Shown here piece by piece: positions 1-64,000 of a DNA stretch of 64,000 nucleotides. The stretch comes from Bacteroidales bacterium (GTDB lineage: Bacteria > Bacteroidota > Bacteroidia > Bacteroidales > UBA932): positions 8,374 through 72,373 of the forward strand of contig JAHDPK010000025.1 in the NCBI GenBank assembly GCA_018434395.1, written 5' to 3'. The notes under the pieces are model-generated. The model had not been told where the DNA came from, ran no database searches, and saw only the letters and a list, made by a program, of their open reading frames with translations. Made by a program: the position numbers and the translations under genes. Numbering within the stretch: position 1 is the first letter of the stretch; each line of letters begins with the position of its first letter.

Positions 1-320
1 AAACCCCATGCATTCTTAATCCCAACTTTGTCACAAATAATATTAGCAGTCGCAGGGAATAGCATATCTGGAGTAACAGTTGCACAAATCAATATATCTA
101 TCTCATCTCTGTTCAGACCCGTTTTTTTAATGAGATCTTCCACGGCTAACGCTCCCATATGGGAAGTACCAAGTCCGTCTTCTTTAAGTATCCTTCTCTC
201 TTTAACGCCAATACGAGTCATAATCCACTCATCGCTTGTGTCAACCATTTTTGACAACTCATCATTTGTAAGAATATACTCTGGAAGGTATGCACCAATG
301 CCATTAATAACTGCTCTCAT
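1..320 (-). CDS. fabH: 3-oxoacyl-[ACP] synthase III (FabH), 5' part only; gene continues past window start
   Basis: Own translation of the minus strand from the ATG (complement of 318-320) gives MRAVINGIGAYLPEYILTNDELSKMVDTSDEWIMTRIGVKERRILKEDG..., a typical FabH N-terminus. It is not in the ORF track because there is no stop in the window. The + ORF 28..336 is its antisense shadow. Confidence 0.85.
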   Translation of the reverse strand, partial: MRAVINGIGAYLPEYILTNDELSKMVDTSDEWIMTRIGVKERRILKEDGLGTSHMGALAVEDLIKKTGLNRDEIDILICATVTPDMLFPATANIICDKVGIKNAWG

Positions 321-438
321 AATTAATTCACATTAAAACTTATCAGGAAAAATGTTTAAATTGAGGTGTTAAGCAAAAACCAAACCATTACCCTGAATAA
401 GAGTGGAACTGTATATATATATAAAATTATAAAAAACA

Positions 439-621
439 CTATGATGATGATTTCTGAATCATCAAACGGCCTCTATAATAGCCACATTCAGGACAGACAT
501 GATGATATATAACTGCAGCACCACAATTGGAGCAGTGAGCAAGTGTTGGAACTTCCACACGGTCATGAGTTCTTCTCTTATCCCTGCGTGCTTTTGAAAT
601 CTTGTGTTTCGGATGTGCCAT
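439..621 (-). CDS. rpmF: 50S ribosomal protein L32
   Basis: 60 aa starting MAHPKHKISKARRDKRR, with a CxxC...CxxC zinc ribbon. Sits in the classic yceD-rpmF-fabH neighbourhood. Confidence 0.95.
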   Translation of the reverse strand: MAHPKHKISKARRDKRRTHDRVEVPTLAHCSNCGAAVIYHHVCPECGYYRGRLMIQKSSS

Positions 622-637
622 TTCTTAAATATTTTAC

Positions 638-1162
638 TTATAAATTCAACAATTCATTTAACTTAAAAAAAGGTGAAACATTGTCTGAAGGCGAATGTTC
701 TCCCTCAGCAGTTTTCAACCTCAGAATCATTTCAGGATCACACAATCCCTCTTCATGCACCATGTGTACAGGCAGAGAGAGAGTTATATAATCATAAAAA
801 AACTGACTCAGGTCAAGCACAGTCTCAGATGGGTCAATACTAACAATTTCAATAGCATCATTCTCCTCTCCCTCCTCTCTTACAAGTCTGACAAGAAGTG
901 ATGCTTCTGTTTCAACAGGCATGATCAATTCATCAAGGCATCTGTCACAATCCACAGTAACGTTACCATGAAATCTTGAAACAATCTTAATCCAAGACTC
1001 GCTTTTTTCCAAAGCGGTGTCAATCTCAATGGCCGCTTTATGGACAATAGAGTTTTCAAAATTATCGAAAAAACTGTTCCCAACCGAGAAGTTATAATAA
1101 TGCATCCCGCTTTTTAACCCTTTGACTGGAACCGAGTACTCCCTGTCCATTTTTATTTCCAT
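638..1162 (-). CDS. YceD/DUF177 family protein (23S rRNA accumulation protein)
   Basis: Acidic protein with a CDRCL...C motif directly upstream of rpmF. The first ATG is at complement 1160-1162; the track start at 1180 is a non-ATG extension. Confidence 0.8.
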   Translation of the reverse strand: MEIKMDREYSVPVKGLKSGMHYYNFSVGNSFFDNFENSIVHKAAIEIDTALEKSESWIKIVSRFHGNVTVDCDRCLDELIMPVETEASLLVRLVREEGEENDAIEIVSIDPSETVLDLSQFFYDYITLSLPVHMVHEEGLCDPEMILRLKTAEGEHSPSDNVSPFFKLNELLNL

Positions 1163-1213
1163 ATCAATTTGAGCGGGCAAAGTTAATCGATTTTTTTAAA
1201 AGAACAATTGAAA

Positions 1214-3010
1214 TTACCCCTTTCTTCTTTTTCTCTCATTTTCATCGAGAATGATTTTTCTTATTCTCATGCAGTGAGGAGTAACTTCAACTAATTCGTC
1301 ATCCTGAATGTATTCAAGCGCCTCTTCCAAAGAGAAAACGATCGGAGGAGGCAATACGACTTTTTCATCTGTACCTGCAGCACGGACATTGGTGAGTTTC
1401 TTTGTCTTACATATATTAATACCAAGGTCCCCTGCTCTTGTATGTTCTCCTACTACCTGTCCAGCATAGATCTCTTCTCCAGGATTTATAAAAAATCTGC
1501 CCCTGTCCTGTAACTTGTCCATAGCATATGCCACTGCCATGCCGGTTTCAATAGCAACCAGGGAACCATTATTTCTCTTTTCAATATCACCCTTGTATGG
1601 TTCATATCCCTTAAAACGATGTGCCACTACAGCTTCGCCCTGAGTGGCAGTCATTAAATTACTTCTCAAGCCCATTAACCCCCTGGATGGTATTTCAAAA
1701 TCAAGATGAACCCTGTCATTTCTATGCTCCATATGCATAAGACATCCTTTTCGTCTCGTGGTCATTTCAATAGCTTTGCCTACATGCTCTTCAGGAAGGT
1801 CAATTGTAAGATGCTCTATTGGCTCGCAACGTATACCATTTAAATTCTTATCCAAAACTTTAGGCTGTCCTATCTGCAGTTCGAATCCCTCCCGCCTCAT
1901 GGTCTCAATCAATATAGAAATATGGAGCACTCCTCTTCCATAGACAACAAATGAGTCTGCAGTCAGACCATTTTTAACTCTCAGCGCAAGATTCTTCTCA
2001 AGTTCTTTTTCAAGTCTCTCCTTTATGTGTCTTGATGTAACATATTTTCCCTCTTTCCCAAAAAAAGGAGAATCATTTATTGTAAACAACATGCTCATTG
2101 TAGGCTCGTCAATCGAAATAGGGGGCAAAGATTCTGGAAATTCATAATCTGCAATAGTATCTCCTATTTCAAAACCTTCTATACCAACAACAGCACATAT
2201 GTCACCACTTTTCACCTCTTCTGTCTTGGTTTTTTCAAGACCATCAAACACCATAAGTTCTTTAATACGACTCTTTTCAAATGTTCCATCTCTCTTACAA
2301 AGAGATATTTGCATCCCCTGTCTGAGAATACCTCTATGAACCCTTCCAATAGCAATTCTGCCAACATAAGGAGAGTACTCCAAAGAAGAAATTAGCATTT
2401 GAGGTGACCCTTCAAGCATCGATGGTTCAGGTATCTCTGAAATTATGGCATCAAAAAGAGTAGTAATATCATTAGTCACTTTTTTCCAGTCAGTTGACAT
2501 CCACCCTTGTTTGGCACTTCCATAAATTGTTTTGAAATCAAGTTGCTCTTCTGTGGCATTAAGACTGAACATTAAATCAAATACCTGCTCATTCACTATA
2601 TCTGGCCTGCAATTAGGTTTGTCAACCTTATTAATTACTACAACAGGTTTCTTACCCAATTCTATTGCTTTTTGGAGCACAAATCTTGTCTGCGGCATTG
2701 TCCCTTCAAAAGCATCAACCAGAAGCAGGACACCATCAGCCATATTAAGAACTCTTTCAACTTCTCCACCGAAATCCGCATGTCCCGGAGTATCAATAAT
2801 ATTTATCTTATAGTCCTTATAAGGAACAGAGACGTTTTTTGCGAGTATAGTAATACCTCTCTCCCTCTCAAGATCATTATTGTCGAGAATAAGATCCCCC
2901 ATCTTTTCGATATTCCTTGAGAGCTTGGCATACTGTATCATCCTGTCTACCAAAGTAGTTTTGCCATGATCAACATGAGCAATAATGGCAATATTTCTTA
3001 TTTTTTGCAT
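1214..3010 (-). CDS. typA: translational GTPase TypA/BipA
   Basis: 598 aa. G1 motif [24 protein letters not shown] and NKVD; EF-G-like domain layout. Confidence 0.95.
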
Positions 3011-3074
3011 AATTCAGGGCGCAAAAGTAATATTTTATTTACTTTTGCGGGTCATTATTTACAAAAATAATCAC

Positions 3075-4604
3075 ATGACAGATAAAATATTAATCCTCGA
3101 CTTTGGTTCCCAAGTAACTCAACTCATTGGCAGAAGAGTGAGAGAGCAAAACGTCTATTGTGAAATTTATCCATACAACCATTTTCCCCCTATTGATGAG
3201 AGTGTAAAAGGAGTCATTCTTTCTGGCAGTCCATATTCAGTCAGAGACTCTCAATCACCTCAAATTGATCTGTCTGCCATCAGAGGTAAAGTACCTGTTC
3301 TGGCTATTTGTTATGGTGCTCAATATATTGCACAAAAATTAGGTGGAGAAGTTGAGAGTTCTCATTCAAGAGAATATGGAAGAGCTATTTTATCTATTAA
3401 TGATCCCCTGTCTCCACTATTCAGAGAAATACCAAATAACAAACAGGTATGGATGTCCCATGGCGATACTATAAAAAAACTACCTGCAAATGCCGTTGCA
3501 ATTGCCTCAACAGACAATATTGACAATGCTGCTTTTAAAATTATCGGAGAAGAAACATACTGTGTACAGTTTCATCCTGAAGTTTATCACACAGAGATTG
3601 GCCCAGCTATTCTTGGGAATTTTGTAAAATTCATTTGCGGATGTAAGGGAGACTGGACTCCGGAATCTTTTATTGAAAGCACTGTTTCAGAGATTAAACA
3701 GAAAGTCGGCAACGATCATGTTATTCTCGGACTTTCTGGAGGAGTAGATTCAACTGTTGCTGCAGTACTGATGCACAAAGCAATTGGTGATAACCTTCAT
3801 TGTATTTTTGTTAATAACGGATTATTAAGAAAAAACGAATTTTCCGACGTCCTCTATTCATACAGAGATATGGGCCTTAATGTAACAGGCGTCGATGCTT
3901 CTGAAAAATTTCTTTATGCACTCAAAGGTGTTGTCGACCCTGAGGAAAAGCGCAAGGCCATCGGTAATGCCTTTATTGAAGTATTTGATGAAGAAGCAAG
4001 CAAGATTAAAAATGCAAAATGGCTGGCTCAAGGGACGATTTATCCTGATGTTATTGAATCTACTTCGGTCAATGGTCCAAGTTCAACCATCAAATCTCAT
4101 CACAATGTTGGAGGATTGCCAAAATACATGAATCTCAAAATCATTGAACCCCTTCGCTCTCTGTTTAAGGATGAAGTACGTAAGGTTGGGATGAAATTGG
4201 GAGTAAAAGAAGATTTTATTTTACGACATCCTTTCCCCGGTCCGGGACTTGGCATAAGAGTATTGGGAGAGGTTACTAAAGACAAATTGGAAATTCTAAG
4301 AGAAGCAGATTTTTATTTCATCGATGCTCTTAAAAAAGAGAGTCTTTACAATCATGTCTGGCAAGCAGCCACAATCCTTTTGCCAATCAAAAGCGTAGGA
4401 GTAATGGGTGACGAAAGAACATATGAATACACTATCGTACTCCGAGCCGTCACTTCGACAGATGGAATGACAGCAGATTGGGTTCATCTTCCATACCAAT
4501 TTCTTGCAAACGTTTCAAATGACATTATTAATAAGGTTAAGGGTGTCAATAGAGTAGTTTACGATATCTCTTCCAAACCACCCGCAACAATCGAGTGGGA
4601 ATAA
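3075..4604 (+). CDS. guaA: glutamine-hydrolysing GMP synthase
   Basis: GATase domain ([16 protein letters not shown]), ATP-PPase motif SGGVDS and C-terminal PPATIEWE. The ATG at 3075 fits better than the track start at 2985, which adds a hydrophobic junk extension overlapping typA. Confidence 0.95.
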
Positions 4605-4614
4605 TAATATTAAA

Positions 4615-5529
4615 CTAACGGCGTGGATGACACCTTAGAATTCCTTCTCTCCACTTCTCGCTGTCAACATGAGTATATATTTCAGTAGTTAATATACTTT
4701 CATGCCCGAGCATTTGTTGAACTACCCTCAGATCTGCACCGTTTTCAACCAGATGAGTAGCAAAAGAGTGCCGAAAAGTATGAGGCGAAATTTCCTTTGA
4801 AATACCTGCTATCTTTGCCTGATTTTTTACTATCATAAAAATCATCTGACGAGACATCTTGCCTCCCCGTCTGTTTAAAAACACTACATCCTCGCAATTG
4901 CGATTTATTGGCAATCTTCTTCTTATTTGAAGATATAAATTAAGAGCCTCAGCAGCAGGTTCTCCCAGCGGAACCAATCTTTCCTTGCTCCCCTTCCCCA
5001 TTACTCTTATAAACCGTTCTTCAAGATAGAGATTGGATATTTTGAGATTGACAGCTTCGCTAACCCTTAGTCCACAAGAATATAACACTTCGAGAATGGT
5101 TTTATTCCTCTCACCTTCATAAGTGCTCCGGTCAACTGAGTTAATAATTGATTCTACCTCCCTGACAGACAGAACTACGGGAAGATTACGTAATATTTTA
5201 GGTGTATCCAACCTTTCAGTCGGATTGTTAGTACATTCTCCCGCATCTTCCAGGAAACCATAAAAAGATTTTAACGAGCTTATCAATCGAGCCTGAGAAC
5301 GCTTTGAGATACCTTCATTCATCCTTGCGCCGATATATTTATCAAGATCCTCTATCGATACCTCATTCAATGTCTTGATTTTATATCCATCACTATCCTT
5401 TCCCATAAAAGAATTCAGACTCGTAATATCAGAACAGTACGCACTAATGGTATTTTCTGAAAGTGACAACTCCATTCTCAAATAGGTGGCAAAATCTGCA
5501 ATATAAGGGTTCTGATATCTCTCCTTCAA
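4615..5529 (-). CDS. xerD: site-specific tyrosine recombinase XerD/XerC
   Basis: 304 aa. Phage-integrase SAM-like N-terminus, catalytic R...HTFRHSFATHL...GH...T.IY(T)H motifs. Confidence 0.85.
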   Translation of the reverse strand: MKERYQNPYIADFATYLRMELSLSENTISAYCSDITSLNSFMGKDSDGYKIKTLNEVSIEDLDKYIGARMNEGISKRSQARLISSLKSFYGFLEDAGECTNNPTERLDTPKILRNLPVVLSVREVESIINSVDRSTYEGERNKTILEVLYSCGLRVSEAVNLKISNLYLEERFIRVMGKGSKERLVPLGEPAAEALNLYLQIRRRLPINRNCEDVVFLNRRGGKMSRQMIFMIVKNQAKIAGISKEISPHTFRHSFATHLVENGADLRVVQQMLGHESILTTEIYTHVDSEKWREGILRCHPRR

Positions 5530-5568
5530 AATTCTGTATACATTTGTATAACAAAATTAGAACAAATT

Positions 5569-6987
5569 ATGTATAAAAAGAAAACTAAAATAATCTGCAC
5601 AATATCAGATAAAAGATGTGATGCCGGTTTTATTCGTTCTCTCTATGAGGCAGGCATGAATGTCGTAAGAATAAACTCCGCACATACCACTCTTGAGTCT
5701 TCTATGGAAATTGTCAATAATGTAAGAAAAGTTTCTGACAGGATAGCAATTCTCATAGACACTAAGGGACCAGAAATCAGAATCACAGCGATGGATAACC
5801 TCGATGGCTTTAAAGTTGAAAAGGGTGATACCATAACCTTTGCAGATGGAGTCGACCTTGTCTCATCAAAAGAACTTCTTTATACCAACTACTCCAATCT
5901 TGTAAGTGAAGTTCCCATTGGTGTAAAGATACTGATCGACGATGGAGAAATAAGTTTGACCACCGTAGGTAAAAGCATCGATAAATTAATATGCAAAGCA
6001 GATAATAATGGAATCATAAAAGGCAAAAAGAGTATTAATATACCTAATGTCAAGATAATGCTCCCATCAGTCTCTGAAAAGGATAAAAATTTTATAATCT
6101 GGGCTACCGACAATAATCTCGATTTCGTAGCACACTCATTTGTTAGAAATAAAAGTGACCTTATGGCTGTCCAAAAAATAATCGATGACAAAAAAAGTCA
6201 TCTTAAAATTATTGCAAAAATCGAGAATCAGGAGGGTGTCAACAATATAGATGAGATTCTTTCCCATTGCTATGGGATAATGGTTGCACGTGGAGATTTG
6301 GGAGTTGAGATTGAATATCAGAAGATTCCTATCATCCAAAATAAAATAATTGATAAGTGTCACCGAAGAAAAAAACCGGTAATAATTGCCACACAGATGC
6401 TTCATACTATGATTGAACACCCACGACCAACAAGAGCCGAAGTAACTGACGTTGCAAATGCGGTTCTTCAAAGCGCTGATGCAATAATGCTCAGTGGAGA
6501 AACTGCAGGAGGTGCTTATCCGCTTGAGGCTGTTCAGACAATGACTAAAATTGCACTCGAAATTGAACAACATCAAACTCCTTTCTATAATATAGAATTA
6601 CAGAACGTTACTGCCCCAATTGCAGCAGTTTTGGCAAAATGTATGGTAGATGCAACATCAAAACTTCCTATCAAGGCAATAGTTCTAGATACATTATCAG
6701 GAAGAACAGGAAGGTATATTTCGGCGTTCAGACCAAATGTTCCGGTTTACGCAAAATGCTATCAAGACTATGTGATGAGGGAACTTGCTTTATCATACGG
6801 AATAAATGCTTTTTGCTCAGACCCATACGATAGCAAAGAAGACTTTATTAAAACCGAAGTGAAAGCTCTTCTCAAAGATAAATGCTTCAGCAGAAATGAT
6901 ACTATTGGAATTATTGCCGGAAGCTTTGGAACATCAATCGGTGCTACTTATATGGAGATCAGTACTGCCCTGAACATGATAATGTAG
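5569..6987 (+). CDS. pyk: pyruvate kinase
   Basis: 472 aa. KIICTI, MNVVRINSAHT, IAKIENQEGV and MVARGDLGVEI motifs. Confidence 0.95.
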   Translation: MYKKKTKIICTISDKRCDAGFIRSLYEAGMNVVRINSAHTTLESSMEIVNNVRKVSDRIAILIDTKGPEIRITAMDNLDGFKVEKGDTITFADGVDLVSSKELLYTNYSNLVSEVPIGVKILIDDGEISLTTVGKSIDKLICKADNNGIIKGKKSINIPNVKIMLPSVSEKDKNFIIWATDNNLDFVAHSFVRNKSDLMAVQKIIDDKKSHLKIIAKIENQEGVNNIDEILSHCYGIMVARGDLGVEIEYQKIPIIQNKIIDKCHRRKKPVIIATQMLHTMIEHPRPTRAEVTDVANAVLQSADAIMLSGETAGGAYPLEAVQTMTKIALEIEQHQTPFYNIELQNVTAPIAAVLAKCMVDATSKLPIKAIVLDTLSGRTGRYISAFRPNVPVYAKCYQDYVMRELALSYGINAFCSDPYDSKEDFIKTEVKALLKDKCFSRNDTIGIIAGSFGTSIGATYMEISTALNMIM

Positions 6988-7599
6988 GCACCATTCTCTC
7001 AAACCGCAAACAGAGCATTTAGGATTTCTTGCTACGCAAATATACCTTCCATGCAAAATTAGCCAGTGATGAGCTATCGCCCTTTTATCTTCAGGAATAT
7101 TGGCTGAAAGATCCTGTTCAACTCCATAAGGTGTTTTACTTTTTGAGAGACCAAGCCGCCTCGAAATTCTAAAAACGTGAGTGTCGACTGCAATTACGGG
7201 TTTCCCATAAACTATTGAAGCCACCACATTGGCTGTTTTTCTTCCCACACCCGGTAATTCCTGTAAAAGTAGTGGATCTGATGGTACTTTGGAATCAAAC
7301 CTCTCAACAATCATTTTGGACATGTGCACAAGATGCTTGCTTTTGCTGTTTGGATAAGTAACTGAGGAAATATATCTAAAAACTTCTTCTGGTGTAGCAG
7401 AAGCAAGTGATTCAGGCGAAGGATACTTTTTAAACAGCTCTTTAGTCACCAGATTTACCCTTTTGTCAGTACACTGAGCTGATAATATAACTGCTACAAG
7501 CAGTTGGAATGGTGATTCATAGGAAAGTTCACTGACAGCCAGTGGCATGTTTGTTTCAAACCATTCAATAACTGACTTATAACGTTCAGCAAGATCCAT
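6934..7599 (-). CDS. nth: endonuclease III (DNA glycosylase/AP lyase)
   Basis: HhH-GPD motif LPGVGRKTANVV and C-terminal Fe-S cluster loop C-x6-C-x2-C-x5-C (CVARNPKCSVCGLREWC). Confidence 0.9.
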   Translation of the reverse strand: MDLAERYKSVIEWFETNMPLAVSELSYESPFQLLVAVILSAQCTDKRVNLVTKELFKKYPSPESLASATPEEVFRYISSVTYPNSKSKHLVHMSKMIVERFDSKVPSDPLLLQELPGVGRKTANVVASIVYGKPVIAVDTHVFRISRRLGLSKSKTPYGVEQDLSANIPEDKRAIAHHWLILHGRYICVARNPKCSVCGLREWCLHYHVQGSTDLHISSTD

Positions 7600-7601
7600 T
7601 T

Positions 7602-8327
7602 CTATTCGTAAAAAAGCTGTGAAAAATCTATCTCCTGACTCTCTTCTATCTCTTTAAAATAGAGATCCTCACACAGCATCATCTTAGCAGGATATTTCTT
7701 CAATAAAGATCTATTGTGTGTCACCATGACAATTGCAGGCTCCTGTTCCTTATGTATAGTCATAAGCAGGTCCATGATTTCATAAGCAGTTTCAGTATCA
7801 AGATTGCCTGTAGGTTCATCAGCAAGAATAATCTGAGGTTCATTAAGAAGTGCCCTTGCTATAGCTATTCGCTGCTGTTCCCCTCCAGAGAGCTGATGAG
7901 GCATTTTATGAGCCTTAAGCAACATGCCGACACTTTCTAATTTCGATTTAATTTTTCTGTCAATCTCCTTATCATTTTTCCACCCTGTAGACTGAAGCAC
8001 AAATTTCAGATTATCATAGACACTCCTGTCGACAAGAAGTTGGAAATCCTGAAATACCACACCTATTTGACGTCTGAGGTAAGGTATCTGCTTCCTTCTG
8101 ATTGTTTTAAGATCAAAACCTGCTACAGCAGCTTCTCCCCTTGATACTGGAATTTCTCCAATAATAGTTTTGATTACCGAAGACTTTCCACTACCAACTC
8201 TTCCAATTATAAAAACAAAATCACCTGCTTTTACAGAAAAATTTACATCTGTCAAAATCAGATTTCCCTCCTTGATAATATCGACTCCACTAAGATTTAT
8301 CAAGTAATCATTATTGTCCGACGGCAT
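7602..8327 (-). CDS. ftsE: cell-division-type ABC ATPase FtsE
   Basis: Walker A GRVGSGKSS, signature LSGGEQQR, Walker B ILADEPTGNLD. FtsE-like size, no fused permease. Confidence 0.8.
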   Translation of the reverse strand: MPSDNNDYLINLSGVDIIKEGNLILTDVNFSVKAGDFVFIIGRVGSGKSSVIKTIIGEIPVSRGEAAVAGFDLKTIRRKQIPYLRRQIGVVFQDFQLLVDRSVYDNLKFVLQSTGWKNDKEIDRKIKSKLESVGMLLKAHKMPHQLSGGEQQRIAIARALLNEPQIILADEPTGNLDTETAYEIMDLLMTIHKEQEPAIVMVTHNRSLLKKYPAKMMLCEDLYFKEIEESQEIDFSQLFYE

Positions 8328-8398
8328 TATATTCGCTATTTCATTACAAAATTACTAATTTTGGGAGCTAAACAACAATAGAATATAAAATTTATTAA

Positions 8399-11300
8399 AT
8401 GAAGCGAGCAATAATAAGATATGGCGCTACTCTTATATTTATTTTAAATACACTTCCACTTCTTACAGTGTCGGCTCAGGAGTTACAGTTTATATCCAAA
8501 TATGCTGCACATTATGAAAAAGGAATTGAGCTTTACAGCAAAATGCTTTATCAGGCAGCAGACTCAGAATTTGATATGGCTCTTGAATCTCTTCAATCAA
8601 ATTCCCCGATTCAAAGAGCAGAAGTTGAAGGTTACAAAGTGCTCATTGCCATAAAACTCGACAGACCAAACAAAGAGGCTCTGGTAAAAGATTATGTGTC
8701 AAACTATCCATTTTCCAATCAACTTAGTTCAATATATTTGAGTTTTGCAACCCATTTTTTTGAACATGAAAACTATAATCGTTCTCTGGAACTCCTTAAC
8801 CAGGTTAATACACGTAATCTCAACACTTTGCAAAAAGCAGAATATAATTTTAAACTTGGATATTCAAACATGAGAGTCGGGAACCTTACAAAAGCACTTT
8901 CTATTTTCGATTCCATGAGTTCCGGTAAATACACTTCATTTACAAATCCCGCATTATATTATTCTGCATATATTCACTATATGCTCAGAGATTTCAAAAA
9001 AGCTAAAGAGGGATTTTCCAAAATCAAAGGAGATCCGCAATTTGACATTCTTGCAAGATATTACATTCTCGAATCTGATTTTATGCTCAAAGATTATGAC
9101 GCTGTCATTACCAATGGTGAAAAACTATACGAAAACTTGGCAGAAGAGTTCAAGGCAAAATGTGCAAGAATACTTTCAGAAGCATTTTACAACAAAGGAG
9201 AGACAGAAAAAGCCAAGATCTATTTTGATAGATATTCTGGCAGCAACAGCAGACTTTCGAGAAATGATCATTATTATGAAGGAATGATTTCATACAAACT
9301 AAACAATTATCCTGCAGCTATTGAATCCTTCAGTAAAGTCATCTCCATTGCAGATACTCTTTCTCAAAATGCCAAATACCACTTGGGCTACTGCTATGCT
9401 GAAATAAAAAACAAGCAGATGGCGCTTCAATTATTTAAGGAAGCTTCCGAAATGAACTTTGATAAACTTATCAAGGAAGATGCCATGTTTAACTATGCAA
9501 AACTGTCATTTGACCTTAACTCTGATATCACAAAATTCCAAAGTTATCTTGCCGAATATTCACCACCTGACACAAAATTTAATGAGATTCAAAACTATAT
9601 AGCAGGTCACTACTTGCTTTCGGGAGAATACAAAGCAGCCGTGGACGCGCTCAAACTTATCAGTCATCCCTCTGACAGAGATAAGGCCAACCTTCAAAAA
9701 GCCTCATTTCTAAGGGGTATGCAACTCATGGAAAAGGGCGGTTACCGAGAGGCGATTCAGAACTTTGAACTATCAAGAAGCTGTTATACCGGCAACATAT
9801 ATATTAAAAATCTTGCCTCTTTCTGGCTTGCAGAAGCTTATTTCCGAAATGGACAAATTCAAAAGTCTATTGAAATTAATTTAGCATTACTAAACAAGGA
9901 ATTAAGTTTCAAAAAAACATCTGAATATCCCGTTGCTGTTTTTAACCTGGCATACGGATATTTTAAGCTTCCTGATTACAAGAAAGCTGAAGAAAATTTT
10001 AAAAGATATCTTGCAAACTCATCATCTGTACCCGATTACATTTCAGAAGCAAAACTTCGCACTGGAGATTGTTTGTTTATGCAAAAAAATTACAGTGATG
10101 CTATTGAGTTCTATTCACAAGTTGACCCAAGAGACCAACTTTCCACTACCTACGCAAGATATCAAATGGCAATTGCATATGGTCTCCTTGGCAACGATAA
10201 CAAAAAGAAAGAGATACTCAAAAAAGAAGTGGCAGATTCCAAAAACAAAAATTGTTACTACCCAGAGATACTGTATGAACTTGGAAGAACTCTTGTTCAA
10301 AGAGGAGAAGGAGACGAAGCTGTCAAATATTTCAAAGAACTAACTGAAGAATATAAGGATACCCCATACTTTACTAAGGCTCTCCTTGAACTTGGTCTCA
10401 TATCTCTGAATTCTAAAGACTATTCCGGAGCAATTCAATATTACAAAACAATATTGGAAAAAGCTCCAGATTCCCCTGATGCTCAAAGCGCAATTGCTGG
10501 ACTTGAAAACATATATCAAGAAAGGGGAGAGGCAGAAGAATTTCTCTCATATCTCGACCAGAAAGGTCTTTCTACAACAAAGTCAGCAAGCGACAAAGAA
10601 TTGATGCTGTTTAATTCTGCCGAAAAACTTTATCTCTCTGGCAATGTAACAGGAGCAATAAGTGCACTTAACTCGTTCATTTCAAAGTATCCTTCCAGCG
10701 TCAAACTTTCACAAGCCTATTACTATCTTGGAGAACTCTATCTTAAATCTGATAAACCTGAACATGCTCTTGATGCATTCTTGACAGTAATGCAAAAAGG
10801 AGAAGGTTCTTTTGTGGAGCTAGCAACACTTAACTATGCAAGGATAGCCTATCGACTCGAAGACTACAAAAGAGCACTGGAAGGTTATTCCACACTTAGT
10901 ATCATTGCTAAACTTCCTAATAATAAAATAGAAGCAGAAGTGGGTAGAATTAATTCTTTTTTCATGGACAAACAGTACGAAAATGCTATTGCTGAAGCTC
11001 AAAAAATTAACATCAATAATCTTGGAGAATCTGACAGACTGAGAATCAAATATGTGATGGCTAAATCCTACTATCTCTTGGGAGAAAGAGATAAAGCAAT
11101 GCCATTATTAAGAGAGATAGCAAAGAACAAGATTTCTCCTGAAGGAGCTGAATGTCAATATTTAATAATTGCAAATGCTTTTGACAGTGGGGATTTTCAA
11201 ACTGTTGAAAAAGAGGTATTCGCATTCTCTGACTCAAACACCCCTCAAACATACTGGCTTGCAAAAAGTTTTATTCTTCTTGGCGACAGTTATGCTGAAA

Positions 11301-11431
11301 AGGAAGAGTGGGAACAAGCTGAAGCAACTTTCAAAAGCATTCTGGAATCTTATAAGCCATCATCAAAAGACGACATTGAAGACCAAGTCAAAATGAGACT
11401 CTCGAAAATTTCGAAGAATAAAAATAGATAA
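8399..11431 (+). CDS. secreted tetratricopeptide-repeat (TPR) protein
   Basis: 1010 aa. N-terminal signal peptide (…LLTVSAQE) followed by many A/Y/L-periodic TPR-like repeats (…YNKGETEKAKIYF…, …YFRNGQIQKSIE…). Confidence 0.7.
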   Translation: MKRAIIRYGATLIFILNTLPLLTVSAQELQFISKYAAHYEKGIELYSKMLYQAADSEFDMALESLQSNSPIQRAEVEGYKVLIAIKLDRPNKEALVKDYVSNYPFSNQLSSIYLSFATHFFEHENYNRSLELLNQVNTRNLNTLQKAEYNFKLGYSNMRVGNLTKALSIFDSMSSGKYTSFTNPALYYSAYIHYMLRDFKKAKEGFSKIKGDPQFDILARYYILESDFMLKDYDAVITNGEKLYENLAEEFKAKCARILSEAFYNKGETEKAKIYFDRYSGSNSRLSRNDHYYEGMISYKLNNYPAAIESFSKVISIADTLSQNAKYHLGYCYAEIKNKQMALQLFKEASEMNFDKLIKEDAMFNYAKLSFDLNSDITKFQSYLAEYSPPDTKFNEIQNYIAGHYLLSGEYKAAVDALKLISHPSDRDKANLQKASFLRGMQLMEKGGYREAIQNFELSRSCYTGNIYIKNLASFWLAEAYFRNGQIQKSIEINLALLNKELSFKKTSEYPVAVFNLAYGYFKLPDYKKAEENFKRYLANSSSVPDYISEAKLRTGDCLFMQKNYSDAIEFYSQVDPRDQLSTTYARYQMAIAYGLLGNDNKKKEILKKEVADSKNKNCYYPEILYELGRTLVQRGEGDEAVKYFKELTEEYKDTPYFTKALLELGLISLNSKDYSGAIQYYKTILEKAPDSPDAQSAIAGLENIYQERGEAEEFLSYLDQKGLSTTKSASDKELMLFNSAEKLYLSGNVTGAISALNSFISKYPSSVKLSQAYYYLGELYLKSDKPEHALDAFLTVMQKGEGSFVELATLNYARIAYRLEDYKRALEGYSTLSIIAKLPNNKIEAEVGRINSFFMDKQYENAIAEAQKININNLGESDRLRIKYVMAKSYYLLGERDKAMPLLREIAKNKISPEGAECQYLIIANAFDSGDFQTVEKEVFAFSDSNTPQTYWLAKSFILLGDSYAEKEEWEQAEATFKSILESYKPSSKDDIEDQVKMRLSKISKNKNR

Positions 11432-11450
11432 GATAAAGAAGATAAGATAA

Positions 11451-13241
11451 ATGAGAAAAATGTTTAATATTAAATATATAATAATTGTATGTTTGACCTT
11501 TGCAGCTTTTTTACCCGTTGAATTAAATGCTCAGCAAAAAATTGATCCTACCCTCGAGGTCATGAGAGATTTTGACGCTTATTTGCTTGAAGTTCAAAAA
11601 TCAAAGATCAAACCAATTTTTCCTGATTCTATCAGTAAATTCAATCTTAATTTTGATTATTCAATATTCGACAAGCCTTTAGACAATCTTTACGAATTTT
11701 CTCCACTTCCTTCAGCTAAAATTGATTATGAAAGAGTAACAAATTATCCATTACTTTGGACAAACTTGGGAGTTAACTTTCCTTTTAATCCTCACATAGA
11801 TCTTGTTTTACAGCCAAAACTTCCTTCTAATTTTTTATTTGCACTCTATGGAGGATACAATTCATTCCTTGGAAAAGTCGACAGAATAGGAGTTGAAAAT
11901 GGAAAGGCAGTTAGAACTGATAATAAAATCTATTCTCCTGAATATAACGGTAACCTTGGATTAAAATTTAACTATAGTTACAAAAAAGGAGAAATAGGAT
12001 TAAAACTTCAGTTTGACAAAGCTATGTACAGCTTTTACGGAGGATGTGACAGTTCTTCACAGGACTTCACTTCTTACAAAAAAACCTTTCTTAAGGACAC
12101 CCTCTCCCACTCTTTCAACAGATTTGGAACTCATATTTATTTAAAGTCTACAAACGAACGACCTAATTACTTTTACTATGAACTTAATCTAAAGTACAGC
12201 TATATTGATGACAAAGTAAAATATTTAGAAATATTGCACCAATCTGATAACAATAATACAAAATACTCATTTAATGAGAATTACATGAATGTGAACGCGA
12301 CACTTGGACCAGTATTTGCCGAATTTCACAGGTTTCTTGTAGGGATAGACTATAAGGCTTCCAACAGTGTAACATCTTCAACCTTAGATAGATATTACGT
12401 TGAAGCATTCCCACGTTATGTTTTCAATCAGAATAGGTGGATTTTTGAAGTTGGACTTAAACTTGGAAAATACGTAGATGACTTTGGTGATGACTTTGAT
12501 TTTTTTCCAAAAGGGTCTTTATCCTATGAGCTTGCCAGAAAACGGGTTTGGCTCTATGCTTCACTTGATGGACATAGCGATTTTTACAGTTACAGCAGGC
12601 TGATGGACATTAATCCGTGGATAACACCATCGATTGATATTCAAAAAAGTTCGACTCCATGGATAGTTCAAGGTGGAATCAGGGGAAAAATAATTGACAA
12701 AATATCTTTCAATCTATGGATGGGATTTACAGATTACAACAAGTATTTGTCACTTTTTCACTACACCGACAGCATTACAGGAGTTATAAATACATTCCAG
12801 GCAAAATACTACGACATGCAAAAAATCTCTGCAGGAGGAGAACTTCTATGGAAATCAGATGCTGTAACAGCAGGAATAAACATTAAATACAATGATTACG
12901 AAAACGACGACAAGACACCTGTTTACAACCTTCCATCTTTTGATGCACTTATTTTCGGAAGATACAGTTGGCGTGAACGAATCATTGCATCTCTTTCAAT
13001 AAACCATAGATCAAAATTTGAAACAACCGAATTTAATAAGCTGCAAGAGACAACTTCCCCGGATACAATTATAACTATACCTTCTACTACATTTGTAAAT
13101 CTGGATGCAACATATGTTTTCAATAAGAATTTGTCATTCTATTTGAAACTTAATAATCTTTTGAATGCCAATGATTTTTCATATATATATTATGGGAACA
13201 CCGGTTTTGGTGTTGGTTTTGGCATAGCATTAAAAATTTGA
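11451..13241 (+). CDS. putative outer-membrane beta-barrel protein (porin-like)
   Basis: Signal peptide (…PVELNAQQ), alternating aromatic/polar beta-strand pattern and a Gly/aromatic-rich C-terminus (GNTGFGVGFGIALKI). Follows the TPR gene after a 19-nt gap. Confidence 0.55.
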   Translation: MRKMFNIKYIIIVCLTFAAFLPVELNAQQKIDPTLEVMRDFDAYLLEVQKSKIKPIFPDSISKFNLNFDYSIFDKPLDNLYEFSPLPSAKIDYERVTNYPLLWTNLGVNFPFNPHIDLVLQPKLPSNFLFALYGGYNSFLGKVDRIGVENGKAVRTDNKIYSPEYNGNLGLKFNYSYKKGEIGLKLQFDKAMYSFYGGCDSSSQDFTSYKKTFLKDTLSHSFNRFGTHIYLKSTNERPNYFYYELNLKYSYIDDKVKYLEILHQSDNNNTKYSFNENYMNVNATLGPVFAEFHRFLVGIDYKASNSVTSSTLDRYYVEAFPRYVFNQNRWIFEVGLKLGKYVDDFGDDFDFFPKGSLSYELARKRVWLYASLDGHSDFYSYSRLMDINPWITPSIDIQKSSTPWIVQGGIRGKIIDKISFNLWMGFTDYNKYLSLFHYTDSITGVINTFQAKYYDMQKISAGGELLWKSDAVTAGINIKYNDYENDDKTPVYNLPSFDALIFGRYSWRERIIASLSINHRSKFETTEFNKLQETTSPDTIITIPSTTFVNLDATYVFNKNLSFYLKLNNLLNANDFSYIYYGNTGFGVGFGIALKI

Positions 13242-13333
13242 TAATTAAACAATTACAAATATTACAACTCTTAGTATTGTTTGAAAAATTATTAGGATTT
13301 TTTTAACGATTTAAGTAACTTTGTAACCTTTAA

Positions 13334-16271
<2,938 letters not shown>

Positions 16272-16286
16272 AATTAAATAAATCAC

Positions 16287-17540
16287 ATGGACATTTTTGA
16301 AAGAATAAACAATGATGAAGGAGGTCCACTCGGACAATACAGAAGCAAGGGTCATGGTTATTTTACTTATCCCAAGCTAGAAGGGCCCATACAACCTAAA
16401 ATGATTTTTGACGGAAAAGAGGTTCTCGCATGGACATTCAACAATTACCTTGGTTTGGCAAATGATCCTGAAGTCAGAAAAGTTGACGCAGAAGCCGCTG
16501 CACAATGGGGACTTGGTTATCCTATGGGTGCACGCATGATGTCCGGACACACAAAATATCATGAACAACTCGAAAGAGAACTTGCTGATTTTGAGCTCAA
16601 AGAAGATGCTTTTCTATTTAATTTTGGCTATCAGGGAATGGTTTCAACAATCGATGCGCTTGTTAACAGACATGATATAATTGTTTATGATTCAGAAGCC
16701 CACGCATGTATAATGGATGGGGTCAGACTCCACATGGGGCAGAGAATCGTTTATCCTCACAACAATATAGAAAAATGTGAAAAAGCTCTGATAAGGGCTA
16801 CAAAACTGACAGAAGAGACAGGAGGCGGGATTTTACTTATTACTGAGGGTGTTTATGGAATGACGGGAGCATTAGGGATACTCGACAAAATAGTCGAACT
16901 CAAAAAAAAGTATAAATTCAGGATACTCATCGATGATGCCCATGGATTTGGAGTAATGGGAGCTAATGGCAGGGGTACATCCGAGCATTTTAATGTTATG
17001 GATGACATCGACCTCTACTTTGGAGCATTTGCAAAATCTATGGCCTCAATAGGCGGCTTTGTAGCCGGACCAAGAAATATCATCAACTATTTACGTTACA
17101 ATGCCCGTTCTCAAATTTACGCAAAAGCTCTTCCAATGCCTTTTGTTATAGGTAATTTGAAACGTCTCGAGCTCATCCGTACAAGACCTGAACTTCGCGA
17201 AAAACTTTGGACTATTACAAGAGCACTGCAGAACGGACTAAGAGAAAGAGGATTTGATATAGGCGAGGCAGAAGCTTGTGTTACTCCTGTTTTCATTAAA
17301 GCCGACGTTGTTGAAGCAACTAACATAATCATTGATCTTAGAGATAATTATAAGATTTTTTGCTCTGTAGTAGTTTATCCTGTAGTTCCCAGAGGCGTGA
17401 TAATGTTTAGGATTATTCCTACAGCAATGCATTCTCTCGATGATGTTCAATATACTCTTGATGTATTTTCCAAAATTTCCGTGAAGCTCAAAAACGGTGC
17501 ATACAAAGGTACTGAGATTGAAAATAAGGCAATTGAATAA
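16287..17540 (+). CDS. PLP-dependent alpha-oxoamine synthase family acyltransferase (serine palmitoyltransferase / cysteate acyltransferase / KBL-like)
   Basis: 417 aa. AONS-family layout (NNYLGL, DDAHGFG, FAKSMASIGGF with the PLP lysine). Confidence 0.8.
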   Translation: MDIFERINNDEGGPLGQYRSKGHGYFTYPKLEGPIQPKMIFDGKEVLAWTFNNYLGLANDPEVRKVDAEAAAQWGLGYPMGARMMSGHTKYHEQLERELADFELKEDAFLFNFGYQGMVSTIDALVNRHDIIVYDSEAHACIMDGVRLHMGQRIVYPHNNIEKCEKALIRATKLTEETGGGILLITEGVYGMTGALGILDKIVELKKKYKFRILIDDAHGFGVMGANGRGTSEHFNVMDDIDLYFGAFAKSMASIGGFVAGPRNIINYLRYNARSQIYAKALPMPFVIGNLKRLELIRTRPELREKLWTITRALQNGLRERGFDIGEAEACVTPVFIKADVVEATNIIIDLRDNYKIFCSVVVYPVVPRGVIMFRIIPTAMHSLDDVQYTLDVFSKISVKLKNGAYKGTEIENKAIE

Positions 17541-17561
17541 AAATAATCTTTTCTTGCTTTC

Positions 17562-18374
17562 ATGTTTGAGTTGAAAGACAAAGTTGTTATTGTGACCGGA
17601 GCCACTTCGGGGATTGGTCTGGCTGCCGTTAAAGCTTTTGCATCCGAAGGTGCAAAAGTTGTCATGGCAGCCAGACGATTAGACAAATTGCTCGAAATTG
17701 AGAAACAGTTGTCAGGAGTTACCGAAACACTTGTAGTCAAAACTGACGTGTCACTCGAAGAAGATTGCAAAAATCTCGTTGAACAGACGATTAAACGATT
17801 CAGTAGAATAGATGTACTTGTAAACAATGCAGGGATATCTATGAGAGCACTTTTTATCGATTTAGACCTTTCGGTTATCAAAAGATTGATGGATGTAAAT
17901 TTTTGGGGTACAGTATATTGTACGAAATATGCTTTGCCCTATATTTTAAAAAACCATGGTTCTATTATTGGAGTGATATCAATTGCCGGTTTTAAAGGTC
18001 TACCAGCTCGTACAGGATACTCTGCATCAAAATTTGCAATTTATGGCTTTCTCGAAACTCTCAGAATAGAACATTTAAAAGACAATCTGCATGTAATGAT
18101 TTTTGCTCCAGGGTTTACTGCATCAAATATCAGAGAAGAAGCACTTGTCTCCGACGGGAGCCGACAGGGAGAAACTCCAAGAGATGAATCATCGATGATG
18201 ACGGCAGAAGATTGTGTCAAACATTTGATTAAGGGCATAAAGAAACGAAAATCCCAAGTTATTTTGACACCAATTGGTAAACTTACAGTACTTATAAATA
18301 AATTCTTTCCCCGTTTGGTAGATAGACTTGAGTACAACTACATGAAAAAAGAACCAGATTCTCCGTTAAAATAA
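17562..18374 (+). CDS. short-chain dehydrogenase/reductase (SDR)
   Basis: TGATSGIGLA cofactor motif, NNAG, catalytic YSASK. Confidence 0.85.
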   Translation: MFELKDKVVIVTGATSGIGLAAVKAFASEGAKVVMAARRLDKLLEIEKQLSGVTETLVVKTDVSLEEDCKNLVEQTIKRFSRIDVLVNNAGISMRALFIDLDLSVIKRLMDVNFWGTVYCTKYALPYILKNHGSIIGVISIAGFKGLPARTGYSASKFAIYGFLETLRIEHLKDNLHVMIFAPGFTASNIREEALVSDGSRQGETPRDESSMMTAEDCVKHLIKGIKKRKSQVILTPIGKLTVLINKFFPRLVDRLEYNYMKKEPDSPLK

Positions 18375-18376
18375 TA

Positions 18377-19312
18377 TTATATTTTAAAAAATGACTTAAT
18401 ATTCTCTGCTATTTTGGAAGCAAGCAGTGTTCGTGCCTGAATACTTGCCCATCCAACATGTGGAGTTAATAATATTCTGTCACTATTTTTTATCCTAAGA
18501 TATGGATGGTCCACAGGTAGTGGCTCTTTTTCATATACATCAACTGCAGCACCAGCAATTACACCTTCATCAATAGCCCTTGCCAGATCAGCCTCGTTGA
18601 TTATACCCCCTCTGCCAATATTCACAATAATTGCAGAATTTTTCATCATCCTTAACTCTTTGATAGTGATCAAATTTTTTGTTCTGTCGTTAAGTGGCGA
18701 ATGAATAGATATTATGTCCGAAGTACCCAAAAGTTCATTCAGCTTAACCATGGGATAATCCTTACAATGAGCAACACCTGACGTAGAGTAATACTGAACT
18801 TTCGCCCCAAATGCAGTAGCTATTCTCGCAACGTTTTTTCCAATGTCGCCCATACCGATAATTCCAAACACCATTGTATTTAGTTCTGAAAATTGTCTTT
18901 GAAGATTGGAATACATCTTTCCCCTGCTATACTCTCCACTCTTGACAAAGGAATCAAAATAGAAAATATGATCAAGCAATGCCAAAATCAGCGAGAATGT
19001 AATCTGTGTAACGCTTTCAGTGGAATATCCCTTCACATTTTTTACAGGAATTCCCTTAGACAAGGCATATTCTACATCAATATTATTGGTGCCGGTAGCA
19101 GCCACACATATTAACTTGAGTCTTGGAGCAGCATCAATTTCAGGTTTGCCTATTACAACTTTATTGACTATAACCACCTCTGCATCAGATATTCTTGACA
19201 CCACTTCATCTGGAGATGTTAACGGCCAGCCATGGTAGTCCCCTAACTCTTCAAAAGGCTTAAATGAGATGTCATCTCCCATTGTAGCCTGATCTAAAAA
19301 AACTATCTTCAT
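18377..19312 (-). CDS. D-isomer-specific 2-hydroxyacid dehydrogenase (glycerate dehydrogenase-like)
   Basis: 311 aa. NAD motif GIIGMGDIGKNVA, NIGRGG, and catalytic-type TPHVGWAS near the C-terminus. Confidence 0.85.
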   Translation of the reverse strand: MKIVFLDQATMGDDISFKPFEELGDYHGWPLTSPDEVVSRISDAEVVIVNKVVIGKPEIDAAPRLKLICVAATGTNNIDVEYALSKGIPVKNVKGYSTESVTQITFSLILALLDHIFYFDSFVKSGEYSRGKMYSNLQRQFSELNTMVFGIIGMGDIGKNVARIATAFGAKVQYYSTSGVAHCKDYPMVKLNELLGTSDIISIHSPLNDRTKNLITIKELRMMKNSAIIVNIGRGGIINEADLARAIDEGVIAGAAVDVYEKEPLPVDHPYLRIKNSDRILLTPHVGWASIQARTLLASKIAENIKSFFKI

Positions 19313-19321
19313 AAAACCAAC

Positions 19322-19343
19322 AAAGCCGTCTACTAACGGCTTT
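19322..19343 (-). terminator. hairpin downstream of tRNA-Leu (possible terminator)
   Basis: Perfect 8-bp stem aaagccgt/acggcttt with a 6-nt loop, followed on the minus strand by GTTGGTTTTAT. Confidence 0.35.
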
Positions 19344-19364
19344 CAAATTTTGTTAAAGTTAAAG

Positions 19365-19448
19365 TGCCCAGAACAAGACTCGAACTTGCACACCGAAACC
19401 GGCACTACCCCCTCAAAGTAGCGTGTCTACCAATTCCACCATCTGGGC
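19365..19448 (-). tRNA. tRNA-Leu (anticodon GAG)
   Basis: Reverse complement GCCCAGATGGTGGAATTGGTAGACACGCTACTTTGAGGGGGTAGTGCCGGTTTCGGTGTGCAAGTTCGAGTCTTGTTCTGGGCA folds as a cloverleaf. It has a 7-bp acceptor stem, anticodon loop TTGAGGG, long variable arm and GTTCGAGTC T-loop. No encoded CCA. Confidence 0.9.
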
Positions 19449-19538
19449 TTGTGATTGGGACTGCAAATATACTCTCTTTTTTTATTTTTAAAAATTTTTA
19501 AATTATTCGTAACTTAGCATCAAATAATAAAATTAGAA

Positions 19539-20111
19539 ATGAACGAAAATTTCAGAAAACAGATTTCTAATATTGAAGATCTTGTTGAAATTAGTGAAAT
19601 ATTGTCAGAAAGCACTGTTTTGCTTGAGAGTATATCAAAATACATGAAACATCCTTTTGATCCACAATTTTCTAAGGATGGACATCATATTCCAATGAAT
19701 TTCGATAAAAAAGGTGATACTATCTATCTTCTCGGAGAATATCACGACAGGGACGAAGAGGCAGATAATAGCTCAAACATTGAGATCCTTTACGATGCCA
19801 TTGAACACAAGCTTGTTACAAGTGCTCATCAACTTAAGGGTAAAGGCCTTTTTTGTGGTCTGGTAGAGGCATGTGCTGTCAAAAAACTGGGGTTTGACAT
19901 CACTTCTGATTCTGAAATGTCTGAAAAAGATTTTTTATTTGACGATCGGAACCCTGCCATTTTGGTAAGCGTAGATGGCAACCAGGAGGATAAATTTGTT
20001 GATTACATGTTCAATAATGGGGTTAGGCTGACTCTTCTCGGTCATGTCACAAAGGGAGAAATGAGGCTTGATGATCTCTCTTTTGGATTCATAAACAGCT
20101 TTATTGAATAA
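19539..20111 (+). CDS. stand-alone PurM/PurL C-terminal-domain-like (AIR synthase-related) protein
   Basis: 190 aa. GDTIYLLGE ... VTSAHQLKGKGLFCGLVEACA ... ILVSV ... LTLLGHVT mirrors the PurL/PurM C-terminal domain pattern, but the usual SAHDxSDGGL is altered. Confidence 0.5.
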   Translation: MNENFRKQISNIEDLVEISEILSESTVLLESISKYMKHPFDPQFSKDGHHIPMNFDKKGDTIYLLGEYHDRDEEADNSSNIEILYDAIEHKLVTSAHQLKGKGLFCGLVEACAVKKLGFDITSDSEMSEKDFLFDDRNPAILVSVDGNQEDKFVDYMFNNGVRLTLLGHVTKGEMRLDDLSFGFINSFIE

Positions 20112-20830
20112 TGAAAAGAGAGCTGAGTAAGGAGTATTCAAGAATTTCCTCCATGTTCAACTCAATTTCAGGCAAGTATGATTTCTTAAACCACTTGCTC
20201 TCTTTTGGAATTGATAAAACTTGGAGAAATAAGCTTGTTAGAAGATTGAAGAATATTCCTTCACGCAGCAAAGTACTCGATATAGGATGTGGAACCGGCG
20301 ACCTTACAATAGCTTTGTATAAAGCAGGATTTGAAACAGTGGGTTTGGATATTGCAGATAAAATGTTGAAAATTGCCAAAAAAAAAAGTAGCTGTCTTAA
20401 TAAAAAAGATATTCCAAACCCTCAATTTTTTGAGGGGAATGCTGAAAATCTTCCTTTTGGTGATTATGTTTTTGATGCGGTCACAATCTCATTCGGGATT
20501 AGAAATTTTGATGACAGGGAGAAAGCTTTAAAAGAGATCTTCAGAGTTCTCAAAAACAATGGTAAACTTGCTATTCTTGAGTTTTCTGAACCCAAAAACA
20601 GACTTTGGAGAAATTTATACAAAATCTATTTTACCGGACTATTACCATTTATTGGAAGACTAATTTCCAAGGATACAGAAGCATATAAATACCTCCCTGA
20701 CTCTGTAAGAGATTTTCCACAATACGAGGATTTTTGCAACGAAATAAGCATGACTGGGTTTTCAAATATTATTTACAAACCTCTTACAGGAGGAATTGCT
20801 ACATTATATATTGCGGATAAATTGGGGTAA
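20111..20830 (+). CDS. ubiE: demethylmenaquinone methyltransferase UbiE/MenG
   Basis: FNSISGKYDFLNHLLSFGIDKTWR N-terminus, SAM motif VLDIGCGTGD and ISFGIRNF. Confidence 0.9.
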   Translation: MKRELSKEYSRISSMFNSISGKYDFLNHLLSFGIDKTWRNKLVRRLKNIPSRSKVLDIGCGTGDLTIALYKAGFETVGLDIADKMLKIAKKKSSCLNKKDIPNPQFFEGNAENLPFGDYVFDAVTISFGIRNFDDREKALKEIFRVLKNNGKLAILEFSEPKNRLWRNLYKIYFTGLLPFIGRLISKDTEAYKYLPDSVRDFPQYEDFCNEISMTGFSNIIYKPLTGGIATLYIADKLG

Positions 20831-20850
20831 CTGAGATCATATCGATTGTT

Positions 20851-22299
20851 TTGTATTCAGTATATTATCTTCTGGCAGTTATCTTTTCAGCCAGCATAAT
20901 GTACAAGAGACTTGACCCTGTTAAGTCTCTTTCTTGGATAGTTGTCATACTGTTTCTTCCATATATCGGACTTTTCCTCTATTTGTTCTTTGGACAAAAC
21001 TTCCGTAAAACCAAAATATACAGCAGAAAGGGAGTCAGAGACGAGAGACTGAGGAGATTGATGAGCCATAGACAAATGAAGCTTTTCAGAGACAGTCCCG
21101 AAAGCGTTCCTGCCGAACTGCATAAATTCAGGAAACTGATCTTTCTAAATCTTAACGGTAATAGAAGTGTTGTCGGAAAAAACAGTAACGTTGAGACATT
21201 CTTCTCCGGCAAAGATGCACTCGACTCAATGTACAACTCTATTCTTGAAGCAAAGCAGCACATACATCTTCAGTCATACATTATTGTAGATGATACCACC
21301 GGTAATAGATTTAAATCTCTTCTGATTTCCAAGGCAAAAGAGGGTGTTGAGGTCAGAATAATATATGATTACGTTGGAAGCTGGCATCTCAAAAAGGAAT
21401 TTGTTGAAGAGATGCAACAGGCAGGCATTGAAGTCTTAGTTTTTGCTCCCGTAAGGTTTCCGACACTTACTTCAAAAGTCAATTATAGAAATCACAGGAA
21501 AATTCTTATCGTAGACGGATACATTGGATTTCTTGGCGGTGTAAATATAGCCGACAGATATTATGATGGAGGTAATTTTATAGAGTGGCGCGATACTCAT
21601 ATCAAAATTATGGGAGAATCTGTTGCCTCACTTCAGTCAAGTTTTTTGCTCGACAGGTATTTCATTCTTCACAAACAGCTTAAGCGCAAAAAAAAATATT
21701 TCCCTTCCATTCACCCTGCAGGTTACAATCAATCTGAAGAGATTGAAAAACCTGTTTACGCTCAAATCATAACTTCAGGACCTGACAGCGATTGGGCAAG
21801 CATCATGCAGTGTTATTTTCAAGCAATCGCTGAAGCCAAAAAAAGCATTCATATTATTACGCCTTACTTTACACCTAATGCATCTCTCCTCGATGCCCTG
21901 AAGATAGCCGCCCTTTGTGGATTGGATGTTTCAATAATGATTCCGGAAAAGAGCGACACAGTTTTAGGCCATTGGGGAACTATGTCCTATGCAACAGAAC
22001 TTCTTGAAGCCGGAGTAAAAGTTTACATTTTCAGGAGAGGATTTAATCATTCAAAAGTTATATCGATTGACGGAGAATTTTGCATAATAGGTTCGGCCAA
22101 TTTTGATAACAGGTCTCTTGAACACAATTTTGAAATTACCAGTATAATCTATAATCGATACGTCACTGAAAAAATAGATCACCAATTTATCAAAGACATA
22201 GAAAGATGCAAATCTCTCGCAAGTTCAAAGTGGGCTAAACGAAGCGTGAAAAATCAAATAAAGGAAGCTTTTGCCAGACTTTTAAGTCCACTTATCTAG
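20851..22299 (+). CDS. cls: cardiolipin synthase
   Basis: Two N-terminal TM helices and two HKD motifs (NHRKILIVDG; NHSKVISIDGE...GSANFDNRS). Confidence 0.9.
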   Translation: MYSVYYLLAVIFSASIMYKRLDPVKSLSWIVVILFLPYIGLFLYLFFGQNFRKTKIYSRKGVRDERLRRLMSHRQMKLFRDSPESVPAELHKFRKLIFLNLNGNRSVVGKNSNVETFFSGKDALDSMYNSILEAKQHIHLQSYIIVDDTTGNRFKSLLISKAKEGVEVRIIYDYVGSWHLKKEFVEEMQQAGIEVLVFAPVRFPTLTSKVNYRNHRKILIVDGYIGFLGGVNIADRYYDGGNFIEWRDTHIKIMGESVASLQSSFLLDRYFILHKQLKRKKKYFPSIHPAGYNQSEEIEKPVYAQIITSGPDSDWASIMQCYFQAIAEAKKSIHIITPYFTPNASLLDALKIAALCGLDVSIMIPEKSDTVLGHWGTMSYATELLEAGVKVYIFRRGFNHSKVISIDGEFCIIGSANFDNRSLEHNFEITSIIYNRYVTEKIDHQFIKDIERCKSLASSKWAKRSVKNQIKEAFARLLSPLI

Positions 22300-22464
22300 C
22301 TAAAAGTTAGCGCAATCTGAAAATATTTACATTATTTTGATATTTTATTTGGGGTAAATGCCTATAAAAGTGTATTTAATATAGGAAAAACATTTTAAAC
22401 CTTTTTTTATTAATTGCGTCAAAAAGCATCCATTATTAATATATTTGGAAAAATAATTAATCAT

Positions 22465-24618
22465 ATGTTGAGAAAAAGTATCAAATTAACACTGCTGCTC
22501 TTATTGCTTGCTGGAAGCATTAATGCCCAAATCAAAAATCCTGTTAAATGGAAAATTGAATATAAAGAAAATGGAAATAATGTCTATGACATCATATTCA
22601 ATGCTACAATTGAAGAAGGATGGCATCTTTACGATTTAGGACCCTACAATGATGGTCCCAATCCTACTCAGTTCTATTTTGATGAAAGTAAAAGTTACAA
22701 GAGAGTCGGAAATGTAAAAATGTTAATTCAACCAAAAGTTGAGTTTGACGAAATGTTTCAGATCAAAATCGGATATTTTCTCAACAGGGCTCAATTTGCA
22801 CAGTCTATCCAGGTTTTATCGAAAGATTCTGTTACTGTTAAGGGATATGTTGAATGGATGGTGTGCGATAATGGTTCATGCCTGCCCCCTACAGAATATG
22901 AGTTTGCAGTAAAGCTTCCAGGAGCCAAAGGGACTGTTGCGACAGCAATAGATACTAAATCAACAGGTAATGCAGTACCCAAGTCTGCAAGTGCTGCTGT
23001 TACAACAACAGACAACACAACAGCTACAGATAAAAAAGAAGAGAGTATTGCTCAATTAGATACATCAACGATAACTCCTGTTGAGGCTGGTATACCAGCA
23101 ACAATTGGTGACAGTAACCAGAAAAAATCCATTTGGGGAGTTGTTCTCGAAGCAATCTTATGGGGTTTTATTGCCCTGCTAACTCCATGTGTTTTTCCTA
23201 TGGTGCCTATGACTGTTTCTTTTTTCCTTAAAAACAGTCAAGCCGAAGAAGGAAAAAGTTCCAAATCGAAAGGCAAAATTATGGCCTCTTTTTATGGCTT
23301 GTTTATCGTTGCACTTTATACACTGCCAATTGCAATAATTATACTTGTCACCTATTTTGCCGGCGGAGAAGCAGTAACAGCAGATATTTTTAACTGGCTG
23401 GCGACACATTGGCTTCCAAATATTATATTCTTCCTGGTATTCATGATTTTCGCAGCTTCATTTTTTGGCGCCTTTGAAATTACCTTACCAAGTTGGATGG
23501 TCAATAAATCAGATACCAAATCTGACAAGGGAGGATTAATTGGAGTATTTTTCATGGCCCTTACACTTGTTCTTGTATCTTTCTCATGTACAGGACCTAT
23601 TGTAGGTACAATACTCATCAAGTCTACTCAAGGAGAAATATGGGAACCAATTATTACAATGTTTGCATTTTCAGTGGCATTTGCTCTTCCCTTCACAATA
23701 TTTGCCTTTGCACCTTCACTTCTTAAAGATCTTCCTAAATCTGGCGGATGGCTAAACTCTGTGAAGGTAGTATTAGGTTTTATTGAAGTTGCGCTTGGAT
23801 TCAAATTTCTTAGTGTCGCAGATCAGACTTATCATTGGGGCATACTCGACAGAGAGGTGTACCTTGCAATTTGGATTGTAGTATTTACCTTGCTTGGCTT
23901 TTATCTTCTTGGCAAGATAAGATTTGCTTATGACACTCCAATTGATCATATTGGCGTAGGGCGTCTAACACTCTCAATTATAGTTTTCACTTTTGTTGTT
24001 TACATGATACCGGGAATGTGGGGAGCTCCTCTCAAAGCTCTTTCAGGCTATATGCCGCCACAGAGTTCTCAAGACTTCAATCTCTATCAAGAAAGGCATG
24101 CAGGAGCAGGAGATGGCGAAGATTTAACAAGTATAACAAACAATACTCAACCACCTTTCACCGCAAAATACAGTGATTTTCTACATCTTCCACATGGTCT
24201 TCAAGGTTTCTTCGAATATGACGAGGCTATTGCATATGCCAAAAAAGTAGGAAAACCACTTTTTGTTGATTTTACAGGACACGGTTGTGTAAATTGTAGG
24301 GAAATGGAAGCAAGAGTGTGGTCAGACCCAAGAGTTTTGAAACTGCTAAGAGAGAAATTCGTGATACTCGCACTTTACGCTGATGATAAGAAGGAAGCTG
24401 ATGAGAAAGACTGGGTTACAAACGAAAGCGGTCGTATTCTCAAAAGTATAGGTAAAATAAATTCCCATCTTGCAATGACTAAATTTAACGTCAATGCACA
24501 ACCATATTATGCAATACTTAATCCATATACAGAAGAGCCTATAACTCAACCAAGAGGGTATGATCTTGATGTGGAAAATTTCTTAGAATTCCTTAAATCC
24601 GGATCCGAGGTTAAATAA
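22465..24618 (+). CDS. thiol:disulfide interchange protein DsbD-like (N-terminal domain + DsbD membrane core + thioredoxin domain)
   Basis: Signal peptide; CDNGSCLPP (DsbD-alpha-like); membrane core with TPCVFPMVP and SFSCTGPIVG; C-terminal thioredoxin fold GHGCVNC. The ATG at 22465 is preferred over the track start at 22414. Confidence 0.85.
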   Translation: MLRKSIKLTLLLLLLAGSINAQIKNPVKWKIEYKENGNNVYDIIFNATIEEGWHLYDLGPYNDGPNPTQFYFDESKSYKRVGNVKMLIQPKVEFDEMFQIKIGYFLNRAQFAQSIQVLSKDSVTVKGYVEWMVCDNGSCLPPTEYEFAVKLPGAKGTVATAIDTKSTGNAVPKSASAAVTTTDNTTATDKKEESIAQLDTSTITPVEAGIPATIGDSNQKKSIWGVVLEAILWGFIALLTPCVFPMVPMTVSFFLKNSQAEEGKSSKSKGKIMASFYGLFIVALYTLPIAIIILVTYFAGGEAVTADIFNWLATHWLPNIIFFLVFMIFAASFFGAFEITLPSWMVNKSDTKSDKGGLIGVFFMALTLVLVSFSCTGPIVGTILIKSTQGEIWEPIITMFAFSVAFALPFTIFAFAPSLLKDLPKSGGWLNSVKVVLGFIEVALGFKFLSVADQTYHWGILDREVYLAIWIVVFTLLGFYLLGKIRFAYDTPIDHIGVGRLTLSIIVFTFVVYMIPGMWGAPLKALSGYMPPQSSQDFNLYQERHAGAGDGEDLTSITNNTQPPFTAKYSDFLHLPHGLQGFFEYDEAIAYAKKVGKPLFVDFTGHGCVNCREMEARVWSDPRVLKLLREKFVILALYADDKKEADEKDWVTNESGRILKSIGKINSHLAMTKFNVNAQPYYAILNPYTEEPITQPRGYDLDVENFLEFLKSGSEVK

Positions 24619-24645
24619 TAGTACCACTAACTAATGCAAAAATTT

Positions 24646-24681
24646 GAACAGGAGGAAGACTCAAAGGTTTTCCTCCTGTTC
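24646..24681 (+). terminator. hairpin terminator after the dsbD-like gene
   Basis: gaacaggagga / tcctcctgttc 11-bp perfect stem, starting 28 nt after the stop codon. Confidence 0.6.
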
Positions 24682-24751
24682 AATTATTAGTAGTAATCAT
24701 TAGTCTTTTTACCTAATTTATGCTAAATTTAGGAGTTTAATAACCCATAAA

Positions 24752-26284
24752 ATGAAATTAGCGATGTTTAGGCAGTATCCTTTTTTCATACTGATGATTG
24801 TTTCCCTTTCTTGCCGTGGACAAGACAGCAAAAGGGAGTCGGATAACGTCCGGAAACCGGCTGTAGCCGGTTCGTTCTATCCATCTGACCCTTTACAACT
24901 AAAGTCTCAGATCGAATCCTATTTTCAAGCCTTGGCAAATAAGCCAGTCCGTTCAGATGTGGCTGCAGTTATTGTACCTCACGCTGGTTATGTGTTTTCA
25001 GGCGAAGTGGCAGCATCTGCCTTCGCACAGATAGATCCTGAAAGAGAATATGAACGGATTTTTATAATTGGAACCAGCCATTTAATGTATATGAATGGTG
25101 CGTCGATCTATAAAGCCGGAAACTTTAGTACTCCCTTCGGCATTGTAGAAGTTGATACTGAACTGGCCGGCAAACTTATAAAAGAAAACTCTGTTTTTGA
25201 AGAAATCCCTGAAGCTCATGGTCAGGAACACAGCCTCGAAGTGCAACTTCCTTTTTTGCAATTCCGTTTAAAAAAACCATTTAAAATTGTACCTATTGTT
25301 ATTGGAACTCAGTCTATAGCTTCCTGCCATAAGATAGCCGATGCCTTGAAGCCATGGTTTAATGAAAAAAATCTGTTTGTTATAAGTAGTGATTTCTCAC
25401 ATTACCCCACTTATGCCGGAGCAAATGAATCCGACAAAACAATGAAAGATGCCATCATGACAAATTCACCGGAAACATTCATTCAAGCAATAAATAAAAA
25501 TGAAATGAAAAATATTCCCGGTCTTGTGACTAGTTGCTGTGGATGGAGCTCAATTTTAACATTACTCTATTTAACCTCCGAATCCAAAGATATTTCAGTT
25601 CAACATGTTTTATATAAAAATTCCGGAGATGTGAGAGGAGGAGATAAAACTCGTGTTGTAGGTTATCATTCTTTTATCTTCACACGTCAGGCGAATGATG
25701 TTGCTCCTTCTGATTTTTCACTTACTTATAAGGATAAAACAGAATTACTTAAAATCGCACGGAACACCATTGAAAATCAGTTAAGAAACAAAAGGGTCAT
25801 GCCTGTTGACGAGACTGCTCTTTCTGATGCTCTTAAAGCAAAATGTGGAGCATTTGTCACCCTTCACAAAAAAGGACAGCTCAGAGGATGTATAGGTCGA
25901 TTCAGTGCTGACGAGCCTCTTTATAAAGTTGTACAGGAAATGGCTTTGGCTGCTGCATTCCAAGACACTAGATTTTACCCTGTCGAGCTTAATGAAATGA
26001 AAGACATCGAAATTGAAATATCAGTTTTGACCCCTTTAAAACGTATTAAGAGCATTGACGAATTTGAAATGGGCAAACATGGTATATATATGATAAAAGG
26101 ATATCGGAGTGGCACTTTCCTTCCACAGGTTGCCAAAGAGACAAACTGGAGCAAGGAAGAATTTCTCGGCCACTGCGCAAGGGACAAAGCCGGAATTGGC
26201 TGGGATGGATGGAAAGATGCCGAATTATATACTTATGAAGCGCTGGTATTCAGTGAAGGTGAATTACTGAATTCTACAAAATGA
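24752..26284 (+). CDS. AmmeMemoRadiSam system fusion protein: MEMO1-like (protein B) + AMMECR1-like (protein A), with signal peptide
   Basis: N-terminal signal (…IVSLSCRGQ, possible lipoprotein Cys). MEMO motifs (PAVAGSFYP, VPHAGYVFSG, HSLEVQLPFL). C-terminal AMMECR1 motifs (GAFVTLHKKGQLRGCIG, GTFLPQV). Confidence 0.85.
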   Translation: MKLAMFRQYPFFILMIVSLSCRGQDSKRESDNVRKPAVAGSFYPSDPLQLKSQIESYFQALANKPVRSDVAAVIVPHAGYVFSGEVAASAFAQIDPEREYERIFIIGTSHLMYMNGASIYKAGNFSTPFGIVEVDTELAGKLIKENSVFEEIPEAHGQEHSLEVQLPFLQFRLKKPFKIVPIVIGTQSIASCHKIADALKPWFNEKNLFVISSDFSHYPTYAGANESDKTMKDAIMTNSPETFIQAINKNEMKNIPGLVTSCCGWSSILTLLYLTSESKDISVQHVLYKNSGDVRGGDKTRVVGYHSFIFTRQANDVAPSDFSLTYKDKTELLKIARNTIENQLRNKRVMPVDETALSDALKAKCGAFVTLHKKGQLRGCIGRFSADEPLYKVVQEMALAAAFQDTRFYPVELNEMKDIEIEISVLTPLKRIKSIDEFEMGKHGIYMIKGYRSGTFLPQVAKETNWSKEEFLGHCARDKAGIGWDGWKDAELYTYEALVFSEGELLNSTK

Positions 26285-28446
26285 AATCTGTTTCTCGAAT
26301 AAAAATCAATGGTTTTGAAGAAACAGTTATTCCGCCGAAATGGATTAACATAAAATATCTTTTGATAGTTCTCGGCGGAGTTGCTATTATAAATCAACTG
26401 GTTTTTATCCGTGAATTTTTAAGTGTGCTTGATGGCAATGAGCTTGTCATGGGATTAGTTATGTCCTGTTGGATGATACTAACCGGTTTTGGAGCATATT
26501 TAGGAAAAAATTTTAAAATTTCAGGATTCACATTAGAGAAGGGACTTAACCGATTAGCCCTTCTCTCTTTCATGCCTTTCTTCCTGATAGCTGCCTTATA
26601 CTGGTTAAAAAGAATACTGTTCCCTCCCGGGACTATAGCTGAGCTTAGTATATCAATTTCAGGTATTTTTCTTCTTATATTTCCGGTTTGTTTCCTTTCC
26701 GGATATCTTTTTACACAATTCTCAACCTGCTATTCTCTCTCCAACAATGACAACAGAATATCTAATGCATACAGATATGAATCATTAGGAAGTCTTATTG
26801 GCGGTTTGATTTTTTCATTTTTCTTCGGGTATTTTTTTAACTCTTTTGAAGTCTTTGGACTTACTACAGGAATAGTTTTAATACTGAGGGCATGGGTTTG
26901 TAATAAATCTATTAAAAAATATTTATTTACAGGTGTTGGGATTATTCTGCCATTATTAGTTTTTGCGTTTAATCCTGATATTCACATAAAAAAATTGTTT
27001 TATCCCGGTCAGGAGATCATCCGCGACAAAAGTACACGTTATGGTACTTTGACTGTAACACAGCAACATGGACAGCTTAACTTCTATGAAAACAATTCCC
27101 TGCAATTTTATACTGATAATATTATTCAAAGCGAAGAGGCTGTCCATTATGCAATGGTTCAGCACAAGCAGCCAAAACAGATACTATTGATTTCCGGAGG
27201 GATCTCAGGCATGATTCAAGAGATTGAAAAATACAAAGTAGAGAAGATCACATATCTTGAACATAACCCTGAAATTTTCAATGAATGGAAAAATCTTATA
27301 CATATGACTGATTTTAAAAACGTCGAATTTTTAAAATCAGATATAAGAACCTTCCTTCTCAGATCAAAATCCATATACGATGTAATTCTGCTCAATTTGC
27401 CACCCCCTAATACTTTAGGATATAATCGCTTTTATACCGAAGAATTTTTCAGCATCTTAAAGAAGCATTGCAATCATCAGAGCATTGTTTGTACAAGCCT
27501 CCCCTCAACCGGCAACTATGCCGAAGCCAATGCGCTGGCAGTGAATGCATCTCTTTTTAAAACTCTAAATTCTCATTTTTTACACCAATTAATATTGCCT
27601 GGTGAAAAAAATTACTTTTTGGTTTCTGACGATTCTCTTTCTTGGAATATCACAGAACTGATATCTAAAAAAGGAATTATAACAAACTACGTAAATTCAG
27701 ATTACATCGATGACAAACTTATGAAAGAAAGAGGAGAATCGCTTATTTCACAATTTGACCAAAAAGTAAAAATAAATCACGATTTTCAGCCTTATATGTT
27801 TTTACGACAAATAAATCACTGGTTTAATTACGTAGGAGGAAATTATTTTTTAATAATTGCCATTCCTGCCCTTATGTTTTTACTGTGCCTCTTCTGGCTC
27901 AATCCGGTTACTACTGGATTATATATTGGAGGTTTTACCTCAGCCTCTCTCGAAGTAGCATTGATGCTTATATATCAAATATATTTTGGAAGTCTGTATA
28001 TTGCTTCGGCTTTGTTTTTTTCATTGTTCATGGGAGGTTTGGTTGTAGGAAGCAGATGGAAATTTGGAAACAAGAATGAATTTTCCATGAGACAGTACTC
28101 ACTGTTACAATTTGCACTGGCTTTATTTTCAATATTATTACCTGGTTTTGTTTTGTTGGCAGGTAAAATAACATTTCTTACCCTTCTTCAGCAGTTTATG
28201 TTCTTTATTCCCGTCTTCATCCTTGCCTTCGGAATTGGTTATGAATTTCATCTCGCATCAAGACTTCAGCCCTATGGATACAGCCAGATTTCAGGAATAA
28301 ATTACAGTTCAGATCTTTTGGGTTCAGCTTTTGGTGCTTTTATCACAGCTGTTTTGCTGCTTCCGGTTTGCGGTTTGGCAATTACCTGTCTGGTAGTTGC
28401 CGGATTGAATCTTTACAGTGGATTGCGAGTTGTTTTAACAAAATAA
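26281..28446 (+). CDS. polytopic membrane protein with central spermidine-synthase-like (aminopropyl/methyl-transferase fold) domain
   Basis: 721 aa. About 7 N-terminal and about 5 C-terminal hydrophobic helices flank ILLISGGISGMIQEI...YLEHNPE...YDVILLNLPPP. 4-nt overlap with the upstream gene. Confidence 0.7.
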   Translation: MKSVSRIKINGFEETVIPPKWINIKYLLIVLGGVAIINQLVFIREFLSVLDGNELVMGLVMSCWMILTGFGAYLGKNFKISGFTLEKGLNRLALLSFMPFFLIAALYWLKRILFPPGTIAELSISISGIFLLIFPVCFLSGYLFTQFSTCYSLSNNDNRISNAYRYESLGSLIGGLIFSFFFGYFFNSFEVFGLTTGIVLILRAWVCNKSIKKYLFTGVGIILPLLVFAFNPDIHIKKLFYPGQEIIRDKSTRYGTLTVTQQHGQLNFYENNSLQFYTDNIIQSEEAVHYAMVQHKQPKQILLISGGISGMIQEIEKYKVEKITYLEHNPEIFNEWKNLIHMTDFKNVEFLKSDIRTFLLRSKSIYDVILLNLPPPNTLGYNRFYTEEFFSILKKHCNHQSIVCTSLPSTGNYAEANALAVNASLFKTLNSHFLHQLILPGEKNYFLVSDDSLSWNITELISKKGIITNYVNSDYIDDKLMKERGESLISQFDQKVKINHDFQPYMFLRQINHWFNYVGGNYFLIIAIPALMFLLCLFWLNPVTTGLYIGGFTSASLEVALMLIYQIYFGSLYIASALFFSLFMGGLVVGSRWKFGNKNEFSMRQYSLLQFALALFSILLPGFVLLAGKITFLTLLQQFMFFIPVFILAFGIGYEFHLASRLQPYGYSQISGINYSSDLLGSAFGAFITAVLLLPVCGLAITCLVVAGLNLYSGLRVVLTK

Positions 28447-28453
28447 ATTGAAT

Positions 28454-29578
28454 ATGGATAAACGACAATTTATTAAAACATTATTCTGTGGAGCAGGAAT
28501 TGCTTGTTTATATAAACCACTATCTGCCATTTCCGAAAGTGGTATAGTAGTCCCTCCTGAAGTTGGAAAAAAGTGGACAAGAGAAGCCCAATTTTATACA
28601 GTCACTCCAAAAGGCATACGTTGCCTGTTATGCCCCAACGAATGTAATATCAAAGAAGGAGAATTGGGAAATTGCCGTGCACGGCTTAGCAAAAATGGAA
28701 AATTATATTCTATTTCTTATGGTAATCCCTGTGCCGTCCATATTGACCCCATTGAAAAGAAACCTCTTTTTCATTTTTACCCGGGCACAAATGCATTTTC
28801 AATAGCTACTGCAGGTTGTAATTTAGCTTGCTTGTACTGTCAAAATTGGTCTATTTCACAAAAAAGTCCCCGTGACACACAAAATACCGATTTACTACCT
28901 GACAGATTGATTAGTTACTGCAAACAAAATGGCTGTAAATCGATAGCATATACCTATTCTGAACCAGTTACTTTTTATGAATATGTATATGATTCGGCAA
29001 CACTTGCCAGGCAAGAAGAAATCAAAAATGTATTTATCAGCTCAGGTTTTATCAATAGTGCTCCCCTTGCAAAACTCTGTAAAGTCATCGATTCTGCCAA
29101 CATCGATCTTAAATCATTCAGCGATGATATATATATGAGACTTTGTGCCGGCAAACTTCAACCTATTCTCAACTCACTTACTATGTTAAAAAAAGAGGGA
29201 GTTTGGCTTGAAATAACTAATCTGGTTGTTCCATCCTGGACTGACAACATGGACATGATTAAACGAATGTGTATCTGGTTGCTTCAAAACGGATTTGAAA
29301 CTACACCTCTTCATTTTAGTCGCTTTATACCTACATACAAGCTGTCACAACTGCCTCCAACTCCGGTAAATACTCTGAAAAGTGCCAGAGAAATAGCTTT
29401 AAAAGAGGGTTTAAAATATGTATATATAGGCAATGTACCTGGTCTTGAGATGGAAAACACCCTATGTCCACGATGTCATGCAATAATTATTGAGCGGCAG
29501 GGATTCCGCGTCGTGCAAAATTATGTTGTAGGAGGGAAATGTGTATTTTGCGGAGAAAAAATTGACGGAGTCTGGTAA
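28454..29578 (+). CDS. AmmeMemoRadiSam system radical SAM enzyme with Tat-like N-terminal signal
   Basis: CNLACLYCQNW (CX3CX2C, nt 28817-28840), an upstream Cys-rich motif CLLCPNECNIKEGELGNC and a C-terminal CPRC...CVFC. N-terminus is MDKRQFIKTLFCGAGIACLY. Confidence 0.85.
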   Translation: MDKRQFIKTLFCGAGIACLYKPLSAISESGIVVPPEVGKKWTREAQFYTVTPKGIRCLLCPNECNIKEGELGNCRARLSKNGKLYSISYGNPCAVHIDPIEKKPLFHFYPGTNAFSIATAGCNLACLYCQNWSISQKSPRDTQNTDLLPDRLISYCKQNGCKSIAYTYSEPVTFYEYVYDSATLARQEEIKNVFISSGFINSAPLAKLCKVIDSANIDLKSFSDDIYMRLCAGKLQPILNSLTMLKKEGVWLEITNLVVPSWTDNMDMIKRMCIWLLQNGFETTPLHFSRFIPTYKLSQLPPTPVNTLKSAREIALKEGLKYVYIGNVPGLEMENTLCPRCHAIIIERQGFRVVQNYVVGGKCVFCGEKIDGVW

Positions 29579-29599
29579 ACTATACACCAAACTCCGTCA
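29563..29599. terminator. possible bidirectional hairpin between the radical SAM gene and tRNA-Arg
   Basis: tgacggagt / actccgtca 9-bp stem with a 19-nt loop, overlapping the stop codon. No T-tract. Confidence 0.3.
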
Positions 29600-29606
29600 G
29601 ATTAAG

Positions 29607-29680
29607 TGACCCCGACAGGATTCAAACCTGTAACCTTCTGATCCGTAGTCAGATACTCTATTCAGTTGAGCTACGGGGCC
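29607..29680 (-). tRNA. tRNA-Arg (anticodon ACG)
   Basis: Reverse complement GGCCCCGTAGCTCAACTGAATAGAGTATCTGACTACGGATCAGAAGGTTACAGGTTTGAATCCTGTCGGGGTCA. Cloverleaf with anticodon stem TCTGA/TCAGA and loop CTACGGA. Confidence 0.9.
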
Positions 29681-29689
29681 TAAAAAATT

Positions 29690-30064
29690 TCAGGATTCAA
29701 GGTCCTTAGTAATATTGCGTTTTTTCTCTCTGATACGCGCTTTTTTACCTGTAAGCTCACGCAGGTAGAAAATCCTTGCTCTACGTACCTTGCCATATTT
29801 ATTGACCTCGATAGAATCAATAAATGGAGAATTAAGAGGGAATATTCTCTCAACACCGACTCCGTTTGAAATCTTCCTGACTGTAAAAGTCTGTGTTGAA
29901 CCTGTACCCTTTCTCTGTATCACTACTCCGCGATATTTCTGGAGACGTTCTTTACTCTCCTCTTTAATTTTATAGGTAACTGTTATTGTGTCACCTGCCT
30001 TGAAAGAGGGAAATTCTTTTGCTTCTTTAGCAAATGCCTGCTCAGCAACTTTAATTAAATCCAT
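29690..30064 (-). CDS. rplS: 50S ribosomal protein L19
   Basis: 124 aa. FKAGDTITVTYKIKEESKERLQKYRGVVI ... VRKIS.GVGVERIFPL.SP is the canonical L19 pattern. Confidence 0.95.
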   Translation of the reverse strand: MDLIKVAEQAFAKEAKEFPSFKAGDTITVTYKIKEESKERLQKYRGVVIQRKGTGSTQTFTVRKISNGVGVERIFPLNSPFIDSIEVNKYGKVRRARIFYLRELTGKKARIREKKRNITKDLES

Positions 30065-30169
30065 TTCTTCAATGTGTTGTTACGCAACATTACAGACTAA
30101 TTTGTTCTTGTAAGCGGTTGCTATAAAATTTGGAGTGCAAATGTATGAATTATTTCGAACTTCGCAAAA

Positions 30170-31228
30170 TTATATATGCTTTACAGCCTTATATAGTGCA
30201 CCACCAACAGAATCACTGACAGCTCCTGTAACAGAAGAAAGACAATTTGGGATGTCATAAACATAAAGTGCTCCTAAAAATGCAAAAATCAGAGCTTCCT
30301 TAAAATTAACAGTCAACGGATCAGGAACAACATATTCACAATGAGGCGCAAGAGCTCTCATACGTTCAACCAAATACTTGTTAAATGCGCCTCCTCCCGT
30401 TAAAAGCACTTTTCCACCTTTAATATGCCTTCCAGTCTGAAAGGCTACATGTTCACAAAAAGTTGCCAAAGCATCCTCTGTAGAAATTTTAAAACTGTCA
30501 ATCAAAGGAAAAATCACATCTTCTACCCACTCTCTTCCCAAAGATTTTGGCCCTTTATGCTCATAAAATTCCAACGAATTCAACTTATCTAAAAGCTGTC
30601 GGATTACTTTGCCGGAACGTGCCATATTCCCATCCTTATCATATTCAAGTCCTATCTTTCTTGTATAATAATTAAGCACATAGTTTACAGGAGATATATC
30701 ATATGCTATTCTTGAATTTCCATCATCAAATGATATATTTGAAAAACCACCCAGATTAAGACAATATGAATATTCAGGAAAAAGAGCTCTGTCACCAACC
30801 GGGACAAGTGGCGCTCCCTGTCCATACAAAGCAACATCTGTTGTCCTGAAATCACAAATAGTATCAATCCCTGATTCAGCAGCTATTGCAGCACCGGATC
30901 CTATCTGAGCGGTAAATCTTCTTGATGGTTGATGAAATATGGTATGTCCATGAGAAGCAATGTAATCGGGCTTTACATTATGACGATCAACAAATGACTT
31001 GACTGCTTTTCCTATAAATATCCCATAATCAGAATTAAAAAGAGCATATTCAAATGCAGACATATTTTGTGCATTGGCAAGTTTTTCCTTAATATCTGCA
31101 GGATATTCCTCTGATTCAGCGTTAAGTATATTATAAGACCATCTGTCATTATTACGGTCAAAACAAACATGACAAATATCCAAACCGTCAAGTGACGTTC
31201 CAGACATCAGACCTATTATCTCTATCAT
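30170..31228 (-). CDS. anmK: anhydro-N-acetylmuramic acid kinase
   Basis: GLMSGTSLDGLD N-terminus, LNLGG.SN and TGGGA.N motifs. Confidence 0.9.
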   Translation of the reverse strand: MIEIIGLMSGTSLDGLDICHVCFDRNNDRWSYNILNAESEEYPADIKEKLANAQNMSAFEYALFNSDYGIFIGKAVKSFVDRHNVKPDYIASHGHTIFHQPSRRFTAQIGSGAAIAAESGIDTICDFRTTDVALYGQGAPLVPVGDRALFPEYSYCLNLGGFSNISFDDGNSRIAYDISPVNYVLNYYTRKIGLEYDKDGNMARSGKVIRQLLDKLNSLEFYEHKGPKSLGREWVEDVIFPLIDSFKISTEDALATFCEHVAFQTGRHIKGGKVLLTGGGAFNKYLVERMRALAPHCEYVVPDPLTVNFKEALIFAFLGALYVYDIPNCLSSVTGAVSDSVGGALYKAVKHI

Positions 31229-31238
31229 AAAAATCTAT

Positions 31239-32414
31239 TTATGAGAACATTTTCTTCAACCGTTCAAAGAGATTCCTGTCTTCCCTAGTAGGAGAAGGTT
31301 TGAAATTGTCAGAATACCGCATTTTCTCAAGAACTTCTCTTTCTTGTCTATCAATCTTTTTAGGGATCCAAACCTGAATAAATACAAGTAGATCGCCATA
31401 ACCATAACCATTAACATCCGGCAAACCCTTAGACCTTAATCGAAGTATCTTGCCTGATTGAGTACCCGGCTCTACCTTTATTCTTAATTTCCCATCGACT
31501 GATGGCACCTCCACATCACAACCAAGAATAGCATCAGGAACAGAAATAAAAAGTGTATATATCAAATCGTTTCCGTCCCTCTGCAGTTCAGGATGATCCT
31601 CCTCCTCAATAACAACGAGCAGATCGCCGTTCACACCACCATGTTTGGCAGCATTTCCCTTCCCCTGAACTGTAAGCTGCATTCCTTGAGCTACACCGGC
31701 AGGAATTTTAAAAGAAATCTCCTCCATATCCTTCACAAGACCATCTCCTCCACATCTTGAACATGGTCTTACAATCTTTTTACCTTCACCATGACATGAA
31801 GGACAAACAGAAGATGTCTGCATGGTGCCGAGAAATGTCTGAGTAACTCTTGAAACCTGTCCCGTACCCCTGCATGTTTCGCAAGTATGTATATCGGCTT
31901 CAGAAACAGCACCTTTACCCTTGCATAATGGACATTCTACTTGCTTGTTTATTTTGACTGTTTTTTCAGTACCATGAGCAATTTCTTTAAGATCCAGTTT
32001 TACCCTGATCCTTATGTCGGAGCCTCTATTGGATCGCTTGGAACTACTACTTCTGCCAGAACTTCCGAAACTGCTAAAGCCCCCGAAACCACTACTACCG
32101 AAATGTCCACCGAATATGTCCCCAAACTGGCTAAAAATGTCATCCATTGAAAAGCCACCACCACTAAAACCACTGCTTCCTGCAGCCCCATTAATACCTG
32201 CATGACCAAATTGATCATAACGCGACCTTTTATCAGGATCGCTCAGGACATCATAGGCCTCAGCTGCTTCTTTAAATTTTTCCTCAGCATCTTTATCACC
32301 CGGGTTTCTGTCTGGATGATATTTAAGAGCAAGTTTTCTGTATGCCTTCTTAATCTCATCTGCAGATGCCCCTTTGGAAACACCCAAAACCTCGTAATAA
32401 TCTCTCTTTGCCAT
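31239..32414 (-). CDS. dnaJ: molecular chaperone DnaJ
   Basis: J domain ([11 protein letters not shown]), G/F-rich region and four CxxCxGxG zinc-finger repeats. Confidence 0.97.
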
Positions 32415-32424
32415 CTTAATTCAG

Positions 32425-32997
32425 TTAAACACCAATTACCACTTTGGCATATCTGATAACTTTGCCATTCAAAGTATAGCCCTGTTGGGCAACATCAATA
32501 ATCTTATTTTTATGTTTTTTATCAGGAGCCGGCATTTGTGCTACTGCCTCATGAAAGTCGGTGTCCAGTTCTTTTCCCATCACTTCCATCCGTTTAAGCC
32601 CTTTGGATTCCAAATATGAGTAAAGTTTATTATAGATAAGCTCAGTGCCTTCAATGGCAGCCTTATGGTCACCCTCAATGTTTTTAAGCAAATCGATTGC
32701 ATGCTCACAGTCATCAAGAATAGGAAGAATGCCTTTAATGATATCCTCTGAAGCGGTTTGAATTAGTTCCAGCTTCTCTCTTGCTGTTCTGCGTCTGTAA
32801 TTGTCAAATTCAGCAGCAAGTCTCAAATATCTGTCATTTAATTCTGCAATTTTTTCTTCCTTTTCATCCTTGACGTCTGCTGGTTCAGGTAGAACTGAAA
32901 CATTATCTGCAACTTTATCTGCAGCCTCGTTCACAGGAACCTGCTGAGAAACAGTATCTGGATTTTCTTGACTATTTTCCTTTTTTTTATCTTTCAT
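32425..32997 (-). CDS. grpE: nucleotide exchange factor GrpE
   Basis: YLRLAAEFDNYRRRT motif and C-terminal beta domain (GYTLNGKVIRYAKVVIG). The ATG at complement 32995-32997 (MKDKKK) is preferred. Confidence 0.9.
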   Translation of the reverse strand: MKDKKKENSQENPDTVSQQVPVNEAADKVADNVSVLPEPADVKDEKEEKIAELNDRYLRLAAEFDNYRRRTAREKLELIQTASEDIIKGILPILDDCEHAIDLLKNIEGDHKAAIEGTELIYNKLYSYLESKGLKRMEVMGKELDTDFHEAVAQMPAPDKKHKNKIIDVAQQGYTLNGKVIRYAKVVIGV

Positions 32998-33098
32998 TAC
33001 CATAATAACTTTACTTTCCAACGCGAAGATAGTCACAAAATTTTTGCCAAAGGAATGTTATAAGACAAAATGACATTTTTAGACAACTTCCACTAACA

Positions 33099-33779
33099 CT
33101 ACCAGCCGAGTTTGCTAATTTTGTATAGCATCTCTTTGTTTAGTATCTGAACATTTTTCCCCGAAATTTTAATAATCTCCTCTTTCGCAAAATCACTTAA
33201 AACTCTACTGATACTTTCTCTTGACGAATCTACCAAATTTCCAAAATCCTCCTGATTAATTTGTATGGTAAAGCTATCTGAATGATACAGGCTGTCTGCA
33301 AAATCTATCAAAATATCGGCCACTTTGCCTCTAACCTGTTTTTGTGTTCGGCTTGCACATCTTTGGTAAGAATCTATCTCACCCTTACACAACTCCACTA
33401 TTATCTGGCTGCTAAAATCATGATTTTCTGCTAACATTTTTCTAAAAAAAGATATATCAATAAAGCATACTTCTGAATTTTCGACAGCTGTCACCGAATA
33501 CTGGTTGATCTTATCTCCAAAAGTGGTCGGTAAACCAAGATAATTGGAAGATTTAACAATTTTTACTGTATGTTCGTGATATGGACCATTAATATGTATT
33601 TTTACTAATCCACTTTTGAGGTAAGCAACATTTGTGGAATATGTACCTTGCCTGATGATCGTGTCTCCCCTTTTGAAGCTAACATTAAGCGAGTTATGTG
33701 ACAACTCGTTTAATTCATCTTCTGAAAGCTTACTCTCAGCCATAGATCTATAATTACAAAACTGACATTTATTTTCCAT
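33099..33779 (-). CDS. Crp/Fnr family transcriptional regulator
   Basis: cNMP-binding-like beta-roll followed by a C-terminal HTH (SRESISRVLSDFAKEEII). The ATG at complement 33777-33779 (MENKCQFC) is preferred over the track start. Confidence 0.85.
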   Translation of the reverse strand: MENKCQFCNYRSMAESKLSEDELNELSHNSLNVSFKRGDTIIRQGTYSTNVAYLKSGLVKIHINGPYHEHTVKIVKSSNYLGLPTTFGDKINQYSVTAVENSEVCFIDISFFRKMLAENHDFSSQIIVELCKGEIDSYQRCASRTQKQVRGKVADILIDFADSLYHSDSFTIQINQEDFGNLVDSSRESISRVLSDFAKEEIIKISGKNVQILNKEMLYKISKLGW

Positions 33780-33812
33780 AAGAAAATTATTTACGTTGCA
33801 AATATAAGAAAT

Positions 33813-33827
33813 TGTGATATACATCAC
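33813..33827. promoter_or_regulatory. CRP/FNR-type palindromic box in the divergent promoter region
   Basis: TGTGATATACATCAC = GTGAT-N4-ATCAC. It matches TGTGA-N6-TCACA at 9 of 10 positions and TTGAT-N4-ATCAA at 8 of 10. Located 34 nt upstream of the regulator ATG and 80 nt upstream of the dsrE-like ATG. Confidence 0.4.
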
Positions 33828-33906
33828 TATTTTATAGGATAAGAATCATGTCCTTTAGAAAAAATATCTTGCGTAAAATATTTTATTTTGCAAAAAAATA
33901 GAGATT

Positions 33907-34473
33907 ATGGAAGAAAATAATCAAGTCACAATTGAACTGTTACAACAGCAAATTGACAAATTGCAGAAAAAGGTTCAAAAAATGGAAAATGGAAGAAAAG
34001 ACCAACTTTCCATAGCTTGCGTATCTGGAGACTTGGATAAGATACTGGCAACAATGATTATATCAATCGCTGCTGCAGCAATGGATACAAAAGTTAAAAT
34101 TTTCTTTTCTTTCTGGTCACTCTCTGCTCTGCGCGACCCTAAAAAGCATCCCAAGGGAAAAGATTTTATTTCTAAGATGTTTGGTTTCATGCTTCCTAAA
34201 GGCAGAAACAAACTCAAACTTTCGAAGTTGAATATGTGCGGAATGGGACCAGTTATGATCAAAAAACTGATGCACAAGAACAACGTTCTCTCTCTTGACG
34301 AGATGTTTAAAACGGCCGGTGAACTTGGAATTGAGTTTATTGTATGTGAAATGTCAATGGGACTTATGGGATTTAAGAAAGAAGAAATCATTGACTATCC
34401 TCATTTGACTTTTGCCGGTGCAACCACATTTGTGGCAGATGCCTGCGAAAGTGCCGCTCAACTATTTGTTTAA
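33907..34473 (+). CDS. DsrE/DsrF/DrsH-like sulfur-relay family protein with N-terminal coiled coil
   Basis: 188 aa. QLSIACVSGDLDKILATMIISIAAAAMD ... EFIVCEMSM pattern of DsrE-like (COG2210-type) proteins. Confidence 0.7.
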   Translation: MEENNQVTIELLQQQIDKLQKKVQKMENGRKDQLSIACVSGDLDKILATMIISIAAAAMDTKVKIFFSFWSLSALRDPKKHPKGKDFISKMFGFMLPKGRNKLKLSKLNMCGMGPVMIKKLMHKNNVLSLDEMFKTAGELGIEFIVCEMSMGLMGFKKEEIIDYPHLTFAGATTFVADACESAAQLFV

Positions 34474-34508
34474 TAACCAATTAAATAATACTAATAATAA
34501 TTACTCTT

Positions 34509-34763
34509 ATGACACAAGAAGAACTTAAAGCATTGAACATAGCGAAAAGTGTTGATGCAAGAGGTACTGCCTGCCCAGGCCCGTTACTTGAAGCAAAAAA
34601 GGCTATTGGTACCATCGAAAATGGAGATGTAATGGAAATCCTTTCAGCCGATGAAGGGACTAAAATAGACATACCAAAATGGTGTGCAAAACAAGGACAT
34701 GAATACCTTGGAACAATTGAAGAAAACGGGTACTATAAAATTTACATGCGCAAGAACGAATAA
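34509..34763 (+). CDS. tusA: TusA/SirA-family sulfurtransferase
   Basis: 84 aa. DARGTACPGPLLEAKKAI contains the conserved CPxP active-site motif. Confidence 0.85.
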   Translation: MTQEELKALNIAKSVDARGTACPGPLLEAKKAIGTIENGDVMEILSADEGTKIDIPKWCAKQGHEYLGTIEENGYYKIYMRKNE

Positions 34764-34775
34764 TTTATATGAGTG

Positions 34776-35171
34776 ATGGCTAATCAAGCTAAAATACTCG
34801 TCTTCTCAACCGAAAAAATATCAGATCCTGCCATTGATATGGCAGGACTGTTGAAATTGCACTATCCTCCTCAGGTATATGCTATTGCGCTGCCTTGTTC
34901 ATCAAGTGTAAAGCCAAAATGGATATTAAGGGCTCTTGAAAAAGGATTTGATGGTGTTTTTATTGCTGCTGACGGCAGTGACTGTACCTATGGTGAAAGT
35001 TGTACTGAAAAAACCGGAAACTTAGTAAGTAAAACGCATGAAATCATGAAAGAGAAGGGTATAGACCCTGCAAGATTGAAAATGGCAGCCATGTGTTCTG
35101 TTTGCAGTGAATCTTTTGTAAAGCAAATAAAAAGTTTCAATGAGTATCTGTTAAAAACTGGAAATAAATAA
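34776..35171 (+). CDS. MvhD/FlpD-like (methyl-viologen-reducing hydrogenase delta subunit family) protein
   Basis: YPPQVYAIALPCSSSV...ILRALEKGFDGVFIAADGSDCTY matches the FlpD family core. ATG at 34776. Confidence 0.75.
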   Translation: MANQAKILVFSTEKISDPAIDMAGLLKLHYPPQVYAIALPCSSSVKPKWILRALEKGFDGVFIAADGSDCTYGESCTEKTGNLVSKTHEIMKEKGIDPARLKMAAMCSVCSESFVKQIKSFNEYLLKTGNK

Positions 35172-35175
35172 AATA

Positions 35176-36474
35176 ATGCAAACAAGAAATAAACTCCAAT
35201 TTGATGCTCTTGTAATTGGTGGAGGAATTGCAGGAGGGGAAACTGCACTCAATCTGGCGAATAACGGTTACAAAGTTGCAATCATTGAAAAGGAGCTTTC
35301 CATAGGAGGAAAAATGATACTTCTTAGTAAAGTTTTCCCTACTCTTGACTGCTCTGCTTGTATTACTACTCCAAAAGTATCGGAAATTTCAAGGCACCCC
35401 AACATTACAATATTTACAGAAAGCGATGTCGAAACCATTGAAAAAAACTCAGAATATGATTTTACCACACTGGTAAGCCGCCGACCGAGATACGTAATAG
35501 CCGAAGATTGTACAGGCTGTCAGTTGTGTGAAAAATCCTGCCCTGTCATCGTAAAAGATGAATATCAATTTAACCTTATAGGAAGGAAGGCGGTTTTTAT
35601 ACCATTCAGCATTGCAAATCCTAAAGTTGCTGCTGTTGACATGGAAAATTGCATATTGTGTGGCGCATGCGAGAAAATTTGCCCTTCAAACTGCATAGAT
35701 TTCACACAAGAGGAGAGACAGTACGAAATTAACTCAAAAACAGTAATTATTGCCACAGGATTCAATCTGGCTGATCCAGAAAAGATGGATAGATATGGTA
35801 AAGGCCATTTCAGAAATGTTCTAACATCAATGCAAATGGAGAGACAGCTCGCCCCGACTAGACCTTATAATACAATTCTGAGACCGGGCGATGGGAAAGT
35901 TCCTGATAAAATTGCATATGTGCTCTGTGCAGGCTCAAGGGACGATTCTGCAGGCAATCCTATTTGTTCTCAAATATGTTGCATGTACTCCATCAAGCAG
36001 GCTCAACTTCTTATGGGAGCACTACCAATGGCAGATGTAACCCTATATTATATAGACATAAGAGCTTTTGGAAAAGGATATGATGAATTTTACGAACAAG
36101 CAAGAGGTATGGGAGTAAAGTTTGTCAAGGGAAAAATAGGCAAAATATCTGAATTGCCCAATGGTAATCTGATACTTCGATATGAAGATATACAAAGTGG
36201 AAAAATTAAAGAAACAGAACATGATATGGTTGTTCTATCTGTAGGAACACTTGCTAACAAAGAAACCCCCTCGCTATTCAAAAACATAGCGCCAAAAGTT
36301 GATGATCAAAGTTTCATCCTGCAAGATGACCCTATACTAAGTCCAGCCAAAACTACGGTTAAGGGAGTCTTTGTTGCCGGAACAGCATCCGGGCCAAAAG
36401 ACATTCCAGATTCAATACTGTCAGCAGGCTCTGCAGCAGCTGAGGTTATTTCCTATATTAATCAAAAACAGTGA
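35176..36474 (+). CDS. HdrA/QmoA-like FAD- and Fe-S-containing oxidoreductase
   Basis: VIGGGIAGG dinucleotide fold, two ferredoxin motifs (CTGCQLCEKSCP, CILCGACEKICP) and the HdrA-type CAGSRD...CSQICC. Confidence 0.8.
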   Translation: MQTRNKLQFDALVIGGGIAGGETALNLANNGYKVAIIEKELSIGGKMILLSKVFPTLDCSACITTPKVSEISRHPNITIFTESDVETIEKNSEYDFTTLVSRRPRYVIAEDCTGCQLCEKSCPVIVKDEYQFNLIGRKAVFIPFSIANPKVAAVDMENCILCGACEKICPSNCIDFTQEERQYEINSKTVIIATGFNLADPEKMDRYGKGHFRNVLTSMQMERQLAPTRPYNTILRPGDGKVPDKIAYVLCAGSRDDSAGNPICSQICCMYSIKQAQLLMGALPMADVTLYYIDIRAFGKGYDEFYEQARGMGVKFVKGKIGKISELPNGNLILRYEDIQSGKIKETEHDMVVLSVGTLANKETPSLFKNIAPKVDDQSFILQDDPILSPAKTTVKGVFVAGTASGPKDIPDSILSAGSAAAEVISYINQKQ

Positions 36475-38207
36475 TGACAGACAAAAAACTTGGAGTATAT
36501 ATTTGTGCATGCGGAGGCAATATCTCTGACTATGTGGATATTGAGAAAGTTAAAGAGGCCATTAAAGAAGAAGATTGTGTTTTTTTAGCCAAAACAACAA
36601 TGTTCGCATGTGGTGACTCAAATCAGAAAGAGATGGAGTCAGACATCAAGGAAAATAATCTCAGCGGTATTGTTGTTGCGTCCTGCTCACCTAAACTTCA
36701 CCTCAACACATTCCGTGCAGTAAGCGAAAGAGCCGGACTAAACAAATATAATTATGTTCATGCCAACATTCGTGAACAAGCCTCCTGGGCTCACTCCGAC
36801 GACAAGATCGGCGCAACAGAAAAAGCAATACATATTGTTAAGGCTGCAATAGCTAAGGCAAGATATGCGCAATCACTTTTCCCAATAAAGATTGAATCTG
36901 AAAAATCCGTGGCAGTAATAGGTGCAGGAGTTTCAGGTCTTAAAGCATCTCTTGCACTTTCCAAAATGGGAGACAAGGTATATCTCATTGAGAGGGAGGA
37001 TAAAGTTGGAGGTAAACTTACAACATTGGGCAAAATTTTCCCCTCCGACATTCAAGGAAGTGATTTTGTAAGAAGACTCGAAGAAGAAGTTAAAAAGGAA
37101 AATAATATTACTCTTATTACCAACGCCAAAATAGAAAAATGCACAGGAAATATTGGTCATTTTCAAATTGTTGTAGCCACTAACAAAGATGAGAACAGAA
37201 ATGAAAATAAGCATGAAGAGATTAATGTAGGCTCTATTCTGGTTGCTACGGGATTTGAATCCTACAGTCCACAAGAAGGTGAATTTGGTTACAAAAATGT
37301 GAATAATGTAATTACCCTTCCTGAATTTAGAAACTTACTTAGAGAAAACAACGGCCATAAAAATTTATTATACAACAACTCCAAAGTAAATAGTATTGCA
37401 TTTATATATTGCGTAGGAAGTCGTCAGATTCGAGGCGAAAACAAATACTGTTCAAGATATTGTTGCTCAGCAGCCATGAATACCTCACTAGAATTGAAAG
37501 ACAAATATTCCGACGTTCAGATTTATCATTTTACAAAGGGAGTAAGAACATATGGAGCACAAGAACTTATGTATGCTGAAGCATGCAGAAAAGGTGATAT
37601 TTTTATTCAATATCCAGATAAGGAGGAGCCTGTTGTTAATAAAGATGGCGACCATGTAATGGTCAGAGCCAAAGATATATTAACTTCTAAAAGAGAAATT
37701 GAAGTTCTTGCTGATCTTGTGGTTTTAATCACTGGTATGGTTCCCGACAGCGATAAATCATTGGGGTCGATGTTAAAACTGCCAAGAGGAAGAGACAATT
37801 TCTTCAACGAAATACATGTAAAGCTTCGCCCAGTTGAAACTGTAATTGACGGGATAACAATTGCCGGAACATGCCAAGGACCAAAAGGCGTAACGGAATC
37901 TGTCAACTCGGCTCTTTCTGCGGCTGTTAAATCTCACTCATTTGTAAGTAAAGGAGAGCTGGAACTTCCACCAATTGTAGCTCATGTAGATACAACTACA
38001 TGCAGCTGGTGTGATGCATGCAGTAACGCATGTCCGTTTAATGCAGTAATTATGACTACCGTAAATAATAAAAGAGTAGCTGATATCAATTCAACAACCT
38101 GCAAGGGATGTGGCATGTGCCTGCCAGTATGCCCTTCAGATTCTATAGAACTAACATCATTTACAAATAAGGAAATTGAAAGTATGATTGATATTCTAGC
38201 AAGTTAA
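36474..38207 (+). CDS. HdrA/QmoB-like FAD- and Fe-S-containing oxidoreductase
   Basis: N-terminal YICACGGNIS, VIGAGVSGL, CVGSRQ...CSRYCC and C-terminal CSWCDACSNACP / CKGCGMCLPVCP. The ATG overlaps the upstream TGA (TGATG). Confidence 0.8.
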   Translation: MTDKKLGVYICACGGNISDYVDIEKVKEAIKEEDCVFLAKTTMFACGDSNQKEMESDIKENNLSGIVVASCSPKLHLNTFRAVSERAGLNKYNYVHANIREQASWAHSDDKIGATEKAIHIVKAAIAKARYAQSLFPIKIESEKSVAVIGAGVSGLKASLALSKMGDKVYLIEREDKVGGKLTTLGKIFPSDIQGSDFVRRLEEEVKKENNITLITNAKIEKCTGNIGHFQIVVATNKDENRNENKHEEINVGSILVATGFESYSPQEGEFGYKNVNNVITLPEFRNLLRENNGHKNLLYNNSKVNSIAFIYCVGSRQIRGENKYCSRYCCSAAMNTSLELKDKYSDVQIYHFTKGVRTYGAQELMYAEACRKGDIFIQYPDKEEPVVNKDGDHVMVRAKDILTSKREIEVLADLVVLITGMVPDSDKSLGSMLKLPRGRDNFFNEIHVKLRPVETVIDGITIAGTCQGPKGVTESVNSALSAAVKSHSFVSKGELELPPIVAHVDTTTCSWCDACSNACPFNAVIMTTVNNKRVADINSTTCKGCGMCLPVCPSDSIELTSFTNKEIESMIDILAS

Positions 38208-38209
38208 AG

Positions 38210-38491
38210 ATGGATAACATTAAAAAACAGACAGTAAAAATACGGAGAGAGAACTTTGGAGTATCAGACGAATCAATGAAAAATTACAAAGAGTTCAACC
38301 GTATCAAAAAAATGATTCTTGAGGCATTGAGTAAAGAAGATCTCACAATTGCCTCACTCAGCGAAAAAACAGGTTTTCCAAAGGACAAGATTTTATTTTA
38401 TCTTTTGTCATTAGTTAAATTTGGATTGGTTGAGACAGGTGATATTGATGAAATGGACGAATACTATAAATATAAATTGAAGAAACAATGA
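38210..38491 (+). CDS. small winged-helix-like protein embedded in the Qmo-like operon
   Basis: 93 aa. ILEALSKEDLTIASLSEKTGFPKDKILFYLLSLVKFGLVE resembles a wHTH. Junctions are +2 nt and -4 nt with its neighbours. Confidence 0.4.
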   Translation: MDNIKKQTVKIRRENFGVSDESMKNYKEFNRIKKMILEALSKEDLTIASLSEKTGFPKDKILFYLLSLVKFGLVETGDIDEMDEYYKYKLKKQ

Positions 38492-39546
38492 CCAGAATAG
38501 ATCCTGAGTTCGGTAAAAGACTTAAAAAGTATGGAGCATTTGACTATGATGCATGCTATAACTGTGGAACATGTACTTCTGTCTGTTCTCTCGCTAAAAA
38601 AGACGAAGAGTTTCCAAGGGAGATGGTCAGACTTAGTGCAATTGGAGCAAAAAAAGAGATTCAATCTTCACTTAAACCATGGTTGTGCTACTATTGCGGA
38701 GAATGCTCTACAAACTGTCCAAGAAGTGCCAACCCAGGAGAATTGATGATGTCCTTACGGAGGTGGTTAATTGCAAGTTATGACTGGACAGGGATTTCGG
38801 GATTGTTATTCAGATCATTAACGGCAACTGTCGTTGCTCTAACTATTGTGGCAGTTGCGGTAATAGTATTTGCCATTACGATGGGATTTGACACTTTAAC
38901 AATTATGAGATATGGCCATTATTTTGAAATTGGAGCTGTTACAGGTGTTTTTGCTTTTATTTTGCTTCCCAATTTAATGAGGATGTGGTATTTCACAATA
39001 ATTCGACCTGGTTACAAAATATCTATAAGAAATTATGCCATGTCTCTTAAAGAGCTTTTTATACATATGTTCACCCAAAAAAGATCCCTTGGTTGTGATA
39101 ATAACCAAAAGAGATGGTTTGAACATTTTATTCTGGTAATTGGATATCTCACACTGCTTTTTACAACCGTTTTCCTGGATTGGTTCGGAACAGAAAGCAC
39201 TGCAATAATAATCACAGGCTATGTGGTAAGTGCAATAATCTTCATAGTGACAGCAGATTTTGTATCAGGAAGGATTAAGAAAAACAAGGAGATAAGTAAA
39301 CACTCGAGACCTTCAGACTGGCTATTTGTTATTTGGCTGTGTCTAATGGGACTTACTGCCTTTATTGTCAGAGGTGCAATAGATTTGGGAATTCTTGAAC
39401 AAAATCTGTGGATCTACCTGATTCATCTGACAGTACTTGCTCAGTGGGCTCTTATCATTGTTCCATTTGGAAAATGGACACATTTTATTTACAGGTCTTT
39501 TGCGCTCTATTTTGCAAAATTGATTTATAACACTCAAACCAAATAA
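38488..39546 (+). CDS. QmoC-like subunit: HdrC-type 2x[4Fe-4S] domain fused to a ~6-TM HdrE/NarI-like membrane domain
   Basis: CYNCGTCTSVCS and CYYCGECSTNCP, followed by six hydrophobic helices with conserved-looking His residues (YGHYFE, FEHFIL, LIHLTV, WTHFIY). Confidence 0.7.
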   Translation: MTRIDPEFGKRLKKYGAFDYDACYNCGTCTSVCSLAKKDEEFPREMVRLSAIGAKKEIQSSLKPWLCYYCGECSTNCPRSANPGELMMSLRRWLIASYDWTGISGLLFRSLTATVVALTIVAVAVIVFAITMGFDTLTIMRYGHYFEIGAVTGVFAFILLPNLMRMWYFTIIRPGYKISIRNYAMSLKELFIHMFTQKRSLGCDNNQKRWFEHFILVIGYLTLLFTTVFLDWFGTESTAIIITGYVVSAIIFIVTADFVSGRIKKNKEISKHSRPSDWLFVIWLCLMGLTAFIVRGAIDLGILEQNLWIYLIHLTVLAQWALIIVPFGKWTHFIYRSFALYFAKLIYNTQTK

Positions 39547-42043
39547 TACTGATTAATCCAACCACTGTACAAACTATCCCTTCAACAAAACTAATCCGTT
39601 CAAACTGGAACAGCTCCCTTAGAAATGGGATATTCAGGACTAAAACTAAAAAGAAGACAGCTCCCCCTACTACCCATTTAACTGTGTTATTGGGTGTGCG
39701 TATTATTTTAAAAATATTTTCACTCCATGATCTGTTAGAAAATATTATCGCAATATTAGATGCAATAAGTGTCACAAAAGACATTGCCCTTACGGAGCCA
39801 TCGCTGTATCCAAGCATCATCCCAACAAGAAAAACCAGAAGGGTACATATAAGTACTGAGATACCTTGAGTACAACTCAAAGCTATCTTTTTAAAGCCAA
39901 AAAATGGTTCGTCAACATTTCTGGGTGGTCTATCCATTATATCTTTCTCTTCTTTCTCAGCTTCAAAAATTGTTGAACATGCAGGATCAATGATCAACTC
40001 AAGAAATACTATATGCACAGGCCAGAGAAGCAGAGGCATATCTTTAAAAAAGACAGGTATTAGCGATAGTCCGGCAATAGGAACATGGATTGCAAAAATA
40101 TAGCTGAACGCTTTTTGAAGATTGTCGAAAATTCTCCTTCCCATTCTAACTGCTCTAACAATTGACGCAAAATTGTCGTCCATAAGTACAAGATCTGAAG
40201 CTTCCCTCGCCACATCCGTCCCTTTCTCGCCCATCGCTATGCCTATGTTGGCTGCTTTGAGAGCAGGAGCATCATTTACGCCGTCTCCTGTCATTGCCAC
40301 AATTTCACCATTTCTTTTAAGTGCATTTATAATTTTCAATTTTTGCTCTGGCACCACTCTGGCAAAAATATTAACATTCTTTATCCTTTTGGCAAGTTCA
40401 TCATCACTCATTTCCATCAACTCATTTCCGGTAATGTATTCACCGTAATTGTCAAGCCCAATCTCTTTAGCAATATTCATGGCTGTTACCGGATAATCTC
40501 CTGTAATCATTATCACTCTTATACCCGCTCTATAACACTCTCTCACTGCTTCAGGAACATTTTCTCGAATAGGATCATGAAGCCCTATGAGACCAACAAA
40601 TTCAAAATCAAAATCATGTTGGACATGAGGTAATGTTTCAGGTGCAAGGACTGCCTTTGCAACACCAAGAACTCTCAAGCCATCTGAAGCCATTTCCTTC
40701 ACAACGGCGCTTAATCTGGCCACATTGTCACTATCAAGATGGCAAAGATCAAAAATAGCCTCAGGAGCACCTTTTGTCGCAATAACTTTAATATCCGACT
40801 CAGGACTTTCAAAAACCCTCGACATTGCCAGCATCTCTCTGGATAAAGGATACTCCTTTACCATTTTCCAATCTGAATGTATATGCTCGCTTTCCTTGAG
40901 AAATTTCTCACTTAGAGCTTCAATGGCCTTTTCCATGGGATCGAAAGGCCTAACCTGGCTTGCAAGAAGACCATATTCAATTATCTCATGAAACTCTTCG
41001 GGAAAAAAAGTAGCATTGGAAAGTTTAAACAAATTATTTCCGTTATACAAAGCACTGATGGTCATTTTATTCTGCGTAAGAGTTCCTGTTTTGTCAGTAC
41101 AAAGAACTGTTGCTGAGCCAAGAGTTTCAATAGCTGATGATTTCCTTGTAAGTACTGAATTTTTTGCAATCCTCCATGCACCAAGAGCCATGAAAATAGT
41201 AAGAACTACTGGGAATTCCTCAGGCAACATAGCCATGGCCAGTGTAATACCTGCAAGAAATCCTTGAAGTAAATCGCCTCTTGTCAATGTATATATGACA
41301 ATTACTAAAACACATAACAATAGTCCTAATATCGCCAATCTTTTAACCAGAATCCCCATTTCACGTTTGAGTTTGGTAGGTTCTTCCTTCACAGATTCCA
41401 GTGCTTTGCCTATTTTCCCTATCTCAGTAGAGTGTCCAATGGCCGTAACTTCAAACACACCATTTCCCTGAACAACCATCGACCCTGAAAAAAGATAAGG
41501 TAATTCATCCCCTCCGGGTATAGAATAAGTATCTCCTTCACACCACTCACGCTTTCTCACCGGCACCGACTCCCCTGTCAATAGAGATTCGTCTATCATA
41601 AGATTGACACTATTAAGTATTTTGCCATCTGCAGGTATTCTGTCTCCCTCCTGAACTACCACAATATCCCCCCTTACCACCTCTCTTCCGGAAATTCGTT
41701 TAACCTCTCCACCCCTTATAACCAAAGCTCTGGGACTTGCAAGATCTTTCAAAGCATCCAGTGCCTTCTCAGTCTTTCTCTCTTGAAAATACTCTATCCC
41801 CATCACAAAGACCACAAATGACATTAACATGATACCCTCCTGAACATCTCCAAGAAAAAGATAAAGTAAGCCGCACGTAACCAGTAAGATAAACATTGGT
41901 TCCGTAAAAATGCCTGCAATAATTTTGAAAACTCCTTTTCTTTTGGAAGATGGAAGTTCATTAAATCCCTCTCTTGTCTGCCTGTTTTTGACCTCTTGTT
42001 CGCTCAGTCCTTGAAATTCGAGATTTGATATCTTTCTTTGCAT
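39485..42043 (-). CDS. cation-transporting P-type ATPase (type II, Ca2+/Mg2+-like)
   Basis: 852 aa. TGES, phosphorylation site CTDKTGTLTQN, MITGD and TGDGVNDAPALK; about 10 TM helices. Confidence 0.9.
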   Translation of the reverse strand: MQRKISNLEFQGLSEQEVKNRQTREGFNELPSSKRKGVFKIIAGIFTEPMFILLVTCGLLYLFLGDVQEGIMLMSFVVFVMGIEYFQERKTEKALDALKDLASPRALVIRGGEVKRISGREVVRGDIVVVQEGDRIPADGKILNSVNLMIDESLLTGESVPVRKREWCEGDTYSIPGGDELPYLFSGSMVVQGNGVFEVTAIGHSTEIGKIGKALESVKEEPTKLKREMGILVKRLAILGLLLCVLVIVIYTLTRGDLLQGFLAGITLAMAMLPEEFPVVLTIFMALGAWRIAKNSVLTRKSSAIETLGSATVLCTDKTGTLTQNKMTISALYNGNNLFKLSNATFFPEEFHEIIEYGLLASQVRPFDPMEKAIEALSEKFLKESEHIHSDWKMVKEYPLSREMLAMSRVFESPESDIKVIATKGAPEAIFDLCHLDSDNVARLSAVVKEMASDGLRVLGVAKAVLAPETLPHVQHDFDFEFVGLIGLHDPIRENVPEAVRECYRAGIRVIMITGDYPVTAMNIAKEIGLDNYGEYITGNELMEMSDDELAKRIKNVNIFARVVPEQKLKIINALKRNGEIVAMTGDGVNDAPALKAANIGIAMGEKGTDVAREASDLVLMDDNFASIVRAVRMGRRIFDNLQKAFSYIFAIHVPIAGLSLIPVFFKDMPLLLWPVHIVFLELIIDPACSTIFEAEKEEKDIMDRPPRNVDEPFFGFKKIALSCTQGISVLICTLLVFLVGMMLGYSDGSVRAMSFVTLIASNIAIIFSNRSWSENIFKIIRTPNNTVKWVVGGAVFFLVLVLNIPFLRELFQFERISFVEGIVCTVVGLISIIWFECYKSILQNRAQKTCK

Positions 42044-42056
42044 AGAATTTTATTTT

Positions 42057-42467
42057 TTAACTAACGATTTTTTCGACAATTTTTATAAATTCTTCAATTT
42101 CCTCGTCAGAAATCTTTCTTGCAATGTGTTTGACTATTGAGATATGAGCAATATCATGTTTGATATTTAATTGAACACCTTTCTCTGTCAAGTGAAGATG
42201 TGCGCTTCTTCTATCCCTGTCTGAACGCACTTTGCTAACAAATCCCTTCTCTACAAGCTTGTCAACAGTCACAGTTACAGTAGGTTTAGAAAGTTTAAGT
42301 TCTCTTGACAATTCTGTCACTGTAGGATTGTCAAAATCAGCAATTTTTTCCAGATAATGCATCTGAGTCTCTGTAAGGCCATACTCTTTGCACTGCTCAT
42401 TTGCTTTCTCCTCAGCAAGAGCAATAAAGTTGGAAAGTTTTGCTATTGTATCAGTCAACGTAATCAT
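42057..42467 (-). CDS. MarR family transcriptional regulator
   Basis: 136 aa. wHTH TVTELSRELKLSKPTVTVTVDKLVEKGFV..R..DRR. Lies 13 nt upstream of the ATPase gene. Confidence 0.9.
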   Translation of the reverse strand: MITLTDTIAKLSNFIALAEEKANEQCKEYGLTETQMHYLEKIADFDNPTVTELSRELKLSKPTVTVTVDKLVEKGFVSKVRSDRDRRSAHLHLTEKGVQLNIKHDIAHISIVKHIARKISDEEIEEFIKIVEKIVS

Positions 42468-42472
42468 AAAAC

Positions 42473-42506
42473 AAATATAGTTAGTTTTATCTAACTAACT
42501 ATATTT
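42473..42506. promoter_or_regulatory. 34-bp palindrome, candidate MarR operator
   Basis: aaatatagttagtt-N6-aactaactatattt, with perfect 14-bp arms, starting 6 nt upstream of the marR start codon. Confidence 0.45.
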
Positions 42507-42511
42507 AATAA

Positions 42512-42542
42512 AAGAAATAGCAAATAAAATTTGCTATTTCTT
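42512..42542 (-). terminator. rho-independent-type terminator after fba
   Basis: A 14-bp perfect A/T-rich stem (aagaaatagcaaat / atttgctatttctt) with a 3-nt loop, 36 nt downstream of the fba stop and followed by a T-rich stretch on the minus strand. Confidence 0.6.
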
Positions 42543-42577
42543 CATTATAAATCAATTACTATAAAATCAGATAAAAA

Positions 42578-43540
42578 TCAAATTTTATTTTCACTTCCAA
42601 GCACGTTTTTCACCTTGTGAATGTATAAAACCTTGAGAGCATCACGTGCTGGACCAAGATATTTTCGTGGATCAAACTCTTCAGGGTGCTCAGCAAGAAC
42701 TTTTCTAATAGCAGCTGTCATTGCAAGACGTCCGTCAGAGTCTATATTAATTTTGCAAACAGCACTTTTTGCTGCCTGACGTAGTTGATCTTCAGGAATA
42801 CCCACTGAATCCTTAATTTTACCGCCATATTTATTTATTTGGTCAACAATATCCTGCGGAACACTCGAAGAACCATGAAGAACAATAGGAAAACCAGGTA
42901 TTCTTTTCTCAATCTCGTGAAGAATATCCAGTCTTATTTCAGGATTCTGGCCAGGTTTAAATTTATATGCACCGTGAGAAGTACCGATAGCAATTGCCAG
43001 AGAGTCGACGCCTGTCCGGCCAACAAACTCTTCAACCTCATCTGGTTGAGTATATACATGATGTTCTGCAGAAACATCGTCCTCAACTCCGGCAAGAACT
43101 CCAAGCTCACCCTCAACAGTAACGTCATATAAATGAGCATATTCTACAACTTGTTTAGTAAGCTCAATGTTTTTATCAAAAGAGAGATGCGAACCATCAA
43201 TCATAACTGAGGAAAATCCTGTCTCAATACATGATTTACAAAGTTCAAAAGAATCACCATGATCCAGATGTAAAACAATTGGTATGGCACATCCCAACTC
43301 TTTGGCATATTCCACAGCTCCCTGCGCCATATATCTCAGAATTGTCTGATTGGCGTATTTTCTGGCTCCGCTTGAAACCTGAAGAATAACAGGAGACTTC
43401 GTCTCGACACATGCGGAGATAATAGCCTGCATCTGCTCCATGTTATTAAAATTGAATGCAGGAATAGCATACCCCCCTTTAATTGCTTTGGCAAACAACT
43501 CCCTTGAATTGACCAAGCCAAGTTCTTTGTAAGATACCAT
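42578..43540 (-). CDS. fba: class II fructose-bisphosphate aldolase
   Basis: GYAIPAFNFNN, PVILQVS, LHLDHG and GTSHGAYKF motifs. Confidence 0.92.
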   Translation of the reverse strand: MVSYKELGLVNSRELFAKAIKGGYAIPAFNFNNMEQMQAIISACVETKSPVILQVSSGARKYANQTILRYMAQGAVEYAKELGCAIPIVLHLDHGDSFELCKSCIETGFSSVMIDGSHLSFDKNIELTKQVVEYAHLYDVTVEGELGVLAGVEDDVSAEHHVYTQPDEVEEFVGRTGVDSLAIAIGTSHGAYKFKPGQNPEIRLDILHEIEKRIPGFPIVLHGSSSVPQDIVDQINKYGGKIKDSVGIPEDQLRQAAKSAVCKINIDSDGRLAMTAAIRKVLAEHPEEFDPRKYLGPARDALKVLYIHKVKNVLGSENKI

Positions 43541-43630
43541 TTGAAAATAATTTTAGTAAAACTGAAAATGAATAAACAATCTCAAAGTTAACAATAAAAT
43601 TTAACTTTGTGTTTAAAACTATATTGATGA

Positions 43631-44404
43631 ATGAAATCATCCGAACTTGAGAAAAACACGTGGAAATCAGTAAATAACAGCAATATTAAAATTGCACTTC
43701 TTCCATGGGGTGCTACCGAAGCGCACAATCTCCATCTCCCTTATGGGACTGACACTTTGCTTGCAGAAAAAGTTGCAACGGAAGCTGCCGAAATTGCAAA
43801 CCAGTCAAATGCAGGTGCAATAGTACTCCCTTCAATAGCATATGGAGTTAACAGCGGCCAGATGGACATAAAACTCTGTTTGAACATGCGTCCTTCTACA
43901 CAAATGGCTATTTTAGATGACATTTTGACTGATCTTAACAAACATAGTATTAATAAACTTGTAATTATCAATGCACATGGAGGCAATTCTTTTGTTCCCA
44001 TAATCAGAGAAATGTCTTTGAAATATCCTCAAATAATGGTTTGCAACATAAACTGGTGGCTTGTATGCAAACCGGAAAACTATTTCGACGAACCAGGAGA
44101 CCACGCCGGAGAACTGGAAACCTCAGTAATGCAGTATATCTATCCCGATCTTGTACTCCCTCTCGAAGAAGCAGGCACAGGAGAAGAAAATCAATTTACA
44201 ATCGAAGGCCTCAAAGACAAGTGGGCATGGACACCCCGTAAATGGATATATGCAACAACCGACACAGGTGTTGGTAATCCATCCAAATCGACTCCAGATA
44301 AAGGGGAGAAATTTTTCAATGATTGCGTTAATAAAATATCAAAATTTATAATTGAGTTCTCCTCTGTCAACTCAGAAAAGAATCTTTATGAAAAAAGAAA
44401 ATAG
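43631..44404 (+). CDS. creatininase (creatinine amidohydrolase) family protein
   Basis: LLPWGATEAHNLHLPYGTD, NAHGGN and GDHAGELETS motifs. Confidence 0.8.
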   Translation: MKSSELEKNTWKSVNNSNIKIALLPWGATEAHNLHLPYGTDTLLAEKVATEAAEIANQSNAGAIVLPSIAYGVNSGQMDIKLCLNMRPSTQMAILDDILTDLNKHSINKLVIINAHGGNSFVPIIREMSLKYPQIMVCNINWWLVCKPENYFDEPGDHAGELETSVMQYIYPDLVLPLEEAGTGEENQFTIEGLKDKWAWTPRKWIYATTDTGVGNPSKSTPDKGEKFFNDCVNKISKFIIEFSSVNSEKNLYEKRK

Positions 44405-44957
44405 AGCTATGATTTTTTCTGCCCCTTCAGGTGCAGGAAAGAGTACGATTGTCTCTCATTTGATGAAGAAGTTTCCAGTACTTGGATTTTCAATTTCTGC
44501 CACATCAAGGCAACCAAGGGAGAACGAAGTAAATGGAAGGGAGTATTATTTTTTGAGTACTGATGAGTTTCGTAAAAAAATTGCCGGAAATGAGTTCATA
44601 GAGTACGAAGAAGTTTATGAAGGATATTATTACGGAACGCTTAGAAGTGAAGTCGAAAGGCTCTGGAATGAAGGGAAAGTAATAGTTTTTGACATCGATG
44701 TCAAAGGAGGATTAAATCTAAAAAAACTTTACGGCAACGCAGCCCTTGCTGTTTTTATAAAACCACCTTCTATTGAAGTTTTACGGGAAAGACTTATCAA
44801 AAGAGGAAGCGAAGATAATGCATCTTTTGAACGAAGAATAAAAAAAGCAGAATATGAATTGACCTTCGAGAGTCAGTTTGACAAAGTGCTTGTAAATGAT
44901 TGCCTTGAACGCTGTCTGAAAGAGGCAGAACAAATTACTGAGGACTTTCTGTCATGA
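44388..44957 (+). CDS. gmk: guanylate kinase
   Basis: P-loop SAPSGAGKST, TSRQPRENEVNGREYYF. The alternative ATG at 44409 is equally possible. Confidence 0.92.
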   Translation: MKKENRAMIFSAPSGAGKSTIVSHLMKKFPVLGFSISATSRQPRENEVNGREYYFLSTDEFRKKIAGNEFIEYEEVYEGYYYGTLRSEVERLWNEGKVIVFDIDVKGGLNLKKLYGNAALAVFIKPPSIEVLRERLIKRGSEDNASFERRIKKAEYELTFESQFDKVLVNDCLERCLKEAEQITEDFLS

Positions 44958-45514
44958 AAATAGCCCTTTACTTTGGGTCATTTAATCCCATGCATGTAGG
45001 ACATCTGGCTATCTGCCGCTACTTGATGGAGCATTGCGACATTGATGAATTGAGACTTGTTGTAAGCCCTACTAATCCACTTAAAGATGAGTCCAATGAA
45101 AAGAGTGCCGAAGAACGACTGAAACATGTAAAAAAGGTAGCTGCAGGTCTTGAAAAGGAGGCTCTACAAAAGGGACTCAAATGTAAGATATGCGTTTCAT
45201 CCATTGAATTTAAACTCCCTAAACCACTCTACACTATTGATACATTAAGGACAATAACAGCACGTGAAAAAGGCAATAAGTTTATTTTGATTATAGGAGC
45301 AGACAATCTTGCCATTATTGAGAAATGGAACAAATGGAAAGAATTACTCAATGAATTTGAAGTCTGGGTTTACCCACGAAAAGGATATGATATTGAGTCG
45401 TTATGTAAAAAATATGGAGTCAAACCGCTAGATGCTCCTATGATAGACATATCCTCATCAGAAATAAGAGAAGCCGAATTGTCCGGTAACGATATGTCAG
45501 CCTACAAAGTTTGA
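44954..45514 (+). CDS. nadD: nicotinate-nucleotide adenylyltransferase
   Basis: YFGSFNPMHVGH (HxGH), ISSSEIR. ATGA overlap with gmk. Confidence 0.9.
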   Translation: MKIALYFGSFNPMHVGHLAICRYLMEHCDIDELRLVVSPTNPLKDESNEKSAEERLKHVKKVAAGLEKEALQKGLKCKICVSSIEFKLPKPLYTIDTLRTITAREKGNKFILIIGADNLAIIEKWNKWKELLNEFEVWVYPRKGYDIESLCKKYGVKPLDAPMIDISSSEIREAELSGNDMSAYKV

Positions 45515-46197
45515 GTAAGTGCCCTCCAGAGATTGTCGTTTGGGACCGGAGCTTCAACATAAACCTCATCGCCTTTTACGGGATGTTTAAACTTTATACT
45601 CCGGGAATGCAAAGAAATACCTCCATCCGGATTAGATCTGGGGAAACCGTATTTAAGATCACCTTTTATCGGGCTGCCAATCTTTGAAAGTTGACACCTT
45701 ATCTGATGATGTCTACCTGTAAGTAGCAGTATTTCAAGTAAATGATATCTATCTCCTGAAGATAAAAGCCTATATTTCAAAATCGCCTCTTTTGAGCCTT
45801 CTTTCGGGACATCATAAGCATATGACTTATTCTGCTCCTGATTTCTGACGATAAAATGTCTTAATTCTCCTGAAGAAGGGTTTGGCTTGTTTGCAACAAT
45901 CGCCCAATATATTTTTTCAACTTCGCCATTTCGAAAAAGAGTATTCATCCTTTCTAGTGCTTTAGATGTTTTTGCAAATAGTGCAATACCACTTACAGGT
46001 CTGTCAAGCCTGTGTGGTACACCTATAAACGCATTTCCGGGTTTGGAATCTCTTACAGCAATATAATTAGCTATCTTGATACTGAGAGGCTCATCACCAG
46101 TGTTATCACCCTGTACAATCTCTCCTGCCCTCTTATTGACAATTATAATATGATTGTCCTCGTAAAGAATGTCAGGCTCAGTATTGCTCTGAATCAT
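45502..46197 (-). CDS. RluA-family pseudouridine synthase
   Basis: HRLDRPVSG catalytic motif and GRHHQIR. The ATG at complement 46195-46197 ([14 protein letters not shown]) is preferred. Confidence 0.88.
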
Positions 46198-46993
46198 TAG
46201 GAAAATCTTTATTCTTAATATCCTTAATATAATTCTGAACAGCTCCAAGTACTTCATCATGAAGATTAAGGTATCTTCTTAGAAATCTCGGAGAGAACTC
46301 CTTTGTCAGACCAAGCATGTCATGCATCACAAGCACTTGACCGTCTACACCATTACCTGCACCAATACCTATAATCGGAATTTTCAACGCCTCTGTTACC
46401 TTTTTGCCCAATTCTGCAGGAATTTTCTCTAATACAATAGCAAAACATCCTGCCTGTTCAAGCAAAACTGCATCTTCAAGAAGTTTTTTAGCTTCAGCTT
46501 CCTCCTTTGCACGAACACTAAATGTCCCAAACTTATGAATTGATTGAGGAGTTAGTCCAAGATGCCCCATAACAGGAATACCGGCAGATATAATAGTAAG
46601 CACTGAGTCAATAATTTCAGATCCACCCTCCACTTTAATAGCATCGGCTTCAGTCTCTTTCATTATCTTAATTGCATTTGAAACAGCCAGTTTTGAGTTT
46701 CCCTGATAACTTCCGAAAGGCATGTCAACTACAACCATGGGATTCTTGACAGCTCTAACCACACTTTGAGCATGATAAATCATCTGTTCAATAGTTATAG
46801 GAAGAGTCGTCTCATGACCTGCCATAACGTTTGCTGCTGAGTCTCCAACTAAAATAATATCGATTCCTGCCTCGTCAATTATCTTGGCAAAAGTATAGTC
46901 ATAAGCTGTCAGCATAGCTATTTTTTCACCGTTACGCTTCATTTCCAACAATCTCTGTGTTGTTATGATTCTGTTTTTACCTTCAACAGACAT
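46178..46993 (-). CDS. panB: 3-methyl-2-oxobutanoate hydroxymethyltransferase
   Basis: [21 protein letters not shown] and KVEGG motifs. Confidence 0.95.
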
Positions 46994-47162
46994 GATTTTT
47001 AATTTTATAATGAATATTTTTCTTAAATCCTACAAAGCTATATAATTATTTCAAATTGACTTTATGACACCTTGTCAGTTTTTCCTTTTGGCACAATGTT
47101 AGAAGCATTCCATACAGACTTTATAAAAATTAATTTTTGACAACAATTAAAATATAAATATT

Positions 47163-49070
47163 ATGGGAAAGATAATTGGAATTGACCTTGGTACAACCAA
47201 CTCCTGCGTTGCTGTAATGGAGGGAAATGAACCTACAGTCATAATTAACAGCGAAGGCAAAAGAACCACACCTTCGGTTGTTGCTTTTACCGAAAATGGT
47301 GAAAGAAAAGTTGGTGATCCTGCGAAAAGACAGGCTATAACAAATCCGGTAAGGACTATCTACTCAATTAAGAGATTCATGGGAGAGCCTTATGACAAGG
47401 TTAAAACTGAAATTGAACGTGTCACATACAAGGTTGAAAAGGGTGAAAATAATACAACCCGTATAAATATAGATGGGCGTCTTTATACTCCACAGGAGAT
47501 ATCAGCAATGATTCTTCAAAAGATGAAAAAGACAGCCGAAGACTATCTTGGACAAGAGGTTACTGAAGCTGTGATTACAGTTCCTGCATATTTCAGCGAT
47601 TCTCAAAGGCAAGCCACAAAAGAGGCCGGAGAGATAGCAGGCCTCAAAGTTAGAAGAATTATCAACGAACCTACAGCTGCTGCTCTCGCATATGGTCTTG
47701 ACAAGACTCATAAAGATATGAAGGTTGCCGTTTTCGACCTTGGTGGAGGTACATTCGATATATCTATACTCGAATTGGGTGATGGAGTATTTGAGGTAAA
47801 ATCCACAAATGGGGATACTCACCTTGGTGGTGATGACTTTGACCAAAAGATAATAGACTGGCTGGCAGAAGAGTTTATGAATGAAAACAGTGGCATTGAC
47901 CTGAGAAAAGATCCTATGGCGCTGCAAAGACTCAAGGAAGCAGCTGAAAAAGCTAAAATAGAGTTGTCAAGCCAAACAACCACAGAGATTAATCTTCCGT
48001 ACATCATGCCGGTTGATGGTATTCCTAAACACCTTGTAAAGACTTTGACTCGAGCAAAATTTGAACAACTTTGTGATTCCTTGATACAAAGAACTGTTGA
48101 ACCATGTCGCAAGGCATTAAGTGGTGCAAACCTTAAACCTTCGGACATCGATGAAGTAATTCTCGTTGGAGGTTCTACAAGAATACCTGCTGTACAACAG
48201 CTTGTTGAAAAATTCTTTGGCAAAACTCCAAGCAAAGGCGTTAACCCGGATGAGGTAGTTGCTGTAGGTGCTGCTATCCAGGGAGGTGTGCTTGCCGGAG
48301 ATGTTAAGGATGTGCTGTTACTCGATGTTACACCACTTTCTCTTGGTATCGAGACTTACGGTTCAGTAATGACAAAACTTATAGATGCAAATACAACTAT
48401 ACCAACCAGAAAGTCTGAAATCTTCAGCACTGCCAGCGACAATCAACCTTCTGTAGAGATTCACGTCCTTCAAGGTGAAAGACCAATGGCTAAGGACAAT
48501 AAAACTATCGGTCGTTTCCATCTGGACGGAATAGCTCCTGCTCCAAGAGGTGTGCCTCAAATTGAAGTTACCTTTGACATTGATGCTAACGGTATTCTGA
48601 ATGTCTCAGCAAAAGACAAAGGTACTGGCAAGGAGCAAAAAATACGTATTGAAGCATCATCAGGACTAACTGAGGCTGAAATCAAGAGAATGCGTGACGA
48701 AGCAAAAGCCAATGAAGCCGCTGATAGAGCCGAAAGAGAGAGAGTTGACAAAATCAACGCTGCAGATGGAATGATCTTCCAAACCGAGAAAAATCTTAAG
48801 GATTATGGAGACAAGATACCTGCAGACAAGAGAAGTGCAATTGAAAGTGCTCTTGCTCAACTCAAGGAAGCTCATAAAGCAGGAGATATAGCAGCCATCG
48901 ACAAAGCCATGGATAATATGAACAACGCATGGCACGCCGCTTCTGAAGACATGGCAAGAGCTGCTCAAAGTGGGCCTTCACAAAGTTCTTCCAGTGATTC
49001 AGGCTCTTCCACTGGCAGCAACGGCAGCGATAAAGAGGTCACCGATGTTGACTTTGAGGAAGTAAAGTAA
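47163..49070 (+). CDS. dnaK: molecular chaperone DnaK (Hsp70)
   Basis: [25 protein letters not shown] and a C-terminal acidic tail DVDFEEVK. Confidence 0.98.
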
Positions 49071-49105
49071 ACACAGAAACAAGTCTTAATCAAAAATAAG
49101 TAAAA

Positions 49106-49139
49106 AGCGGTAGTACAATGTGCTACTGCTTTTTTTTTG
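49106..49139 (+). terminator. rho-independent terminator of dnaK
   Basis: agcggtag / ctactgct 8-bp stem (one G-U pair) with a 9-nt loop, followed by T9 (49131-49139). Confidence 0.8.
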
Positions 49140-49430
49140 TTAAAAAAACTTACAATGTTCGGCGTTGGTCGCGCGTTGGACAAAAAATTGAGTATTCCTC
49201 ACAAAACGGCCAAAAGATACGTTTCCGACATCTGCAAAAACTGCAAGTTAATCCTTACAAAACACGATGAATACGCCAAAGTTTAACCCTCTAAGCCCCG
49301 CTTTCAAGTTTGAAACAAAATATTCTTTTTTTAAACTGGGATATCTAAAACTTATATTTATAAATCATTTTTAATATCAAAAAAAATCTTATTTTTGGAT
49401 AAAAGCTGTCAAGTCAAAATATCTACCACA

Positions 49431-49750
49431 ATGTTATTCTCAAACAGATTAAGACAATTACGAGCACAAAACAATCTACTACAACGCCAAATGTCTGCTG
49501 CTCTCCAATCGATACATGTCTATACAACAAAACAGAGCGCGGCGAACGCCGTGTTAAACGCGAACAGGTTATTGCACTTGCCAAAATATTCAAAGTAAAT
49601 CCAAACGATTTTTTATCCCTTTGGCTTTCCGACCGGATTATTGAAGTGTTAAAAAAAGAAAAAGAGTTGGCAGAAAAAGGATTGATTGTTGTACAAAAAT
49701 ATCTTAAAAATAATGTCAAAATTATCCGAAAGAATATTATCTATTATTGA
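49431..49750 (+). pseudogene. XRE-family HTH regulator disrupted by a 1-nt frameshift near 49506-49510
   Basis: One frame gives MLFSNRLRQLRAQNNLLQRQMSAALQ. From 49508 a different frame gives IDTCLYNKTERGERRVKREQVIALAKIFKVNPNDFLSLWLSDRIIEVLKKEKELAEKGL... Joined, they form a complete XRE HTH (…QMSAALQIDTCLYNKTERGER…). The sequence caatc looks like caaatc minus one A. Confidence 0.6.
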
Positions 49751-51050
49751 AGAATTAATAGACCAATACCAAGAGGACGACCGCTATAATCGTCCTTGGA
49801 TAATTGGTTTTAGCGGAGGAAAAGATTCTACCGTTCTGCTTACTTTGGTCTGGCTTGCACTTCTAAAAATCAAAGAAGACACCCCAAATGCAACTCTTAA
49901 GCGACAAGTTTATGTTGTTTGCAATGATACAATGGTAGAAAATCCTGTAATTGAAGAATATGTTAGTAATGTCCTACAAACCATTCAAAAAGCCGCCAAA
50001 GAACAGCAGCTACCGATTACAGTAAAAACTACCACACCACAAATTGAAGATACATTTTGGTGTTGCGTAATTGGCAAGGGTTATCCTGTGCCAAATAATT
50101 CATTCCGTTTCTGTACGGAAAAAATGAAGATTAAACCGACCTCAACATTAATAACCCATCAAGTCGCGGCGGACGGCGAAGCAATAATTCTAATCGGAAC
50201 ACGACTTGCAGAAAGTCAACAGCGGGCAAAATCAATCAAAAAACACGATATAAAAGGACACCGACTTTCAAAGCATCCGCTAAACCCAAACACTTACACT
50301 TATGCACCAATTAAAGAATTGATGTTAGAAGAAGTATGGTGGATTATCAATGCAATTCCTTCGCCTTGGGGCTTTGACAATCAGATTCTTTATAAAATCT
50401 ATATGGACGCTTCGGCAGACGATTACGAATGTCCTACTATTGTAACCAATGATTCCCACCGTAGCTGCGGACAAAGTCGCTTTGGTTGTTGGGTTTGCAC
50501 GGTTGTAAAAGAAGACAAATCAATGTCATCACTAATAAAAAACGGTGTTGGGTGGATGCAGCCCTTACTTGATTTTCGTAACAAATTGGTTGAAAATCGC
50601 AATGTTTCCGAAAAACGCAGTGAAACCCGGCGAAACGGACAAGCCGCCGTTGATAAAACAGGGCATAATATGGGCAACTACACAATGGAATACCGCATAC
50701 AACTTTTGCGGGAACTGCTCACAATCCAAAAAGACACACAGCAGTACCGTTCAAGCATTGACTTGATTACAAGCCAAGAACTGATTGCAATTCAAGTGAT
50801 GTGGTACAGGGACGGCAATTTTTCAACAACCGTAAATGATATTTACAACGAGGTTTATGGCTACGATTTGCAAAACGATAATATCAGTTTACAGGAAAGG
50901 CTTCTGCTCGAAAAATCATGCAACAATCCCGCTCATTATTCGCTCATTCAGGAGTTGCTTGCTTTGCAAAAAAATAAGGTACTGCTAATGAAAAAGTACG
51001 GACTTCAAACCGATTTAGAAGCTCGATTGGATAGTTTTATAAAGGGGTAA
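49713..51050 (+). CDS. dndC: DNA phosphorothioation sulfurtransferase DndC (PAPS-reductase/ATP-PPase fold)
   Basis: IIGFSGGKDST P-loop (SGGKDS at 49812-49829), FRFCTEKMKIKP and the Cys cluster CGQSRFGCWVCT. ATG at 49713. Confidence 0.9.
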   Translation: MSKLSERILSIIEELIDQYQEDDRYNRPWIIGFSGGKDSTVLLTLVWLALLKIKEDTPNATLKRQVYVVCNDTMVENPVIEEYVSNVLQTIQKAAKEQQLPITVKTTTPQIEDTFWCCVIGKGYPVPNNSFRFCTEKMKIKPTSTLITHQVAADGEAIILIGTRLAESQQRAKSIKKHDIKGHRLSKHPLNPNTYTYAPIKELMLEEVWWIINAIPSPWGFDNQILYKIYMDASADDYECPTIVTNDSHRSCGQSRFGCWVCTVVKEDKSMSSLIKNGVGWMQPLLDFRNKLVENRNVSEKRSETRRNGQAAVDKTGHNMGNYTMEYRIQLLRELLTIQKDTQQYRSSIDLITSQELIAIQVMWYRDGNFSTTVNDIYNEVYGYDLQNDNISLQERLLLEKSCNNPAHYSLIQELLALQKNKVLLMKKYGLQTDLEARLDSFIKG

Positions 51051-51054
51051 CAGT

Positions 51055-53172
51055 ATGAAAATAAAAACCATAGAACTAAATAATTACCGCCTCTATAAAG
51101 GGATTAATAAAATTGTTTTTCCAAATGGGAACAACAAGAATTTATACTTGATTTCTGGAGAAAACGGCTTTGGTAAAACTACATTTTTGCATTCTCTATT
51201 ATGGTGCTTATATGGTCGTTTGATGATAGATATTGATGAAACATTTCGTAAAGAAATGTCGAATGGAGGATACAACAATATGGTTATCAATAATCTAAAT
51301 CAAATTTGCAGACAAAAATTGCATACTGAAGTTACCCAAAGTATTCTTACACGCATAAAAAAAGAAGGTTATTCTGTTGATACTGAATTCATAAAAGAAT
51401 GGTCTCAATATTATGTTACTTTGGAATTTACAGATATACTTATTCCGTCAATTCCGTGTCAATCGTTGAAAATTATTCGTTCGTACGATATTCTTTTAGA
51501 TAAAGAAAATGTTGAAATTCTAATTGATGGCTTAATAAACGAATTGACAAGCGAAATTGGAAATGAGGTTTTTATTAATGATTTTATTCTCAATAAAGAT
51601 ATTGCTCGCTTCTTCTTTTTCGATTCAGAAAAAATTGTATCACTCGCTGAAACTAATACCATAGATGAAAAGCGCAAACTTTGTTCGGCTTACAATGAGG
51701 TTTTGGGAGTGAAAAAATACGAGGACTTGAAGAAAAACCTTGAAAATATGCGCTTACGTTTCCGTCGTAAATCTGATGATGTTGATAGCCGCAACAAATT
51801 GAACAGTTTACTTTCAAAACAAAAATCTCTGAATGAAACCATTGCTGAACAAGAACAACAAACCGCCGACCTCGACAGCCAACTGATATTGTTAAGAAAG
51901 GAAGATGAAAACCTGCAAATGCTACTTTTGCGAGAAGGCAATGGTACAACTATCGAAGAACTCAATCGGCAGGAAGCACTTTTGGAAACCACTCGAAAAA
52001 AAGATGCTGAATACAAACAACAACTCAAACTGTTTTTGGAATACGCACCTTTTGCAATTTCCGGAAAACTGTTACAGCAGACAAAAGTACAGATAGAGAA
52101 GGATTTTAATATTCTTCAATCTCAAAATGATGTTAGAAATCAGAATTTTCTATTAAGCAATATCAATGCTGAAATGCAGCAAGTGTTCAACAATATAAAA
52201 ATTTCTGCCAAAGACAAAAAACAATTAGTTGATTCGTTTAACAATATTATTTCCAAATATCAAACCAATACAACAGACGAAACGCCATTATTGAGAGTAA
52301 GCAAGGAAGATTTCGACGAGTTTTTGGCTGTATATTCAAATATTACAACAACTTACAGAGTTGAATTTGAGTACCTTGCAGATGATTACCGTAAAAACAA
52401 ACAGGTAATGGAACGTACAGCCAGGAATATATCTAATATGAACAGTAAAGAAAATGATAATATAATAAAATCTATTCGTAGACGAAAAAATGAAAGTGAA
52501 CGAAGAATTGCTGAATTGGAACAAAAAATCCGTCAGTTGCACGAGGAGCGTGGCGCAATAAACAAAGAATTAGCAGTTATAAGTCGCCAAATTTCGGAGT
52601 TAAGTAAAAAAGTGAGTCTTGATGATAGTAACAGCAAGAAAGATAAAGTTGCTGAGCAACTTATATCAGAACTAAATACATTTCTTATTTTACTGAAAAA
52701 AGAAAAAAAATCGGCTCTTGAAAGCCGTATAAAAACCACGATGAACAACTTAATGCATAAGGCAGATTTTATCCAAAATGTTGATGTTGTGGTGGTAGAT
52801 GATATAATAGATATAAATCTTTATGCTACAGTGGGTAGCATAATAAAAAAAGAATCTTTATCGAAAGGGGAGCAACAACTCTTTGCAACTTCTCTACTCA
52901 AAGCACTTGTGGAAGAATCAGGTATACAATTTCCTGTCTTTATTGACAGTCCCTTACAGAAGTTTGATAAGAGCCACGCAAAAAAAATCATTACAGAGTT
53001 TTACCCAACAGTTTCCAAACAGGTTATTTTATTCCCATTGTTACATAAAGAGTTAACTGAAGAAGAATTGGAAACAATGAAGCCTTATGTGAATTCCGCT
53101 TTTGTGCTGAAAAATAATAATTTATATTCACACATTCAGCAGGTTGATATTAATAATTTAATGAAAGAGTAA
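51055..53172 (+). CDS. dndD: DNA phosphorothioation ABC/SMC-like ATPase DndD
   Basis: IELNNYRLYKG...ISGENGFGKTTFLHSLLWCLYG (Walker A at 51157-51183), long central coiled coil, signature LSKGEQQLFA and Walker B FPVFIDSPL. Confidence 0.85.
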   Translation: MKIKTIELNNYRLYKGINKIVFPNGNNKNLYLISGENGFGKTTFLHSLLWCLYGRLMIDIDETFRKEMSNGGYNNMVINNLNQICRQKLHTEVTQSILTRIKKEGYSVDTEFIKEWSQYYVTLEFTDILIPSIPCQSLKIIRSYDILLDKENVEILIDGLINELTSEIGNEVFINDFILNKDIARFFFFDSEKIVSLAETNTIDEKRKLCSAYNEVLGVKKYEDLKKNLENMRLRFRRKSDDVDSRNKLNSLLSKQKSLNETIAEQEQQTADLDSQLILLRKEDENLQMLLLREGNGTTIEELNRQEALLETTRKKDAEYKQQLKLFLEYAPFAISGKLLQQTKVQIEKDFNILQSQNDVRNQNFLLSNINAEMQQVFNNIKISAKDKKQLVDSFNNIISKYQTNTTDETPLLRVSKEDFDEFLAVYSNITTTYRVEFEYLADDYRKNKQVMERTARNISNMNSKENDNIIKSIRRRKNESERRIAELEQKIRQLHEERGAINKELAVISRQISELSKKVSLDDSNSKKDKVAEQLISELNTFLILLKKEKKSALESRIKTTMNNLMHKADFIQNVDVVVVDDIIDINLYATVGSIIKKESLSKGEQQLFATSLLKALVEESGIQFPVFIDSPLQKFDKSHAKKIITEFYPTVSKQVILFPLLHKELTEEELETMKPYVNSAFVLKNNNLYSHIQQVDINNLMKE

Positions 53173-53175
53173 GTT

Positions 53176-53571
53176 ATGTTTTCGCAGATACGGACGAGTA
53201 GTCAAAACCGAGAAATTGTTGTTGAATTAACGCGTAAATTCAATTTGGGTGCTGAAAATATAATTGCCCGAATTGCGCTTGGATATTCATTACAATCAGG
53301 GATTAAATTCTCACCGTTGGATGTAAAAGACTCAGGCGGTAAGGTATATAGCAAAAATGTGTTGTTTGGAAATAACTATTCGATCTATGAATTTCTAATT
53401 TGTACACATTATCAGATTAACAGTAACGACAAAGATTTACCTCGGTATTTTAAATTGCACCTTGATGATGGGCTGCAACGTATATATGATGACATGAAAG
53501 ACAATCCCAATTTAGTGGGATATGATTATTTATTTGAAAAAATACAAAATGGTTTGGGTGAATTATGTTAA
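53176..53571 (+). CDS. dndE: DNA sulfur modification protein DndE
   Basis: 131 aa directly after dndD. IRTSSQNREIVVELTRKFNLGAENIIARIALGYSL parallels the DndE N-terminus as I remember it (…TGITPNIAARIAF..S…). Confidence 0.7.
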   Translation: MFSQIRTSSQNREIVVELTRKFNLGAENIIARIALGYSLQSGIKFSPLDVKDSGGKVYSKNVLFGNNYSIYEFLICTHYQINSNDKDLPRYFKLHLDDGLQRIYDDMKDNPNLVGYDYLFEKIQNGLGELC

Positions 53572-55868
53572 AAGGAGATTTAAAAAAAATTACAATTAAA
53601 GATTTGCTGAGAGATGGCAAAATATCTGTTCGCACAAGTAATTGTTGCTTTAATGCAGCCTTTGAATCTCTTTTTGATATATTAAAATATTATGAAAGTA
53701 GACATTCTTTTTTTAACATTAGAAATGCTGGAAGAAAAACTTGTTCTGAATTAGAAAATTTATGTAAAGAATATATTCCGCAAATTGAAATATCCGTTGA
53801 TACAGATGGCTTTTCTGAGAATGAAAATGAGGCTGAGAATGAAAATGTAAGACAAGCCGAAGTAGAAATTTTAATTAAGGAGGATGTTATTGGAGCAATT
53901 AATAATAAACTAATAGATGACAAAGATATTCTTTCTTATTTGGGAGTAAGGCAAAAGGAAATTCTTGAGAAAAAATTTGAAGATTGTATTAAAAAATATT
54001 CCATTCGCACAAAAAATCGACTAACTTCCGTTGGCTTTGATAATTTTGTGATTAATTATTTATTTGTCGAAAACCAGGCTCTATTAAAGATTAATGGTTT
54101 AGGAAAAAAGAGTTTAGAAGAGGCTATAGATTTGAAAAATAAAATAAAAGAGGAATGCCTATATTTAATTAATTTACCCGAAGAAGATATAGCAAGATTA
54201 AATTTGGTTCGCAAAAAAGTAGATATCATTCTAAATAGCTTTGTTGATGAATTTTATAAGATAAATAATTATTTGCCAATGTTTTGGATTTTGGAACAAA
54301 ATCTCGTTACAAGCAAAAATCGCAATATTGACATTCTGATAGACACATTCCCTGTTTTTCAAAATTACCAATCCAGAACATTTAAAGATATTGCAGCAAA
54401 ATATGATATAACAAGAAAAAGAATTAGGCAAATACGTAACTACACATTTCACAATACATTTGAAATAACCAATGAAGTAATTGATTATAAGAAAAATAGT
54501 GATTTAATCAAATACGCCGAATTGTTACAAAATAAAGATGATTGGAAATATATTTTAGAATTTTTGCAGGGTAAAGAGGTTATAAACCAAGAATCATTTG
54601 AGATTCAAGAATTATTGAAAAAAGAACAATGCAATCTATCGGCTCTGTTTGTATTGCAAATCATTGCATATATATTCAGGGATAAATACTTTCTTTTGGG
54701 CGGATTGAGCATATCAAATCAAAGTAAAAATAACACATTTCTCATCCGTAAAGAATTCGCAGACATTTTCAATTTTGAAAAATTTATTGAAGAATTTGCG
54801 AGCCATATTGCTGAAAATGAAACAGAATATGATTTAAATGTTGACGAGTTTTTATCTAATAGTACGTGTTGGGTTCATGGGATTGATCTATATAAATTTG
54901 ATAATATAGTTCACATTGTGAAAGAGATTATATTAAATGAATTTCACTTATATTCTAATCTTGACGGTTTAATTACGATTCCTTCAACGAAAGGAAGAAA
55001 CCCGCGTGATGTGGTTTATGATATACTAAAAGTAAAAGGCGAACCAATGCACCTCCATGATATTTTTGTTGAGTTTAAGAAAATTATGCCAGAACATAAA
55101 TACACACAAGAAGATAATCCAGATAGATTACGCCCCTATTTACAAAAGCACGAATCCATATCATACAGAAACAGAAGGAGTATTTACACACTAAAAGAGT
55201 GGAAACACATACGGACAGGAACAATACGTGATGCTATCATAAATTTTTTGGAAGATAAAGATTTACCACAATCAGTAGATGATATTACAGAGTATGTTTT
55301 ACTGCATTTCCCAGAAACAAACATTGCAAGTGTGCGAACAAGTATGTTTAATGATACACAAAAACGATTTTCGTTTTTTGGTGATGGCCTGTTTGGATTA
55401 GTAAGCAAAGAATATCCTGCCGAATACAAAGAAATAAAACAGCAGGAAGGACAAAGAAAATCGTTTGAACAACGACTTTATGATTTAGAAAAGTTTCTTT
55501 CCGAAAACGACCATTACCCTTTTTCTTCTTCCGATAACGAAGAAGAAAACTCTTTGTATCGTTGGTGGCGAATAATAAATAGAGACCCAAAATTGTCCGA
55601 ACTCCAAAAGGCAGAAATAGAAAGAATAAAAAATCAATATGCAGATTTCGATACAGAAAAAAAAGTTTACGAATGGTTTTGTCATTTCAATGATTTTAAA
55701 CTTTTTGTGCTTGAAAATCACCGTTTACCTTCATCAAACGGTCCAGAAAAATTTTTGTATGGTTGGTTCCGTAGAGCAAAAGACGATTTTTTAAACGATC
55801 GTTTAAATGAGAAACAAAGGACAAAATATGCAGAATTTTTTAAAGAGATAAAGTATGTTGAAAGATAA
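53565..55868 (+). CDS. 767-aa multi-DNA-binding-domain protein (2x RpoA-alphaCTD-like HhH, sigma70-r4-like HTH, 2x HARE-HTH-like, 2x helicase-associated (HA)-like repeats)
   Basis: aa 9-68 and 128-190 match the alphaCTD pattern (SVRTSNC..NA...N.G.K..SE.). aa 272-293 is DIAAKYDITRKRIRQIRN. aa 481-616 holds two wHTH-like units. aa 634-762 holds W/F-rich repeats. No catalytic motif was seen. Confidence 0.55.
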   Translation: MLKGDLKKITIKDLLRDGKISVRTSNCCFNAAFESLFDILKYYESRHSFFNIRNAGRKTCSELENLCKEYIPQIEISVDTDGFSENENEAENENVRQAEVEILIKEDVIGAINNKLIDDKDILSYLGVRQKEILEKKFEDCIKKYSIRTKNRLTSVGFDNFVINYLFVENQALLKINGLGKKSLEEAIDLKNKIKEECLYLINLPEEDIARLNLVRKKVDIILNSFVDEFYKINNYLPMFWILEQNLVTSKNRNIDILIDTFPVFQNYQSRTFKDIAAKYDITRKRIRQIRNYTFHNTFEITNEVIDYKKNSDLIKYAELLQNKDDWKYILEFLQGKEVINQESFEIQELLKKEQCNLSALFVLQIIAYIFRDKYFLLGGLSISNQSKNNTFLIRKEFADIFNFEKFIEEFASHIAENETEYDLNVDEFLSNSTCWVHGIDLYKFDNIVHIVKEIILNEFHLYSNLDGLITIPSTKGRNPRDVVYDILKVKGEPMHLHDIFVEFKKIMPEHKYTQEDNPDRLRPYLQKHESISYRNRRSIYTLKEWKHIRTGTIRDAIINFLEDKDLPQSVDDITEYVLLHFPETNIASVRTSMFNDTQKRFSFFGDGLFGLVSKEYPAEYKEIKQQEGQRKSFEQRLYDLEKFLSENDHYPFSSSDNEEENSLYRWWRIINRDPKLSELQKAEIERIKNQYADFDTEKKVYEWFCHFNDFKLFVLENHRLPSSNGPEKFLYGWFRRAKDDFLNDRLNEKQRTKYAEFFKEIKYVER

Positions 55869-58023
55869 AGATTTCAAATACAGATATTCAACAGGCAGAA
55901 AAGATTTGCCGATTGATTTTTTTGAGTTGGCATTGTCTAATAGCACTAAACTTGATATAGGGTTGGGTTATTTTAGTAGTGCTTCTTTTAATATCCTTTC
56001 TGTCGGCTTTGCTCGTTTTATCTGTAATGGAGGAAATATGCGTTTGTATATCAATCAATATCTTACCGAAGATGATTACAAACTACTACAGAACAATGAA
56101 ACTATTGATTTTGAAGAACGTATATTACAATCTTTTTTCTTACTAAAAACTACCTTATCGAAAAGGGACGAACATTTTTTCAAATGTTTGTCATATCTTA
56201 TTAGGAATAAAAGAATTGATATTAAAATAGTTATACCAAAGGATGGTGGTTTGGCACACGAAAAGTTTGGTATTTTTACAGATGATAACAACGATAAAGT
56301 GTCTTTTACCGGCTCAATGAATTTAACAGCTGCGGCATTGGTAAAAAACATTGAAACAATTGAATGTACTTGTTCATGGAAAGGTGAAGACAACACGGAA
56401 CGTATAGAAATAAGCGAACAAGATTTTGCGGAAATTTGGACAGGGGCAAACGACAATGTGTTAGTTTTTCCTGCAAAGAAATTCTGCCAAGAGATAGTAA
56501 AAACTTTTCCCAAAGTAGATTTGGACGAGTTGTTATTACAAGAGAAAGAAATAATTAAGAAACTCACAAACAAACAGATAGAAGAAATATCGACGGAAAA
56601 GAAACAAGTACAATTGCCTCATTTCCCTTACAAATATTCTGACGGTGCAAGACCGTATCAAATACAAGCGTACGAAGCGTGGGTTAAAAATGGTAAGCAG
56701 GGTATTTTTGCAATGGCAACAGGAACAGGAAAAACAATTACTTCTTTAAATTGCGCTTTGCAGGAGTACCATAAAGACAAATCGTATCAACTTTTGATTT
56801 TAGTTCCGACCATTGCTTTAGTTGAACAGTGGATTAATGAAATTGGCTTGTTTGACTTCAAAAATATTATCGAAATATATTCTGAAAATTCACAGTGGCG
56901 CAGACAAATTGTTTCACTAAAAAACAAAATTCAACAAGGCAGTAACGAAAATTTTGTCATTGTATCTACTTATCAATCATTTACAAACGATGATTTTCAA
57001 CAAATTTTACCGAAACTTCCCGATACAATGCTACTGATTGCAGATGAAGCACACAATATCGGCTCTGAAAATGTTAGAGCGGCTTTTAGAAAAATGAAAA
57101 TTAAAAAGCGCATTGCATTGTCGGCAACTCCGAACCGGATATACGACCAAGAAGGAACAGCCGAATTGGAAAGTTTTTTTAATGATAAACCGCCTTATGT
57201 TTATAGTTTTCCAATGAGCCAAGCAATAAAAGAAGGTCGTTTAATGGAGTACTGTTATTATCCAAAAATGGTTTATCTCAACGAGCCGGAAATGGATAAG
57301 TATGTGGAATATACTAAAAAATTAATGAATCTGTTTGATAGTGAAACAGGTAAGCTCAGAAACGAAGACGAAGCGACAAAAATTTTAATGTTGCGGAAAC
57401 AAGTATTGCATAAAGCAGAAGATAAAATGCGAGTATTGCGAGAAATTATTACAGAAATCGGACAGGACAAATTAAAATACTGTTTTGTTTATGTTCCCGA
57501 AGGCTATTCTGAAAACGAGGATGAAAGCATATTGCAAAGAATGCTATACACTATCAAAGAAGCATTTCCTAAAACAACTTGCAATACATATACTGGAAAT
57601 AACAACAAAAAAGAGCGTTCCGCTATTTTGAGTGGTTTTGAAAACGGCGACATAGCTGTTTTACTCGCAATGAAATGTTTAGACGAGGGCGTTGATGTTC
57701 CTAGAGCCCAATATGGTATTTTTGCGTCAAGCACAGGTAATCCTCGACAATTTATTCAACGTCGTGGTCGTTTACTACGTAAACACCCGGACAAAACATT
57801 TGCTTACATATATGATATGATTGTAGTACCTGATTTTCAATCACCACAATACTCGAATGATTTTTTCAGAATGGAAAGGTCATTGGTAAGAGGCGAACTA
57901 GCACGAGTGGCATATTTTGCTGATTTGGCATCTAACACTCATTCTGCGAAAGAGGTTTTGCAGGGTCTTGCAGACTATTATCAATTAAATTTATCAGAAC
58001 TAATTTTAAGTATAAATCAATAA
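55855..58023 (+). CDS. PLD-family (HKD) nuclease domain fused to an SF2 DEAH-box helicase (type III restriction Res-like)
   Basis: HKD motif AHEKFGIFTDD...FTGSMNLT (H135/K137 at 56257-56265). Helicase motif I AMATGTGKT (56716-56736), motif II DEAH (57043-57054), SATP, and motif VI QRRGRLLR. Confidence 0.85.
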   Translation: MLKDKDFKYRYSTGRKDLPIDFFELALSNSTKLDIGLGYFSSASFNILSVGFARFICNGGNMRLYINQYLTEDDYKLLQNNETIDFEERILQSFFLLKTTLSKRDEHFFKCLSYLIRNKRIDIKIVIPKDGGLAHEKFGIFTDDNNDKVSFTGSMNLTAAALVKNIETIECTCSWKGEDNTERIEISEQDFAEIWTGANDNVLVFPAKKFCQEIVKTFPKVDLDELLLQEKEIIKKLTNKQIEEISTEKKQVQLPHFPYKYSDGARPYQIQAYEAWVKNGKQGIFAMATGTGKTITSLNCALQEYHKDKSYQLLILVPTIALVEQWINEIGLFDFKNIIEIYSENSQWRRQIVSLKNKIQQGSNENFVIVSTYQSFTNDDFQQILPKLPDTMLLIADEAHNIGSENVRAAFRKMKIKKRIALSATPNRIYDQEGTAELESFFNDKPPYVYSFPMSQAIKEGRLMEYCYYPKMVYLNEPEMDKYVEYTKKLMNLFDSETGKLRNEDEATKILMLRKQVLHKAEDKMRVLREIITEIGQDKLKYCFVYVPEGYSENEDESILQRMLYTIKEAFPKTTCNTYTGNNNKKERSAILSGFENGDIAVLLAMKCLDEGVDVPRAQYGIFASSTGNPRQFIQRRGRLLRKHPDKTFAYIYDMIVVPDFQSPQYSNDFFRMERSLVRGELARVAYFADLASNTHSAKEVLQGLADYYQLNLSELILSINQ

Positions 58024-58034
58024 ATTTTCAAGAA

Positions 58035-58253
58035 ATGACAGCAGAAGATATTTTCAACGAGGTGATGAAATCGCCAGAATTAACAGACATTTTCAACATT
58101 CCACAAGAAGTTCTGAATAATATGGATTACAATGCGAGTTCGGAATATCAGGTCATTGAAGTTATCAAAGCAATTATTCGTGGGGAAGAAAACCATATGG
58201 ATAGTAACGCAATTTTTAGAAGTATTCAAAATCAAATAATACACTTAGGGTAA
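58035..58253 (+). CDS. 72-aa acidic hypothetical protein
   Basis: ORF tightly packed between the helicase (11-nt gap) and the ATPase (3-nt gap). No recognisable motif. Confidence 0.4.
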   Translation: MTAEDIFNEVMKSPELTDIFNIPQEVLNNMDYNASSEYQVIEVIKAIIRGEENHMDSNAIFRSIQNQIIHLG

Positions 58254-58256
58254 AAT

Positions 58257-60428
58257 ATGGCGACAATAATTAAATCCATTAGTTTCCAAAACTTCTACAA
58301 CTATTACGGAAATTTTGAGCAAAACACCTACCGTTTTACGACAGGAATCAATATTGTTAATGCTGATAACAATATGGGAAAATCCAAATTCTACAACGGT
58401 ATTCTCTGGATTTTGAATAATGCTGTTTACGATTCAGACTTAAAAAGAATGATAAGCGACACCTCCAGTCCAAGATTAGATTCTAATTATTTTAAAAAAA
58501 TGGTCTCGGGAAAAGCAAAAGCCGAAGAAACGGAGTTTGATATGGGAGTAAAAATTGAATTTGAAGAAAATAACACTCAATATTCTGTGTCAAAAATTGT
58601 GCATTGTAAAAAAAATATTTCTGATTGGGATTTTATTGAAAGATTAGATGTTTCTGAAACCACCAATGGCAGAACAATTCCTATTTTTGATATTGAGGAT
58701 AAGAAAAATAGAATACAAAAAATCATTCCTGTTGAATTACGAAACTACGCGTTGCTGCAAGGTGAATCAATGGAAAAATTAGTTGATTTATCCTCTCGCG
58801 CTGGTCTTTCCTCAACCATTGAAACTTTGGCTGGAATTTCAAATCTCATTGATATTTATTTGACTTGTGGTGATTTGTCAAAGAAAGCAAAGAGACTTTT
58901 AAACGACAAAGAAACTGAAGTGAACCTCAATAATGATCGAATCAAAATTTTAATTGAGGAAAGAGAGCGACTTGAAAAGTTCAAAGAAAACAACCTGTAT
59001 CAAATTGATACATATAAGGAAGAATTATCAAAAGCCCAAGCAAGGAAAGATGAGTTGGAAGCATTGCAGCTTAACGCAGCTAAACGAGAAAAATTTAGAG
59101 AAATTCAACGGCATCTCCAAGTGGAAATCAACACTCTGAAAAACAATAAGAAAGAAGCGGAGAAAAACATTACTTCATTATTATTTGCTAACAATCCACC
59201 TTGGTTGCTGATGGGCTTCCAAAACTCTATAGAATTGTTTGGGCAGAAACGCGACAAACTGAATAAAGACCTTACTTTGCAAAGTGCAGCAAAAGACCCA
59301 ACGATTCTTTTACCTGAAGGCTCTCCCGATATCCCGTCATTAAAAAGAATGTTAGAAACTGAAAAATGTGAAGTTTGCGGACGTCCAGCTCCAAAAGGTT
59401 CTGAATTTTGGGAACATATCAAAATGGTTATGGAACGTCCTCGAAATGTCGAAAATACAAATTCTAACAATTTTACTACTTTTTACGGAGATATTCAGAA
59501 AACTGTCGGTTCATTTTTGTTGAATATCCCAGAAATACCACAAGAAATTGAAAAATATCGCGACAAAATCAATGACATTGACAATAAAATCAGAGAGAAA
59601 CAGGAAGATTACAACATTGCAAAACAGGAATTTATGAGTGCAGGCGGTAATGAAAACGAATCAGGTAATACAGATAAAAAAAATATTGATGATCATTCAT
59701 TAGCAGAACGCACAATAGAAGATAAAAAACGCTTAATTGAAATGGCTAACGACCAAATTAGGCAATGGAATATTCGATTGCAACAGATTGAAAAAGAATT
59801 GGATTCTATCAATCAAAGTTCAGAAATCACACAATATCGTAATTTCAAAGATATGATGTGTTATATTGAGTCAATGTTTTTAAACTCGAAAGAACGCATT
59901 TTTGATAGGATTTTGAACTCGTTAGAAATCAAAGCTAATCAAAAATATAGCGAACTTACAGCGGGCAATCAGGTTGCAGGTGGTCGCTTATGTTTCAAAA
60001 AACAAGAAGATAATACCGTTCAGGTTTCCATAAGGAACATAAATGACAACGAACTAACAGGACTTGGATCAGGGTTCCAGCGAATGAAACAACTGTCTAT
60101 CGTAATGGCAATTATTTCTTCGAGAATTGGCAATCAACACTTTGATTTTCCGTTTATATCAGATGCACCGTTTTCCGAGTTTGGCGACAACTTTATTTAC
60201 AACTTTTTCCGAATTTCCCCTCAGGTATTTACGCAAAGTATCATACTTATCAAAGATTTATATGACCCCAATACAGATAATTATTTGAATGAAAAGGGGA
60301 ACAAAATTTTAGAGAAGATGAGAAGCGGCGAGATTTGCGGCACTTTCTATGTAAATACTGTACTAGAAAGAGCTGATGCAACAAATTTAGTTACAAATAA
60401 TAAATGTTATTTTCCAGATAAATTCTAA
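58257..60428 (+). CDS. Rad50/SMC/DndD-like ATPase with central CxxC
   Basis: N-terminal ISFQNFYNY...NADNNMGKSKF (Walker A at 58362-58385) and long K/E-rich coiled-coil segments. CEVC lies at aa 371-374 of 723 (59367-59378). C-terminal signature-like GLGSGFQRMKQLS and Walker B-like FPFISDAPF. Confidence 0.75.
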   Translation: MATIIKSISFQNFYNYYGNFEQNTYRFTTGINIVNADNNMGKSKFYNGILWILNNAVYDSDLKRMISDTSSPRLDSNYFKKMVSGKAKAEETEFDMGVKIEFEENNTQYSVSKIVHCKKNISDWDFIERLDVSETTNGRTIPIFDIEDKKNRIQKIIPVELRNYALLQGESMEKLVDLSSRAGLSSTIETLAGISNLIDIYLTCGDLSKKAKRLLNDKETEVNLNNDRIKILIEERERLEKFKENNLYQIDTYKEELSKAQARKDELEALQLNAAKREKFREIQRHLQVEINTLKNNKKEAEKNITSLLFANNPPWLLMGFQNSIELFGQKRDKLNKDLTLQSAAKDPTILLPEGSPDIPSLKRMLETEKCEVCGRPAPKGSEFWEHIKMVMERPRNVENTNSNNFTTFYGDIQKTVGSFLLNIPEIPQEIEKYRDKINDIDNKIREKQEDYNIAKQEFMSAGGNENESGNTDKKNIDDHSLAERTIEDKKRLIEMANDQIRQWNIRLQQIEKELDSINQSSEITQYRNFKDMMCYIESMFLNSKERIFDRILNSLEIKANQKYSELTAGNQVAGGRLCFKKQEDNTVQVSIRNINDNELTGLGSGFQRMKQLSIVMAIISSRIGNQHFDFPFISDAPFSEFGDNFIYNFFRISPQVFTQSIILIKDLYDPNTDNYLNEKGNKILEKMRSGEICGTFYVNTVLERADATNLVTNNKCYFPDKF

Positions 60429-60432
60429 AACA

Positions 60433-60933
60433 ATGGACGGTTCAGTATTAAAAGATAAAATAGGCCAAAAAAGACCCGGGTATAGAGAACAATATCGTTC
60501 TTTGATTGAAAGTATTTCGGTTAAAGGAGACACAAGCGGAAAAGGGGATTTTTCTGCCTTTGGAGCTTTCTATCAAACCTATATGTATGCTTTTGTTATT
60601 GGTTACAAATTAGGAACACCAAAATTTATAAAAAAAGGTGAAAATACAATCAATTTTGCTTCTTTCGTAGATTGGAAGCCAACTTTAGTAAGGGATTTTA
60701 TTTTGATGCTGTTACTCAATGATACAGAAAAATATAGTGTTCCATATTCTTGGTTAGAATTGGAGAATGCTAACGAAGAAACGATTGAGAATTTTATTGC
60801 CGAATTGTTTCGACAAATGGAAGGTTATGCAAATGCGGGTTTTGAATATTTGCAAGACAAGTGGGATAATGAAAAGATTGAGTTTCAAGACCCATTTGTG
60901 TTTGTTAATTTTTTATTGGGCTTGAAAGAGTAA
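60433..60933 (+). CDS. 166-aa hypothetical protein, last intact gene of the dnd-linked operon
   Basis: 4-nt gap after the ATPase gene. No catalytic motif. It may belong to the database family named DNA phosphorothioation-associated protein 4, but I cannot verify this. Confidence 0.45.
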   Translation: MDGSVLKDKIGQKRPGYREQYRSLIESISVKGDTSGKGDFSAFGAFYQTYMYAFVIGYKLGTPKFIKKGENTINFASFVDWKPTLVRDFILMLLLNDTEKYSVPYSWLELENANEETIENFIAELFRQMEGYANAGFEYLQDKWDNEKIEFQDPFVFVNFLLGLKE

Positions 60934-60937
60934 ATTT

Positions 60938-61120
60938 ATGCCCGAAACTCAAAACATGAATCACAAATTCATTTTGGATAGTCAATTCTCCTTCAAAGGC
61001 AACGATTTCTGGGCAGTCTTCCACAGAGACATTTACAACAAAGAGGATATAAGCAAGTTAGGACTGAACGAAAGGCAAATTAAAGCCATTCTTTATGTGA
61101 AAGAAAACGGACGTATATGA
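60938..61120 (+). pseudogene. short remnant resembling the C-terminal HTH region of Fic/AlbA_2-type ATP-binding regulators
   Basis: …LGLNERQIKAILYVKENGRI* matches the common …LNERQ.KAL.YVKENGKITN.EY… element but stops inside the HTH. It lacks the usual ~400-aa N-terminal part. Confidence 0.35.
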
Positions 61121-61160
61121 TACTCCCCAGTTTTCAACCACCAGGAATGGTTTTTAAGTT

Positions 61161-61188
61161 GTAAGCATCTGAGAGTCTGTGCAAAAAC
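61161..61188. repeat. left terminal inverted repeat
   Basis: gtaagcatctgagagtctgtgcaaaaac. It matches the reverse complement of 62161-62188 at 26 of 28 positions (CT versus TC at positions 9-10). Confidence 0.85.
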
Positions 61189-62160
61189 TAATTACAATCT
61201 TTTTACAATTACACCTTTAAATGTTCTAAAATAACTTGCATTATCGATAGAAAAATTGTATATTTAGCTGTAATTTAATTTGTTAGATATGCAACATGTT
61301 ATTGGTGAAGATAGAAATCAGTTCCAAATTATGTGTTTAGAACAATTGGTTCCGGAAAATTCCTGGGCAAGAGTAATTGATCTATTTGTTGAATTACTTC
61401 CTCGACTACATTGACAAAAAAGTTGCAGAATATGAAGCTCAATTAGACGAGTCTGATGCAGAGGATAAGGCAGTTCTCAAGGAAAAGATTCAATTGAAAC
61501 TTAACAGATGCCAAAAATAAATTACTAGTTCATTCTCATATTAGAGGTACAACAGACAAACGAGAACTGGCTACTGTTGCACTCGAAGTACAAGAATTAC
61601 TGGGGAAAGAAACTTTTAATACTCTCAGTGATGCAGGTTACTCTACAGATGATCAGCTTAGTATTTGTAAGGATTCCAGTATTTGCACTTATTCGTCACC
61701 TATGCCAAGCACTTCACCTTATGATAATTGCCTGCCCATCCGGTGAAAGGATGACTTGTGGCTCCGGTAAAAAATGTCAAATGAGAGAAATGTGCACGCA
61801 GAATAAAGGAGGGAGAGTTATCGAAAGAAGTGAATTTCAGGATATAATTGATGAGAACAATAGGAGAGTTATTGACAACCCTGATTATTACAAACTTCGA
61901 AGAGCAATAATTGAACATCCTTTACCATAATGAGGGGCAAGAAAAATGTAATGAGTGAAGCCTATATCCTTATGATTATTTATAATCTTAAACGTTGTTT
62001 GTCAATAATGGGAGAAAAAGACTTTAGAGATAAGATTTGTTGCCAATTTAATTGTAATAATAATTCCCATTATTTGAAAATCAATTTTATGAGAGCCTAA
62101 TATCCTTATTATAAAAACTAGTATAAAAAACCAATCAGTAGGCACTTCGTTTAAAAAGTG

Positions 62161-62188
62161 GTTTTTGCACAGACTCTCGAATGCTTAC
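62161..62188. repeat. right terminal inverted repeat
   Basis: gtttttgcacagactctcgaatgcttac. Confidence 0.85.
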
Positions 62189-62451
62189 GTTCATTTTGTG
62201 TTTTTTAGTCTTCTATTAGTCTTCTATTTGTGTTGTGAATAATTGTTTATCTTTGTTTATTCCGATATGATTCACAAAATAAAAAAGTAAAAAACATAAC
62301 AAAGGATGCTGTTCGCTTATAAAATCGGAGATAAAAGGCTATGCAATGCGATAGAGCGCAAATATTAATGTAAATCAATATTGGAAAAATGAAATCTAAT
62401 ATGAATTAACGAACAAGTATTAAATACAGCAGAGAAAAAATAAGAACTATA

Positions 62452-64000
62452 ATGACTAACGAACAAGAACGCGACGAGCTTCACCGCACGATATGGCAGA
62501 TAGCCAACGACCTTAGAGGCAGTGTTGATGGATGGGATTTCAAATCATACGTGATAGGTATGCTGTTTTACCGCTTCATATCCGAAAACCTGACTTCCTT
62601 CATTAACGAAGGAGAACGGCGGGCGGGAAATCCCGACTTCGATTATGCAAGCATTTCCGACGAGGAAGCCGAATTCGGAAGAAGCGAAACCGTGAAGGAT
62701 AAGGGGTTTTACATACTGCCTTCCGAGCTTTTTGAGAATGTGCGCCGTAACGCCAAAAACGATCCTAACCTCAACGAAACGCTGAGCCGTGTTTTCAAAA
62801 ACATTGAAGATTCTGCCAAAGGTATGCCGAGCGAAAAAGACTTTAAAGGCCTATTCGATGATATTGATGTCAACAGCAATAAACTCGGACCTACGGTTGC
62901 CAAGAGAAACGAAAAGCTGGTGAAGATCATTAATGCCGTTGGCGATTTGCAACTGGGCGATTATCAAGACAATTCCATCGATACTTTTGGCGACGCTTAT
63001 GAATACCTGATGACCATGTATGCAAGTAATGCAGGCAAGTCGGGAGGCGAATTTTTCACCCCTCAGGAGGTCTCCGAACTACTTGCCCGAATTGCCGTGG
63101 TAGGAAAAACCGAAGTCAACAAGGTGTATGATCCTGCCTGCGGATCGGGTTCCCTTTTGCTCAAATTTGCCAAAGTCCTCGGCAAGGAAAACGTTCGGTT
63201 GGGTTTTTTCGGTCAGGAAATCAATCTCACCACCTACAACCTTTGCCGCATCAACATGTTTTTGCACGATATCGGATTCGAAAAATTCGACATAGCCCAC
63301 GGCGACACCCTCATCGATCCCAAACACTGGGACGATGAGCCATTTGATGCCATCGTTTCCAATCCGCCTTATTCCATCCGGTGGGAAGGCGACAGCAACC
63401 CTCTACTGATCAACGACCCCCGTTTTTCTCCCGCCGGCGTACTGGCACCAAAGAGCAAAGCCGATTTGGCTTTCACCATGCACATGCTCAGTTGGTTGTC
63501 CACAACGGGTACGGCTGCCATCGTAGAATTTCCCGGCGTGCTCTATCGCGGAGGTGCTGAGCAGAAAATTCGCAAATACCTTATCGACAACAATTATGTG
63601 GATGCAGTCCTTCAGCTGCCTCCAGATTTGTTTTTCGGCACTACCATAGCCACATGCGTTATTGTACTCAAAAAAAGCAAGGCAGACAATGCCGTGCTCT
63701 TCATCGACGCTTCAGCCGAATTTGTACGCGGCGGCAACAAAAACAAGCTCAGCGAAGCTAATCGCGAAAAAATTCTCGATGCTTATGTTGCGCGTCACGA
63801 TATTGACCACTTTGCCCGGCTGGTTCCCAACAGCGACATTGCCGAAAACGAGTACAACATTGCCGTGAGCAGCTACGTGGAGCAGAATAACGAGACCGAA
63901 GAAGTGGATATCGAAAAACTGAACGCCCGCATTGCCGAGATCGTCATCCGCCAGCAAAAACTTCGCGAAGCTATCGATGAAATTGTGGCCGATTTGGAAG
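62452..64000 (+). CDS. hsdM: type I restriction-modification system methyltransferase subunit HsdM (3' end beyond window)
   Basis: Own translation from the ATG at 62452 gives MTNEQERDELHRTIWQIANDLRGSVDGWDFKSYVIGMLFYRFISENL (HsdM_N). Also GEFFTPQEVSELL, SAM motif VYDPACGSGSLL and NPPY at 63361-63372. No stop before the window end, so it is absent from the ORF track. Confidence 0.93.
   Translation, partial: MTNEQERDELHRTIWQIANDLRGSVDGWDFKSYVIGMLFYRFISENLTSFINEGERRAGNPDFDYASISDEEAEFGRSETVKDKGFYILPSELFENVRRNAKNDPNLNETLSRVFKNIEDSAKGMPSEKDFKGLFDDIDVNSNKLGPTVAKRNEKLVKIINAVGDLQLGDYQDNSIDTFGDAYEYLMTMYASNAGKSGGEFFTPQEVSELLARIAVVGKTEVNKVYDPACGSGSLLLKFAKVLGKENVRLGFFGQEINLTTYNLCRINMFLHDIGFEKFDIAHGDTLIDPKHWDDEPFDAIVSNPPYSIRWEGDSNPLLINDPRFSPAGVLAPKSKADLAFTMHMLSWLSTTGTAAIVEFPGVLYRGGAEQKIRKYLIDNNYVDAVLQLPPDLFFGTTIATCVIVLKKSKADNAVLFIDASAEFVRGGNKNKLSEANREKILDAYVARHDIDHFARLVPNSDIAENEYNIAVSSYVEQNNETEEVDIEKLNARIAEIVIRQQKLREAIDEIVADLE

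Follow-up and report, generated by a model that had tools for sequence, protein, structure and literature searches.

The 723-aa protein encoded at positions 58257..60428 (forward strand) of the window, i.e., of the whole 64,000-nt stretch of a Bacteroidales contig analyzed here, is PbeC, a Rad50-like ATPase of the known phosphorothioate-linked antiviral system Dnd-PbeABCD. The ORF starts with ATG, its boundaries and length coincide with those given in the initial annotation, and its assignment to the CxC clade of coiled-coil ABC ATPases is based on PADLOC, AF2 and Foldseek results. We consider it probable that this protein of the Dnd-linked PbeABCD module combines an ATPase head, an antiparallel arm and a CxxC apex, and forms dimers joined at the apex via a zinc hook.

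[quoted passage not shown] The zinc-hook reading of the PbeC CxxC is supported by the computational analysis, having been already published as a prediction in that source, and our literature search found no experimental study of the hook in PbeC. As the hook has been predicted for the PbeC family before, the window brings no new principle. It adds quantified support, as the two cysteines match the P-loop lysine in invariance and the local motif resembles that of the Rad50 hook, and also presents a Bacteroidota variant of the operon with an extra predicted DNA-binding protein. PbeABCD is a widespread phosphorothioate-linked defence, where the PbeA nuclease must act according to comparative genomics predictions, and the hook is of importance for it since the architecture is determined by this element. 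With the two subunits connected at the apex, a Rad50-like dimer could form a bridge between DNA segments or enclose DNA, and could license PbeA.

The best PADLOC match of the 723-aa protein is a PbeC model (E 4e-23, compared to 1e-14 for LmuB), and eight PbeC models match it nearly along the full length, with E-values ranging from 4e-23 to 1.5e-8. The PbeC models also strongly match the true DndD (51055..53172) and hence are not specific on their own. The NCBIfam search of PbeC yields neither DndD (TIGR03185, E <= 0.01) nor Rad50, the Pfam search yields only a sub-threshold AAA_23 match with SMC_N not detected, and a direct sequence search against PDB chains returns only coiled-coil noise. These data agree with the initial description of the protein as a second DndD-related coiled-coil ABC ATPase of the operon; its label, a DndD-like ATPase, was correct as regards the relationship, but missed the already described PbeC.

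Conservation and position of the CxxC pair

The CEVC motif formed by the predicted zinc-hook ligands C371 and C374 (59367..59378, forward strand) is situated in the middle of the molecule, exactly where it had been initially reported. Its conservation was assessed on 111 full-length 50%-cluster representatives of the family with 22–48% identity (alignment of n = 112 sequences). A mid-molecule Cx[VIL]C is present in 111 out of 111 representatives, and both cysteines are invariant in 112 out of 112 aligned sequences. Only eight columns of this alignment are 100% invariant, G41/K42, G169/E170, C371/C374, D636, and Q660. Of 100,000 shuffles of the PbeC sequence, 7.5% contain a CxxC anywhere, and 0.46% contain one no more than 20 residues away from the midpoint. 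Judging by the alignment, which is a stronger test than the shuffling, C371-x-x-C374 is a real feature, as conserved as the ATP-binding residues, and not a chance pair.

A local conservation peak of the family falls on aa 361–380. CE[VI]C is found in all full-length close homologues of PbeC except one, which has CLVC; column 373 (V373 in PbeC) is occupied by V, I or L in all 112 sequences, and R376 is retained in 82 of them. The C-x-x-C spacing is observed in all 231 full-length homologues examined, in contrast to the published clade label “CxC”, which may be just shorthand. The clade is said to have been defined by Krishnan et al. 2020 (Aravind lab, NAR 48:10045). In a few homologues CWC, CFC or CMC motifs are seen, where an extra Cys precedes the usual CxxC by two residues and does not constitute a separate motif. 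No third or fourth conserved Cys or His is found within aa 350–392 in the 112 sequences. H387 (in “WEH”) was considered as a candidate third metal ligand and rejected, being present in only 35 of the 112 sequences.

Predicted fold and comparison with Rad50, SMC and Lamassu proteins

In the AF2 model of the PbeC monomer (pLDDT 80.9) the ABC head is split into aa 1–190 and 577–719, with a 386-residue insert of long helices between them. The computational model shows the N- and C-terminal parts as one predicted nucleotide-binding head of the Rad50/SMC type. The insert extends away from the head and returns to it, the two strands of this antiparallel helical arm having approximately 150–160 residues each. 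According to DSSP assignment on the AF2 model, the ascending arm comprises aa 195–345 (helices 195–222, 227–309, and 322–345; 58839..59291, forward strand; periodicity z 4.4–11.1), and the descending arm, aa 406–568 (helices 406–423, 426–461, 471–518, and 522–568; 59472..59960, forward strand; periodicity z 4.6–9.0), the helix breaks of the two arms being roughly mirror-symmetric. The family-averaged hydrophobic periodicity of 3.4–3.7 residues is observed in every arm helix (z 4.4–11.1) and is absent in the head halves (z 0.8); hence the heptad-like segments noted initially on both sides of the center are real, and only the arms show an amphipathic pattern.

The arms are connected by an apex module, aa 346–405 (59292..59471, forward strand), in which DSSP assigns a Pro-rich linker, a helix (358–368), the CxxC knuckle (370–377), another helix (383–392), and a second linker. 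The module contains seven prolines, and its pLDDT is 82–84 at aa 361–390 and about 55–60 in the flanking linkers. The proposed location of CxxC at a hairpin turn agrees with the AF2 monomer, where the short knuckle is found between two long antiparallel arms, and from this secondary-structure topology we infer that C371 and C374 would be at the arm apex.

The same compact helix-knuckle-helix, modelled in the monomer at pLDDT 82–84, might be expected if CxxC were an intramolecular zinc knuckle or a redox-sensitive pair that stabilizes the arm turn, with dimerization, if any, occurring via the heads only; moreover, some SMC-like defence ATPases described for Lamassu have lost or duplicated their hooks and dimerize in other ways (bioRxiv 10.1101/2025.04.02.646746). 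We regard this as unlikely, since a stable intramolecular zinc site requires four ligands and no further Cys or His is conserved in aa 350–392, disulfides are unusual in the cytoplasm, and the cysteine pair is as invariant as the catalytic residues, which argues for an essential, geometry-critical role.

An intermolecular hook is in line with the structural matches. The best Foldseek matches of PbeC are Rad50 (7zr1_D, E 1.2e-15, followed by human Rad50 chains), while MukB, JetC, SMC and LmuB (9hqx_B, 6e-8) rank below it; the matched parts of the Rad50, SMC, MukB and JetC structures are heads with their arms. When the profile of the apex region is compared with PDB, the zinc-hook constructs of P. 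furiosus Rad50, 6zff (E 0.0057) and 1l8d (E 0.038), come first, with the C-l-V-C-n-R pattern of the PbeC family aligned on C-P-V-C-G-R of Rad50; the match to the Rad50-hook profile is a weak one, with a per-domain E of about 0.3, and coiled-coil composition accounts for part of it. The initially suggested resemblance of the apex to the Rad50 hook is therefore favored by Rad50 being on top of the Foldseek ranking and, weakly, of the apex-profile ranking.

PbeC and Rad50/SbcC have in common a split ABC head and an antiparallel coiled coil whose turn carries CxxC. At the same time, the predicted PbeC apex is an approximately 60-residue helix-knuckle-helix with low-confidence Pro-rich linkers, whereas that of Rad50 is a bare hairpin, and the PbeC arms, unlike those of Rad50, have only about 150–160 residues. 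PbeC has D-A-P in Walker B, Gln660 and a degenerate signature in place of D-E, the H-loop His and LSGG of Rad50/SbcC. Finally, PbeC is accompanied by an HKD-helicase and a probable RHH-type protein, whereas the partner of Rad50/SbcC is the Mre11/SbcD phosphoesterase; no metallophosphoesterase of the Mre11/SbcD type is found among the Pfam matches of the operon or in related loci. [quoted passage not shown] LmuB of Lamassu, like PbeC, belongs to the SMC/Rad50-like ATPases of defence systems, and in many cases carries a CxxC hook. However, PbeC matches LmuB less well than the PbeC models, and its operon context differs from that of Lamassu: PbeC is the only operon protein with PADLOC matches to LmuB, LmuA and LmuC partners are absent, and no operon protein matches a Lamassu effector model in PADLOC.

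ATPase motifs and possible mechanism

The Walker A motif (P-loop) ADNNMGKS (aa 36–43; 58362..58385, forward strand) had been located correctly and described as non-canonical; the location holds, but A36-x4-G41-K42-S43 fits the canonical [AG]x4GK[ST] pattern. In the 112 sequences column 36 contains G (81) or A (30), column 43, S (94) or T (18), and G41 and K42 are invariant; hence Walker A gives no grounds for doubting that the protein is a competent ATPase. In the Q-loop region LLQGE (aa 166–170; 58752..58766, forward strand) G169 and E170 are conserved in 100% of sequences and Q168 in 84%. The signature-like GLGSGFQRMKQLS (aa 602–614; 60060..60098, forward strand) and the Walker B-like FPFISDAP (aa 631–638; 60147..60170, forward strand) are present as initially described. 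The former is aligned by BLASTP with SLSKGEQQL of DndD and is degenerate family-wide, with only N/S/G in column 604 and S/G/A in column 606 of the 112 sequences, and in the latter FPFISD is followed by A-P (D636 100%, A637 97%, P638 99%), the catalytic Glu being absent. The H-loop position is occupied by the invariant Q660 (60234..60236, forward strand; 100% of 112), aligned with Q655 of the window’s DndD.

As seen in the alignment, the true departures are Walker B D-A-P lacking Glu, the H-loop His replaced by Gln, and a signature that has degenerated, all of them family-wide. These features shared throughout the family suggest that the ATPase is slow and works as a switch, and is not inactive. 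The motifs that deviate in Walker B, H-loop and signature positions, and not in Walker A, provide clear targets for mutagenesis, along with the invariant cysteines and the local motif resembling the Rad50 hook.

Each PbeC chain contributes just two conserved ligands for a metal, so the most likely arrangement is one tetrahedral Zn2+ held jointly by the apices of two chains, similar to Rad50. This would yield a PbeC dimer joined at the hook, with the heads engaging on ATP. The dimer, together with PbeD (a probable double-RHH, DndE-like DNA binder), may hold or scan DNA, and the HKD-nuclease/SF2-helicase PbeA would be licensed to act on DNA without the phosphorothioate mark that DndCDE introduces; PbeB may be a small regulator. 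According to Xiong et al. (2019; PMC6459918), defence in Natrinema requires all four pbe genes, residual defence is retained without pbeA and none without pbeC, and cleavage of viral DNA was not detectable. As no such cleavage was detected, the effector step is uncertain.

With two ligands only offered by PbeC, the metal site could also be heterotypic, the PbeC apex docking on another subunit, so that the hook would tether or gate the nuclease-helicase. The obvious candidate is PbeA with the conserved C-x-C of its PLD domain at aa 171–173, as PbeA and PbeC are always co-encoded, and C-[TSAI]-C is found at aa 170–173 in all PbeA orthologues checked (53–84% identity), which are only 11 and fairly close. 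Still, this arrangement seems highly improbable: the PbeA cysteines fall in the PLD-fold strand next after GSxN/NxE and may serve simply for core packing, the C-x-V-C-x-R context of the PbeC pair matches the homotypic Rad50 hook, and the residual defence without pbeA, with complete loss without pbeC (Xiong et al., PMC6459918), means that PbeC works at least partly without PbeA.

Operon content and relation to DndD

The pbeC gene belongs to a tightly packed eight-gene operon dndC-dndD-dndE-767aa-pbeA-pbeB-pbeC-pbeD on the forward strand. The modification half is formed by dndC (49686..51050; PADLOC DndC, 1e-140), dndD (51055..53172; NCBIfam TIGR03185, 5e-60), and dndE (53176..53571; Pfam DndE, 1.4e-24). 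The operon contains no dndA, and no tRNA gene flanking the island was found.

PbeC and the window’s DndD are of similar size, and share the D-x-P Walker B (IDSP in DndD), the H-loop Gln and, probably, a DndE-type partner. On the other hand, the invariant pair C371/C374 of PbeC has no counterpart in DndD, which lacks a hook and, in agreement with the initial observation, a central CxxC: its cysteines are only at positions 51, 85, 135, and 210, with no C-x(1–4)-C. It is hardly conceivable that PbeC is a second DndD acting in phosphorothioate modification with no part in defence, even though many homologues are named “DNA sulfur modification protein DndD” in JGI records and D-[AS]-P in Walker B and the H-loop Gln are common to both proteins, since PbeC has no match to TIGR03185, in contrast to the adjoining DndD, the BLASTP similarity between the two is barely detectable (E 0.15), PbeC is always encoded between pbeA/pbeB and pbeD, and, in the archaeal study (PMC6459918), dndCDEA alone suffices for modification, where DndD serves, while pbeC is needed for defence only.

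Compared to the published PbeABCD, the Bacteroidota operon lacks dndA and has an extra gene of approximately 750 codons between dndE and pbeA. In the window this gene (53565..55868, forward strand) encodes a 767-aa multi-HTH protein with Pfam matches to RNA_pol_A_CTD and Sigma70_r4, that is, an HhH domain similar to the RNAP alpha-CTD and a sigma-r4 HTH; some homologues also have HARE-HTH. The gene overlaps both dndE and pbeA. The protein evolves fast and has 72 homologues, none of them named, and its position is conserved across loci. This conserved gene appears to be undescribed, being outside the Pbe/CxC-system components named in the relevant sections of the published accounts. We tentatively suggest, with rather low confidence, a five-protein Pbe variant in Bacteroidota, in which the hook-joined PbeC dimer, PbeA, PbeB and PbeD would be complemented by this translationally coupled protein supplying target or modification discrimination and linking the modification and restriction halves.

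The pbeA gene (55855..58023, forward strand; PADLOC PbeA, 6e-252) encodes a 722-aa fusion of an HKD (PLD) nuclease and an SF2 helicase, with Pfam domains PLDc_2, ResIII, and Helicase_C, and an NCBIfam match to dnd_restrict_1 (1e-127). Its HxK...GSxN motif is intact and is retained in 11 out of 11 orthologues. The small ORF in the pbeB position (58035..58253, forward strand; 72 aa), which is kept between pbeA and pbeC, has orthologues with 31–82% identity and no family match in NCBIfam and relaxed Pfam searches.

The gene in the pbeD position (60433..60933, forward strand; 166 aa) begins 5 nt after pbeC, and such a gene is found directly 3' of pbeC wherever the downstream flank is available. 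For members of the CxC clade an obligate cognate (clade-2) DndE, PbeD, is expected in the operon. BLASTP, relaxed Pfam, comparison of the profile with PDB sequences, and hhalign were all negative for the relation of PbeD to DndE. In the AF2 model PbeD has a strand-helix-helix unit repeated twice and a long C-terminal helix; DndE (4lrv_E) gives the best geometry in Foldseek, at a level that is not significant (E 2.1, TMt 0.53), and the NCBIfam match to dnd_assoc_4 has E 0.0036. Based on the modelled fold, PbeD is probably a clade-2 DndE-like protein with a double ribbon-helix-helix.

The order PbeA-PbeB-PbeC-PbeD is observed in every locus with sufficient flanks, in 26 genome loci and in metagenome contigs. 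The suggested partnership of PbeC with the PLD(HKD)-helicase finds support both in this conserved synteny and in the published archaeal genetics (PMC6459918). The ATPase length of approximately 700 aa, the insert of approximately 390 residues, the cysteine pair at the predicted apex, and the adjoining dndCDE are also as in published PbeC/CxC systems, and so is the gene order, comprising the HKD-SF2 PbeA, a small fast-evolving PbeB, PbeC, and a small, probably DndE-like PbeD.

Invariance of the PbeC cysteine pair

The ATG-initiated ORF at 58257–60428 (+) encodes a 723-aa protein with eight cysteines and the motifs ADNNMGKS (nt 58362–58385), CEVC (aa 371–374, nt 59367–59378), GLGSGFQRMKQLS (aa 602–614) and FPFISDAP (aa 631–638), while the sequence of DndD from the same window (51055–53172) has four cysteines and no such pair. 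The initial annotation, which described these motifs and a DndD lacking CxxC, is thus reproduced in both coordinates and residues. Among shuffled versions of PbeC, 7.5% contain a CxxC at any position, and 0.46% have one no more than 20 residues from the midpoint.

The protein belongs to a described family. In PMC10853773, CxC ABC ATPases are identical to PbeC, the clade is defined by a predicted Zn-hook at the coiled-coil apex, and the first report is credited to the same authors' 2020 ABC ATPase classification. A zinc hook formed by this pair, the central idea, has therefore been predicted computationally in print before; the literature search found no experiments on the PbeC hook. The feature is of modest interest, chiefly as a well-quantified experimental target.

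A word-indexed search yielded 770 homologues, and the motif was read in the best 120 of them, where all full-length members but one (CLVC) carry CE[VI]C. Strings of the CxC type in a few homologues were rejected as a distinct motif, being produced by an extra cysteine two residues upstream of the same CxxC. PMC10853773 uses only "CxC" and writes neither CxxC nor Rad50; as every PbeC-family sequence examined has C-x-x-C, "CxC" is probably a mere label. When representatives of 50%-identity clusters were searched exhaustively, 471 matched; 111 of these are full-length, and all 111 (22–48% identity) have Cx[VIL]C between residues ~345 and 396. Family identity and the invariance of the pair are computationally established.

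Only eight columns of the MAFFT alignment of 112 sequences are 100% invariant: G41 and K42 in the P-loop, G169 and E170 in the Q-loop (QGE), C371 and C374, D636 in Walker B, and Q660 at the H-loop position. Position 373 is V, I or L in 112/112 sequences, and R376 is arginine in 82. No further Cys or His is conserved in this alignment within aa 350–392 (H387 is present in 35/112), therefore exactly two conserved metal ligands per chain are predicted. An intramolecular structural knuckle formed by the pair is disfavored and rather improbable, because a third or fourth ligand is not conserved.

Predicted fold, ATPase motifs and relatives

The evidence best fits a Rad50-like dimer, for which we infer zinc binding, homodimerization, DNA tethering and PbeA licensing: two PbeC chains would be joined at their apices by one Zn2+, their heads would engage ATP-dependently, and the dimer would act on DNA together with PbeD, licensing PbeA for action against DNA that carries no phosphorothioate mark.

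The AlphaFold2 monomer, built from a 71-sequence alignment (mean pLDDT 80.9, pTM 0.59), has beta/alpha head segments at aa 1–190 and 577–719, with the pair placed between helical arms: long helices 195–222, 227–309 and 322–345 on the N-terminal side of the knuckle, and 406–423, 426–461, 471–518 and 522–568 on its C-terminal side, the helix breaks being approximately mirror-symmetric. The apex comprises a loop, helix 358–368, a two-residue beta bridge around 371–376, helix 383–392 and a loop; pLDDT is 82–84 at aa 361–390 and ~55–60 in the proline-rich linkers on both sides. As the head halves must join as one ABC domain, the helices must go out and back; on topological grounds, rather than from a measured distance, the pair would lie at the apex of the arms. 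Family-averaged hydrophobicity has a 3.4–3.7-residue periodicity in all arm helices (z 4.4–11.1, the observed value being reached by at most 1/500 shuffles) and none in the head halves (z 0.8).

The earlier concern that Walker A is non-canonical proved unfounded, since A36-D-N-N-M-G41-K42-S43 conforms to [AG]x4GK[ST], with G or A in column 36 in 111/112 sequences. Unlike Rad50 and SMC proteins, PbeC has Walker B of the hhhhD type followed by an invariant A-P where those have Glu, an invariant Gln at the H-loop position, and a degenerate signature (N/S/G in column 604, S/G/A in column 606). The window DndD has IDSP and a Gln aligned with the PbeC H-loop position. These departures are traits of the wider DndD/CxC assemblage and not decay of the window copy, and PbeC may be a slow or switch-like ATPase, judging by its sequence.

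The top Foldseek match in PDB is Rad50 from the C. thermophilum Mre11-Rad50-Nbs1 complex (7zr1_D, E 1.2e-15), followed by human Rad50, with MukB, JetC, SMC heads and Lamassu LmuB (9hqx_B, 6e-8) ranking lower; TM-scores are low (0.3–0.4), as expected of elongated flexible proteins. An apex profile (aa 318–430, 38 diverse family members) searched against all PDB sequences has P. furiosus Rad50 zinc-hook constructs 6zff (E 0.0057) and 1l8d (E 0.038) as its best two matches, aligning the family "ekC-l-V-C-n-R-ka" onto "KGK-C-P-V-C-G-R-EL", a likeness that is weak, but specific in rank. The only NCBIfam match of PbeC is partial (aa 212–393), to "archaea-specific SMC-related protein", with none to Rad50 or DndD. 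The interpretation given in the initial annotation is supported in part: the predicted hook stands, as does the PLD-helicase partnership considered below, and the Walker A doubt falls.

Operon, partners and genomic setting

Eight plus-strand genes lie close together, neighbors being separated or overlapping by only a few nucleotides: dndC (49686–51050; PADLOC 1e-140), dndD (51055–53172; TIGR03185 5e-60), dndE (53176–53571; Pfam DndE 1e-24), a 767-aa gene (53565–55868), pbeA (55855–58023; PADLOC PbeA 6e-252, PLDc_2, ResIII and Helicase_C, NCBIfam dnd_restrict_1 1e-127), a 72-aa ORF without family match (58035–58253), pbeC (58257–60428; PADLOC PbeC 4e-23, LmuB 1e-14, Pfam AAA_23 just 0.0075) and a 166-aa ORF (60433–60933; NCBIfam dnd_assoc_4 0.0036 only). 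The layout corresponds to the Dnd-PbeABCD system described by Xiong et al. (2019; PMC6459918). The related loci compared are metagenome contigs plus 26 loci from genomes, most of them Bacteroidota MAGs; a Paludibacteraceae MAG is nearest (99% identity). The order pbeA – small ORF – pbeC – 166-aa ORF is kept in all loci with enough flank, so that the conserved partners support the proposed partnership with the PLD-helicase.

According to PMC10853773, PbeA consists of an HKD endoDNase joined to an SF2 helicase, PbeB is small and evolves fast, and PbeD, the cognate (clade-2) DndE, contains two RHH repeats. The HKD-type motif HEKFGIFTDD...GSMNLT of the window PbeA (aa 135–158, 56257–56328) is intact, and HxK...GSxN is retained in 11/11 orthologues, at odds with the original PbeABCD paper (PMC6459918), which states that PbeA has no nuclease motif. 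Just past it lies a C-x-C pair (CTC, aa 171–173, 56365–56373), conserved in 11/11 orthologues checked (53–84% identity), which could serve PLD-fold core packing or be a metal or partner site. It would be the natural counterpart if the PbeC pair and a second subunit together made up a heterotypic metal site, but it may be core packing. We consider such a site very unlikely.

The acidic 72-aa ORF (58035–58253 (+)) occupies the PbeB position between pbeA and pbeC, conserved across related loci at 31–82% identity. The AlphaFold2 model of the 166-aa protein (pLDDT 85.9) has two strand-helix-helix units and then a long helix, a layout that would be expected of a double-RHH DndE. It has no significant Foldseek match, E. 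coli DndE 4lrv_E being the only listed one whose geometry is reasonable (TMt 0.53, rmsd 6.2 Å, E 2.1), and sequence and profile comparisons with DndE are negative.

According to PMC6459918, defense against virus SNJ1 required all four pbe genes, and modification was achieved by dndCDEA alone. That PbeC is a second modification-type DndD is highly improbable, given model searches, synteny and these published genetics. The modification module of the window (49686–53571) consists of dndC-dndD-dndE only; a dndA/iscS-type cysteine desulfurase and dndB are absent from the window operon and the related loci examined. The true DndD (51055–53172) scores far better with the PADLOC "PbeC" model PDLC02742 (3e-115) than with the best PADLOC DndD model (1e-75), hence some PADLOC PbeC models are unspecific for the hook-bearing clade, and DndD could be mislabeled as PbeC.

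The island (window 49000–62000) has G+C of 28–35% versus 38–43% in the flank and is inserted immediately downstream of dnaK, with no flanking tRNA gene; a transposase remnant (weak IS1182 match) lies at 61577–61930. In related locus L025 (5178–10243), a truncated pbeC (aa 473–723) and pbeD ~2 kb from dnaK suggest a decayed copy at the same dnaK-side site. In locus L001 (12699–22172), the same operon has as its neighbors an AbiEi/AbiEii pair and the relaxase, MobC, TraG and TraJ genes of a conjugative element of the CTnDOT-like type. Near-identical layouts occur in MAGs labeled Methanobrevibacter, Clostridiales, Spirochaetales and Fibrobacter (L012, L014, L019, L022; PbeC identity to the window copy 44–61%), an outcome either of horizontal spread via mobile elements or of contaminated bins.

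The 767-aa gene

Of all parts of the locus, the 767-aa ORF (53565–55868 (+)), overlapping dndE and pbeA by a few nucleotides, is explained least. Its multi-HTH product, which evolves faster than any other large protein of the operon, has weak Pfam matches to RNA_pol_A_CTD (aa 19–65) and Sigma70_r4 (aa 257–295), and two homologues contain HARE-HTH (PF05066). It is not listed among Pbe/CxC-system components in the available text of the publications. Only 72 homologues, all unnamed or "hypothetical", were found among 5.8 billion clustered proteins; the gene position is conserved in ~20 related loci (24–62% identity). By eye, W/Y-rich repeats at the C-terminus, without Pfam match, recall helicase-associated (HA) repeats, and in one related locus (L003) the gene is split by an IS21 insertion.
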